Part shown: in pieces, positions 1 through 31,445 of the stretch | Layout: each line of letters opens with the position of its first letter | Numbering within the stretch: position 1 is the stretch's first letter | DNA from: Candidatus Parvarchaeota archaeon | Lineage (GTDB): Archaea; Nanobdellota; Nanobdellia; Parvarchaeales; Parvarchaeaceae | Assembly: GCA_023380435.1 (NCBI GenBank) | Contig: JAMCRB010000001.1 | Location: 1-31,445 of the forward strand | Length of the DNA stretch: 31,445 nucleotides | Direction of reading: 5' to 3' | Notes under the pieces: generated by a model | Seen by the model: only the letters and a program-made list of their open reading frames with translations | Database searches by the model: none | What the model was told of the DNA's origin: nothing | Program-made: the position numbers and the translations under genes

Positions 1-271
1 TTTGCTTTCGTTGTCAGAATACTCGATTGAGATATAAAACTTCATATTCCCCTAATTTAATATATAAAAGCAATGTATATAAAAGCTGAGGCTGTTGCAT
101 AAGTCGCTTGAGGGCAGTCTGTGATAATCGATAAATTAAACAAATGCCCCTGCCCTTCGGTTAAGAGACACAAAAAATCCCATTTCTCGGAGATAGCATT
201 ATCCCGCTATCTTATGTTTGAAGTAAACACAATGATAGATTTAAATACGAATGTTTATCTTATAAGGCTAT

Positions 272-826
272 ATGGAAAGCCTATATGATTTTTTAAAAAA
301 GCAAAGTAAGCTTGGACTTCTTTCTAAACAAATTGGAAAAGGAAACAATGAGAAAGCACAGAAAACATTGGGTGAAATAACTCTTGAACGTGCCATTTAC
401 ATGGGTATACAAAAGAAAAGCAAGCTTGAAAATCAGATAGACCAACCTTTAAAGATATACGTTGCTGGCCCATATACGCCGAAGAACGCAAGCCCGCATG
501 ATTCTGCAAGAATTGCGCATGAAAACACAGTGAATGCGATAGACTATGGGATAGATGTAATAGATAGAGGTCACCTGCCTTACATACCGCATTTAGCCCA
601 CTTCGTGCATATATACGGTAAAAAAACGCTTTCATATGAATATTACACAAAAGCGGATATTGAATGGTTAAAAGACTGCGATGCTATCCTCTATTATCAT
701 AATATTATAGGAGATTCAAAAGGGTCTGATAATGAGCTTAAATTTGCGATAGATAACGGAAAAACGGTATTTTTCAGTACATATGAAATTCCACGGTATG
801 TACCTGCTAAAAAACAGGGCCTTTGA
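272..826 (+). CDS. DUF4406 / nucleoside 2-deoxyribosyltransferase-like flavodoxin-fold protein with ~60-aa N-terminal extension
   Basis: KIYVAGPY..., RGHLPYIPH, DIEWLKDCDAILY and SKGSDNELKFAIDNGKTVF follow the DUF4406/NDT-like pattern (YxAGP; P..PH; L..CDa; SxG...E..A...GK). TATA-like TTTAAATA lies ~25 nt upstream. Confidence 0.7.
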   Translation: MESLYDFLKKQSKLGLLSKQIGKGNNEKAQKTLGEITLERAIYMGIQKKSKLENQIDQPLKIYVAGPYTPKNASPHDSARIAHENTVNAIDYGIDVIDRGHLPYIPHLAHFVHIYGKKTLSYEYYTKADIEWLKDCDAILYYHNIIGDSKGSDNELKFAIDNGKTVFFSTYEIPRYVPAKKQGL

Positions 827-1053
827 CCAACAATAGAAACGCAGGAAGCAGCAGGATTTTCTAAATCAGAAAGGCCTGTAAATCCATTAAACTTTTTGGC
901 TTCTACCTAAAATAAAGGAAAAAACGGTAAAGAAATCGATTTTGTAGATTGTAAATAAGATAAATAATATAAGAAGTTGATTCTCTCTGTATAGACTTGT
1001 ATTTATGCTTATTGCTGTTGAAAACGCTTGATTTGGCCCGACAAGAACAACTA

Positions 1054-1467
1054 TCACCCTTTTATATCTATTGTCGTCTTTATGTAAACCTTTTCTCCGG
1101 GTTTTATAACATTCTTTATTGCTGCGTACATGAAAAATCTTCGTTCAGTTTCATTTATATCATTGTAGACTCTTTTATAACCTGCAAAATCTTGAACGTC
1201 CTTTACTTTATAATCAAGCTTCTTCATTTCTTTGCGAAGGTATCCTTCCTCCACGACAGTAAAATTTTTTTTGGAGAGCTCGGAAAATACGGACAATAGC
1301 GCATCCAAACCTTTTAATCCTTTTTTATTAGTATTCTCGATTGTTTTCTTAATATCAGATTCTGCAAATAATCTTGCTAAACGCTGCAGCTTCCTTTCCT
1401 CTGCTTCTGCGTCTGATTGACTTTCTCTTCGCCACCAAAAAGGACTATATAGCGGACTTCTTCCCAT
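1054..1467 (-). CDS. hypothetical protein (137 aa, charged)
   Basis: Longest ORF in the segment with protein-like composition. GAGG SD-like motif lies ~9 nt before the ATG. No family recognised. Confidence 0.55.
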   Translation of the reverse strand: MGRSPLYSPFWWRRESQSDAEAEERKLQRLARLFAESDIKKTIENTNKKGLKGLDALLSVFSELSKKNFTVVEEGYLRKEMKKLDYKVKDVQDFAGYKRVYNDINETERRFFMYAAIKNVIKPGEKVYIKTTIDIKG

Positions 1468-1774
1468 GCTTTATCGCCTCTTTTTTTGTTCTTAAATTAA
1501 TAATTAATAGGATACAATTAATATATAAGTATTTGCTTATTACATACCATATAATAATTTTTAATAAAATGAGTAATAAAAAATAAAAGCCAAATCAAGA
1601 GCTAAAAATTTCAAGGCTCATAACAATAGATCTTTTTCAGCTTAATAGGGTCTGCTTGGTGCCTAAATTTTTATCTTCCAAAAATAATTAACATACCCAA
1701 ATAAGCCGATTTTTGTCAACTTATTTACAATGTCCCACACCGCCTGCTTATAGTACTTTGATACTGCTATCGAA

Positions 1775-1847
1775 TAGCCCCGACCGGATTTGAACCGGTG
1801 TCTAGGGCTCCAAAGGCCCTCGTGCTTGGCCGCTACACTACGGGGCT
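1775..1847 (-). tRNA. tRNA-Gln(UUG)
   Basis: Reverse strand reads AGCCCCG..GTGT-AGCGGCCAA-GCAC..AGGGC-CT TTG GA-GCCCT..ACCGG-TTCAAAT-CCGGT-CGGGGCT-A. The A1-U72 pair is typical of archaeal tRNA-Gln. No intron, CCA not encoded. Confidence 0.97.
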
Positions 1848-1924
1848 GCACAGAAAATCATATCATCCATAGATTAAAACATTATCCTTAAAATCTTTAA
1901 ATATCTCCCGAGGTATATGATAAG

Positions 1925-2962
1925 ATGCTATTGGAAATATTCATTGCCTCTTTAATCGCATTTGTATCCACTATCATAGCGGGATATATCCTTAAAAACC
2001 TGTTGATACAAAGCGGCCTGGTTGCTCAGGACATAAACAAAAAAGGCCGGCCTATCCTGCCCACAAGCGGGGGGCTCATAGTTCTTGTCGGGTTGTTCGC
2101 CGGGGCAATGACCATAATAGCGCTTACAGATTATTTTGTTGGCTCGGGAATAAACATAGAATATCTTCTACTCGGGCTTGTAAGCATAGTTTCCATAACC
2201 TTCATAGGGTTTATAGATGACCTCTCCGGCGGAGGCGTGAGAACGTCGAAAGAAAATCTGAAAAAGATGACTTTAAACTACTCCACGTTCAATGGCCGGA
2301 TAAAACAGTGGCAAAAGCCGCTTCTTACGCTTATAGCTGCGGCCCCTCTGATGGTGGCCAACTTCGGCACCAACATAGCTGTGCCGTTTATTGGCAATGT
2401 TAACATAAACCCTGTACTATATATTTTGATATTAGTCCCCCTGGCTGTGATATTCGCCTCAAATGCTGTAAACATGCTTGAAGGCCTGAATGGCCTGTCC
2501 ATCCAGATGGGTTTTGTGGCTTTTGCTGCGCTTGCCGTATACTCATATCACATAGGATCATATACATCGCTGACTTTGGCCACGATGTTTGCAGGTGCAC
2601 TTGCGGCTTACTCCTATTATGGTAGTTATCCCGCCAAAATACTGCCAGGCGACAGCCTGACATACTTAATCGGCGGCGGCCTGGCTGCAACTATAATAAT
2701 CGGAAAATTGCAGTTCTTGGGTATAATTCTTCTCATACCCTGGATACTGGAGTTTCTCCTTAAGGCCCGCGCAAGGTTCCATGCACACTCCTGGGGCATA
2801 CTTCAGAAGAATGGGACACTTTCATCCCCTCACGGCCGGAAGATATACTCATTGACTCACTTATTTTTAAGGACCGGAAGATTCAAGGAATGGCAGATTG
2901 TCTGGATTTTCACAATAATCGAATTGGTTATAGCGTTTTTTGGACTGGCAATAGTGTGGTAA
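1925..2962 (+). CDS. glycosyltransferase family 4 (GPT/MraY/WecA), probable UDP-GlcNAc:dolichol-P GlcNAc-1-P transferase (AglH-like)
   Basis: Multiple TM helices; motifs QDINKKGRP, SGG, GFIDD, NAVNMLEGLNG, LPGDS. Confidence 0.9.
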   Translation: MLLEIFIASLIAFVSTIIAGYILKNLLIQSGLVAQDINKKGRPILPTSGGLIVLVGLFAGAMTIIALTDYFVGSGINIEYLLLGLVSIVSITFIGFIDDLSGGGVRTSKENLKKMTLNYSTFNGRIKQWQKPLLTLIAAAPLMVANFGTNIAVPFIGNVNINPVLYILILVPLAVIFASNAVNMLEGLNGLSIQMGFVAFAALAVYSYHIGSYTSLTLATMFAGALAAYSYYGSYPAKILPGDSLTYLIGGGLAATIIIGKLQFLGIILLIPWILEFLLKARARFHAHSWGILQKNGTLSSPHGRKIYSLTHLFLRTGRFKEWQIVWIFTIIELVIAFFGLAIVW

Positions 2963-3018
2963 AACGCCATAAAAACCTCTGCGAAAGAGTTAAATTCCTT
3001 AAAAGTTCATAAGAAATA

Positions 3019-3486
3019 ATGGAAGTACTGCCTATAGGGACGAAACAGATACAGTACCAGGGAGTGCTGGACGACCAGAAATTCTACAATTTCTTCAAGG
3101 ACACGCTGGAAGGCCTTGGTTATTCTGTGGTCGAGAACTCTTACGTCCAGTTTGGCGGCAACAACTTCAACATAAAATGGACGGCCAGGAAGGTCGTAGA
3201 TGACTATATGGCGTACCGCCTTACAATAATAATAGATTATCTGGGTCTGACAGACGCTAACGCAGTAAGCGACGGAAAGCCTGTAAAAGTAAAAACCGGG
3301 ACGGTAAATGTGAAAATGGTCGCGGATGTGCTTCTTGATTACATGAACAAATGGACTGTCGGAGTGTCAAAACTGGTCAGGCCGGTATATGATAAGATGA
3401 ACCAGGATCTCATAACACAGCGAAAAAATTCATTTGAAGCAGAAGTACAGGACATAAAATCCACACTGCAATCCCACCTGGGCTGA
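3019..3486 (+). CDS. conserved hypothetical protein (DPANN-type)
   Basis: Clean 155-aa ORF, co-oriented and 6 nt upstream of NFACT. The pattern Y.G......Y......L...GY...E..Y....W...K..DDY resembles a widespread DPANN hypothetical family (recalled, not searched). Confidence 0.75.
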   Translation: MEVLPIGTKQIQYQGVLDDQKFYNFFKDTLEGLGYSVVENSYVQFGGNNFNIKWTARKVVDDYMAYRLTIIIDYLGLTDANAVSDGKPVKVKTGTVNVKMVADVLLDYMNKWTVGVSKLVRPVYDKMNQDLITQRKNSFEAEVQDIKSTLQSHLG

Positions 3487-3492
3487 TTTGAC

Positions 3493-5253
3493 ATGGCTTC
3501 AAAAAGCCTTACGTCTCTTGATTTATACAAGCTGACTCAGGAAATCGGATATATCAACGGCGGTTTCATAAGGAACGTAAAAAGCGGCAAAAATGAGGTT
3601 TATTTTCTTATATTCTGCGGGAAGGAAGTCTGGCTTAAGATGGTCCCGGGAAGCCACATATCTATCAGCCAGGAGAAGCCTGAAGAAACTACAGATTATC
3701 CGTTTACCGGACTGCTCAAGAGTGTGTTCAAAGGCAGGAGAGTCAAGGCGTCGATGCACGAGCCAGACAGAATATTTGAGCTCAAATTGGATGATTTCCT
3801 TTTGAGCCTAGAGCTTTTCTCCAAGGGCAACCTTATATTGTCGAAGGACGGGAAGATCGTGCAGTCCCTTTACAATAGAAATTATAGCGGAAGAAAGGTC
3901 TCTGCTGACGAAATATTTTCCTATCCACCGGGAAAGGCAAACGTTTTTTCCATGGATCTTGATGCTTTCACAGCGACAGTAAAGGCCTCGGAAAGAGAGA
4001 ATATAGTCAAAACGCTTGCGATAGAGCTCTCACTTGGGGGTGAATACGCGGAGGAAGTATGCTTCAGAGCAGGGGTCGACAAAAACATGCCGCAGATGAA
4101 CTGCAGTGACGAAAACCTTAGGAAGATTTTCTCCTCGCTTGAAGAGATAATAAAAAAAGAGGTAAGGCCGAACATAATAGACGGAAAGCTACTTTCTGTA
4201 ATAGAGCTAAAGCACATACAGGGAGACAAGGAATACTTCGATGACATAAACTCGGCTGTCAGGGCCTTTTTCTCGGCGCCGGAGAAAGATGTCAGGCGCG
4301 AGAAGATAGAGAAAGACAACGAAGCCGCAAAAAAATCCATAGTCGCTTACTCTTCCGCAATAGATTATATAGTTGAGAATTATGAAGACGTTTCCCGAAT
4401 GATCGAAGCAGTAAGAGACTCCAAAACGGACATAGAAAAAAGAAAGGAAATGCTAAAAGTAAAGGGATGGTCTTTGGAAGGCAGGTTCTTGAAAAAAGAC
4501 GACAGCCCTGACATAAAGATAGATATAACTAGACCGCTCAGGGACTATCTTAACGAGCTGTACACAAAGAAGAAGAGGCTGTCCAGGGCAGTTTCATCGC
4601 CAGTAAAAGTAATCAACAGGCCAAAGCGCGTAAAAGTAACCCAGAGTCCTGCATGGTACTCCAAATTCAGATGGTTCATAACTTCACACAATAGATTGGT
4701 AGTCATCGGAAGGGATGTAAACCAGAACAACAGCCTTATAGACAAGCACGTGGAGAAAGACGACATAGTAGTACATGCAGACGTTTTCGGAAGCCCTTTC
4801 GGAGTGGTCAAAAACGGAGCCAACGCCGATGAAAAGGACATAGACGAAGCCTGCAGAATGGTGGCATCGTACTCATCCGCATGGAAAGCAGGAGCAACAA
4901 ACCTAGATGTTTATTTTGTTTATCCAAACCAAGTGACAAAGACCCCTCCATCCGGAGAGTCTCTAAAGAAGGGCGCTTTTTACATCGATGGAAAGAAGAA
5001 CTACGTCAAGAACGTAAGCCTAGGCCTTTATATTGCTTTTTCCCCCGCTGAAAGCGAGATCGGCGTAGGAATCTCCGCATCCGAGCCAAAGAACAACTTC
5101 GTATTGATAAAGCCCGGCAATAAGAAACGTGAGGAAGTTATAAAGAAGATCATCAAAAAACTAGAGGAGAAAATGAATATAACGATAAATCCGGATGAAA
5201 TAGACAGACTTCTGCCGCAGGGAAAGTGCAGCATAGAGAAGCTCGGTTTCTGA
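3493..5253 (+). CDS. rqc2: NFACT / Rqc2 (fibronectin-binding-like) ribosome quality control protein
   Basis: N-terminal LTSLDL, DRIFEL, LELFSKGNLIL; HhH region; C-terminal NFACT-R WYSKFRWF, LVVIGRDVNQN, VHADVFGSP, YSSAWK, QVTKTPPSGESLKKGAFYIDGKKNY. Confidence 0.95.
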   Translation: MASKSLTSLDLYKLTQEIGYINGGFIRNVKSGKNEVYFLIFCGKEVWLKMVPGSHISISQEKPEETTDYPFTGLLKSVFKGRRVKASMHEPDRIFELKLDDFLLSLELFSKGNLILSKDGKIVQSLYNRNYSGRKVSADEIFSYPPGKANVFSMDLDAFTATVKASERENIVKTLAIELSLGGEYAEEVCFRAGVDKNMPQMNCSDENLRKIFSSLEEIIKKEVRPNIIDGKLLSVIELKHIQGDKEYFDDINSAVRAFFSAPEKDVRREKIEKDNEAAKKSIVAYSSAIDYIVENYEDVSRMIEAVRDSKTDIEKRKEMLKVKGWSLEGRFLKKDDSPDIKIDITRPLRDYLNELYTKKKRLSRAVSSPVKVINRPKRVKVTQSPAWYSKFRWFITSHNRLVVIGRDVNQNNSLIDKHVEKDDIVVHADVFGSPFGVVKNGANADEKDIDEACRMVASYSSAWKAGATNLDVYFVYPNQVTKTPPSGESLKKGAFYIDGKKNYVKNVSLGLYIAFSPAESEIGVGISASEPKNNFVLIKPGNKKREEVIKKIIKKLEEKMNITINPDEIDRLLPQGKCSIEKLGF

Positions 5254-5260
5254 CGGCGGA

Positions 5261-5479
5261 TTATTTAGTAGAATTAGCTATAAGAAGCTCTTCTATTTTT
5301 TTGTCTTTTGCGAGTTTTGTTATGTACCCGGCGATTTTATTCCTTACACGCTTGCTTGAGGTTATCACTTCGTTTAGGACCTGCTTGTTGGCCGCGTAAT
5401 CGTCTGTAAACCTGCCCTTGTAAAGTTTCAATATATCAAGTGAAGCGTTCCTTACAAGTTTTCCTCTCACTCTTCCCAT
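5261..5479 (-). CDS. rps17e: 30S ribosomal protein S17e
   Basis: MGRVRGKLV...FTDDYAANK...SKRVRNKIAGYIT signature. Confidence 0.97.
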   Translation of the reverse strand: MGRVRGKLVRNASLDILKLYKGRFTDDYAANKQVLNEVITSSKRVRNKIAGYITKLAKDKKIEELLIANSTK

Positions 5480-5558
5480 GTCTTATTCTAAGCTAAGACG
5501 TCTATTTAAACTTTGCTGAATTAAGTTTTTAATTGGAAAACGTTTAGTATAAGTCATC

Positions 5559-5630
5559 GCCTCGGTGGCTCAGTGGTAGAGCGTTTCCTTGGTAAGGAAA
5601 AGGCCGCGAGTTCGATCCTCGCCCGAGGCT
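5559..5630 (+). tRNA. tRNA-Thr(GGU)
   Basis: GCCTCGG..GCTC-AGTGGTA-GAGC..TTTCC-TT GGT AA-GGAAA..GCGAG-TTCGATC-CTCGC-CCGAGGC-T; U73 discriminator. Confidence 0.97.
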
Positions 5631-5668
5631 AATTATAGCAGTAAGGGGCAACTTTGCTCTTTGATTGC

Positions 5669-5941
5669 TTAAACTATGTCCTCTTCCGCTACTACAACGA
5701 AGTCTCCGACGGATATAACGGCACCGTAAGGTATCTCATCGTTGTGATTATCGTCTTTTTCGAATTGGAAAGTGTTCGCATAGGATGTCGCCTGCTTTAT
5801 TGTCAGATAGACTAGTTCGCCTGTTCTGACTTCATATACTAAATCTGCTACAACACCCAGCTTTTTGCCGCTTTTTCCAACGACTGTTTTTCCTACTATG
5901 GATCTTGCATCGACCCTCTCTCCTTTGGTTATACCTGACAT
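5669..5941 (-). CDS. PRC-barrel domain protein
   Basis: IVGKTVVGKSGKKLGVVADLVYEVRTGELVYL ... IPYGAVISVGDFVVV is the archaeal single PRC-barrel pattern. Confidence 0.9.
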   Translation of the reverse strand: MSGITKGERVDARSIVGKTVVGKSGKKLGVVADLVYEVRTGELVYLTIKQATSYANTFQFEKDDNHNDEIPYGAVISVGDFVVVAEEDIV

Positions 5942-6005
5942 ATCAAAACCTCCTGGCCATCAAAAGACAGCTTATCATTATTATAGATTAAAGAAATGCA
6001 TCAAT

Positions 6006-6518
6006 TTAAAGCTTTTTTTCTTGGTCCCGCTTTATAAAAATGAAAAAAATGTCGTTACCTGCCTCTCCTTTTATTGAGGGATTTAAGTTGCTGTAGTCAA
6101 GGCCGGATTTCTTTAGGACTGAAACGGCAAGCTTTCCGCCTGGTTTGCAAAGTTCTAACATCTTGTCTATTGCTGCTGAACGCTCCTCTCCAGGCATGTC
6201 CTGCAGAACGGTTATTGAAAAAACTATATCGAACCGTCTGTCCGTATTAAAATCCGCGAATCTTTTCTTCTCTACGACGACGTTTTCAAGGTGCTTTTCC
6301 GTTATTCTATCCGCCAAATCAGACGGCTCCACAGCGGTTATGTGGAAGCCTTTTAGGGCCTCCTCAAGCAGTCCACTCCCTGCTCCAACATCCAGTATCA
6401 TGTCTGAAGGTTTTGGTTTGACCGCATCAACAAGCTTTTCAATCTTCTCTGTCTGTTCGTTGAGATATAACGCTTCGTAGCTGCCGGCTATCGCATTGTA
6501 ATAATCCAAAGAATCCAT
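6006..6518 (-). CDS. class I SAM-dependent methyltransferase
   Basis: ILDVGAGSG motif I, AVEPS, FDIVFSITVLQ, LCKPGG. Start re-called to MDSLDYY at 6518, where the ATG overlaps the proS stop (TGATG). Confidence 0.88.
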   Translation of the reverse strand: MDSLDYYNAIAGSYEALYLNEQTEKIEKLVDAVKPKPSDMILDVGAGSGLLEEALKGFHITAVEPSDLADRITEKHLENVVVEKKRFADFNTDRRFDIVFSITVLQDMPGEERSAAIDKMLELCKPGGKLAVSVLKKSGLDYSNLNPSIKGEAGNDIFFIFIKRDQEKKL

Positions 6519-7957
6519 CAATAGGTGTGAGAAAAGTATGCGTTGTAAATTGCATGTTCTCCGCAGTAGACGCACTTTTCTGATATCATTTTCTCGTTAT
6601 CTAAAGGTATGCATCTGGATATCGCGCCAGTCTCTTCCTTTATTTTGCCCTCGCACTCCTCGCGCCCGCACCATGCAGCTTTCACTATCTTTTCGTCTTT
6701 CTTCAATTTCCTTATAAATTCGGCCTTGTCGGATATCTCTTCCACCTTTTTGGAAGCAGAGAGCCTTGCATTTTCGAACATCTGCGACTGTATATCCCCG
6801 AGTTTATCCGCTATCTCTATAAGATTCTTCTCCTCGAACGTGTCTTTCGAGCCGTCGAATCTTAGCTTTGCAGATACTGTCCTTGAGCCCTCTTCTCTTT
6901 CCCCTATGTCAAGCCGTATCGGCACGCCCAGCAGATCATACTGATGAAACTTCCATCCTGGAGACTGGTCGTCCCTGTCATCCAGATGAGCACGGATTCC
7001 CATAGCATCGAGCTTCTTCTTGATTTCAAGCGCATAAACTAATATCTTCTCCTTTTTCTTGTCATCCTTAACTATTGGTATTATGACAACTTGTATAGGC
7101 GCGACTGCAGGGGGAAGAACTAGCCCGTTATCGTCGCCGTGGACCATAACCATTGCGGCGATTGATCTCATGGATATCCCCCATGATGTCTGGTAAACGT
7201 ACTGCCAGTTGTTCTGGCGGTCAATGAATTTTATTTCGAAGGCCTTTGAGAAATTCTGGCCGAGGTTGTGGGATGTCGCAGACTGAATCATAAAGTTGTT
7301 TGGGGTTGCTGTCTCTACTGTGTAAGTCTTTTCTGCGCCCGGGAACTTCTCAGCTTCACTTTTCATCCCGTAGAATACCGGAACTGCAAGGATTTTTTCC
7401 ATTACATCTCTGTAAATCTTGGTCATAGCGATGGCGTTTGCATCTGCTTCCTTTGCGGTCTCAAAAACGCAGTGTCCTTCCTGCCAAAGCACCTCTCTTC
7501 CTCTGAGGAGAAGACGAGTTTCCTTTGTTTCCCACCTGACTACCGTATTCCACTGGTTTATCAGCATGGGCAGATCCCTGTAGCTCTTTATCCACTTTGA
7601 GTAGCTATCGTACATTATGGTTTCTGATGTGGGCCTTATTGCCAATCTTTCATCCAGGTCCCTATCTCCGCCTTTAGTCACCCATGCGACCTCCGGGGTG
7701 AACCCTTTTATGTGCTGACTCTCTTTGGAGAGGATGCTTTCCGGTATCAGAAGGGGGAAATACGCGTTTTTTACGCCGAGCTCCCTGAATCTTTTGTTGA
7801 GATATTCTACGATTCTCTCCCAAATTTCATATCCATATGGCCTGTAGACCGGGAAGCCCTTAACAGCGGAGAAATCCATCATACCTGATTCTATTAGGAC
7901 GTTGTTATACCATCCGATGAGGTCATCGCTCTTCTTCGTTTTTATCGCGTCTGTCAT
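6518..7957 (-). CDS. proS: prolyl-tRNA synthetase (archaeal/eukaryote type)
   Basis: IRPTSET, QWNTVVRWE, LLRGREVLWQEGH, QTSWGISMR, PPAVAPIQVVI, GWKF; C-terminal Zn-type CVYCG and terminal Tyr. Confidence 0.98.
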   Translation of the reverse strand: MTDAIKTKKSDDLIGWYNNVLIESGMMDFSAVKGFPVYRPYGYEIWERIVEYLNKRFRELGVKNAYFPLLIPESILSKESQHIKGFTPEVAWVTKGGDRDLDERLAIRPTSETIMYDSYSKWIKSYRDLPMLINQWNTVVRWETKETRLLLRGREVLWQEGHCVFETAKEADANAIAMTKIYRDVMEKILAVPVFYGMKSEAEKFPGAEKTYTVETATPNNFMIQSATSHNLGQNFSKAFEIKFIDRQNNWQYVYQTSWGISMRSIAAMVMVHGDDNGLVLPPAVAPIQVVIIPIVKDDKKKEKILVYALEIKKKLDAMGIRAHLDDRDDQSPGWKFHQYDLLGVPIRLDIGEREEGSRTVSAKLRFDGSKDTFEEKNLIEIADKLGDIQSQMFENARLSASKKVEEISDKAEFIRKLKKDEKIVKAAWCGREECEGKIKEETGAISRCIPLDNEKMISEKCVYCGEHAIYNAYFSHTY

Positions 7958-7977
7958 ATATTCATTAATCTAAAACA

Positions 7978-7995
7978 TTTCTAAATTTATATATA
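7978..7995. promoter_or_regulatory. candidate shared TATA box for divergent proS/leuS
   Basis: TTTATATATA at 7986-7995 is almost equidistant from the ATGs at 7957 (-) and 8020 (+). Confidence 0.55.
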
Positions 7996-8019
7996 CGCGT
8001 GCCTTGTATTAATCCGTGT

Positions 8020-10740
8020 ATGTCGACTTATAAACCGGGGGAATTTGAGGATAAGTGGGAGAAGGTTTACTCGGAAAAAAAGACGTTTGAACCGGGAGTA
8101 GACACCAAAAAAAAGAAATTTTTCATAACCGTGCCTGTGCCATACCCAGACGGTAGATTACACCTGGGCCATCTGTACACCTGGACCAGAGCGGACGTAT
8201 ACGCAAGGTTCATGAGGATGAAGGGTTTTAACGTACTTTGGCCGCAAAGCTGGCATTTTACTGGCGGGCCCATGATGGGAATGTCAATAAGACTGAAAAA
8301 CAAGGACCCAGTGGCGATATCGATAATGCAGAAAGCGGGAGTCAGCCCATCGGAGATGGAGAAGTTCACGGATCCGCTCGAGATGGGGCTTTACTTCTCT
8401 AAGACTTTCAAAAATGACATGCAAAAGGCTGGAATGTCCATCGACTGGCGCAGGGAGTTCATACTGTCTTATACGCCGCACTATTCAAAATTCGTGGAAT
8501 GGCAGCTTAGGAAGCTCAAGGATAAAGGACTTATAGTCCAGGGAAATCACCCTGTAGTCTGGTGTCCAAGAGAGGACACTCCATTAGGAGACCACGACAG
8601 GGCAGAAGGAGAAGGAGAAAGCCCTATGCTTTTTTCGATTATAAAATTCAAGCACGATGATATTGTCCTGCCAGTTGCAACGCTGAGACCGGAGACGGTT
8701 TTCGGTGCGACAAACCTCTGGGTAAACAAGCAGATAAGCTACAGGATAATCCAGATAAGAGGGGAAAAGTGGATTGTATCGCAGGAATTCGCAAAAAAAG
8801 CGGAATATCAATTCAAAGACATAAAAGATCAGGGGGAATTCGACATCGGCTCGCTTCTTGGAAAGAATGCAGTCAACCCGGTAAACGGAGAAGAACTGCC
8901 CATATTAAACGCAGACTTCGTGGACAAAGACGTAAACACCGGACTGGTTATGAGCGTGCCTATGCATGCACCTTTCGACTATTTTTACTGGGAAAAAATC
9001 AAAACGGAATCGCCTGAACTTTACAGAAAACCAAAAAAAGTGATAGACGTATCGGGGCACGAAAGCCTGATTGAGGAGGCTGTAAAAAAAGCCGGCGGTC
9101 AAGCGAATGGATTGAAGGAGGCGACCCGATTCGTCTACAAAAAGGAGACGAACGACGGCATCCTAAATTCAAATAGCGGCGAATTGTCCGGGCTAGCGGT
9201 AAAGCAGGGAAAAGAGAAAGCCATTGATATTTTAAAGGGCCTCTCAGCCTACGATTCTTTTTACGAAGTTTCTGGGAAAGTGGTGTGCAGATGCGGAAGC
9301 CGCGGACTTGTAAAACTTGTTGAGAACCAATGGTTCATAAGGTATTCAGACAAAGAACTGAAGGAGAAAGCCATAGCCTATATAGAAAAAATGAACATAT
9401 TTCCTCCGGAAGCGAAGGCCCAGGTTATAAATTCCATATATAATATGGAAGACAAAGCTATGGCCAGGAGAGGGGGCCAGGGAACGCCGCTGCCGTGGAA
9501 CAAAGACTGGATTGTGGAACCGCTAAGCGACTCTACAATATATATGGCATTCTATACCATTTCACACATCATAAAGGACATCGATGTAAAGGAAGTGAAT
9601 GACGAACTGTTTGACTATGTATTCTTCGGAGTCGATACGAAAAAGAAGCCGTCGAAAAAGATGGAGGACATGAGAAGAGAATTCGAATACTGGTATCCTG
9701 TGAATCTGCGGGTCACGGCCAAGGATCTTTTGACCAACCACTTAATATTCTTCATATTGAACCATGTGGCCCTGTTTCCTGAAGACAAATGGCCGAGAGG
9801 GCTCGGGGTAAACGGTTGGCTGATAATAAATGACATAAAGATGGCAAAATCCAAAGGCAACGCCCTTACGATATCAGAATCTGTAGAAGAGCACGGAGCA
9901 GATGCAGTCAGACTTATAGCTGCGGCATCAAACGGAATCGACGATGTAAAATGGAGTTTATCCGACATCTCGGCTGCAAAGCAGAGGTTTGAAGTCATGA
10001 TGGACGCTGTTGAAATACTAAATGACATAGACAATAAAAAGAGCGAAATCGATAGGTTCCTCATGTCCAGGATGAACTACATGATAAAAGCCGCGGAGGA
10101 AAACTACAGTGAGATGAAATTTAGAAACGCTGTATTTTCATCTTTCTTTGAGGGAATAGACAATCTGAAATTCTATCTTGATGCCGGAGGACGCGATGAA
10201 GAAACATTAAGAAAGTACATAAACGGCATGGTAAGGCTGATTCACCCGGTTTTTCCGTTCATAACAGAGGAGATAAATAAAAAACTCGGTGGAAAAAATC
10301 TACTTGAAGAATCCGGCTGGCCTGACGCGGGCAGCTACAAACAGGATGAAGTGATAGAAAACGAGGTTTCAGCTCTTAAATCAACGATGGAGGATATATC
10401 AAAATTGATAAAAATCACGGAGAAGAAGCCGTCTAAGATAGTGATTGGTATCGCAGGCAAAGAGCTGTTTGATGTGTATAATTCGGTTGTCGAGGCCGCG
10501 AAGAAAACCCAGAACCCGAAGGAAATCAGAGGGGTGCTGAAAACGAGCGGCGAGTTTGTGGAAAAACTACTAAAAAACCCTAACAGGATTCCAAAGAACG
10601 GGCTTGATAGAGAGACTGAGATAAAACTATTTGAAGAACTGAAAGGATATATCAAGAGACTTTTCGGGGCAGAAATCGAAATAAAAGAAAGCGATGACGA
10701 AAAAGCCGCTCCTGGAAGACCGAAAATAGATCTTTTATAG
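8020..10740 (+). CDS. leuS: leucyl-tRNA synthetase (archaeal type, CP1 editing domain present)
   Basis: PYPDGRLHLGH (HIGH), ATLRPETVFGATN and TGLVMSVPMHAPFD (editing), LSDSTIYMA, KDLLTNHL, KMAKS (KMSKS). Start re-called to ATG 8020. Confidence 0.97.
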   Translation: MSTYKPGEFEDKWEKVYSEKKTFEPGVDTKKKKFFITVPVPYPDGRLHLGHLYTWTRADVYARFMRMKGFNVLWPQSWHFTGGPMMGMSIRLKNKDPVAISIMQKAGVSPSEMEKFTDPLEMGLYFSKTFKNDMQKAGMSIDWRREFILSYTPHYSKFVEWQLRKLKDKGLIVQGNHPVVWCPREDTPLGDHDRAEGEGESPMLFSIIKFKHDDIVLPVATLRPETVFGATNLWVNKQISYRIIQIRGEKWIVSQEFAKKAEYQFKDIKDQGEFDIGSLLGKNAVNPVNGEELPILNADFVDKDVNTGLVMSVPMHAPFDYFYWEKIKTESPELYRKPKKVIDVSGHESLIEEAVKKAGGQANGLKEATRFVYKKETNDGILNSNSGELSGLAVKQGKEKAIDILKGLSAYDSFYEVSGKVVCRCGSRGLVKLVENQWFIRYSDKELKEKAIAYIEKMNIFPPEAKAQVINSIYNMEDKAMARRGGQGTPLPWNKDWIVEPLSDSTIYMAFYTISHIIKDIDVKEVNDELFDYVFFGVDTKKKPSKKMEDMRREFEYWYPVNLRVTAKDLLTNHLIFFILNHVALFPEDKWPRGLGVNGWLIINDIKMAKSKGNALTISESVEEHGADAVRLIAAASNGIDDVKWSLSDISAAKQRFEVMMDAVEILNDIDNKKSEIDRFLMSRMNYMIKAAEENYSEMKFRNAVFSSFFEGIDNLKFYLDAGGRDEETLRKYINGMVRLIHPVFPFITEEINKKLGGKNLLEESGWPDAGSYKQDEVIENEVSALKSTMEDISKLIKITEKKPSKIVIGIAGKELFDVYNSVVEAAKKTQNPKEIRGVLKTSGEFVEKLLKNPNRIPKNGLDRETEIKLFEELKGYIKRLFGAEIEIKESDDEKAAPGRPKIDLL

Positions 10741-10762
10741 ATCCAGTAAGCTATAAATTAGA

Positions 10763-11593
10763 ATGGAATCGCCAATAGACAGGGGCTTTGATGTCATAGG
10801 CAGCATAGCAATAATAAAAAAGAAGCCCGGAGAGGACCAGAAAAAACTAAGGAAGCTTGGAGAAGCGATAATAAATCAGAACAAGCACATATCATCCGTC
10901 TTCAACAAAGTAGGCGGTATAGAAGGAGAGGATCGGCTGATGAAACTGAAATGGGTGGCCGGAGATAAAAAAACGTTGACTCTCCACAAGGAGAATGGAT
11001 TCTCCTTTTACGTCGACGTGAAGAAAGTGTTCTTTACTCCGAGGATGGTAAGCGAAAGATTGAGGGTGATAAACCAGGTAAAGCCCAATGAGAACGTGCT
11101 CGACATGTTCTGCGGGGTTGGTCCTTTTGCGATACCTATAGCCAGAAGAACTTCCTCCGTATACGCTTTGGACATAAACAAAAACGCTATAAAGCTCCTG
11201 GAGAAAAATATCACTCTAAACAAGATAAAAAACATGGACTTTAAATGCGGTGACTCTAGGTTATTGGTCAAGAACCTGGACAAAAAATTCAGCAGGGTAA
11301 TAATGAATTATCCAAGCAATCCGCTCAAATTCCTTAAATCGGCGCTTTCAGCAGCTGATGAAAAATGTACACTCCACTATTATAAGTTCATAAACACACA
11401 CGATACATACGCTGTAAAAGAGGAGAAGAACAAGATTATAAACACCGCCGGTAAAAATTTCAGGATAATGAAAATAAAAACTTACAAAGCGGGGGAAACT
11501 GCGCCTTTTGTAACCAGAATGTGCTTTGACATAACTGCAAAAAAGGTCAGTAATTGGAGTAGTAAGCGTCCCAGTCCGGCGCGTTATAGCTGA
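10763..11593 (+). CDS. trm5: Trm5/Met10-family tRNA (G37-N1) methyltransferase, lacking the N-terminal D1 domain
   Basis: FDVIGSIAII, HKENGFSFYVDVKKVFFTPRMVSER, VLDMFCGVGPFAI, RVIMNYP. Confidence 0.8.
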   Translation: MESPIDRGFDVIGSIAIIKKKPGEDQKKLRKLGEAIINQNKHISSVFNKVGGIEGEDRLMKLKWVAGDKKTLTLHKENGFSFYVDVKKVFFTPRMVSERLRVINQVKPNENVLDMFCGVGPFAIPIARRTSSVYALDINKNAIKLLEKNITLNKIKNMDFKCGDSRLLVKNLDKKFSRVIMNYPSNPLKFLKSALSAADEKCTLHYYKFINTHDTYAVKEEKNKIINTAGKNFRIMKIKTYKAGETAPFVTRMCFDITAKKVSNWSSKRPSPARYS

Positions 11594-12530
11594 GGTTTAT
11601 CGGGTTCTTTCTATTAAGGCCCAGGGAGCCCTGACCGAAAAGCGCTGATACGTACCTCATAAGGCCCCAGTTCTGCTTTTTTATCTTTCTTAGTATTATG
11701 TCTGAATTTGAGAGGACAAGCAGAAAATCGAAAAGGTCGCCTTTGGAAAAAGCTCCGCTTGCTTTGTCTGCAAGCCATATCTCCATGTTCTTTGCCTCTG
11801 CGTCCGAAGGAAAATACAGGGAGCTTAGATCTGCCGTTCCGGAAAACACTGCTTTTATCGTCTCGAAGATGGAGTCTTCCGCGGTCCTTGGAGCTGGCCT
11901 GGCATTCTCCCCTGCTATGCTCATTGTCTCCAGATCGGTCATTATGCTGCCCAGGTTACCTTTTGAGTTTTTGGCTATTGAATCTGCGATTTGCATCGAA
12001 ATCGAAAGCCTGTTTAGACTGATGAGCCTTGTCAAATAAAGCTTTGCTATCCTCTCATTGAGCCTGTAAAACCTTATTATCGAATATGCTGAAAGATACT
12101 TCTTGTTTTTTGCTCTGAATATGTCCCCGCTGTTTGATTCGAATATTATTATGGCTTCCTGAATCGAGCTTAGCCTCAGCAGTATAGACGGCTCTACAGA
12201 CAGCACTTTTTCCAGGTCTTCGACGTAGATTATCTTCTTGCCGCCCCCGAAAAGCGAGTTTGAAGAGGCCATATTCATTATTGTAGAATAAATCGAATTT
12301 GACAGGTTTCCGCTCTGATCCGGGTCGAGCGTGTACAGATTGAGTTTTTTCAGCTCCATATTGAATTCTTTTGCTGCGGATTCGGCAAGAAAATCCTTTC
12401 CGCAGCCGGACGGGCCGTTAAAGACAAAAAGTTTTTTTCCGGAGTTGATTTCTGAAACGAATTTATTCTTTATAGACCCGGAATAATTCTCCAGGAACGC
12501 TTTGAAGCTTGGTTCTATGTTTTTTAGCAT
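11547..12530 (-). CDS. rfcL: replication factor C large subunit, short and degenerate
   Basis: Directly downstream of rfcS; GPSGCGKD Walker-A-like motif; GNLGSIMTDLE; LSNSDIILRKIKKQNWGLMRY matches the RFC-L C-terminal pattern. Confidence 0.75.
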   Translation of the reverse strand: MLKNIEPSFKAFLENYSGSIKNKFVSEINSGKKLFVFNGPSGCGKDFLAESAAKEFNMELKKLNLYTLDPDQSGNLSNSIYSTIMNMASSNSLFGGGKKIIYVEDLEKVLSVEPSILLRLSSIQEAIIIFESNSGDIFRAKNKKYLSAYSIIRFYRLNERIAKLYLTRLISLNRLSISMQIADSIAKNSKGNLGSIMTDLETMSIAGENARPAPRTAEDSIFETIKAVFSGTADLSSLYFPSDAEAKNMEIWLADKASGAFSKGDLFDFLLVLSNSDIILRKIKKQNWGLMRYVSALFGQGSLGLNRKNPINLSYNAPDWDAYYSNY

Positions 12531-12531
12531 A

Positions 12532-13485
12532 TTAAGACTTCAATGTAGAAAGGAAGGCAAGGAAGGCCTGGAATTGAATGAATGGAGTCGCACCTTCTAT
12601 TATCCGATATTCTGTCTCGGCCAGTCTTTCTATAACGTAGCTTTTTGATTTCTTATCTATCAGGCCATCAGATGAGGTTACTATCTCAAAGGTTTTTATT
12701 ATCAATTCCTTTATGTTCACTCCAGAATCTAGTAGCTCTGTAAATATGGCCTTGGCTGAGTCGTAGTTGCCAGTCAAAGCGACTTCTACCCCCTGTTTGA
12801 TCTTCATTATGTCTATCAATCCGTTATTTTTGTAGACCATCTCCGAGTCTATTTCCTTTGAAACGTTCGACAGAGATTGCAGAACGTTCGTTAGCGCCCT
12901 TAAATCCCCCTTTGATACGTAAATTAAAGCTTCTATTGCCTTGTCATCTATCTTTAGGTCTTCCTTGTCGGCTATCATCTTCACGAATTTTTTTACGTCT
13001 TCGCTTGTCAGCGGCTTGAAGCGAATGATGGCACACCTGGACTGTATCGGCTCTATTATATTGTTCTGGTAATTTACACTGAAAAGAAATCTGCACGTGC
13101 CACTGTACTCCTCCATCATCCTTCTGAGGGCCTGCTGCGCCTCCTGGGTCAGAGAATCTGCTTCATCGAAAAGAATCAGTTTGAACGGGGCGTCTATCGG
13201 TTTTGTCCTTGCAAACTCCTTGACTTTGCCCTGTATTACGCTTAGTTTGCGGTCATCGGAAGCGTTAAGTTCTATGAAGTTCTGGTTCCACTCGTTCTTA
13301 AAAACCGCTTTTGCCAGTACTATTGCAGAAGTTGTTTTGCCCACGCCAGGCGGCCCTGATAGTATCATGTGCTGTATGTCGCCTTTCTCGACCATCGCCT
13401 TCAGTTTGTCTATGCTCTCCTGCTGGCCTATTATCTCATCAAATTTTGAAGGCCTGTACTTTTCTATCCAGAGGACCATAATCAA
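12532..13485 (-). CDS. rfcS: replication factor C small subunit
   Basis: LWIEKYRP, GPPGVGKT, ELNASDDR, LILFDEAD, AQQALRR, PIQSRC. Confidence 0.98.
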   Translation of the reverse strand: MIMVLWIEKYRPSKFDEIIGQQESIDKLKAMVEKGDIQHMILSGPPGVGKTTSAIVLAKAVFKNEWNQNFIELNASDDRKLSVIQGKVKEFARTKPIDAPFKLILFDEADSLTQEAQQALRRMMEEYSGTCRFLFSVNYQNNIIEPIQSRCAIIRFKPLTSEDVKKFVKMIADKEDLKIDDKAIEALIYVSKGDLRALTNVLQSLSNVSKEIDSEMVYKNNGLIDIMKIKQGVEVALTGNYDSAKAIFTELLDSGVNIKELIIKTFEIVTSSDGLIDKKSKSYVIERLAETEYRIIEGATPFIQFQAFLAFLSTLKS

Positions 13486-14198
13486 ACATCCTGGAAAAGC
13501 TCTGCAGTCGGGTAGACTACTATGCCTTTCGGTGTAATATCAAGAGGCATGAACTTGGTTACATGATTTGTGTTGCGCATTTTAACTATCCTTATCGCAC
13601 GTGTAAATGTGCCCTGCTTCTCCAATAGATAGAGGGCGATTACCCCGTCGGTGGCGAATTCTTCGACCCCGAATGTGGAAAGCTTGTTCTCTCCAGATGG
13701 TATCTCGCCTATCAGTATCCCGATGGAATGCCTGGATTTAAGCATCAGTGAGACCTCCATTATCGCACGCCTTATGGATATAATGTCTGGAAAGAACATC
13801 TGAAAATAATTTATGGAGTCTATGACTATCCTTTTTGCATCCATCGCTTCCGATTCGGACAATACTGTTTCCTTGAGTGATTCATAATCGACTATCGGGA
13901 CCTCAACGACTTTAAGCATGTTTGAAGCTATCAATTCCCTTATGGAAGGGTCAAAGATCTCAAACTGTTCGATTATATCTTCAGGAGATTCCTCTAAAGT
14001 AAAGTATATCCCTTTCTCCCCATGTTTTGCGCCGTAAACCAAAAACTGCATCGAAAGAGTGGTCTTGCCTGATCCAGAAGTCCCAGTTACCAAGGTCACT
14101 ACTCCGGGAGGCAATCCGCCCTGAAGCGCCTCATCTAGGCCTTGTATACCGGTTGGTTCTCTTTTAATTGACGTGCTTGGTTTTTCCTGTCCTTCCAT
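13482..14198 (-). CDS. KaiC/RAD55-like single-domain RecA-superfamily ATPase
   Basis: PTGIQGLDEALQGGLP, GTSGSGKT, YFTLEES, RIVIDSI, VEEFATDGVI, RAIRIVKMR. Confidence 0.93.
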   Translation of the reverse strand: MEGQEKPSTSIKREPTGIQGLDEALQGGLPPGVVTLVTGTSGSGKTTLSMQFLVYGAKHGEKGIYFTLEESPEDIIEQFEIFDPSIRELIASNMLKVVEVPIVDYESLKETVLSESEAMDAKRIVIDSINYFQMFFPDIISIRRAIMEVSLMLKSRHSIGILIGEIPSGENKLSTFGVEEFATDGVIALYLLEKQGTFTRAIRIVKMRNTNHVTKFMPLDITPKGIVVYPTAELFQDV

Positions 14199-15232
14199 TA
14201 TGCCTCAAGTTTCGCGTCTCCTACAATCTCATATTTTATCTTCATAAGCATGTTCTGCTGCAGTATTTTAGCCCATTTTTCAACGTATTCCCTTGGTACC
14301 TTCATCTCCGATGCTGCCTCCGATATCGTGATGTTTTTTCTGCTTTTCACAAGATTAAGAAGAGTCGAAACCGGATTGGATGAGAGATTTATTTGCGGAG
14401 ATTGAGGCGGCTGTACTGGAGTTTCATTTTCCTTTACGTCTGATGAAAGAACCGGGCTTTTTATCTGGCCTAGACCAGACGGTTTAACTTCCTTTCGTAT
14501 CGGAGCTGCGGCCTGCTCAAATCTGTTTAGTGTTTCTTCTTTCAACGTGAATTGACCGACCTTTAATGCGCTTTCTGGGAACGCTTTTACTTTGATGCCG
14601 GTTTCTGACGCAGATGAAGCTGACTGGAGTTTATCGTTGCTTATCCCGGGGGCAGCATTAAGAGTATGGGGCGGGACCATTTTCGGAGCACTGGTTGCAG
14701 GTTTGAGTGGCTGGGCAGCTTCTGTCTTGAATGCTGGCGGGATTTTGTTGACCGGACTATCTGGAAGTGCAGGAGTTTTAAGGCTCTGTAGTATATCCTT
14801 ATTTCGATTATTTACAGTCGGCATATTTTTAGGAGCGTTGAAAGCCCGAACCCCCTCAGACGTGTATCTTGGCTGCTGCTTTTCGCCTAGTGTTTCCTTG
14901 ATCGGGGTATTCAAGGCCGGGCCAAGGGGGATGCGCTTGATCTGTTTGTTTTCGGATAAGTTTTCTTTTTTAACCTCCGTCGTCTTCGGATGTTTTCCGA
15001 AAGAGAAAAAACCCCTGTGTTTTGTGCCTGATTCCGATATTATTTGACCGGCGTTCTCTTGCACAGCCCCGGTGCCGTTTATAGAGAGGTCTATGCCAGT
15101 AGTAGCTTCAAATTCTATCCCGTATATGGAGCCTGCCCTCTTTATCGAATTGTTTATAGAAGAAACATCAGAATAGACGCTGTAAGACGCCTTAAGTATC
15201 TGCTCAGCTATGGATTTTACATCTGTACTCAT
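14198..15232 (-). CDS. hypothetical protein: Pro/Ser/Ala/Lys-rich disordered region plus C-terminal winged-helix
   Basis: The C-terminus LLNLVKSRKNITISEAASEMKVPREYVEKWAKILQQNMLMKIKY is HTH-like; the stop overlaps the KaiC start. Confidence 0.75.
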   Translation of the reverse strand: MSTDVKSIAEQILKASYSVYSDVSSINNSIKRAGSIYGIEFEATTGIDLSINGTGAVQENAGQIISESGTKHRGFFSFGKHPKTTEVKKENLSENKQIKRIPLGPALNTPIKETLGEKQQPRYTSEGVRAFNAPKNMPTVNNRNKDILQSLKTPALPDSPVNKIPPAFKTEAAQPLKPATSAPKMVPPHTLNAAPGISNDKLQSASSASETGIKVKAFPESALKVGQFTLKEETLNRFEQAAAPIRKEVKPSGLGQIKSPVLSSDVKENETPVQPPQSPQINLSSNPVSTLLNLVKSRKNITISEAASEMKVPREYVEKWAKILQQNMLMKIKYEIVGDAKLEA

Positions 15233-15305
15233 AGTGTATTATAAACAAGCGGTTTTTAAATACTATGCTGTTAAAAATCCGACTTGAATTTCTGATTTTG
15301 GCTGG

Positions 15306-16619
15306 TTAAGTCGCAGTGGAATTAAGGCTTACCCTTGCTCCATTTTCGCCCTGTACGACTATTTTGTATGTGTCTCCAACTATAGGTGAGATAATGACCC
15401 TTCCGAAACCGAGAGATACCTTGCCGGTGAAAGTAAACGTTGCTGATGAGAACGGTTTTATTGTATACCCCAAAGGAGCGAAGCAATTCCTCACTATTGA
15501 GGTTAAATCGGATTCGGAATTATTGAATATTGTGTGATTGCTGGGTATGACCTTACAGCTAGGACTGACAGCAGTTGCGCTGATGCCTAAACCCACTGTA
15601 TCCTCAAAAGGAAGGACTAAACTCCCAGTGCTTGATACAAAAAAGTTTATTGCACGCATGCTCTGTACTTCGGCCTCCTGCCTATCGGTTGCTTCTACTT
15701 CAGTCTCGCCTGCCGTACCCTGATTTTTGACGCTGCCGTTGCCTGCAGACAAATCAGAAGGAAAAGACCTGTTTATCGATGAATTGATATTTGAGATGTT
15801 TATAGGCACGTGATCCTCTATGTCCTGCATCGTCTTATTTATGAAGTTTACCGCGCTAATGCTTGCGGTTACATTTTCAGGACCGTATAAAAGTATGTGC
15901 TGTAGAACTACGCTTTCATTAGAATTGTCGGTAATCGTTATAGAGAAGCTTGTCGTTCCATTTGTCTCTGATAAAGAAACTCCCGATGCGGTTAGGTTCG
16001 GCCTTGTGCTTTCAATTTCTGACTTTTGGCTTGTTGATATGCCTTCTCTAGCTCCAATGCTGACTTTGTGGAAGCCTGGGATTACAACAGCTCTTGCCGA
16101 TGGGACGAGGATGAAAATTGTGGAATTTGCCGTCAGTATGGGTATAACAGTAGGTGAAAAGTCGGCCAACAGGTTTACAGTACCGTTTACTTTCGACTGA
16201 GACGGAGGTACGTTTATTATCACCTGATTGCTAGGTACAGTTACAGGATATACCGTGCCGTTTAATTCGATGGAAGAGGATGATATGTTGAATTTCAGCA
16301 TGTTTATGATTGTACCGTTAGGCGCTGCAAATGAGCCGAGGATTTGCGAAACATTTGTTAAAGTCAGCAAATCCAGACTGCCGGAAGCGTTTAGATCTAT
16401 CCATGAGCTGGATGAATTAACTTTGATTACGTGAACATACAATGAATTGTAGCTTATGTTAAGGCTGGTCGTTCCTGATGGGACATTTGCAGGGTCTGTC
16501 AATGAAACGAAGACGTTTGAAACTGGTTTACTAACCGCTGGAGAAACAAAGTAAGAGATAGCGAAAAGTATCACCGCCAATACGATTATCCCCAAGTAAA
16601 ACGACTTTTTCATGTTCAT
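15306..16619 (-). CDS. DUF4382-domain secreted/membrane-anchored protein
   Basis: N-terminal TM segment; VFVSLTDPANVPSGTTSLNISY, LDLLTL, VTVPSNQVII, LLADFSP typical of DUF4382; many NxS/T sequons. Confidence 0.8.
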   Translation of the reverse strand: MNMKKSFYLGIIVLAVILFAISYFVSPAVSKPVSNVFVSLTDPANVPSGTTSLNISYNSLYVHVIKVNSSSSWIDLNASGSLDLLTLTNVSQILGSFAAPNGTIINMLKFNISSSSIELNGTVYPVTVPSNQVIINVPPSQSKVNGTVNLLADFSPTVIPILTANSTIFILVPSARAVVIPGFHKVSIGAREGISTSQKSEIESTRPNLTASGVSLSETNGTTSFSITITDNSNESVVLQHILLYGPENVTASISAVNFINKTMQDIEDHVPINISNINSSINRSFPSDLSAGNGSVKNQGTAGETEVEATDRQEAEVQSMRAINFFVSSTGSLVLPFEDTVGLGISATAVSPSCKVIPSNHTIFNNSESDLTSIVRNCFAPLGYTIKPFSSATFTFTGKVSLGFGRVIISPIVGDTYKIVVQGENGARVSLNSTAT

Positions 16620-16656
16620 TATATCTTTTTTTTGCTTAAATACTTTAAAAAAGAGA

Positions 16657-16937
16657 ATGCGGTGTTGTATAGCCCGTTTTTTGTGATGCTTCCGCCTTTA
16701 GAAGGCTTCACAATCGCATCTTGCAACATTCGACTAAGCGCCGGAATACCGGTTTGCACGCCGCAGGTTTGCCGTTTCATCCCCTATTCCGCCTGTCTGT
16801 TTAACTTCATACATTGACGGGGTTGGGGTTCGTTTCTGATCAAGAGCCTACACTTTTAATGTACTGCATTACTGCAGTGCGGTTTTTGCCGTGAACGGAC
16901 TTCCTCCTTTTGTGGTGTGTTGCATGCAACACCGCAT
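16657..16937 (-). ncRNA. rnpB: RNase P RNA
   Basis: On the minus strand: P1 AUGCGGUGUUG/CAACACCGCAU, CR-I GAGGAAGUCCGUU pairing with CR-V AAAAAACGGGCUAUA (P4), CR-II AGAAAC, CR-III GAUGAAACGGC, GUGCAA, GCUUAGUCGAAUG, P2 UGCAAC/GUUGCA. Confidence 0.95.
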
Positions 16938-16957
16938 ATTAAAGTTGTATCCATAGG

Positions 16958-16966
16958 CTTTAATAC
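16958..16966. promoter_or_regulatory. candidate shared TATA box for divergent rnpB and SWIM gene
   Basis: CTTTAATA is centred in the 50-nt gap between 16937 and 16988. Confidence 0.5.
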
Positions 16967-16987
16967 TTTATTGGACGATTATATAAA

Positions 16988-17275
16988 ATGAAAATAGAGC
17001 TTATCAGTGATGATATCTTGAAAAAAGAATCGAATATTTACATTAAAGGCATAAAGCTTGTCAATAAAGTCAGGCTTGACTATGCTACAGATAAACATTC
17101 TTCGTTTCTAGTAGACCATGATGGCAAGATACATAATGTAATGTACTTCAGTGAGAAGAATGATATGAAAAGATGGCAGTGTGACTGCAAATGGTACACG
17201 CTACATGATAAGATATGCTCGCATATAATAGCCGTAAACCTGGCGCTAAGAGACAAGAAGATTGTGGGAGTATAG
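16988..17275 (+). CDS. SWIM zinc-finger protein
   Basis: WQCDCKWYTLHDKICSHIIAV matches CxC-x9-CxH. Confidence 0.85.
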   Translation: MKIELISDDILKKESNIYIKGIKLVNKVRLDYATDKHSSFLVDHDGKIHNVMYFSEKNDMKRWQCDCKWYTLHDKICSHIIAVNLALRDKKIVGV

Positions 17276-17278
17276 GTT

Positions 17279-17731
17279 ATGCTACAGTCTGTACTTTCAA
17301 AAGACCATGCAAGGATTGACAGGCAGCTTATGGATTTCCTCTCTTCGCTCAGTGAAAAGCCTGATGCAAAGATGCTTACTGACGCATTCAGTGCGATAAA
17401 AAACCATATGTTCTGGGAGGAGGAGTTCCTGTTTCCTGCAGTAGAAAAAGGGAACGAAGTTATGATTAAAGGGCTTCAGGCCGAGCACGGAGCGATATGG
17501 AAACTGTTTGATTCCATAAACTCTGATTTGAACAAAAAAGACATAAAAGAGGCAAAAAATCGGACGGAAGCGCTGCTCAGAGTAATAAAGGGCCACAACA
17601 GCTCCGAAGAAAACTACATTTATAGAGAGATGGACAAGTTAAACCAGGACCAACAAGCAGAGCTCCTGCTCAAGGAAGTTGAGAGCTCCTCTTCGCCTAA
17701 GGAATGGATCTGTAAAGTCTTAAGAAGATAA
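17279..17731 (+). CDS. hemerythrin / HHE cation-binding domain protein
   Basis: DHARID, NHMFWEEEFLFP, EHGAIW, HNSSEENYIY. Confidence 0.9.
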   Translation: MLQSVLSKDHARIDRQLMDFLSSLSEKPDAKMLTDAFSAIKNHMFWEEEFLFPAVEKGNEVMIKGLQAEHGAIWKLFDSINSDLNKKDIKEAKNRTEALLRVIKGHNSSEENYIYREMDKLNQDQQAELLLKEVESSSSPKEWICKVLRR

Positions 17732-17778
17732 TTTAGCGATTAAATCTGCGTAACAAAAAGATTTTCTCTAAAATAGCC

Positions 17779-18345
17779 CTAAGGCGGCGCCTGGAGGTGC
17801 TGGTATATCGATGTGTATCCCAAGAACAGAGCTGCGAACGCTGTTATTACCAACAATACGAAAAGCAGGTAATATGCGTACTTTCCGCTGCCTTTTGCGT
17901 TTAAGTAGACAACAGGAGAGAACAGGGCCGACAATGATGCAGCGACATAAAATCCGAACGCAGCTAGGAAGTGCGATCCGCTTTCAAGATTGAAGTTGGC
18001 CATCCCGGCTGCGGACATCGCAATGTAAATTCCGAGGAAAAATGCGAATATTGACAATACTCTAACATCCATTTTCTTGTAAATCATGTAGGACCCTGCG
18101 ACTAAGAGCAGACCCAATGCGAGTATCGGGTCGCCGAAGAGCATGTTATATGCTCCGGGCAGAGGCCAAGTAAATGACATTATAAACCCGCTAACTAGGT
18201 CGAAAAGACCGAAAATAAAACCAGGAACGACGAGCATGCTCATGTCCTTCTTTCCGCGCACGGAGAAATAAACGAATAGAGCGAGTATAATGGCGCTAAA
18301 ACCTGTAATCAAAAGCATAACAGCCAATGAATCAACAAATGCCAT
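17779..18345 (-). CDS. DUF981 family membrane protein
   Basis: MAFVDSLAVML, FTWPLPGAYNMLFGDP, ~6 TM helices. Confidence 0.85.
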   Translation of the reverse strand: MAFVDSLAVMLLITGFSAIILALFVYFSVRGKKDMSMLVVPGFIFGLFDLVSGFIMSFTWPLPGAYNMLFGDPILALGLLLVAGSYMIYKKMDVRVLSIFAFFLGIYIAMSAAGMANFNLESGSHFLAAFGFYVAASLSALFSPVVYLNAKGSGKYAYYLLFVLLVITAFAALFLGYTSIYQHLQAPP

Positions 18346-18513
18346 ATCCTAGCAATACGGTCTGCATATTTATACCTATCAATAACCCGATTATCTAGAA
18401 AAAGCAGAATACATAGTGTACAAAAATCTGCCCCGCAGGACGGACTCAATTAGTTAATGTCCCTTTTGTCCCCAAAATATGTAGGATCCAAGCAGTCGAG
18501 AAAACAATGGAAG

Positions 18514-19566
18514 TCACGGCCAGCTTCCACTCCACTCTCCACTTATATTATCTGAAACATCACCAGGGGGGATTATTGCACCTGCTTGTATTCCCCCTCC
18601 ATCCCAAGCGATTACTGACCACTGCTGTGAATATTCCATAAATACATTTGACATAGCAATTCCGCTTGTTCCCGGACCGCATCCATTTATCCATTGAACC
18701 ATTACATTGTATATACCGGGGGTTAGACCAGTGATGTTACTGCTTACGACATTTCCTGTATTCCCATACATAGTATTCCAAGTCGTCCCACTCACTGGCT
18801 TATAAAAGATATATTCAATGTCGTCATGCTCTGCGGATAAGTTTATCCAATTTTTAGAGAAATACATTGTACTTGAAGCAGTAAATCCTTCTGTTAGAGT
18901 TACTCCAGCGCAGACGCCACCCGTAGAATTTGTATTATATTCATTAAGATCTGCAATCGGGAAATTTTGAGGGGTCATTCCTGCGAAAGAACCGGCGGCT
19001 AGTCCGCTGCCGGGTGGCGTTGGGTCCACGTCAACACCATAATCAGATGGATCTGGCATACTAGAATATGTAGTAAAGACCCAGCCATAGGTATCACTTA
19101 CAGCATATGCGGATGAAGATCCTGATATGTCACCAAAAGAGATATAAGGGCCCGGTAGTGGCTGCCCCGGTTCGGTGTAGGTTATTTTTACAGAAATGCT
19201 ATAATGGGAACCTACTGCCAGCGGACAGACACCTGGAATAAATAATGTACCGCTACCACCATTTACAATTACATGATTTAATAATAGATCTTGTGTTATG
19301 GAGTTATAAGTTACGTTTATGCTTGTGAGGTTTATTGGATAACCGGTATTATCAGTAAAAGCTAAAGCTAAGCCTTGATTAGCAAAACATTCACCTGTGG
19401 TTACACTCAAACCAGTGAAGCCCGTTATTGTTGCTGATATATTTGAAGATGGGGAGAAGATACCTAAAGAGTACAGGACCCCTGCGACGATGACGATGAC
19501 CAATATGGCCCAGCCATAGGTCATCATGTATTCCAATGCGGACTGGGATTTATGCGTCAGACTCAT
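18514..19566 (-). CDS. class III (type IV pilin-like) signal peptide surface protein with a possible PA14-like carbohydrate-binding domain
   Basis: HKS|QSALEYMMTYGWAILVIVIVAGVLYSLGIF prepilin-type N-terminus; Ser/Thr/Gly-rich beta regions; EHDD...GLTPGIYNVMVQWING resembles PA14. Confidence 0.8.
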   Translation of the reverse strand: MSLTHKSQSALEYMMTYGWAILVIVIVAGVLYSLGIFSPSSNISATITGFTGLSVTTGECFANQGLALAFTDNTGYPINLTSINVTYNSITQDLLLNHVIVNGGSGTLFIPGVCPLAVGSHYSISVKITYTEPGQPLPGPYISFGDISGSSSAYAVSDTYGWVFTTYSSMPDPSDYGVDVDPTPPGSGLAAGSFAGMTPQNFPIADLNEYNTNSTGGVCAGVTLTEGFTASSTMYFSKNWINLSAEHDDIEYIFYKPVSGTTWNTMYGNTGNVVSSNITGLTPGIYNVMVQWINGCGPGTSGIAMSNVFMEYSQQWSVIAWDGGGIQAGAIIPPGDVSDNISGEWSGSWP

Positions 19567-19746
19567 ACGATAGAGGAGAAAAGAGCAAATAAATAGGTTT
19601 CGTAAGGCAATGACGACCGTCTAAATAGGCTAAGCCATCGAAGAAAGTTCTTGAAGACCCTCACATTGGAATTCTTAATCCAATCTACTTCAACCTCAAA
19701 TTTAGCTTTATTTAAAGACAACAAGAGACCTTAACTAAATAAGAGC

Positions 19747-19821
19747 TGCCCCCGGCAGGATTTGAACCTGCGATATTCGGTTTAGGAAACCGACGTTCTG
19801 TCCAAGCTGAACTACGGGAGC
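19747..19821 (-). tRNA. tRNA-Arg(CCU)
   Basis: GCTCCCG..GTTC-AGCTTGGACA-GAAC..TCGGT-TT CCT AA-ACCGA..GCAGG-TTCAAAT-CCTGC-CGGGGGC-A; A20 identity element present. Confidence 0.96.
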
Positions 19822-19920
19822 TTTACATGCAAAAGAGTATGGCAACGTAAAAATAAATACATGAATTGCCGCAAAAATAGCAGCATGTATGCTAAATCAA
19901 TTAAAAAACAAATCGAAAAC

Positions 19921-19945
19921 AATACGACCGTGTAATCTGCTAAAC
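19921..19945. repeat. 3' arm of the pre-23S processing stem
   Basis: AATACGACCGTGTAATCTGCTAAAC is an inverted repeat of 22813-22836; two differences form G-U pairs in the transcript and one leaves a 1-nt bulge. Confidence 0.85.
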
Positions 19946-19949
19946 ATTT

Positions 19950-22812
19950 TTGGTTTATTAGTAATCGTACGCTGAAAATCTCGGCTTGCGCCTTGATCCT
20001 TACACGCCGATTCTATCAACGGGGTCTTCTTCCCCCGCCTATAACGATGCCTATTTTTGCGGAGGGTTTCAAGCTTAGATGCCTTCAGCTCTTATCCCTT
20101 GGCGCGTGGCTACGCGGCGTACCCTGTCGGATAGCCGCTAACTAGAGACGCCGACTCGCTGTTCCTTTCGTACTAGTCGAATCTTCCACTCAAGCATCGA
20201 ACACCCCCACTAGTTAACTCCCGGCCTGCCTCGCGGCGGCCTAAACTCAGCTCACGGTCCCCTTTAACCAGTGAACACCTGTACCCTTGGCTGCTTGTGC
20301 ACAACCAGGATGGGGAGAGCCAAAGACTGTGGAGCAAGCTGCGAAGTCAATATGAACTATCATCCGCAACAACTCTCTTACGCCCAGGGTAGCTTTTCTG
20401 TCATACGAAGGAGTCAAAAAAACACGCATTCGTGTTCGCTATGCCCGGCTTTCGCCTCTGTGCGCCTTGCATTGCAGCGCGCAGTCAAGCCATCTTTTGC
20501 CATTGCACTTAACGGTGGATTTCTATACCACTTAAGATGACCTTTGGGCTCCCATGTTACTTTTTCGTGGGATTGCCACCCCAGCAAAACTGCCCGTCTC
20601 CTGATGTCCCCGAAGGTAAGTGATATAAAACAACGGAAGTAGTATTACACTTTCGACTATCCTATCACCGGAATGATAGGCATGACGTCTCCTACTTACA
20701 CTATGTCCGTCGAATTATTACCACAACAAGAGATTGCAGTAAAGTTCCTGGGGTCTTTTTGACCCAGTGGAGGACTCTGGCCTTTGCACCAGAATGGTGG
20801 TTTCGCGGGTTTCCAGGTAGGGACAGCGGGAATCTCATTACATCGTTCACAAGCCAACAATCAATTGGCAATGTATTATGCTTGCTTAAGAAGGTCACAG
20901 TTACCTCCGCCGCTAATAGGTCCTTATGTCCGTTGAAACAAACTTTCGGATACCTATGCTGGGCAGATGTCGCCGACTGTACAAAAGATTGCTCTCTAGC
21001 AGTCAGCTATGCCTTTAGTAAACAGTTAGACTCCCTTAGTCACTGCGCCCTGATCTAGCTTTTAAGACCAAATCAGGGATCCCTTATCGCGAACTTACGG
21101 GACTAACTTGCCGATTTCCCTTACCCGGTTTAAATCCCTCGCCTTAGCCTTCTAAGCCAGCGCACCTGTCTCAGTTTTCGGTACGGTCACCTAGGTTCAT
21201 GACGCATGCATTTTTATGAGTCCTAAGAGTCTACAGATACATCGCTGCATTATGTATGCTTCTGCATCTTCTCGACATTATGTCTCTCGAACACATTTGC
21301 ACACATAGACGATCTGACTGGACCGCTCTGCATATCTCAAGACGTAACATACGATAAAACCTATGTGGTTGCGTGATATTAAACGCATTCCCATTTGCCT
21401 TGTACCTTTCGACACAAGACTTAGGACCGACTAACCCTTGTTAGATAAGCTTAAACAAGGAACCCTTGCGCTTGCGGCGGATGGGATTCTCACCCATTTC
21501 TTTGCTACTCCTGGCAGGATTCTCAATACCTCGCAGATCCATCGACCCTCACGAATCGACTTCTAGTCCGCGGGTACGCCCATCTACCATCATTTGATAT
21601 TACTCAAAAGATCGTGAGTATCGGCGGTTTACTTAGCCCCGTCCATTTTCGGGTTACAATATCTAGGTTGGTAAGTTGTAACACACTTTTTAAAGGATGG
21701 CCGCTTCTGAGCCCACCTCCCAACTGTTTTAGATATTGTTCCCCTTTTTTGCACTTAGTAAACACTTAAGGGCCTTAACTCACGGCTAGGTTTTTTCCTT
21801 CTTGGTGTGGAACTTTACGCCACACACCCAACTTACGCCTTATACTGTTTTGAAATTCTGAGTTTGAAAATGATGTGGGACCTTTCGGTCCCTATCAGCA
21901 TGATCAGTGTCTTTACCTTCAAAATAGCAGGACGTAAGCTATCCTATGGGATATTTCGATGGGAACCAGCTATCGCCGTGCACGATTGGTTTTTCGCTCC
22001 TATACGCATGTCGTCAGACAAGATAGTTCCCAACCTGTTCGGGCTTCCATGAAGAGTAATCCCCACTTCACCCTGCACACGTATAGATCGTACGGCTTCG
22101 GGTCTTACAAATATGACTAATGGCAGTTTCCTACCAGTGCCTTGCGGCAACTCGCTTTCGCTTCGGCTTCCAAATGTTAGCCTTGCCATACTCGTAAACT
22201 CCCTGCCCCTTTATGCTAAAAGGATGTTGCAACACTTGAGCTTGTTTATTTATTCGCAAGTTCACTACGCGCCGCAACAACTATAACTATTAGATTTCAG
22301 GTTCTATTTCACCCTCTCATCGAGAGTGCTTTTCAACTTTCGCTCGCGCTACTTTACTCTATCGGTTTCAGGTCGTATTTAGGGTTGGATGTTTTTGACA
22401 CCCATGTTCGCAGAAGAGTCTCGACCTCTGCTACTCTACGTGATGACAATCTTTCCAAAGAATACGAGGCTGTCACTCTCTTTGGCGCGACATTCCAGTC
22501 GACTTTTTCCCTTTCCGGACTGCCATTTACCACACCACATCTCTGCATTGCTGCAGATTCAGATTGCCCTGTTCCCTTTTCGTTCGCCATTACTAGGGGA
22601 ATCTTTATTAATTTCTTTTCCTGCAGGTACTAAAATGTTTTAATTCCCTGCGTTCCCTTTCCTCCCTTGCGGAAGGAATCCATGCTTACGCATGGGCATC
22701 ACGCATTCAGAAACGATACGATCAACAGTCGTCTGCACTTACCGTACCATTATCGCAACTTGCTGCGTCCTTCTTCAGCGCCTGAACCAAGTCATCCATC
22801 TAATAGCTTGGA
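19950..22812 (-). rRNA. rrl: 23S rRNA, stand-alone, no obvious intron; ends approximate
   Basis: Collinear landmarks on the minus strand: GAUGGAUGAC...GAAGAAGGACG (5'), GTPase centre, H69 GUAACU, AAGACCCC, P-loop CUGGGG, A-loop UGUUC, SRL AGUACGAAAGGAAC, GCAUCUAAG. Length ~2.86 kb. Confidence 0.97.
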
Positions 22813-22836
22813 GTTCGCAAATTACACGGTCGCATT
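22813..22836. repeat. 5' arm of the pre-23S processing stem
   Basis: GTTCGCAAATTACACGGTCGCATT pairs with the 19921-19945 arm. Confidence 0.85.
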
Positions 22837-22924
22837 AACGTAAAATCGTTTTGACACTTACTTCTCTATTGGGCACCAATAAAGAAGCGCATACTTTCGT
22901 TTTCGATAAGTATCTATAATGTAA

Positions 22925-22943
22925 AAAAGCTTTATAAGCTTTT
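22925..22943 (-). promoter_or_regulatory. candidate 23S promoter (BRE+TATA) within a palindrome
   Basis: Minus strand reads AAAAGC-TTATAAA; the element is AAAAGCT-N5-AGCTTTT, ~90 nt upstream of the processing stem. Confidence 0.6.
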
Positions 22944-22976
22944 AGTTTTGGTGAACCTTACCAAATGCCGGTTATT

Positions 22977-24500
22977 TTAGCTGAAGATAGGTTCGGGGCT
23001 AGGGCGCAAATCATTGTTGTATTTGCTGTTTTCTTTTATTAAGTGCAATAAAATTTCACGTATATGCTCTCCACTCGTAGTTAAATTTCCGTTGTCTAAT
23101 ATTAGATTTTTATTCTTTAAATAGCCTTTAATCCAATTTGCTATTTTAGTTCTTTTCCCTAAGATGAATTCAGACATTGGTGAATCAGTTAATCTTTCAA
23201 TAAATTTATAACGTCTTTTTGGATAAAATTTAAATAAATCCATATATATGTAAGGCAGATTAGTTAGTATATCCCTAGAATAGACAAAAATAGACGGTCC
23301 ATTCGTATTTTTATTGGAAACCCAATAATTTAAACCAGTGACTTTCAATATTTTTTCCATTATACCTACCTCAGATTTACTAACTGCTAATCCTATCTCA
23401 CCCGAAGAACTTTTTGGCGCAACAAATCCATCTCCCTCCAAAAAACCCAATATAAAATCTAATGCATTTCTCTTACTATTCTTCTTTATTATCTCATTAT
23501 CTATGATATAATTAATAAGTTTTATATAGAAGGTATGAATTGAGGCGTTATGCTCACGCATAACCAGGCTCCCATATTTGAGATAATTGGGGGGTATTCT
23601 GTCACTTTTACTTGGTAAACGACTCACTTTACTAACAACTAAATCTGAATTATCATGCCAGTACCCTAACACCTCTTTATCCGTTATGTAATTTTTTACT
23701 GTTAGCCTAACATAACAGTCTATGTTTGGGTTATAAATGAGGCTATGGTGCATTTTGAAATAAAATTTAGCTTGTTCAGGACTCGAAGCATTAATTAACC
23801 ATTTATAACCTTTTTTTGCGCCATCGGCAAAATACGCGCCAAGGTAATAAATTATTTCATTGTTGAGTACGCCGTTTTCATATATGAAAGCGGGTTTTTT
23901 ATTTTTACCATAGAAAAACACAATTTTATCATTACCAAATTTAGCTAGATTAAGACCATTAAGGATGTCATCTAATGGGCTTGAAAGCTGCGGTATTTGA
24001 GCTGGATTTAATTTGAATACGGCCTCTTCTATTCCGTATTTGGTGGGCACATTTAAAATAAATTTGTTCTCTTTCGAGTTTTTTACAACTTTTGATATTA
24101 AGTTTTTAAAATATATTGTATCCCCCGTTAAACTATACGCACTTAAATAAACTATATCATCTCTTTTAAAATGTTCCTTAGAAACAAGCCGTTTTGGAAT
24201 TACAAGATTATGCTGTGTAACTTTTGAGTGAAACATATCATTTAGATAATTTATCTGAACTTTAAAATATTTTTTAAGATCAAAATCTTCAAGTAAGTCT
24301 TTACTTATAAGAACATAGGCTCCTTTTTTATGATTTTGTATAGACAATTTAGCAGGGTATAACTTATTAGATAAAGATATTATTATTTGGTTGCCTAATT
24401 TAAGTTCATTTTTATAGTCATTTATCTCTAAAAAATAATACCCATGTGAGCTATTCAAAAACCTTGCAGTATATGTTAGCCAATGACCATAAAACGGCAT
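22977..24500 (-). CDS. free-standing double-motif LAGLIDADG endonuclease-like protein with N-terminal extension
   Basis: Two LAGLIDADG helices: IIYYLGAYFADG and LDFILGFLEGDG. ~215-aa N-terminus including an AbrB-like stretch (LVIPKRLVSKEHFKRDDIVYL). About 28% GC by hand count of 23041-23400. Confidence 0.85.
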   Translation of the reverse strand: MPFYGHWLTYTARFLNSSHGYYFLEINDYKNELKLGNQIIISLSNKLYPAKLSIQNHKKGAYVLISKDLLEDFDLKKYFKVQINYLNDMFHSKVTQHNLVIPKRLVSKEHFKRDDIVYLSAYSLTGDTIYFKNLISKVVKNSKENKFILNVPTKYGIEEAVFKLNPAQIPQLSSPLDDILNGLNLAKFGNDKIVFFYGKNKKPAFIYENGVLNNEIIYYLGAYFADGAKKGYKWLINASSPEQAKFYFKMHHSLIYNPNIDCYVRLTVKNYITDKEVLGYWHDNSDLVVSKVSRLPSKSDRIPPNYLKYGSLVMREHNASIHTFYIKLINYIIDNEIIKKNSKRNALDFILGFLEGDGFVAPKSSSGEIGLAVSKSEVGIMEKILKVTGLNYWVSNKNTNGPSIFVYSRDILTNLPYIYMDLFKFYPKRRYKFIERLTDSPMSEFILGKRTKIANWIKGYLKNKNLILDNGNLTTSGEHIREILLHLIKENSKYNNDLRPSPEPIFS

Positions 24501-24533
24501 ACAGATTCATAACAATTATTAGCTTATTAACTT

Positions 24534-25637
24534 TTAATCTAAGAAATCTTTTTCCTTGATTTTATTTGGTATATACTCCTCTGTCATAAATGACAGCCCT
24601 TTTGCAGTAAATGCGTCTAATTCGACTTTTGCCTGAAGTTTCTCCATTTTTGAGAGCTCTTCTTGCCATGCTTTATTGTTCTTAAACCAGTCATAATTTT
24701 TAATCTGCTTGAGCCTAGAAGTATCAACATCTTTAAATTTTATCAAGTGCCGTTTTAATCCATAACGTTCTATGTCCTTTTCCATCAGACCTAAAAATTT
24801 AGCATCTGGAAGAGCAAGCCTATCAGAAGCATGTGCAAGTGCTATTGATCCGAATTTTATTGCAGAGTAAATATACACCCCCCAAGGATCAAAATCTACA
24901 AGAATATAAACAGGTAACCCCTGCTCTTCATGCAATCTTTGTAGCAATCTTCTTATACCCCTCGTTGCTTGGCCTTGACTTGACATTATTACACAGTGTA
25001 ATTTTTTCCATGCTTTATCTTCATTTGCTCTCTCGAACATCGTACTTTTTTCAAAGTACAAAACGAATTTTGCGTCTACTTTGCGGAATATTATCTCTTC
25101 CACATTACTAGGTATCGCCCAGCCGCCACTACCGAGCTTAGACCAATCTATCACGTCTCCCCTGTCTTCTATGACAACTTCACCAGCCACGGACCCGTTC
25201 TTATTCGCATTTATGTTTAGCTGCTCTCTTGTAAGGTCGGTTATCAGCTCTAGGTCCTCTATTGCCTTGTTTGTTTCTGTCTGATCATCGACTACGTCTA
25301 TTTTAGTTCCCGGTATTGTCCTCCTCACCTGGTAGAATGCGGACCTCAAGCTTGTGTGCTTGTCGCTCTTTATCAGTTCCCTGCTTACGGCGGCCATTGC
25401 AGTCGTCTGTATGAATTTTCTAACGTGTCCTACGTTCAGGAAGTACCTTCTAGACAGCCCGCTTCCTAGAGTTATCATCCTGCTCTCTTCATTGTATTTT
25501 ACATTGGAAAGGCCTCTTACCGGCAGGGTGAGATACGGATTCTCGCCCTTCTCTATCTGGCTGTATATACTTTTCCCCATATCTTCAAGTACTTTAAGTC
25601 TATTTTTCTTTGATTTTTCAATTTCGTTTGTATCCAT
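24534..25637 (-). CDS. top6A: DNA topoisomerase VI subunit A
   Basis: Catalytic-Tyr region SLRSAFYQ, GGWAIP, TOPRIM acidic residues FEK and VDFDPWG, KVELDAF. Confidence 0.96.
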   Translation of the reverse strand: MDTNEIEKSKKNRLKVLEDMGKSIYSQIEKGENPYLTLPVRGLSNVKYNEESRMITLGSGLSRRYFLNVGHVRKFIQTTAMAAVSRELIKSDKHTSLRSAFYQVRRTIPGTKIDVVDDQTETNKAIEDLELITDLTREQLNINANKNGSVAGEVVIEDRGDVIDWSKLGSGGWAIPSNVEEIIFRKVDAKFVLYFEKSTMFERANEDKAWKKLHCVIMSSQGQATRGIRRLLQRLHEEQGLPVYILVDFDPWGVYIYSAIKFGSIALAHASDRLALPDAKFLGLMEKDIERYGLKRHLIKFKDVDTSRLKQIKNYDWFKNNKAWQEELSKMEKLQAKVELDAFTAKGLSFMTEEYIPNKIKEKDFLD

Positions 25638-25638
25638 A

Positions 25639-27504
25639 TTACTCTTCTCCCTCTGATGATGTATCAGATTCTATCTTGCTTGAGACTACGTCGCCAGTGC
25701 TCAGGCTTTCCTCTACGTTAGCTTTGACTTCTTCCTTTTTCTTCTCAAGCAGGGTTTCTATCTTTTTCTTTATTTTCTGCTCTTCTATGTCGGTAAGTTT
25801 TGACAGCGAAAACGCGAGCTCTATTCCATACTTATCGAAAAGGCTTATTCTCTCCTGGAAAAGGCTGCTTTTATGCTTGCGGTTAAGGAACAGTGACATC
25901 CCCCTTACAAGCTCCTGCAGCGCCAGCTTTATCTCCTTTATTATTATAGGATAACTGGCGACTGAGTTTTTACTTTCATTGGAGTATGGAACCCATACAG
26001 AAGCGATGTGTACTATAAAAACCATCGGGCCGATTGGAACTTTATTTTCAACCTTAAGCCCGTATCGGGAGTAATCTATGCTTATAAAACTCTGGGTCAA
26101 AGCACATGAAGCTGAATCAAAAAGCAGCGGAATCTTGTTTGCGAACCTCATCAACGTCGCCTTCTCGCCTGTTATCTTACCGCCATAAGCGAGCGCGACC
26201 TCTATCTGGAACGGCATCCCCCTGTAAACTTCCGGCTTCCTTGTAACAGACTTTACAAATTCCGGCGAATACTCTTTCCTCAGGCTTTTTTCCAGTTCTT
26301 CTCCTCCAATTGGAGAAAGGCAGTCTGTCTGCGGACGCATCAAGTCTATCGACTGGAGAGTCTTTAATATTGCGGCGGCCTGCACCCTGTCTATGTCAGA
26401 CGGCTTCGTTTTCGGGTCCACTCCGACCCCTTTTACAGTATCATCAGCAACGGATCTGCTAACGCGGGACAGTTCGTTCTCCAGTGCAGAGACCACAGTC
26501 CTCTGCGTGGAATTCTTTAGTATGCGCATAAAAATACCTATCTCCAGACCATGTGGGTGCGGTTTTATCTCGACAGCCTCCTTTGGAAGAGTGTTTATCG
26601 CCCTCTTGTATAAGAACTTCTCATCGTTCGGGCTGGTGTAGTGTATTGTCGCATGTGGATTCACCAAAGCTGTCCTCCTGATGTATTCATCCACCCCTTT
26701 CTGTCCTGCCACGTATAATCCCTCTATCTCAAGTTCGATTCTTGTCCCGTGTTCATATGGAAAATCTGACTCACCTTTTTCAATGACTTCCGGCTCATTT
26801 TTCATTATGTTTATCTGTACTTTCATAGTAACGGCTTTTTTCTGTGATTTTACTTTTGAAGTTATTTTCGCGGGCTTTCCGGTCGTCAGCTGCGAGTAAA
26901 GTACCGCCGAGTGGATTCCTATCCCCTGCTGCCCGCGGTTCTGCTTCATAGATTGAAACTTGCTTCCGTAAAGCATCCTGCCGAATATATCCGGTATCTT
27001 TGACTCCAAAATACCTGGCCCATTGTCGGTTATGCTTATTAGGAAGATTGGTGAAGTTTTCTTCAGCCTTAGCGGCTGGCCGTTCATGGTAACGGAAAGC
27101 TTGTCATTCTGGTTTGTTATCGTAAATACTGCGTCCTCTAATTTTATTGACGCGGATCCGCCTCTAACCTGCTTTGTTTCGGATTTGCCTTTATACACAA
27201 CCGTGTATTCACTTTTCTTGACCATCAGCTGGCCTACGTTGTGCTTTTCATCCAGTAGCTGGTAATTGTCGCTGAGCGCCTTCAAGTCTACTGATATTTC
27301 AGGGAGGGTTATCTCCTCTTTATTGCGCTCCTGCATGTGGCCGAGCTCTTCGCACGCATCGAGAGAATTATCAACTGCTTCTTTAACGCAGGTTAGCAGT
27401 GCTTTCTGTTTGTTGTCGAACCCGAGAAGGTGCCGATTCTTCTCAAAGAATTCGGTTACACTTATCGCCCGCTGCTTTTTTGCCAACTCCTCAGCTATTT
27501 CCAT
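25639..27504 (-). CDS. top6B: DNA topoisomerase VI subunit B
   Basis: SVTEFFEKNRHLLGF, KEAVDNSLDA, DNGPGI, YGSKF, RGQQGIG, HGT, PHPHG, LMRFANKIPLL, HIASVWVPY. Confidence 0.98.
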   Translation of the reverse strand: MEIAEELAKKQRAISVTEFFEKNRHLLGFDNKQKALLTCVKEAVDNSLDACEELGHMQERNKEEITLPEISVDLKALSDNYQLLDEKHNVGQLMVKKSEYTVVYKGKSETKQVRGGSASIKLEDAVFTITNQNDKLSVTMNGQPLRLKKTSPIFLISITDNGPGILESKIPDIFGRMLYGSKFQSMKQNRGQQGIGIHSAVLYSQLTTGKPAKITSKVKSQKKAVTMKVQINIMKNEPEVIEKGESDFPYEHGTRIELEIEGLYVAGQKGVDEYIRRTALVNPHATIHYTSPNDEKFLYKRAINTLPKEAVEIKPHPHGLEIGIFMRILKNSTQRTVVSALENELSRVSRSVADDTVKGVGVDPKTKPSDIDRVQAAAILKTLQSIDLMRPQTDCLSPIGGEELEKSLRKEYSPEFVKSVTRKPEVYRGMPFQIEVALAYGGKITGEKATLMRFANKIPLLFDSASCALTQSFISIDYSRYGLKVENKVPIGPMVFIVHIASVWVPYSNESKNSVASYPIIIKEIKLALQELVRGMSLFLNRKHKSSLFQERISLFDKYGIELAFSLSKLTDIEEQKIKKKIETLLEKKKEEVKANVEESLSTGDVVSSKIESDTSSEGEE

Positions 27505-28006
27505 TTTGATACGCCTCTAATTTCTTTTTGTTTATTGAAATGAATACACTATCATGTTTCGCGCCATTTAAAATCATTTCTACTGCGCCATGCGCAATGC
27601 CTATGTTCTCAACATGGCCGACTATGCTTATAGTCTTTCCTTGTATCTTTATAAAACATGCGGTTTCCTTCATTATCCTCTTCTTTATCATGCCCCTGCT
27701 GCCTATTACCCGCCCTTTTAGTTCTTTCTGTCTCTTTTTTGAACGTGAGTAGTCGTTTACATTTAGCACTAATATATCGTATGAATCATCGAGAAGGAGG
27801 GACGATATTGAACTGTCGAAGCCTCTGTTGAACGCGGTGACGGCATTTTTGGCCAGCATCGCCCTAAATGCATTATCACAGCTGAGCTTAACTCTGGTTT
27901 TCTCTATTGTTATGCTTACACCGGTCTCCTTTATCTTTTCCAATAATTTCGACTGCAGAGCCAGGTCCTTCGCCCTAACAGCCGTCATAACAACTTCGTC
28001 TTCCAT
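27491..28006 (-). CDS. KH-domain RNA-processing protein (Dim2/Pno1/Krr1-like)
   Basis: AKNAVTAFNRGF, KGRVIGSRG, GKTISIVG, AVEMILNGAKH; conserved position upstream of top6B. Confidence 0.9.
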   Translation of the reverse strand: MEDEVVMTAVRAKDLALQSKLLEKIKETGVSITIEKTRVKLSCDNAFRAMLAKNAVTAFNRGFDSSISSLLLDDSYDILVLNVNDYSRSKKRQKELKGRVIGSRGMIKKRIMKETACFIKIQGKTISIVGHVENIGIAHGAVEMILNGAKHDSVFISINKKKLEAYQNGNS

Positions 28007-28012
28007 CTCCTA

Positions 28013-29581
28013 CTAGAACACCTTTACCATATATCCGTTTTCTAATTTATAGCCTTGCTTCCGATAATACTGTCTTACCCCTACACCGGATATTATCCTG
28101 ATTCTTTTTATGGAATATTCGCTGGATGTTATTTTTTCTGCTTCTGATAGCAGCTCTTTTCCTATACCTTTATGCTGGAAACCCGTGCTGCTTCTGAATG
28201 ACAGCTCTTCCTGCGGACCGTACACATGAAGTTCCCTTACAAGGCTTTCGCTGCTGCCGTCCCGGATTCTCAGCCTGAGAAACCCGACCAAGCCTCCGCT
28301 TTTGGCGTCGTCACAGCTTATGAAGATTTCGTCTCCTTTATTTGCTCTGTAAAATTCCCTGTTTATCTCCAATTTTGTATCCTGGTAATGCTTTATATGG
28401 CCAATTTCCCGACTGCGTATGTCTTTTGGTGTCTTCCCGCGCCTTGATATCTCGTTGAAGACTAGTTGCCTTAAGTTCGTTATCTTTATTCCGTCTTCTA
28501 TCAGATTCGATGGTATATCCCTTTCTACACGCATTATCCTAAGCCATTTTGGTGAATTTATTTCAGCATCGGCAATCAAATCGACTATATCCTCTATTTT
28601 ATAAGGATTGTACCTGCCATCTTTCCACATCTGATACAGACCGGTCCCCTTTATCACGAGGGTAGGGTATATTTTGATTGCATCTGGCTTCAAATCCTCA
28701 TCTTCATATACCTGTCTTATTGTTTCTCTGTCTTTATCGATATCAGAGAAAGGGAGAGCGAGCATTATGTGGTGGTCTACCTTGAAGGCATTGTCTCTCA
28801 ATCGCTGCGTCGATTGCTTTACGTCTTCTATCGTGTGACCGCGGTTATTCTTCAAAAGAACATCGTTGTAAACGCTTTGCACCCCCATCTCCACCCTGGT
28901 CACGCCAAAATCAATAAGTTGTTTAATGTCTTTTTCGCTACATCTCTCCGGTTTTGTCTCTATGGCAAAAGTAACACATTTATTATTCGCATTTTCGTTT
29001 AAAGCTTTCTGTTCTTCCAGTCCTCCATCGAATCTGTTTTCACTGCTGAATTCATTCAAAGCCCTGTAAATTTGGGTGACAAAGTCAGTTTTGTACGCCT
29101 CTGGTAGGGTCGTAAATGTGCCTCCTATTACTATAACTTCTACCTTCTGTGGGTTGTACCCCATAAAAGCGTACTGTTTTAGCCTTGCTTCTACCTGGAG
29201 GTATGGGTCATATTCATTTACCCTGGCGCGTCTGGCTGCCGGTTCAAATCCGGTATAGCTTTGAGGCGTACCGTATTCTACGCCGCCCGGGCAGAAAATA
29301 CATTTGCCATGCGGGCATGCAAATGGCTTTGTCATCAGCGCCAAAACGGAAACACCGGATAGAGTTCTTATCGGTTTTGACCTTAATATCGAAGCAATTC
29401 TTTCCCTATCCGGGTCTTCAACAAACTCCAGGATGTTGCCATTTTTTGGGATGTCAGAAAATCCAAAGCGCCTGGATATCTCTTTCTTTAACCGCATCAC
29501 GGAGACCGTATCCTTTTCACTGATGTTCCAAGACATTCTGGAGAACTCTTCCGCGAATCTTTTCATTACAATCTTATCCAT
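28013..29581 (-). CDS. elp3: Elp3 radical-SAM/acetyltransferase (tRNA U34 carboxymethyltransferase)
   Basis: RTLSGV, CPHGKCIFCPGG, PQSYTG, GGTF, ETKPE, RVEMGVQ, KIYPTLVIKGT, RVERDIP, RSREIG, VRELHVYG, QHKGIG, ISGVGVRQYY. Confidence 0.97.
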   Translation of the reverse strand: MDKIVMKRFAEEFSRMSWNISEKDTVSVMRLKKEISRRFGFSDIPKNGNILEFVEDPDRERIASILRSKPIRTLSGVSVLALMTKPFACPHGKCIFCPGGVEYGTPQSYTGFEPAARRARVNEYDPYLQVEARLKQYAFMGYNPQKVEVIVIGGTFTTLPEAYKTDFVTQIYRALNEFSSENRFDGGLEEQKALNENANNKCVTFAIETKPERCSEKDIKQLIDFGVTRVEMGVQSVYNDVLLKNNRGHTIEDVKQSTQRLRDNAFKVDHHIMLALPFSDIDKDRETIRQVYEDEDLKPDAIKIYPTLVIKGTGLYQMWKDGRYNPYKIEDIVDLIADAEINSPKWLRIMRVERDIPSNLIEDGIKITNLRQLVFNEISRRGKTPKDIRSREIGHIKHYQDTKLEINREFYRANKGDEIFISCDDAKSGGLVGFLRLRIRDGSSESLVRELHVYGPQEELSFRSSTGFQHKGIGKELLSEAEKITSSEYSIKRIRIISGVGVRQYYRKQGYKLENGYMVKVF

Positions 29582-29602
29582 ATTATAGGAGAGTATGTTA
29601 AT

Positions 29603-29611
29603 TATTTAATA
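29603..29611. promoter_or_regulatory. candidate shared TATA box for divergent elp3 and DUF2341 gene
   Basis: TATTTAATA is centred in the 51-nt gap between 29581 and 29633. Confidence 0.5.
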
Positions 29612-29632
29612 CTAAAGGTTGTATATTGTCAT

Positions 29633-31445
29633 ATGGATAAAAAGGCACAGGTTATAAGCATATTCTTTTCTGTATTTTTTATAATAGCTGTTTTAGGCGT
29701 AATAGCGCTTGAATCCGCCAACCTTACATCCAGCGGTGACATAAGTCGAATATCCAATTCTTTTACACTCACTGACAACGCATATCAGTCCCTTATAAGC
29801 GCTTATCAGTCAAGCAATTCTTTGGGATTATCTCCTGCCGCAGCTGCCATATTGGAAGACACTATCGCAGAGATATCGAACAGTTATTTTATAAATTACC
29901 ACCTTAATTTGTCTCTCGAATCTGGTCTGTCCAGTCCTGCATCATCGCTAACTGGACAGCCTTTCATCGAGGAAATCCCGCTGACTATAGATAATACTCA
30001 GAATGCAGGAGAGTCCACGTTCCAGCAGATGATCAACATTACAAGCAGCGACCCGGGATGGTCTTACATATCAAAAAATCCGTTCGGACAAAACGTCGAA
30101 TTCTTATACCCAAACGGACAGGTTATCCCATCGTGGTTGCAAAGCAATACCAGTAACAGCGGAGTTTGGTGGATAAAACTTGGGTCATTGCCTGCAAATT
30201 CTACTATTAAGATTTACATGGCTTTTGCGCCAACTAATGTCAATCTTTTCAACGGTAATACCATCGGCGAGGCTTCCACATTACCTGTATCTGCTCCGCA
30301 ACATATCCAGGAATATATACCTGTCACAATAAGCAATTCACAGAGTTCTGCTACAGTCTCGCCTTTTGATGAAGAAATAAACGTCCCTTCATCCGATTAC
30401 TCTAGCTATGCCGCATCAAACCTGCAGAATGTGGAGTTTTATTACAGAAATGGAACGATAATCCCCTCCTGGCTTGAGACTCAAACATCAAGTAATGCCA
30501 TCTGGTGGCTTAAGCTCGGCAGCATACCCGCGTCATCTTCAATAACTGTATATATGGGTTTTGCTTCTACATCTACAAACCTCTTCAATACAGTAAATGA
30601 TGGAGAAGCACCACAGCTTTCACCATCTTATGCTGAATATGATGATGGTTTTAATGTATTCAATTTCTACGATGACTTTAAAGGAACCGGCCTGAATACG
30701 AACAAATGGGTTATCTTTAGCGGTGCCTCTGGGTATAATCCAATTATCGTAAACAATGGTCTTCTAATACTTCCAGATAGTTCGCAAGGTAGTGGAGGAT
30801 ATGGAATTTTTTTGAAGTATCCGGTTTACGGGCCGATTGAATTTAGCGCCTACCAAGACCTTGTTTCCGGATCCACTAGTTGGGGTAAACAAGGCATCGG
30901 TCTGATTAATACTAATGAAATACCCTCTAATGGTGATTTCATGACTGTGTATTCTTCATCCACTGGATGGTACGATAATTACGCTACTACCGGACTTGGT
31001 AATTCAAACAGCGGAAATCAGCCAATTGTAGCGACGTATCCCATTCCACACGACACATTCTCTTTGATAAGCGTGGCGCTTGCTAATGCTAGTGATAGCG
31101 TGGGATACCTTAATAATGCATTCGAAGCCAAAAATCCAGTTGCATATGAATTTACTTCTAGCACGATTCCTGCCACGCCATTTATTGTGTCAGATGCAAA
31201 TGCTGGGCTGTATAGAGTATACTACGCATTTGTTTCTCAGTACCCTCCAAACGGGGTAATGCCTTTGGCATCGTTCGGATCTGCTGAAACGGCGGTTTCA
31301 TACGGAGAGTACGATAACGGGGCAAATGTGTTTAACTTTTATGATAATTTTGCTGGTACCACACTGAGCTCGAAATGGGCTTCTGGAACAAGCGGGGGAA
31401 CAATTACAGTAGATAATGGCCTTACCGAAACAATCCCATATAATG
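29633..31445 (+). CDS. DUF2341-repeat surface protein with class III signal peptide (3'-incomplete)
   Basis: Not in the ORF track because it has no stop. Hand translation from ATG 29633 is open to the window end (604 codons). MDKKA|QVISIFF plus a TM segment; two copies of QNVEF.Y.NG..IPSWL...WW.KLGS.P; two copies of EYD.G.NVFNFYD.F.GT.L..KW. Confidence 0.92.
   Translation, partial: MDKKAQVISIFFSVFFIIAVLGVIALESANLTSSGDISRISNSFTLTDNAYQSLISAYQSSNSLGLSPAAAAILEDTIAEISNSYFINYHLNLSLESGLSSPASSLTGQPFIEEIPLTIDNTQNAGESTFQQMINITSSDPGWSYISKNPFGQNVEFLYPNGQVIPSWLQSNTSNSGVWWIKLGSLPANSTIKIYMAFAPTNVNLFNGNTIGEASTLPVSAPQHIQEYIPVTISNSQSSATVSPFDEEINVPSSDYSSYAASNLQNVEFYYRNGTIIPSWLETQTSSNAIWWLKLGSIPASSSITVYMGFASTSTNLFNTVNDGEAPQLSPSYAEYDDGFNVFNFYDDFKGTGLNTNKWVIFSGASGYNPIIVNNGLLILPDSSQGSGGYGIFLKYPVYGPIEFSAYQDLVSGSTSWGKQGIGLINTNEIPSNGDFMTVYSSSTGWYDNYATTGLGNSNSGNQPIVATYPIPHDTFSLISVALANASDSVGYLNNAFEAKNPVAYEFTSSTIPATPFIVSDANAGLYRVYYAFVSQYPPNGVMPLASFGSAETAVSYGEYDNGANVFNFYDNFAGTTLSSKWASGTSGGTITVDNGLTETIPYN

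Follow-up and report, generated by a model that had tools for sequence, protein, structure and literature searches.

Does the compact RNA gene considered here, from an archaeon of the Candidatus Parvarchaeota, encode a working RNase P RNA, and if so, to which structural type does it belong and with which proteins would it act? The gene lies in a window of 31,445 nucleotides (the whole stretch of DNA that was analyzed, positions 1 to 31,445 of contig JAMCRB010000001.1). The original prediction, made from the sequence alone, had placed an RNase P RNA of hybrid architecture at positions 16657 to 16937, and this placement was right, each end being correct to within 2 nt. A complete gene of 277 nt occupies positions 16659..16935 on the minus strand, where the archaeal RNase P RNA model RF00373 matches from 16935 to 16659 with 107.5 bits (gathering score, 84; E value, 2e-29; cmscan). 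The match covers the model completely (positions 1 to 288), and three overlapping, lower-scoring matches to other families of the same clan were dropped in favor of RF00373. A whole-genome search (465 kb in 53 contigs, 76% complete) recovered a single RF00373 copy, and 51 of 61 relatives also have a match. CR-I to CR-V and the P4 pseudoknot, by which an archaeal RNase P RNA can be recognized, are all present, and the segments GGAGGAAGUCC, CAGAAACGA, AUGAAACG, GCUUAGUCGAAU, and ACAAAA..CGGGCU show little or no variation in the family alignment. This is a genuine, ordinary housekeeping RNase P RNA, and the gene call is routine. Our main reading, to which we assign a probability of nearly nine in ten, is that a DPANN archaeon with a reduced genome uses it as the functional, single-copy RNA subunit of its ribonucleoprotein RNase P and that the architecture of this RNA is typical of the lineage.

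Two flanking elements on the minus strand were read from the sequence. A T-rich tract (UUCUCUUUUUU; 16643..16658) lies directly 3′ of the RNA and is likely the terminator, and a putative, A/T-rich TATA-like element (AAAGTATTAAAG; 16959..16970) lies about 25 to 35 nt upstream of the mature 5′ end. The flanking genes encode a small SWIM-finger open reading frame, a hemerythrin-domain protein, a DUF981 protein, and a KaiC-like ATPase, none of which is related to RNase P.

We aligned the RNA of the window with 32 homologues from its genus and family (n = 33) and curated the secondary structure by hand, with the P4 pseudoknot included. An RNAalifold consensus mis-paired the P15 region and could not display P2 and P4 together; it was unsuitable and was dropped, and the curated structure was therefore used. 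RNA positions convert to the window by subtraction (window coordinate = 16936 minus RNA position), and all features of the RNA given below lie on the minus strand. Standard pairs filled 96.6% of the 2,224 cells of the curated structure, compared with 83.7% for column shuffles and 32 to 50% when partners were slid by 1 to 3 columns. Changes on both sides were found at 50 of the 75 pairs, and compensatory change was seen at all pairs of P2, P7, P8, P9, and the basal P19 helix. All helices that had been drawn from the single sequence were recovered in this way, and the covariation among the 33 genus and family sequences supports the structure.

The catalytic core is intact, with P1 to P5, the P4 pseudoknot, CR-I, CR-IV, CR-V, and an A-rich J5/15 all in place. 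P1 (GCGGUGUUG/CAACACCGC; RNA positions 1-9 and 269-277, window positions 16927..16935 with 16659-16667) consists of 9 bp, 6 of them compensatory, and is 99.6% paired, and each of the six pairs of P2 (UGCAAC/GUUGCA; RNA positions 12-17 and 209-214, window positions 16919..16924 with 16722-16727) is compensatory. The catalytic pseudoknot P4, which joins CR-I and CR-V (AGUCCGUU/AACGGGCU; RNA positions 35-42 and 258-265, window positions 16894..16901 with 16671-16678), has 8 bp that are 100% paired, with 2 compensatory pairs. P3 is vestigial (CC-ACAAAA-GG; RNA positions 21-30, window positions 16906..16915), comprising only 2 bp, and both of its C-G pairs are invariant in 33 of 33 sequences; most of the genus has this 2-bp remnant, and in nine members of the genus, a P3 of 8 bp is inserted at this site. 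In the curated structure, P5 pairs CACG with CGUG and J19/4 reads ACAAAA. J5/15 (CAAA) is followed by a closed P15 (CCGG-UAUU-CCGG; RNA positions 184-195), the two together spanning 16741..16756, and CUGG/CCAG variants of P15 keep the pairing. J15/2 (CGCUUAGUCGAAU; 16728..16740) represents CR-IV, is nearly invariant, and agrees with the model consensus.

The specificity domain has a type A build, that is, P7 to P12 with P8, an interrupted P10/P11, and CR-II/CR-III. Every pair of P7 (CCGCA/UGCGG) is compensatory, as are all 5 pairs of the P8 hairpin (CUGCA-GUAA-UGCAG; 16864..16877; 99.4% paired) and all 4 pairs of the P9 hairpin (UACA/UGUA; 16849..16863). Between P10 (GG/CC, 2 bp) and P11 (UUG/CAA, 3 bp) lies an asymmetric internal loop. 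CR-II (CAGAAACGA), P12 (RNA positions 108-155), and CR-III (AUGAAACG) occupy 16773..16838 and contain invariant columns. By analogy with the cryo-electron microscopy structure of the Methanocaldococcus jannaschii enzyme (PMC6565675), CR-II and CR-III would form the T-loops that anchor the tRNA elbow. P12 also carries a conserved, K-turn-like AUGA...GA element that aligns with the Rfam consensus GAuGAUgc...gcuGAgg. A strict K-turn scan accepted only 22 of 34 P12 elements; the element is of the known, non-consensus K-turn type, an assignment based on the Rfam consensus alignment.

Two departures from the model lie between P5 and P4. In the RF00373 alignment, 35 model positions of P15 to P17 are replaced by 4 nt, and 33 nt are inserted between the 3′ strand of P2 and CR-V. 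Since the P15-to-P17 positions of the model are missing, P16, P17, L15, and P6 are absent; the only sequence between J5/15 and J15/2 is the 12 nt of CCGG-UAUU-CCGG, and the absence of P16, P17, and P6 from the original fold is borne out. The inserted helix is P19 because it is located between the P2 3′ strand and J19/4. It comprises a basal helix (GAUGC/GCAUC), a K-turn-type internal loop, and a distal helix (GCCU/AGGC) (RNA positions 216-251, window positions 16685..16720), with compensatory change at 5 of 5 basal and 2 of 4 distal pairs. Throughout the family, these features are nearly uniform: the P15 module measures 12 to 15 nt in 34 of 34 members, and the interval from P2 to CR-V measures 42 to 46 nt in 33 of 34, the exception being one member of genus g3 (G036; 21 nt). 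The tiny P3, the closed P15 without L15, the P19, and the P8 that had been proposed all held in the family alignment.

The same architecture extends beyond the family. Among 150 sampled genomes of the same class, 129 had an RF00373 match, and we took 98 RNAs from other families. At this level, P15 and P19 were classified by motif anchors rather than by model alignment, which left 11 RNAs unclassified; the P15 classifier required self-complementary module ends, and one assignment was corrected manually (G074). P8 counts were confined to the family, as class-wide folding of the segment from P4 to CR-II was too noisy. A closed P15 of 9 to 18 nt was found in 79 of the 86 classifiable RNAs, an intermediate module of 26 to 28 nt in 2 (G065 and G090), and a long module of the size of P15 to P17 in 5 (G037, G056, G049, G064, and G141). 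A P19-sized insert was present in 75 of the 82 class RNAs with a measurable P2-to-CR-V interval. A closed P15 with P19 is therefore the norm of the organism's class, which is very large and largely uncultured, and is not specific to this genome.

These surveys also bear on the idea that P16, P17, and L15 were displaced rather than lost, so that P19 would be a repositioned module for binding the tRNA 3′ end and the RNA would be functionally type A. P19 is indeed 36 nt long and conserved, with conserved purines in its internal loop, and three of the five class RNAs with a long P15-to-P17 module have no P19; the other two (G056 and G141), however, combine a long P15 module with P19. The element is located 3′ of the P2 3′ strand, which is the defining position of P19, and not between the strands of P15; it contains no conserved GGU, its loop signature is that of a K-turn and not of L15, and no P6-type complementarity to J5/7 was seen. 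Furthermore, the tRNAs offer no encoded CCA to bind, as CCA was found in 0 of 12 complete tRNA genes in the organism's genome (ARAGORN). We consider such a displacement very unlikely and treat the helix as P19 and the P16-P17 region as deleted.

How, then, should this RNA be classified? The features of type A are split, with P8 and the interrupted P10/P11 present but L15, P16, P17, and the P6 pseudoknot missing. Type M RNAs were defined as having lost both P8 and L15/P16/P17/P6 and as having an uninterrupted P10/P11 (PMC1874661). The closed P15 without L15, P16, P17, and P6 agrees with this classical definition, but the loss of P8 and the uninterrupted, elongated P10/P11 do not apply, as P8 covaries and P10/P11 is interrupted. 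Type T does not apply either, since P7 to P12 are complete, CR-II and CR-III are present, and Rpp21 is encoded. The RNA does agree with the P8-keeping type M variants that Chan, Brown, and Lowe described in 2012 in Archaeoglobus and Ferroglobus (PMC3579882), as a structural class only, with no common descent implied. The description of the RNA as a hybrid was accurate, in that a type A-like specificity domain is joined to a type M-like catalytic domain with a nearly vestigial P3 and a P19. The further claim that it fits none of the types cleanly was overstated, as a type M variant that combines P8 with a closed P15 had already been published in 2012 (PMC3579882). The RNA does not constitute a novel kind of RNase P RNA, and its architecture is covered in outline by the literature.

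Recent work provides context for this assignment. A 2026 survey of 298 archaeal RNAs reported that deletions of P6, P16, and P17 occurred independently in many lineages, that P19 is found in various archaeal clades, is inferred for LUCA, and was sporadically lost, and that P3 and P2 were lost in Nanopusillaceae (PNAS; PMC12974513); neither the survey nor its supplement names the lineage of the present organism. Another 2026 paper (NAR) lists types A, M, and T only (PMC13462272). The A/M/T scheme, which was still being used in 2026, leaves undescribed the form that is seemingly most common in DPANN archaea, with P8, a closed P15, and P19.

Comparison with characterized enzymes places the RNA more precisely. 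The P8-keeping variants of Archaeoglobus profundus and A. veneficus and of Ferroglobus placidus (PMC3579882) likewise retain P8, are missing L15/P16/P17/P6, have a short closed P15, and depend on the archaeal protein set, as here. In contrast to these variants, the present RNA has an interrupted P10/P11, a 2-bp P3, and a P19 of 36 nt whose loop is of the K-turn type, and because the lineages are unrelated (DPANN versus Archaeoglobaceae), the likeness is convergent. The type M enzyme of M. jannaschii (6K0A and 6K0B; PMC6565675) resembles it in P1 to P5 with a short P15, the A-rich J5/15, the CR-II/CR-III T-loops, and the five proteins but has neither P8 nor P19 and differs in its P12.1/P12.2 extensions, longer proteins, and dimeric holoenzyme. 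Type A RNAs (Pyrococcus, Methanothermobacter, and the bulk of RF00373) match in P8, P9, the interrupted P10/P11, the K-turn region of P12, and the conserved regions, whereas their L15/P16/P17/P6 module, whose P16-P17 part holds a second K-turn (PMC4245976), is deleted here and a K-turn-type motif is found in P19. Type T (Thermoproteaceae) shares miniaturized Pop5, Rpp30, and Rpp29 and a K-turn in the catalytic domain; it has retained L15/P16/P17/P6 but is without Rpp21 and most of the specificity domain, and the present RNA does the reverse.

The internal loop of P19, which the original prediction had not remarked on, deserves closer attention. Its sequence, 5′ GAUGC-GA-U[UGU]GA-A-GCCU ... AGGC-G-GA-A-GCAUC 3′, contains a candidate K-turn at 16690..16713, with U[UGU]GA-A on the 5′ side (16707-16713) and G-GA-A on the 3′ side (16690-16693). 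The loop has the sequence features of a K-turn, namely, positions for tandem sheared G.A/A.G pairs, a 3-nt bulge, a Watson-Crick -1b/-1n pair that closes the C helix, and an NC helix that follows a 3b.3n position, usually not Watson-Crick in K-turns. The two GA dinucleotides are invariant, occurring in 32 of 32 family sequences with a P19. The -1b/-1n pair flanking the bulge is C-G in 19 and U-A in 12 of these 32, position 3b.3n is mostly A.A, A.G, or A.C, and the C and NC helices covary. A strict K-turn scan accepted 30 of the 32 family P19 elements, compared with 0.7 expected from shuffles. In other families, it accepted 8 of 78 (families f2, f10, f20, and f39), compared with 1.1 expected, and the P19 of family f9 fits a K-turn by eye. 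Since most P19-bearing class RNAs are without the motif (8 of 78 in the strict scan), a K-turn in P19 is not a general requirement. K-turns of archaeal RNase P RNAs are known from P12 in types A and M and from P16-P17 in types A and T (PMC4245976, PMC13462272), and the searchable papers that join P19, K-turn, L7Ae, and RNase P place no K-turn in P19. Judged from its sequence pattern, the P19 K-turn is probably an L7Ae site in the catalytic domain.

A second peculiarity concerns the 5′ end, where a perfect 16-nt palindrome (GUGUUGCAUGCAACAC; RNA positions 4-19, window positions 16917..16932) overlaps the 5′ strands of P1 and P2. The original prediction was that it could compete with P1/P2; the palindrome is certainly there, but the alternative hairpin is far less supported than P1 and P2. 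We also considered whether it might be a functional switch or a dimerization element, acting either through a hairpin that replaces P1/P2 or through RNA-RNA pairing. Palindromes of 10 to 14 nt do occur in most genus members, in four versions (UUG/CAA, UCG/CGA, CCG/CGG, and CUG/CAG), their median half-length is 5 in the family versus 2 in the other families of the class, and double changes in the hairpin amount to seven cells compared with 2.7 in shuffles. The full palindrome, however, is shared only with the nearest relative (G020), and it is broken in three genomes (G013, G005, and G019) and in the other genera of the family. Only 72.9% of cells are paired in the alternative hairpin, versus 96.6% in the canonical fold, and the double changes, whose counts are inflated by related sequences, fall at just 2 of 6 hairpin pairs, which is not above shuffles. 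In the full-length minimum free energy fold, P1 is kept and the 5′ hairpin is absent. A regulatory or dimerizing role is thus unlikely, and a transient, co-transcriptional 5′ hairpin is possible; the canonical fold with P1 and P2 is the structure that we carry forward.

A functional RNA of this kind would need proteins, and the Pfam models for Pop5 (PF01900) and Rpp30 (PF01876) yielded near-zero matches in the family. The Pop5 gene was found through two weak full-length matches to proteins of 102 to 109 amino acids encoded next to the proteasome alpha subunit. In the organism's genome (G000), PF01900 misses this gene (contig C10, 6441-6758; 108 amino acids), which has counterparts in 35 of the 36 other family genomes and lies directly upstream of psmA-SBDS-Rrp4, the position of the exosome/proteasome superoperon. 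A two-sequence profile (A2) re-found canonical PF01900 loci in five other families, and a 13-sequence family profile (A3) matched Pyrococcus furiosus Pop5 (2av5) over its full length with an E value of 7e-7.

The Rpp30 gene (contig C21, 2522-3004; 166 amino acids; 34 of the 36 other family genomes) gave no PF01876 match at an E value of ≤1 in the organism's genome, and one genus member reached 20.8 bits. The protein search reached canonical PF01876 loci in four genomes (G048, G056, G058, and G044), and the search of the Rpp30-like family profile against PDB sequences returned no match, so that homology was settled by fold comparison. An AlphaFold2 model (pLDDT, 92.5) had archaeal Rpp30 proteins as its top seven Foldseek matches. 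VIA-align superposed it on Pyrococcus horikoshii Rpp30 (1v77) with a Z score of 17.7 and a root mean square deviation of 2.4 Å over 157 residues, spanning chain residues 8-208. Across the P. horikoshii, Tko, and M. jannaschii proteins, Z scores ranged from 17.7 to 15.3 and deviations ranged from 2.4 to 2.7 Å over 157 to 160 residues, compared with a Z score of at most 10.5 for the next fold class. In this superposition, the Rpp30 barrel is seen to be compacted rather than truncated. Separately, a set of proteins of about 575 amino acids that match PF01876 positions 3-93 was set aside, as these are probably unrelated and have only the N-terminal part of the profile in common.

The remaining subunits were found by Pfam models. 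Rpp21 (contig C36; 96 amino acids) scores 50.5 bits with PF04032 and is present in all 36 other family genomes; Rpp29 (contig C51; about 69 amino acids) scores 33.2 bits with PF01868, over model positions 24-80 only, and is present in 34 of the 36; and L7Ae (contig C23; a 120-amino-acid open reading frame) scores 86.8 bits with PF01248. By comparison, Pop5, Rpp30, and Rpp29 have 134, 232, and 95 amino acids in M. jannaschii and 98, 180, and 84 in Pyrobaculum aerophilum (PMC13462272). Pop5, Rpp30, Rpp21, Rpp29, and L7Ae are thus all encoded, and HARP (PF08745) had no match in the organism's genome or in the 36 other family genomes. The sequences and the Rpp30 model point to a full five-protein ribonucleoprotein with miniaturized C-domain proteins (Pop5, Rpp30, and Rpp29). 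The altered protein dependence that had been suspected from the small P3 and the missing L15 holds only in a weak sense, as three subunits are much shortened but all five are encoded and HARP was not found.

This inventory, together with the covariation, bears on whether the RNA could instead be a decaying relic, with tRNA 5′ ends generated by HARP or another protein-only enzyme or with leaderless tRNAs that need no RNase P, as in Nanoarchaeum equitans. The tiny genome and reduced recognition elements would suit such decay, as would the near blindness of Pfam to Pop5 and Rpp30 in the family, and one class genome consisting of a single 0.5-Mb contig (G046) is indeed without the RNA and all four specific proteins. 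In the present lineage, however, compensatory changes in the helices across 33 species show purifying selection on structure, none of the universally conserved regions is damaged, the five proteins can all be found when the search extends to divergent orthologues, and HARP is unmatched throughout the 37 family genomes searched. We regard decay as extremely improbable and retain the reading of a functional RNA subunit.

We propose that the five archaeal proteins, of which three are miniaturized, all act together with the RNA. The tRNA would be held and measured between two anchors, the T-loops of CR-II/CR-III and the adenine of J5/15, as in the M. jannaschii holoenzyme, which combines this two-anchor holding with a short P15 loop and no RCCA pairing (PMC6565675). 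The apparatus for pairing with the 3′-RCCA (L15/P16/P17/P6) would have been deleted and a 4-bp capped P15 used instead, as in type M; its loss is consistent with tRNA genes that encode no CCA. P19 may stack on P2, as suggested by other RNase P structures, and its K-turn would offer L7Ae a site in the catalytic domain, comparable to the second K-turn of type A in the deleted P16-P17.

The position of P19 may have a further consequence. An artificial P19 placed between P2 and P4 converted the M. jannaschii dimer into a monomer with reduced activity (PMC6565675), and a natural P19 at this position would be expected to block the RNA-RNA-bridged dimer seen in that species. We predict a monomer because the artificial P19 made the M. 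jannaschii holoenzyme monomeric and because P19-bearing eukaryotic enzymes are monomers, a prediction that extrapolates from a single construct, engineered in a distantly related species. Eukaryotic nuclear RNase P RNA, whose holoenzyme is monomeric, also resembles the present RNA in having no P15-P17/P6, in keeping P8, and in carrying P19 between P2 and P4 (PMC6565675, PMC8509007). In contrast, the eukaryotic RNA has an elaborate P3 bound by Pop6/Pop7, and Pop1 replaces the J5/15 adenine anchor, whereas the present RNA has hardly any P3, retains J5/15, and has only the five archaeal proteins as partners. Taken further, and with somewhat less than even odds in our estimation, we speculate that in this family and at least five other families, the P19 K-turn, whether gained or kept, recruits L7Ae to the catalytic domain and replaces the scaffolding that types A and T obtain from the K-turn of P16-P17 and that this, together with the dimer block by P19 and the miniaturized Pop5, Rpp30, and Rpp29, would yield a monomeric, eukaryote-like minimal holoenzyme.

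What this analysis adds is modest and consists of the miniature Pop5 and Rpp30 proteins that are invisible to Pfam and the K-turn signature in P19. In an earlier inventory based on Pfam and BLAST, Parvarchaeota was not listed among the phyla for which the complete set of five subunits was found (PMC4919917). In this family, inventories that rely on Pfam under-report Pop5 and Rpp30, which are shrunken but have kept their folds, and this may account for the “missing” subunits in that study. The natural P19 provides a test case for whether archaeal RNase P must dimerize, and its conserved K-turn signature provides a testable idea of how L7Ae may support the catalytic domain without P16-P17.

Within a single genus, the P3 helix of the RNase P RNA (window positions 16906 to 16915; columns 21 to 45 of alignment A1, which holds 33 genus and family sequences) varies in length: most species have a 2-bp helix, whereas nine have one of 8 bp. 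In genus g2 of the source family it is almost gone (CC-GU-CGG). The RNase P RNA gene has, directly upstream and in divergent orientation, an ORF of 95 amino acids with a match to the SWIM zinc finger (PF04434, E = 7e-6; window positions 16988 to 17275, plus strand).

In other families of the class, RNase P RNAs of 254 to 263 nt were observed in two f12 genomes (G105 and G063) and four f29 genomes (G099, G117, G157, and G085), at loci L131, L133, L132, L135, L126, and L147. By eye, in a noisy fold, one hairpin seemingly takes the place of P8 and P9 in these RNAs. The RNase P RNAs of family f22 (G075, G110, G116, G121, G132, and G147) are very short, at about 231 to 239 nt, with low scores (61 to 91 bits), and the J5/15 and J15/2 motifs gave no anchor in them. 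The f12 and f29 RNAs may be fully type M-like forms inside DPANN, without P8 and with a closed P15, and the f22 RNAs may be further reduced forms.

The assembly of one relative, G046 (a single 0.5-Mb contig, 98% complete), yielded no match to the archaeal RNase P RNA model RF00373 or to Pop5, Rpp30, Rpp21, or Rpp29, the pattern expected of an organism that, like Nanoarchaeum equitans, lacks RNase P. A second relative, G052 (0.5 Mb, 98% complete), has a good RNase P RNA (130.7 bits); Pop5, Rpp21, and Rpp29 were not Pfam detectable in it, and for Rpp30 the only trace was a weakly similar segment interrupted by stops.

In the 465-kb source assembly (G000), ARAGORN reported only 14 tRNA genes. Two of these have introns or unusual coordinates, and none of the 12 complete genes encodes the 3' CCA. 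A short Rpp29 gene is present on the minus strand (G000:C51:4560-4832, equivalent to L175:561-833), flanked by small ORFs resembling genes for ribosomal proteins; a ribosomal protein gene neighborhood is the usual archaeal context of Rpp29. Pop5 (108 amino acids; G000:C10:6441-6758, equivalent to L070:2436-2759) and Rpp30 (166 amino acids; G000:C21:2522-3004, equivalent to L173:717-1214), both on the minus strand, were identified by fold and synteny. In the source family these two proteins fall under the Pfam detection level and are probably left as hypothetical proteins by annotation pipelines, and subunit inventories would count them as missing.

Follow-up and report, generated by a model that had tools for sequence, protein, structure and literature searches.

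A heavily substituted peptidyl-transferase ring in the 23S rRNA of the archaeal order Parvarchaeales

The peptidyl-transferase centre (PTC) of the ribosome is regarded as biology's most conserved catalytic site. The 23S rRNA gene of a Candidatus Parvarchaeum species described here has eleven substitutions at strongly conserved PTC positions (E. coli numbering 2447, 2448, 2452, 2497, 2500, 2501, 2503, 2504, 2505 and the pair 2507/2582), and changes at 2055, 2572 and 2610 are coupled to them. We consider it probable, with a likelihood of roughly 80%, that this is a working 23S rRNA in which a rebuilt second shell surrounds an unchanged first shell, the second shell having been changed unit by unit in steps. 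The first-pass annotation of this DNA had argued for a functional, remodelled site rather than a pseudogene or sequencing error, and the single gene copy, the order-wide occurrence of the variant set, the read support and the invariance of the substrate-contacting bases all bear this out.

The 23S rRNA gene and its peptidyl-transferase ring

The window (the whole stretch of DNA that was analysed, 31,445 nucleotides long) contains a complete archaeal 23S rRNA gene on its minus strand. The source lineage is Candidatus Parvarchaeum (the ARMAN-4/5 genus), an acid-mine archaeon of the order Parvarchaeales, class Nanoarchaeia, DPANN. With Infernal the gene matches RF02540 over its full length (model positions 1-2987, 2260.7 bits against a gathering score of 50) with its helices intact, and the domain V alignment has posterior '*' throughout and few non-canonical pairs. 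The gene reads GGGCGUAAGAGAG where the RF02540 consensus is GGGGAUAACaGag, and in a second domain V stretch it has CUCCACAGUCUUUGGCU where the consensus is cuACcUCGAUGUCgGcU. The E. coli numbering was checked by a MAFFT alignment with E. coli rrlH (L017, positions 260-3163); a blastn search of E. coli genomes with domain V gave no match, and rrlH was taken by accession. The alignment reproduces G2447C, A2448G, C2452G, A2497C, C2499A, U2500C, C2501A, A2503U, U2504C, G2505U, C2507U, G2582A, 2609G and 2610A, and the rule by which these had first been numbered by hand (window position = 22829 minus E. coli number) is exact, placing C2447 at 20382, U2505 at 20324 and A2582 at 20247; on the 2057-2063 strand 22816 takes the place of 22829 (G2061 at 20755). 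The features of the gene, all on the minus strand, are:

19938..22824 (minus): complete 23S (LSU) rRNA gene, sole copy in the 465-kb assembly; RF02540, 2260.7 bits
20753..20761 (minus): PTC ring strand 2055-2063 (CAAAAAGAC); G2061, A2062 and C2063 kept
20579..20581 (minus): P loop G2251-G2253, unchanged
20373..20382 (minus): PTC ring strand 2447-2456 (CGUAAGAGAG); changed at G2447C, A2448G, C2452G
20322..20333 (minus): PTC ring strand 2496-2507 (UCCACAGUCUUU); changed at A2497C, C2499A, U2500C, C2501A, A2503U, U2504C, G2505U, C2507U
20273..20277 (minus): A loop U2552-C2556 (UGUUC), unchanged; G2553 at 20276
20257..20257 (minus): position 2572, C here; U in 66 of 71 other Nanoarchaeia and in the basal genus
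20241..20247 (minus): PTC ring strand 2582-2588 (AGUUUAG); G2582A pairs with U2507 (C-G to U-A); G2583, U2584 and U2585 kept
20218..20227 (minus): A2602 (20227) and ring strand 2606-2611 (20223-20218, CGGGAG); A2610 complementary to U2505

Within these strands U2449, A2450, A2451, A2453 and G2454 of the second ring strand and C2498, G2502 and U2506 of the third are unchanged. At 2055 the gene has C and most of the class A, position 2058 is a bacterial-like A, and C2254, which adjoins the P loop, is U, as it is in 22 of the 71 other Nanoarchaeia 23S sequences that make up our comparison sample. The bases that the first-pass annotation had given as kept (G2061, A2062, C2063, A2450, A2451, U2506, G2583, U2585, A2602, G2251-2253 and U2552-C2556) are indeed so. 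All the changes that it had numbered were likewise recovered, but its list is overstated, several entries being ordinary states: G2455A, C2456G, G2495C and C2496U, given there as unusual, are all four the ordinary archaeal consensus, and C2499A is the majority state in class Nanoarchaeia. Among the other Nanoarchaeia, 2455-2496 is A-U in 42/71 and 2456-2495 is G-C in 53/71; 2067-2443 and 2593-2600, also put forward as paired changes, are common helix variants. 2609G is particular to this species, its relatives having U. The description of the substituted positions as near-invariant is too strong for several of them, at which other Nanoarchaeia differ too. Compared with the remainder of the 23S, the 43-nt PTC ring shows a 4.6- to 12.7-fold enrichment of order-fixed changes at conserved positions (one-sided Fisher test, p from 3e-3 to 1e-5, varying with the conservation threshold).

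Copy number, transcription and distribution

The source assembly has one 23S match, and relatives, including genomes that are 98-100% complete, have one copy each; apart from one foreign sequence (L034), no second, canonical 23S was found in the source assembly or in the relatives' genomes. L034, considered as a second copy and rejected, lies on a 3.4-kb contig in an oversized same-genus bin (G048; 1.7 Mb, 210 contigs); no other canonical 23S occurs in the genomes of the order, and in the tree L034 falls outside all Nanoarchaeia, which makes it foreign. Two DNA runs, each from a different study, and two metatranscriptome runs show no alternative letters between 20322 and 20385, and the RNA contigs cover the PTC core at word depths of about 5,500-6,400. 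The independent DNA and metatranscriptome contigs thus have the same bases in the core; the assembly of contigs from RNA libraries makes it very likely that the gene is transcribed. It is very improbable indeed that a pseudogene, a misassembly, a chimera or a faulty hand alignment explains the variant gene: nothing was found in favour of such an origin, the order's one canonical 23S being that of the short contig in the oversized bin, and it is at odds with the full-length Infernal alignment and intact helices, with the variant ring in 17 independently assembled species and four metagenome contigs, and with the agreement of the independent DNA and RNA runs. The lack of a canonical spare copy, the high depth in both metatranscriptome runs and the conservation of the ring also speak against a pseudogene.

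The variant set is present in 17 of the 18 23S genes found among 40 species genomes of the order (the eighteenth is the foreign L034) and spans three genera, the basal genus (g15) keeping A2503, U2504, U2572 and U2610. Four further metagenome contigs, one of 637 kb, carry it, and a search with the variant motif matches ARMAN-4, ARMAN-5, Ca. Acidifodinimicrobium and 'Nanoarchaeota/Parvarchaeota' MAGs; our sample contains same-genus sequences identical to those of ARMAN-4 and ARMAN-5. A motif match in a 'Caenarcanales bacterium' (L018) was discarded as a chance 21-mer in AT-rich coding DNA without other 23S similarity. The FastTree topology gives weak support to the deeper nodes (0.13-0.94) and shows the Parvarchaeales as monophyletic (support 1.0), with g15 as the sister group of g1+g14 (support 1.0); from this topology g15 is probably Rehaiarchaeum. 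The substrate-contacting bases (G2251-53, G2553, A2451, U2506, G2583, U2585, A2602 and A2450/C2063) are invariant in all 17 Parvarchaeales sequences. Within g1 and g14 ring identity is 93-98%, against 83-89% for the whole 23S, and this greater conservation of the ring points to purifying selection having held the rebuilt state since it arose.

Variation of the same kind is found in other Nanoarchaeia (A2448G, G2447C, C2452U, A2453U/G, C2499N, U2500C, A2503U/C and U2504C), and one family (G057) has U2500C and C2501A along with an acidic tip of ribosomal protein uL3. The G2447C of one genome (G025, sequence L015) was set aside, because a ~500-nt insertion right at 2444-2446 means that its bases 2447-2448 may be an alignment artefact. 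C2452G, G2505U and the U2507-A2582 pair occur in none of the 71 other Nanoarchaeia, one of which reads C2507:A2582. At 36 ring positions conserved across domains, the other Nanoarchaeia have 1-10 changes and the Parvarchaeales 10-13, with 12-13 for the variant described here; some of the "rewiring" therefore belongs to the class as a whole and is not a special event.

Proposed replacement of interactions and its possible origin

Several of the changed bases covary. The 2505:2610 contact goes from GU/GC through UU to UA and 2452:2504 from CU through GU to GC, in both cases by way of the basal genus, while 2507:2582 goes from CG to UA and the 2063-2450-2501 triple from CAC to CAA; 2572 neighbours 2504, and U2572C and U2504C changed together. 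The stepwise order is read from one basal-genus 23S (L038) and the FastTree topology. Solved ribosomes show the contacts Psi2504-C2452 and A2453-U2500 as well as the 2063-2450-2501 triple (bioRxiv 10.1101/2024.11.12.623245), and in them G2505-C2610 is a Watson-Crick pair. The suggestion of the first-pass annotation that G2452/C2504 and U2505/A2610 had become complementary at contacting positions therefore holds, both being real pairs in solved ribosomes that covary stepwise in the order. The pairings in three dimensions are extrapolated from the geometry of the E. coli, H. marismortui, P. calidifontis and yeast ribosomes, and a register-shifted arrangement (G2452-C2500, A2453.A2499, G2454-C2498) would fit the sequence equally well as G2452-C2504.

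We propose that peptide-bond chemistry would be normal, by way of an unchanged first shell made up of the P loop, the A loop, A2451, U2506, G2583-U2585, A2602, the A2450-C2063 pair, G2061 and A2062, and that the second shell, which packs and positions these bases, would have been rebuilt as replaced interaction units. These putative units are the closing pair of helix 90 (C2507-G2582 to U-A), the G2505:C/U2610 pair (to U:A), the A-site cleft contact C2452:U2504 (to G:C), the C2063-A2450-C2501 triple (to C-A-A, as in Pyrobaculum calidifontis, where A2501 is syn and Hoogsteen-pairs with A2450; bioRxiv 10.1101/2024.11.12.623245), and G2447/A2448 (to C/G) with U2500 (to C). The buttresses of 2452:2504 would have changed as well, from A to C at 2055, from U to C at 2572 and from W to E at the tip of the uL3 "W finger". 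A2448G and then G2447C would have preceded the order; C2452G, A2497C, U2500C, C2501A, G2505U and C2507U/G2582A would have arisen on its stem, and A2503U, U2504C, U2572C and U2610A later, in the ancestor of Acidifodinimicrobium and Parvarchaeum. Insensitivity to drugs binding in the A-site cleft or PTC would be a likely by-product, as would a change in nascent-chain sensing at 2503.

In the uL3 finger canonical Nanoarchaeia have GxWHPA or GPWTPK, g1 and g14 have GAE[T/S]MA and g15 has GTEGMS, the Parvarchaeales having E in place of W at its tip; the association of uL3 with the rRNA changes is clustered on the tree and represents few independent events. An altered release factor to match the altered PTC was also considered and rejected, aRF1 keeping its normal GGQ. 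We take yeast A2397, U2873 and the A2872-U2875 segment to be equivalent to E. coli 2055, U2504 and 2503-2506, respectively. In yeast, uL3 W255 keeps A2397 in place, and A2397 in turn stacks on U2873 of that segment; position 255 is viable only with aromatic, basic or Cys residues, and W255C (tcm1) confers anisomycin resistance (Mailliot et al. 2016, PMC5331904). We suggest, as a joint claim that is plausible and still somewhat doubtful, that the Parvarchaeales PTC shell is the most heavily rewritten in sampled cellular 23S rRNAs and that its RNA and protein co-evolved, the set comprising 2452:2504, 2505:2610, 2507:2582 and 2501 with 2055, 2572 and the uL3 W to E change.

As to why the shell was rebuilt, we give nearly an even chance to drift with compensation, by which slightly deleterious shell mutations would have been fixed in small populations of tiny-genome, host-dependent DPANN, then repaired and locked in, no property being selected. 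The continuum of ring variation across the class fits this, as do the intermediates, which are unpaired or wobble (U:U, G:U) and were later completed to U:A and G:C, and the genome sizes in the order, mostly 0.4-0.9 Mb; drift leaves unexplained, however, why the ring, usually the slowest-evolving part, outpaced the rest of the 23S on one stem, and why it has been frozen since then. Selection for insensitivity to inhibitors of the A-site cleft or PTC, in an acid-mine or hot-spring community, seems rather unlikely to us as the cause; it concerns the cause only and is compatible with the structural account of a rebuilt shell. The changed positions 2447, 2452, 2500, 2503, 2504 and 2505 are classic drug-pocket positions, and Nissley et al. 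list G2447A, A2453C, U2500C and U2504C, the last two of which are present here, as anisomycin, linezolid and chloramphenicol resistance changes; the tryptophan whose loss makes yeast anisomycin-resistant (PMC5331904) is missing from Parvarchaeales uL3, and the ring is enriched about 5- to 13-fold in substitutions on the order's stem. A single slightly deleterious change followed by a cascade of compensation could produce that enrichment just as well, however; no inhibitor, producer or phenotype is known for the habitat, and the plasticity of the ring is class-wide, across many habitats.

It is improbable that the second wave of changes was an adaptation to acid or temperature, in which pH- or temperature-sensitive non-Watson-Crick pairs were tuned (A2453-U2500 to A.C, 2452:2504 to G-C) on a move from neutral-thermal to acidic-mesothermal habitats. 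According to Rao et al., the basal genus Rehaiarchaeum lives in thermal springs, and Acidifodinimicrobium and Parvarchaeum occupy acidic sites that are cooler; A2503U, U2504C, U2572C and U2610A fall on the split between g15 and g1+g14. This is a single transition without replication, however, in which the identity of g15 with Rehaiarchaeum comes from topology; the cytoplasm is buffered, and U2500C, which gives A.C, is present in g15 and so predates the habitat shift.

Attempts to engineer the PTC are blocked by the fact that E. coli ribosomes do not survive most single changes; in the Parvarchaeales a dozen such changes are fixed and under selection. The series from sister clades through the basal genus to Acidifodinimicrobium and Parvarchaeum is stepwise and has a matching uL3 change, and therefore amounts to a map of tolerated combinations and their order. 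Should a structure show a differently built A-site cleft on an unchanged core, this would be a natural, evolutionarily validated alternative design, probably with intrinsic insensitivity to A-site-cleft inhibitors, and, with an intermediate preserved in the basal genus, the epistatic route across "forbidden" PTC sequence space could be put to a direct test. The plasticity of the PTC shell across the whole class Nanoarchaeia bears on conservation-based rRNA filters, on probe and primer design and on claims of "universal" ribosomal nucleotides.

Comparison with known divergent and mutant centres

The first-pass annotation had cautioned that divergent archaeal PTCs are known, and rightly: Nissley, Shulgina, ... 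Banfield, Nayak and Cate (2024) described them in Thermoprotei and Methanomethylicia, with a cryo-EM structure of the Pyrobaculum calidifontis ribosome (bioRxiv 10.1101/2024.11.12.623245). The Parvarchaeales PTC is a new, more extreme variant of this divergent type, and widens it from hyperthermophilic Thermoproteota to DPANN, which that paper does not mention; our search of literature readable without subscription found no description of a Parvarchaeota/ARMAN or DPANN PTC. In both cases natural substitutions in the PTC shell are fixed across a clade (here G2447C, A2448G, C2452G, U2500C, C2501A, A2503U and U2504C among others, g15 keeping A2503 and U2504, in 17/17 genuine 23S genes and the four metagenome contigs) and the non-varying catalytic bases are kept, uL3 near 2504/2572 is implicated, and the positions coincide with drug-resistance sites. 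The published set (G2447A, A2453C, U2500C, C2501A, U2504C) covers up to six positions within 2447-2453 and 2500-2504, whereas that of the Parvarchaeales, known from sequence alone, covers 11-12 conserved positions and reaches 2497, 2505, 2507/2582, 2572 and 2610. The two share only U2500C, C2501A and U2504C; position 2447 is C rather than A, A2453 is kept rather than changed to C, and C2452G and G2505U are absent from the published set.

Laboratory mutants give a second comparison. The yeast uL3 W255C mutant (Mailliot et al. 2016, PMC5331904) resembles the Parvarchaeales in having lost the tip tryptophan of the W finger, but it is a laboratory mutant in which the A-site side is disordered, whereas the Parvarchaeales have Glu there and their rRNA partners 2055, 2504 and 2572 are changed also. 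In cell-free E. coli ribosomes C2452G alone gives 0.004 against 1.03 uM/h, and C2501, A2450 and C2063 are the least mutable positions of the mutational map (d'Aquino et al. 2020, PMC7049736); judged by that nearly dead single mutant, C2452G in the Parvarchaeales would need epistasis. These mutants and the anisomycin, chloramphenicol and linezolid mutants of halophiles affect the same positions (2447, 2452, 2500, 2501, 2503, 2504 and 2505), but as single and usually costly changes, whereas in the Parvarchaeales they are combined, fixed and conserved across the order.

The 23S rRNA gene and its lineage

The variant peptidyl-transferase centre (PTC) belongs to a complete archaeal large-subunit rRNA gene, which has the following RNA gene neighbours:

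19938-22824, minus strand: complete archaeal LSU (23S) rRNA (RF02540, 2260.7 bits, model positions 1-2987)
19747-19821: tRNA-Arg(CCU), 116 nt downstream of the 23S gene
16659-16935: RNase P RNA, about 3 kb beyond tRNA-Arg(CCU)

No 16S or 5S gene is present within the window, and the 23S gene is unlinked from both. A free-standing LAGLIDADG open reading frame (22977-24500), noted from the sequence alone, lies just upstream of the 23S 5' end.

A 21-nt motif of the variant PTC strand, scanned against 596 Gb, matches 15 named MAG contigs, including Ca. Parvarchaeum acidiphilum ARMAN-4, Ca. P. acidophilus ARMAN-5, Ca. Acidifodinimicrobium and "Nanoarchaeota/Parvarchaeota" bins. An exact match in AT-rich coding DNA of a "Caenarcanales bacterium" MAG (L018:4744-4764) was rejected as chance, such 21-nt matches being expectable in a scan of this size. 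The ARMAN-4 and ARMAN-5 scaffolds with the variant PTC are public GenBank records whose 23S sequences are identical to two from the window's own GTDB genus, and those of Acidifodinimicrobium correspond to the family's second genus. The motif matches and the 23S identity thus assign the window to a species of Ca. Parvarchaeum (order Parvarchaeales, class Nanoarchaeia, DPANN). It occurs in sequencing runs from mine drainage, tailings and sediment.

The variant is neither an artefact nor a spare copy. A single LSU match is found in the window's assembly (465 kb, 53 contigs, 76% complete), which answers the first-pass annotation's call for a check of copy number. The order is represented by 40 species genomes, spread over three genera of a single family, and 17 of the 18 assembled 23S genes have the same ring, as do four further contigs from metagenomes, one of 637 kb. 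The eighteenth, L034 (G048:C162:454-3357), is a canonical 23S (2861 bits) that we reject as a native copy; its contig, of 3.4 kb, is part of an oversized "Parvarchaeum" bin (1.7 Mb, 210 contigs), and it branches outside all Nanoarchaeia; L034 is therefore foreign DNA, almost certainly a binning contaminant and possibly from a host or co-resident archaeon. Read support, also called for earlier, was compared over 20100-20900 in four public runs, two of DNA (from different studies) and two metatranscriptomes: none of the four has an alternative letter in 20322-20385, and their differences are species-level and elsewhere, including 20218 and 20220 (positions 2611 and 2609; PTC positions are in E. 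coli 23S numbering throughout). Contigs assembled from the RNA libraries have word depths of ~5,500-6,400 over the core, and one of 183 nt (20252-20434) is identical to the window; as assembled contigs these make a strong but not formal case that the 23S with the variant PTC is expressed.

Substitutions in the PTC ring

Infernal aligns domain V with maximal posterior probability, and the window has GGGCGUAAGAGAG and CUCCACAGUCUUUGGCU where the archaeal consensus has GGGGAUAACaGag and cuACcUCGAUGUCgGcU, respectively. An independent MAFFT alignment with E. coli rrlH reproduced the E. coli numbering and every substitution listed in the first-pass annotation, and its rule (window position = 22829 minus E. 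coli number) is correct base by base for 2433-2624. Its roster of near-invariant changes is reduced to eleven, at 2447, 2448, 2452, 2497, 2500, 2501, 2503, 2504, 2505, 2507 and 2582, all of them upper-case positions of the Rfam consensus with the same base in E. coli; coupled changes are present at 2055, 2572 and 2610. The other entries fall away: G2455A, C2456G, G2495C and C2496U are plain archaeal consensus, C2499A is the majority state in the class, the pairs 2067-2443 and 2593-2600 are common helix variants, and G2609 is peculiar to the window's species. Elsewhere in the centre, A2058 (strand 20753-20761) is bacterial-like and is G in 40 of the 71 23S sequences sampled from Nanoarchaeia outside the order, and A2057 is opposite G2611 (window 20218) in most Parvarchaeum and forms A-U in some relatives.

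By sequence comparison, the substitutions appear to fall into interaction units known from solved ribosomes. The helix 90 closing pair C2507-G2582 is C-G in 68/71 other Nanoarchaeia; the three genera of the order all have U-A. G2505-C2610 is a Watson-Crick pair in the E. coli and T. thermophilus structures; this combination is G:U or G:C in the class, U:U in the basal genus (the state of which rests on one 23S) and U:A in the two derived genera, Parvarchaeum and Acidifodinimicrobium. Similarly, Psi2504 pairs with C2452 in E. coli (Nissley et al. 2024, bioRxiv 10.1101/2024.11.12.623245), and 2452:2504 goes from C:U-type combinations in the class to G:U in the basal genus and G:C in the derived genera. 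The triple C2063-A2450-C2501 is C-A-A in the order; P. calidifontis accommodates the same triple by a syn A2501 that is Hoogsteen-paired to A2450 (same reference). A2453-U2500 becomes A.C.

Across the 43-nt ring, defined as in the E. coli cell-free mutational map (d'Aquino et al. 2020, PMC7049736), the number of differences from E. coli is 7 for a canonical archaeon, 6-17 for other Nanoarchaeia, 16 for the basal genus and 18-19 for the derived genera. Over the 36 positions where E. coli and the canonical archaeon agree, the counts are 1-10 for other Nanoarchaeia and 10-13 for the order. These counts indicate a PTC shell that is plastic across the whole class, with Parvarchaeales at the extreme. 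Compared with the rest of the 23S, the ring is 4.6- to 12.7-fold enriched in changes at conserved positions that became fixed on the order's stem (p = 3e-3 to 1e-5). The ring has been held since its change: within the derived genera it is 93-98% identical versus 83-89% for the whole 23S. The first shell (G2061, A2062, C2063, A2450, A2451, C2498, G2502, U2506, G2583, U2584, U2585, A2602, G2251-2253 and G2553) shows no variation within the order and next to none within the class.

Outside the PTC, too, conserved positions have clusters of changes that are fixed in the order, at ~1000-1099, 1800-1999 and 2100-2199, with 11-13 per 100-nt bin versus a typical 1-6; the regions concerned are the GTPase-associated centre (with A1095U), H68-H71 (with G1935A) and the L1-stalk region.

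Protein uL3, order of events and mechanism

The uL3 gene of the window's genome (on contig C51, outside the window) and those of 23 others of the order were compared with 30 from other Nanoarchaeia. Lineages whose shell is canonical have GxWHPA or GPWTPK at the W-finger tip, the two derived genera have GAE[T/S]MA, and the basal genus has GTEGMS; acidic tips are also found in neighbouring lineages with partial PTC changes (genomes G057, G054 and G027/G064). We take yeast 25S A2397, U2873 and A2872-U2875 to be E. coli 2055, 2504 and 2503-2506. Yeast W255 at the tip holds A2397, which is stacked on U2873 and orders A2872-U2875, and residue 255 is viable only as an aromatic, basic or Cys residue (Mailliot et al. 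2016, PMC5331904). The tip tryptophan, 2055, 2572 and 2503-2505 are all replaced together in the order, a suggestive rather than statistical association since the changes are clustered on the tree. Release factor aRF1 keeps the normal GGQ. A presumably N. equitans-like clade (L145 in genome G028, L153 in G065) has a basic uL3 tip (GSRGPG, GSRGMR) in place of W, together with A2448G and an otherwise canonical shell.

In a single-gene 23S tree (FastTree, PTC columns left out) the order is monophyletic (support 1.0), with the basal genus sister to the other two (1.0), and is nested in an A2448G clade (0.94); G2447C is common to the order and one neighbouring clade. The most economical order of events would be A2448G and then G2447C; a burst on the order's stem of C2452G, A2497C, U2500C, C2501A, G2505U and C2507U/G2582A; and, in the ancestor of Acidifodinimicrobium and Parvarchaeum, A2503U, U2504C, U2572C and U2610A, which would turn two wobble or mismatch intermediates into Watson-Crick pairs. 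Judged by its position in the tree, the basal genus probably corresponds to Ca. Rehaiarchaeum (Rao et al. 2023).

Most likely, peptide-bond catalysis would proceed in the standard way by the unchanged first shell, kept in place by a second shell with new pairs and by a re-fitted uL3 finger. The Parvarchaeales set requires epistasis: in E. coli cell-free ribosomes C2452G alone gives 0.004 versus 1.03 uM/h, and no ring positions tolerate mutation less than C2501, A2450 and C2063 (PMC7049736).

As to what drove the rebuild, drift with compensation in small populations has a slight edge because the whole class varies. Selection, for example for evasion of PTC inhibitors, the pocket of which is formed by the changed positions, is kept alive by the stem-specific burst in the ring. 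A link to a shift from thermal to acidic habitats is weak, as it rests on one transition.

Comparison with other divergent PTCs

Other Nanoarchaeia have further unusual centres. In family f17 (L095-L106, ~10 genomes) G2444A and G2445A are fixed and compensated by U at 2065/2066, the A loop GAGUUC makes the universally methylated U2552 an A, and UCGUUA gives G2576U, at a position we take to be that known from linezolid resistance. The single-genome family f19 (G057; L046 and L132) has U2500C, C2501A, A2503U, C2452U and A2448G with an acidic uL3 tip, GPEGQA; this set is a partial parallel to Parvarchaeales and possibly an independent route to C2501A. Domain V insertions, probably introns or expansion segments, are present in L015/L016 (G025; ~500 nt at ~2444-2446, on the PTC strand), L045, L047, L048 and L109, and a group near the family of G027 has ~80 nt near 2465.

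That divergent archaeal PTCs are already known, as had been anticipated, is correct. Nissley et al. surveyed GTDB archaeal 23S genes, with a pipeline that dropped matches with at least 10% non-canonical helix pairs, and reported divergence in Thermoprotei and Methanomethylicia that involves as many as six positions in 2447-2453 and 2500-2504; they also determined the structure of the P. calidifontis ribosome and pointed to a role of uL3 length (bioRxiv 10.1101/2024.11.12.623245). DPANN, Nanoarchaeota and Parvarchaeota are absent from their text, and the literature searched yielded no description of a Parvarchaeota/ARMAN or DPANN PTC. Parvarchaeales has three substitutions in common with their set and adds C2452G, G2505U:A2610, U2507-A2582, A2497C, A2503U and the W-to-E uL3 tip. 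With a set shared in part, these additions and no prior description found, the Parvarchaeales PTC is new and more extreme than the known divergent archaeal PTCs, though of the same kind.
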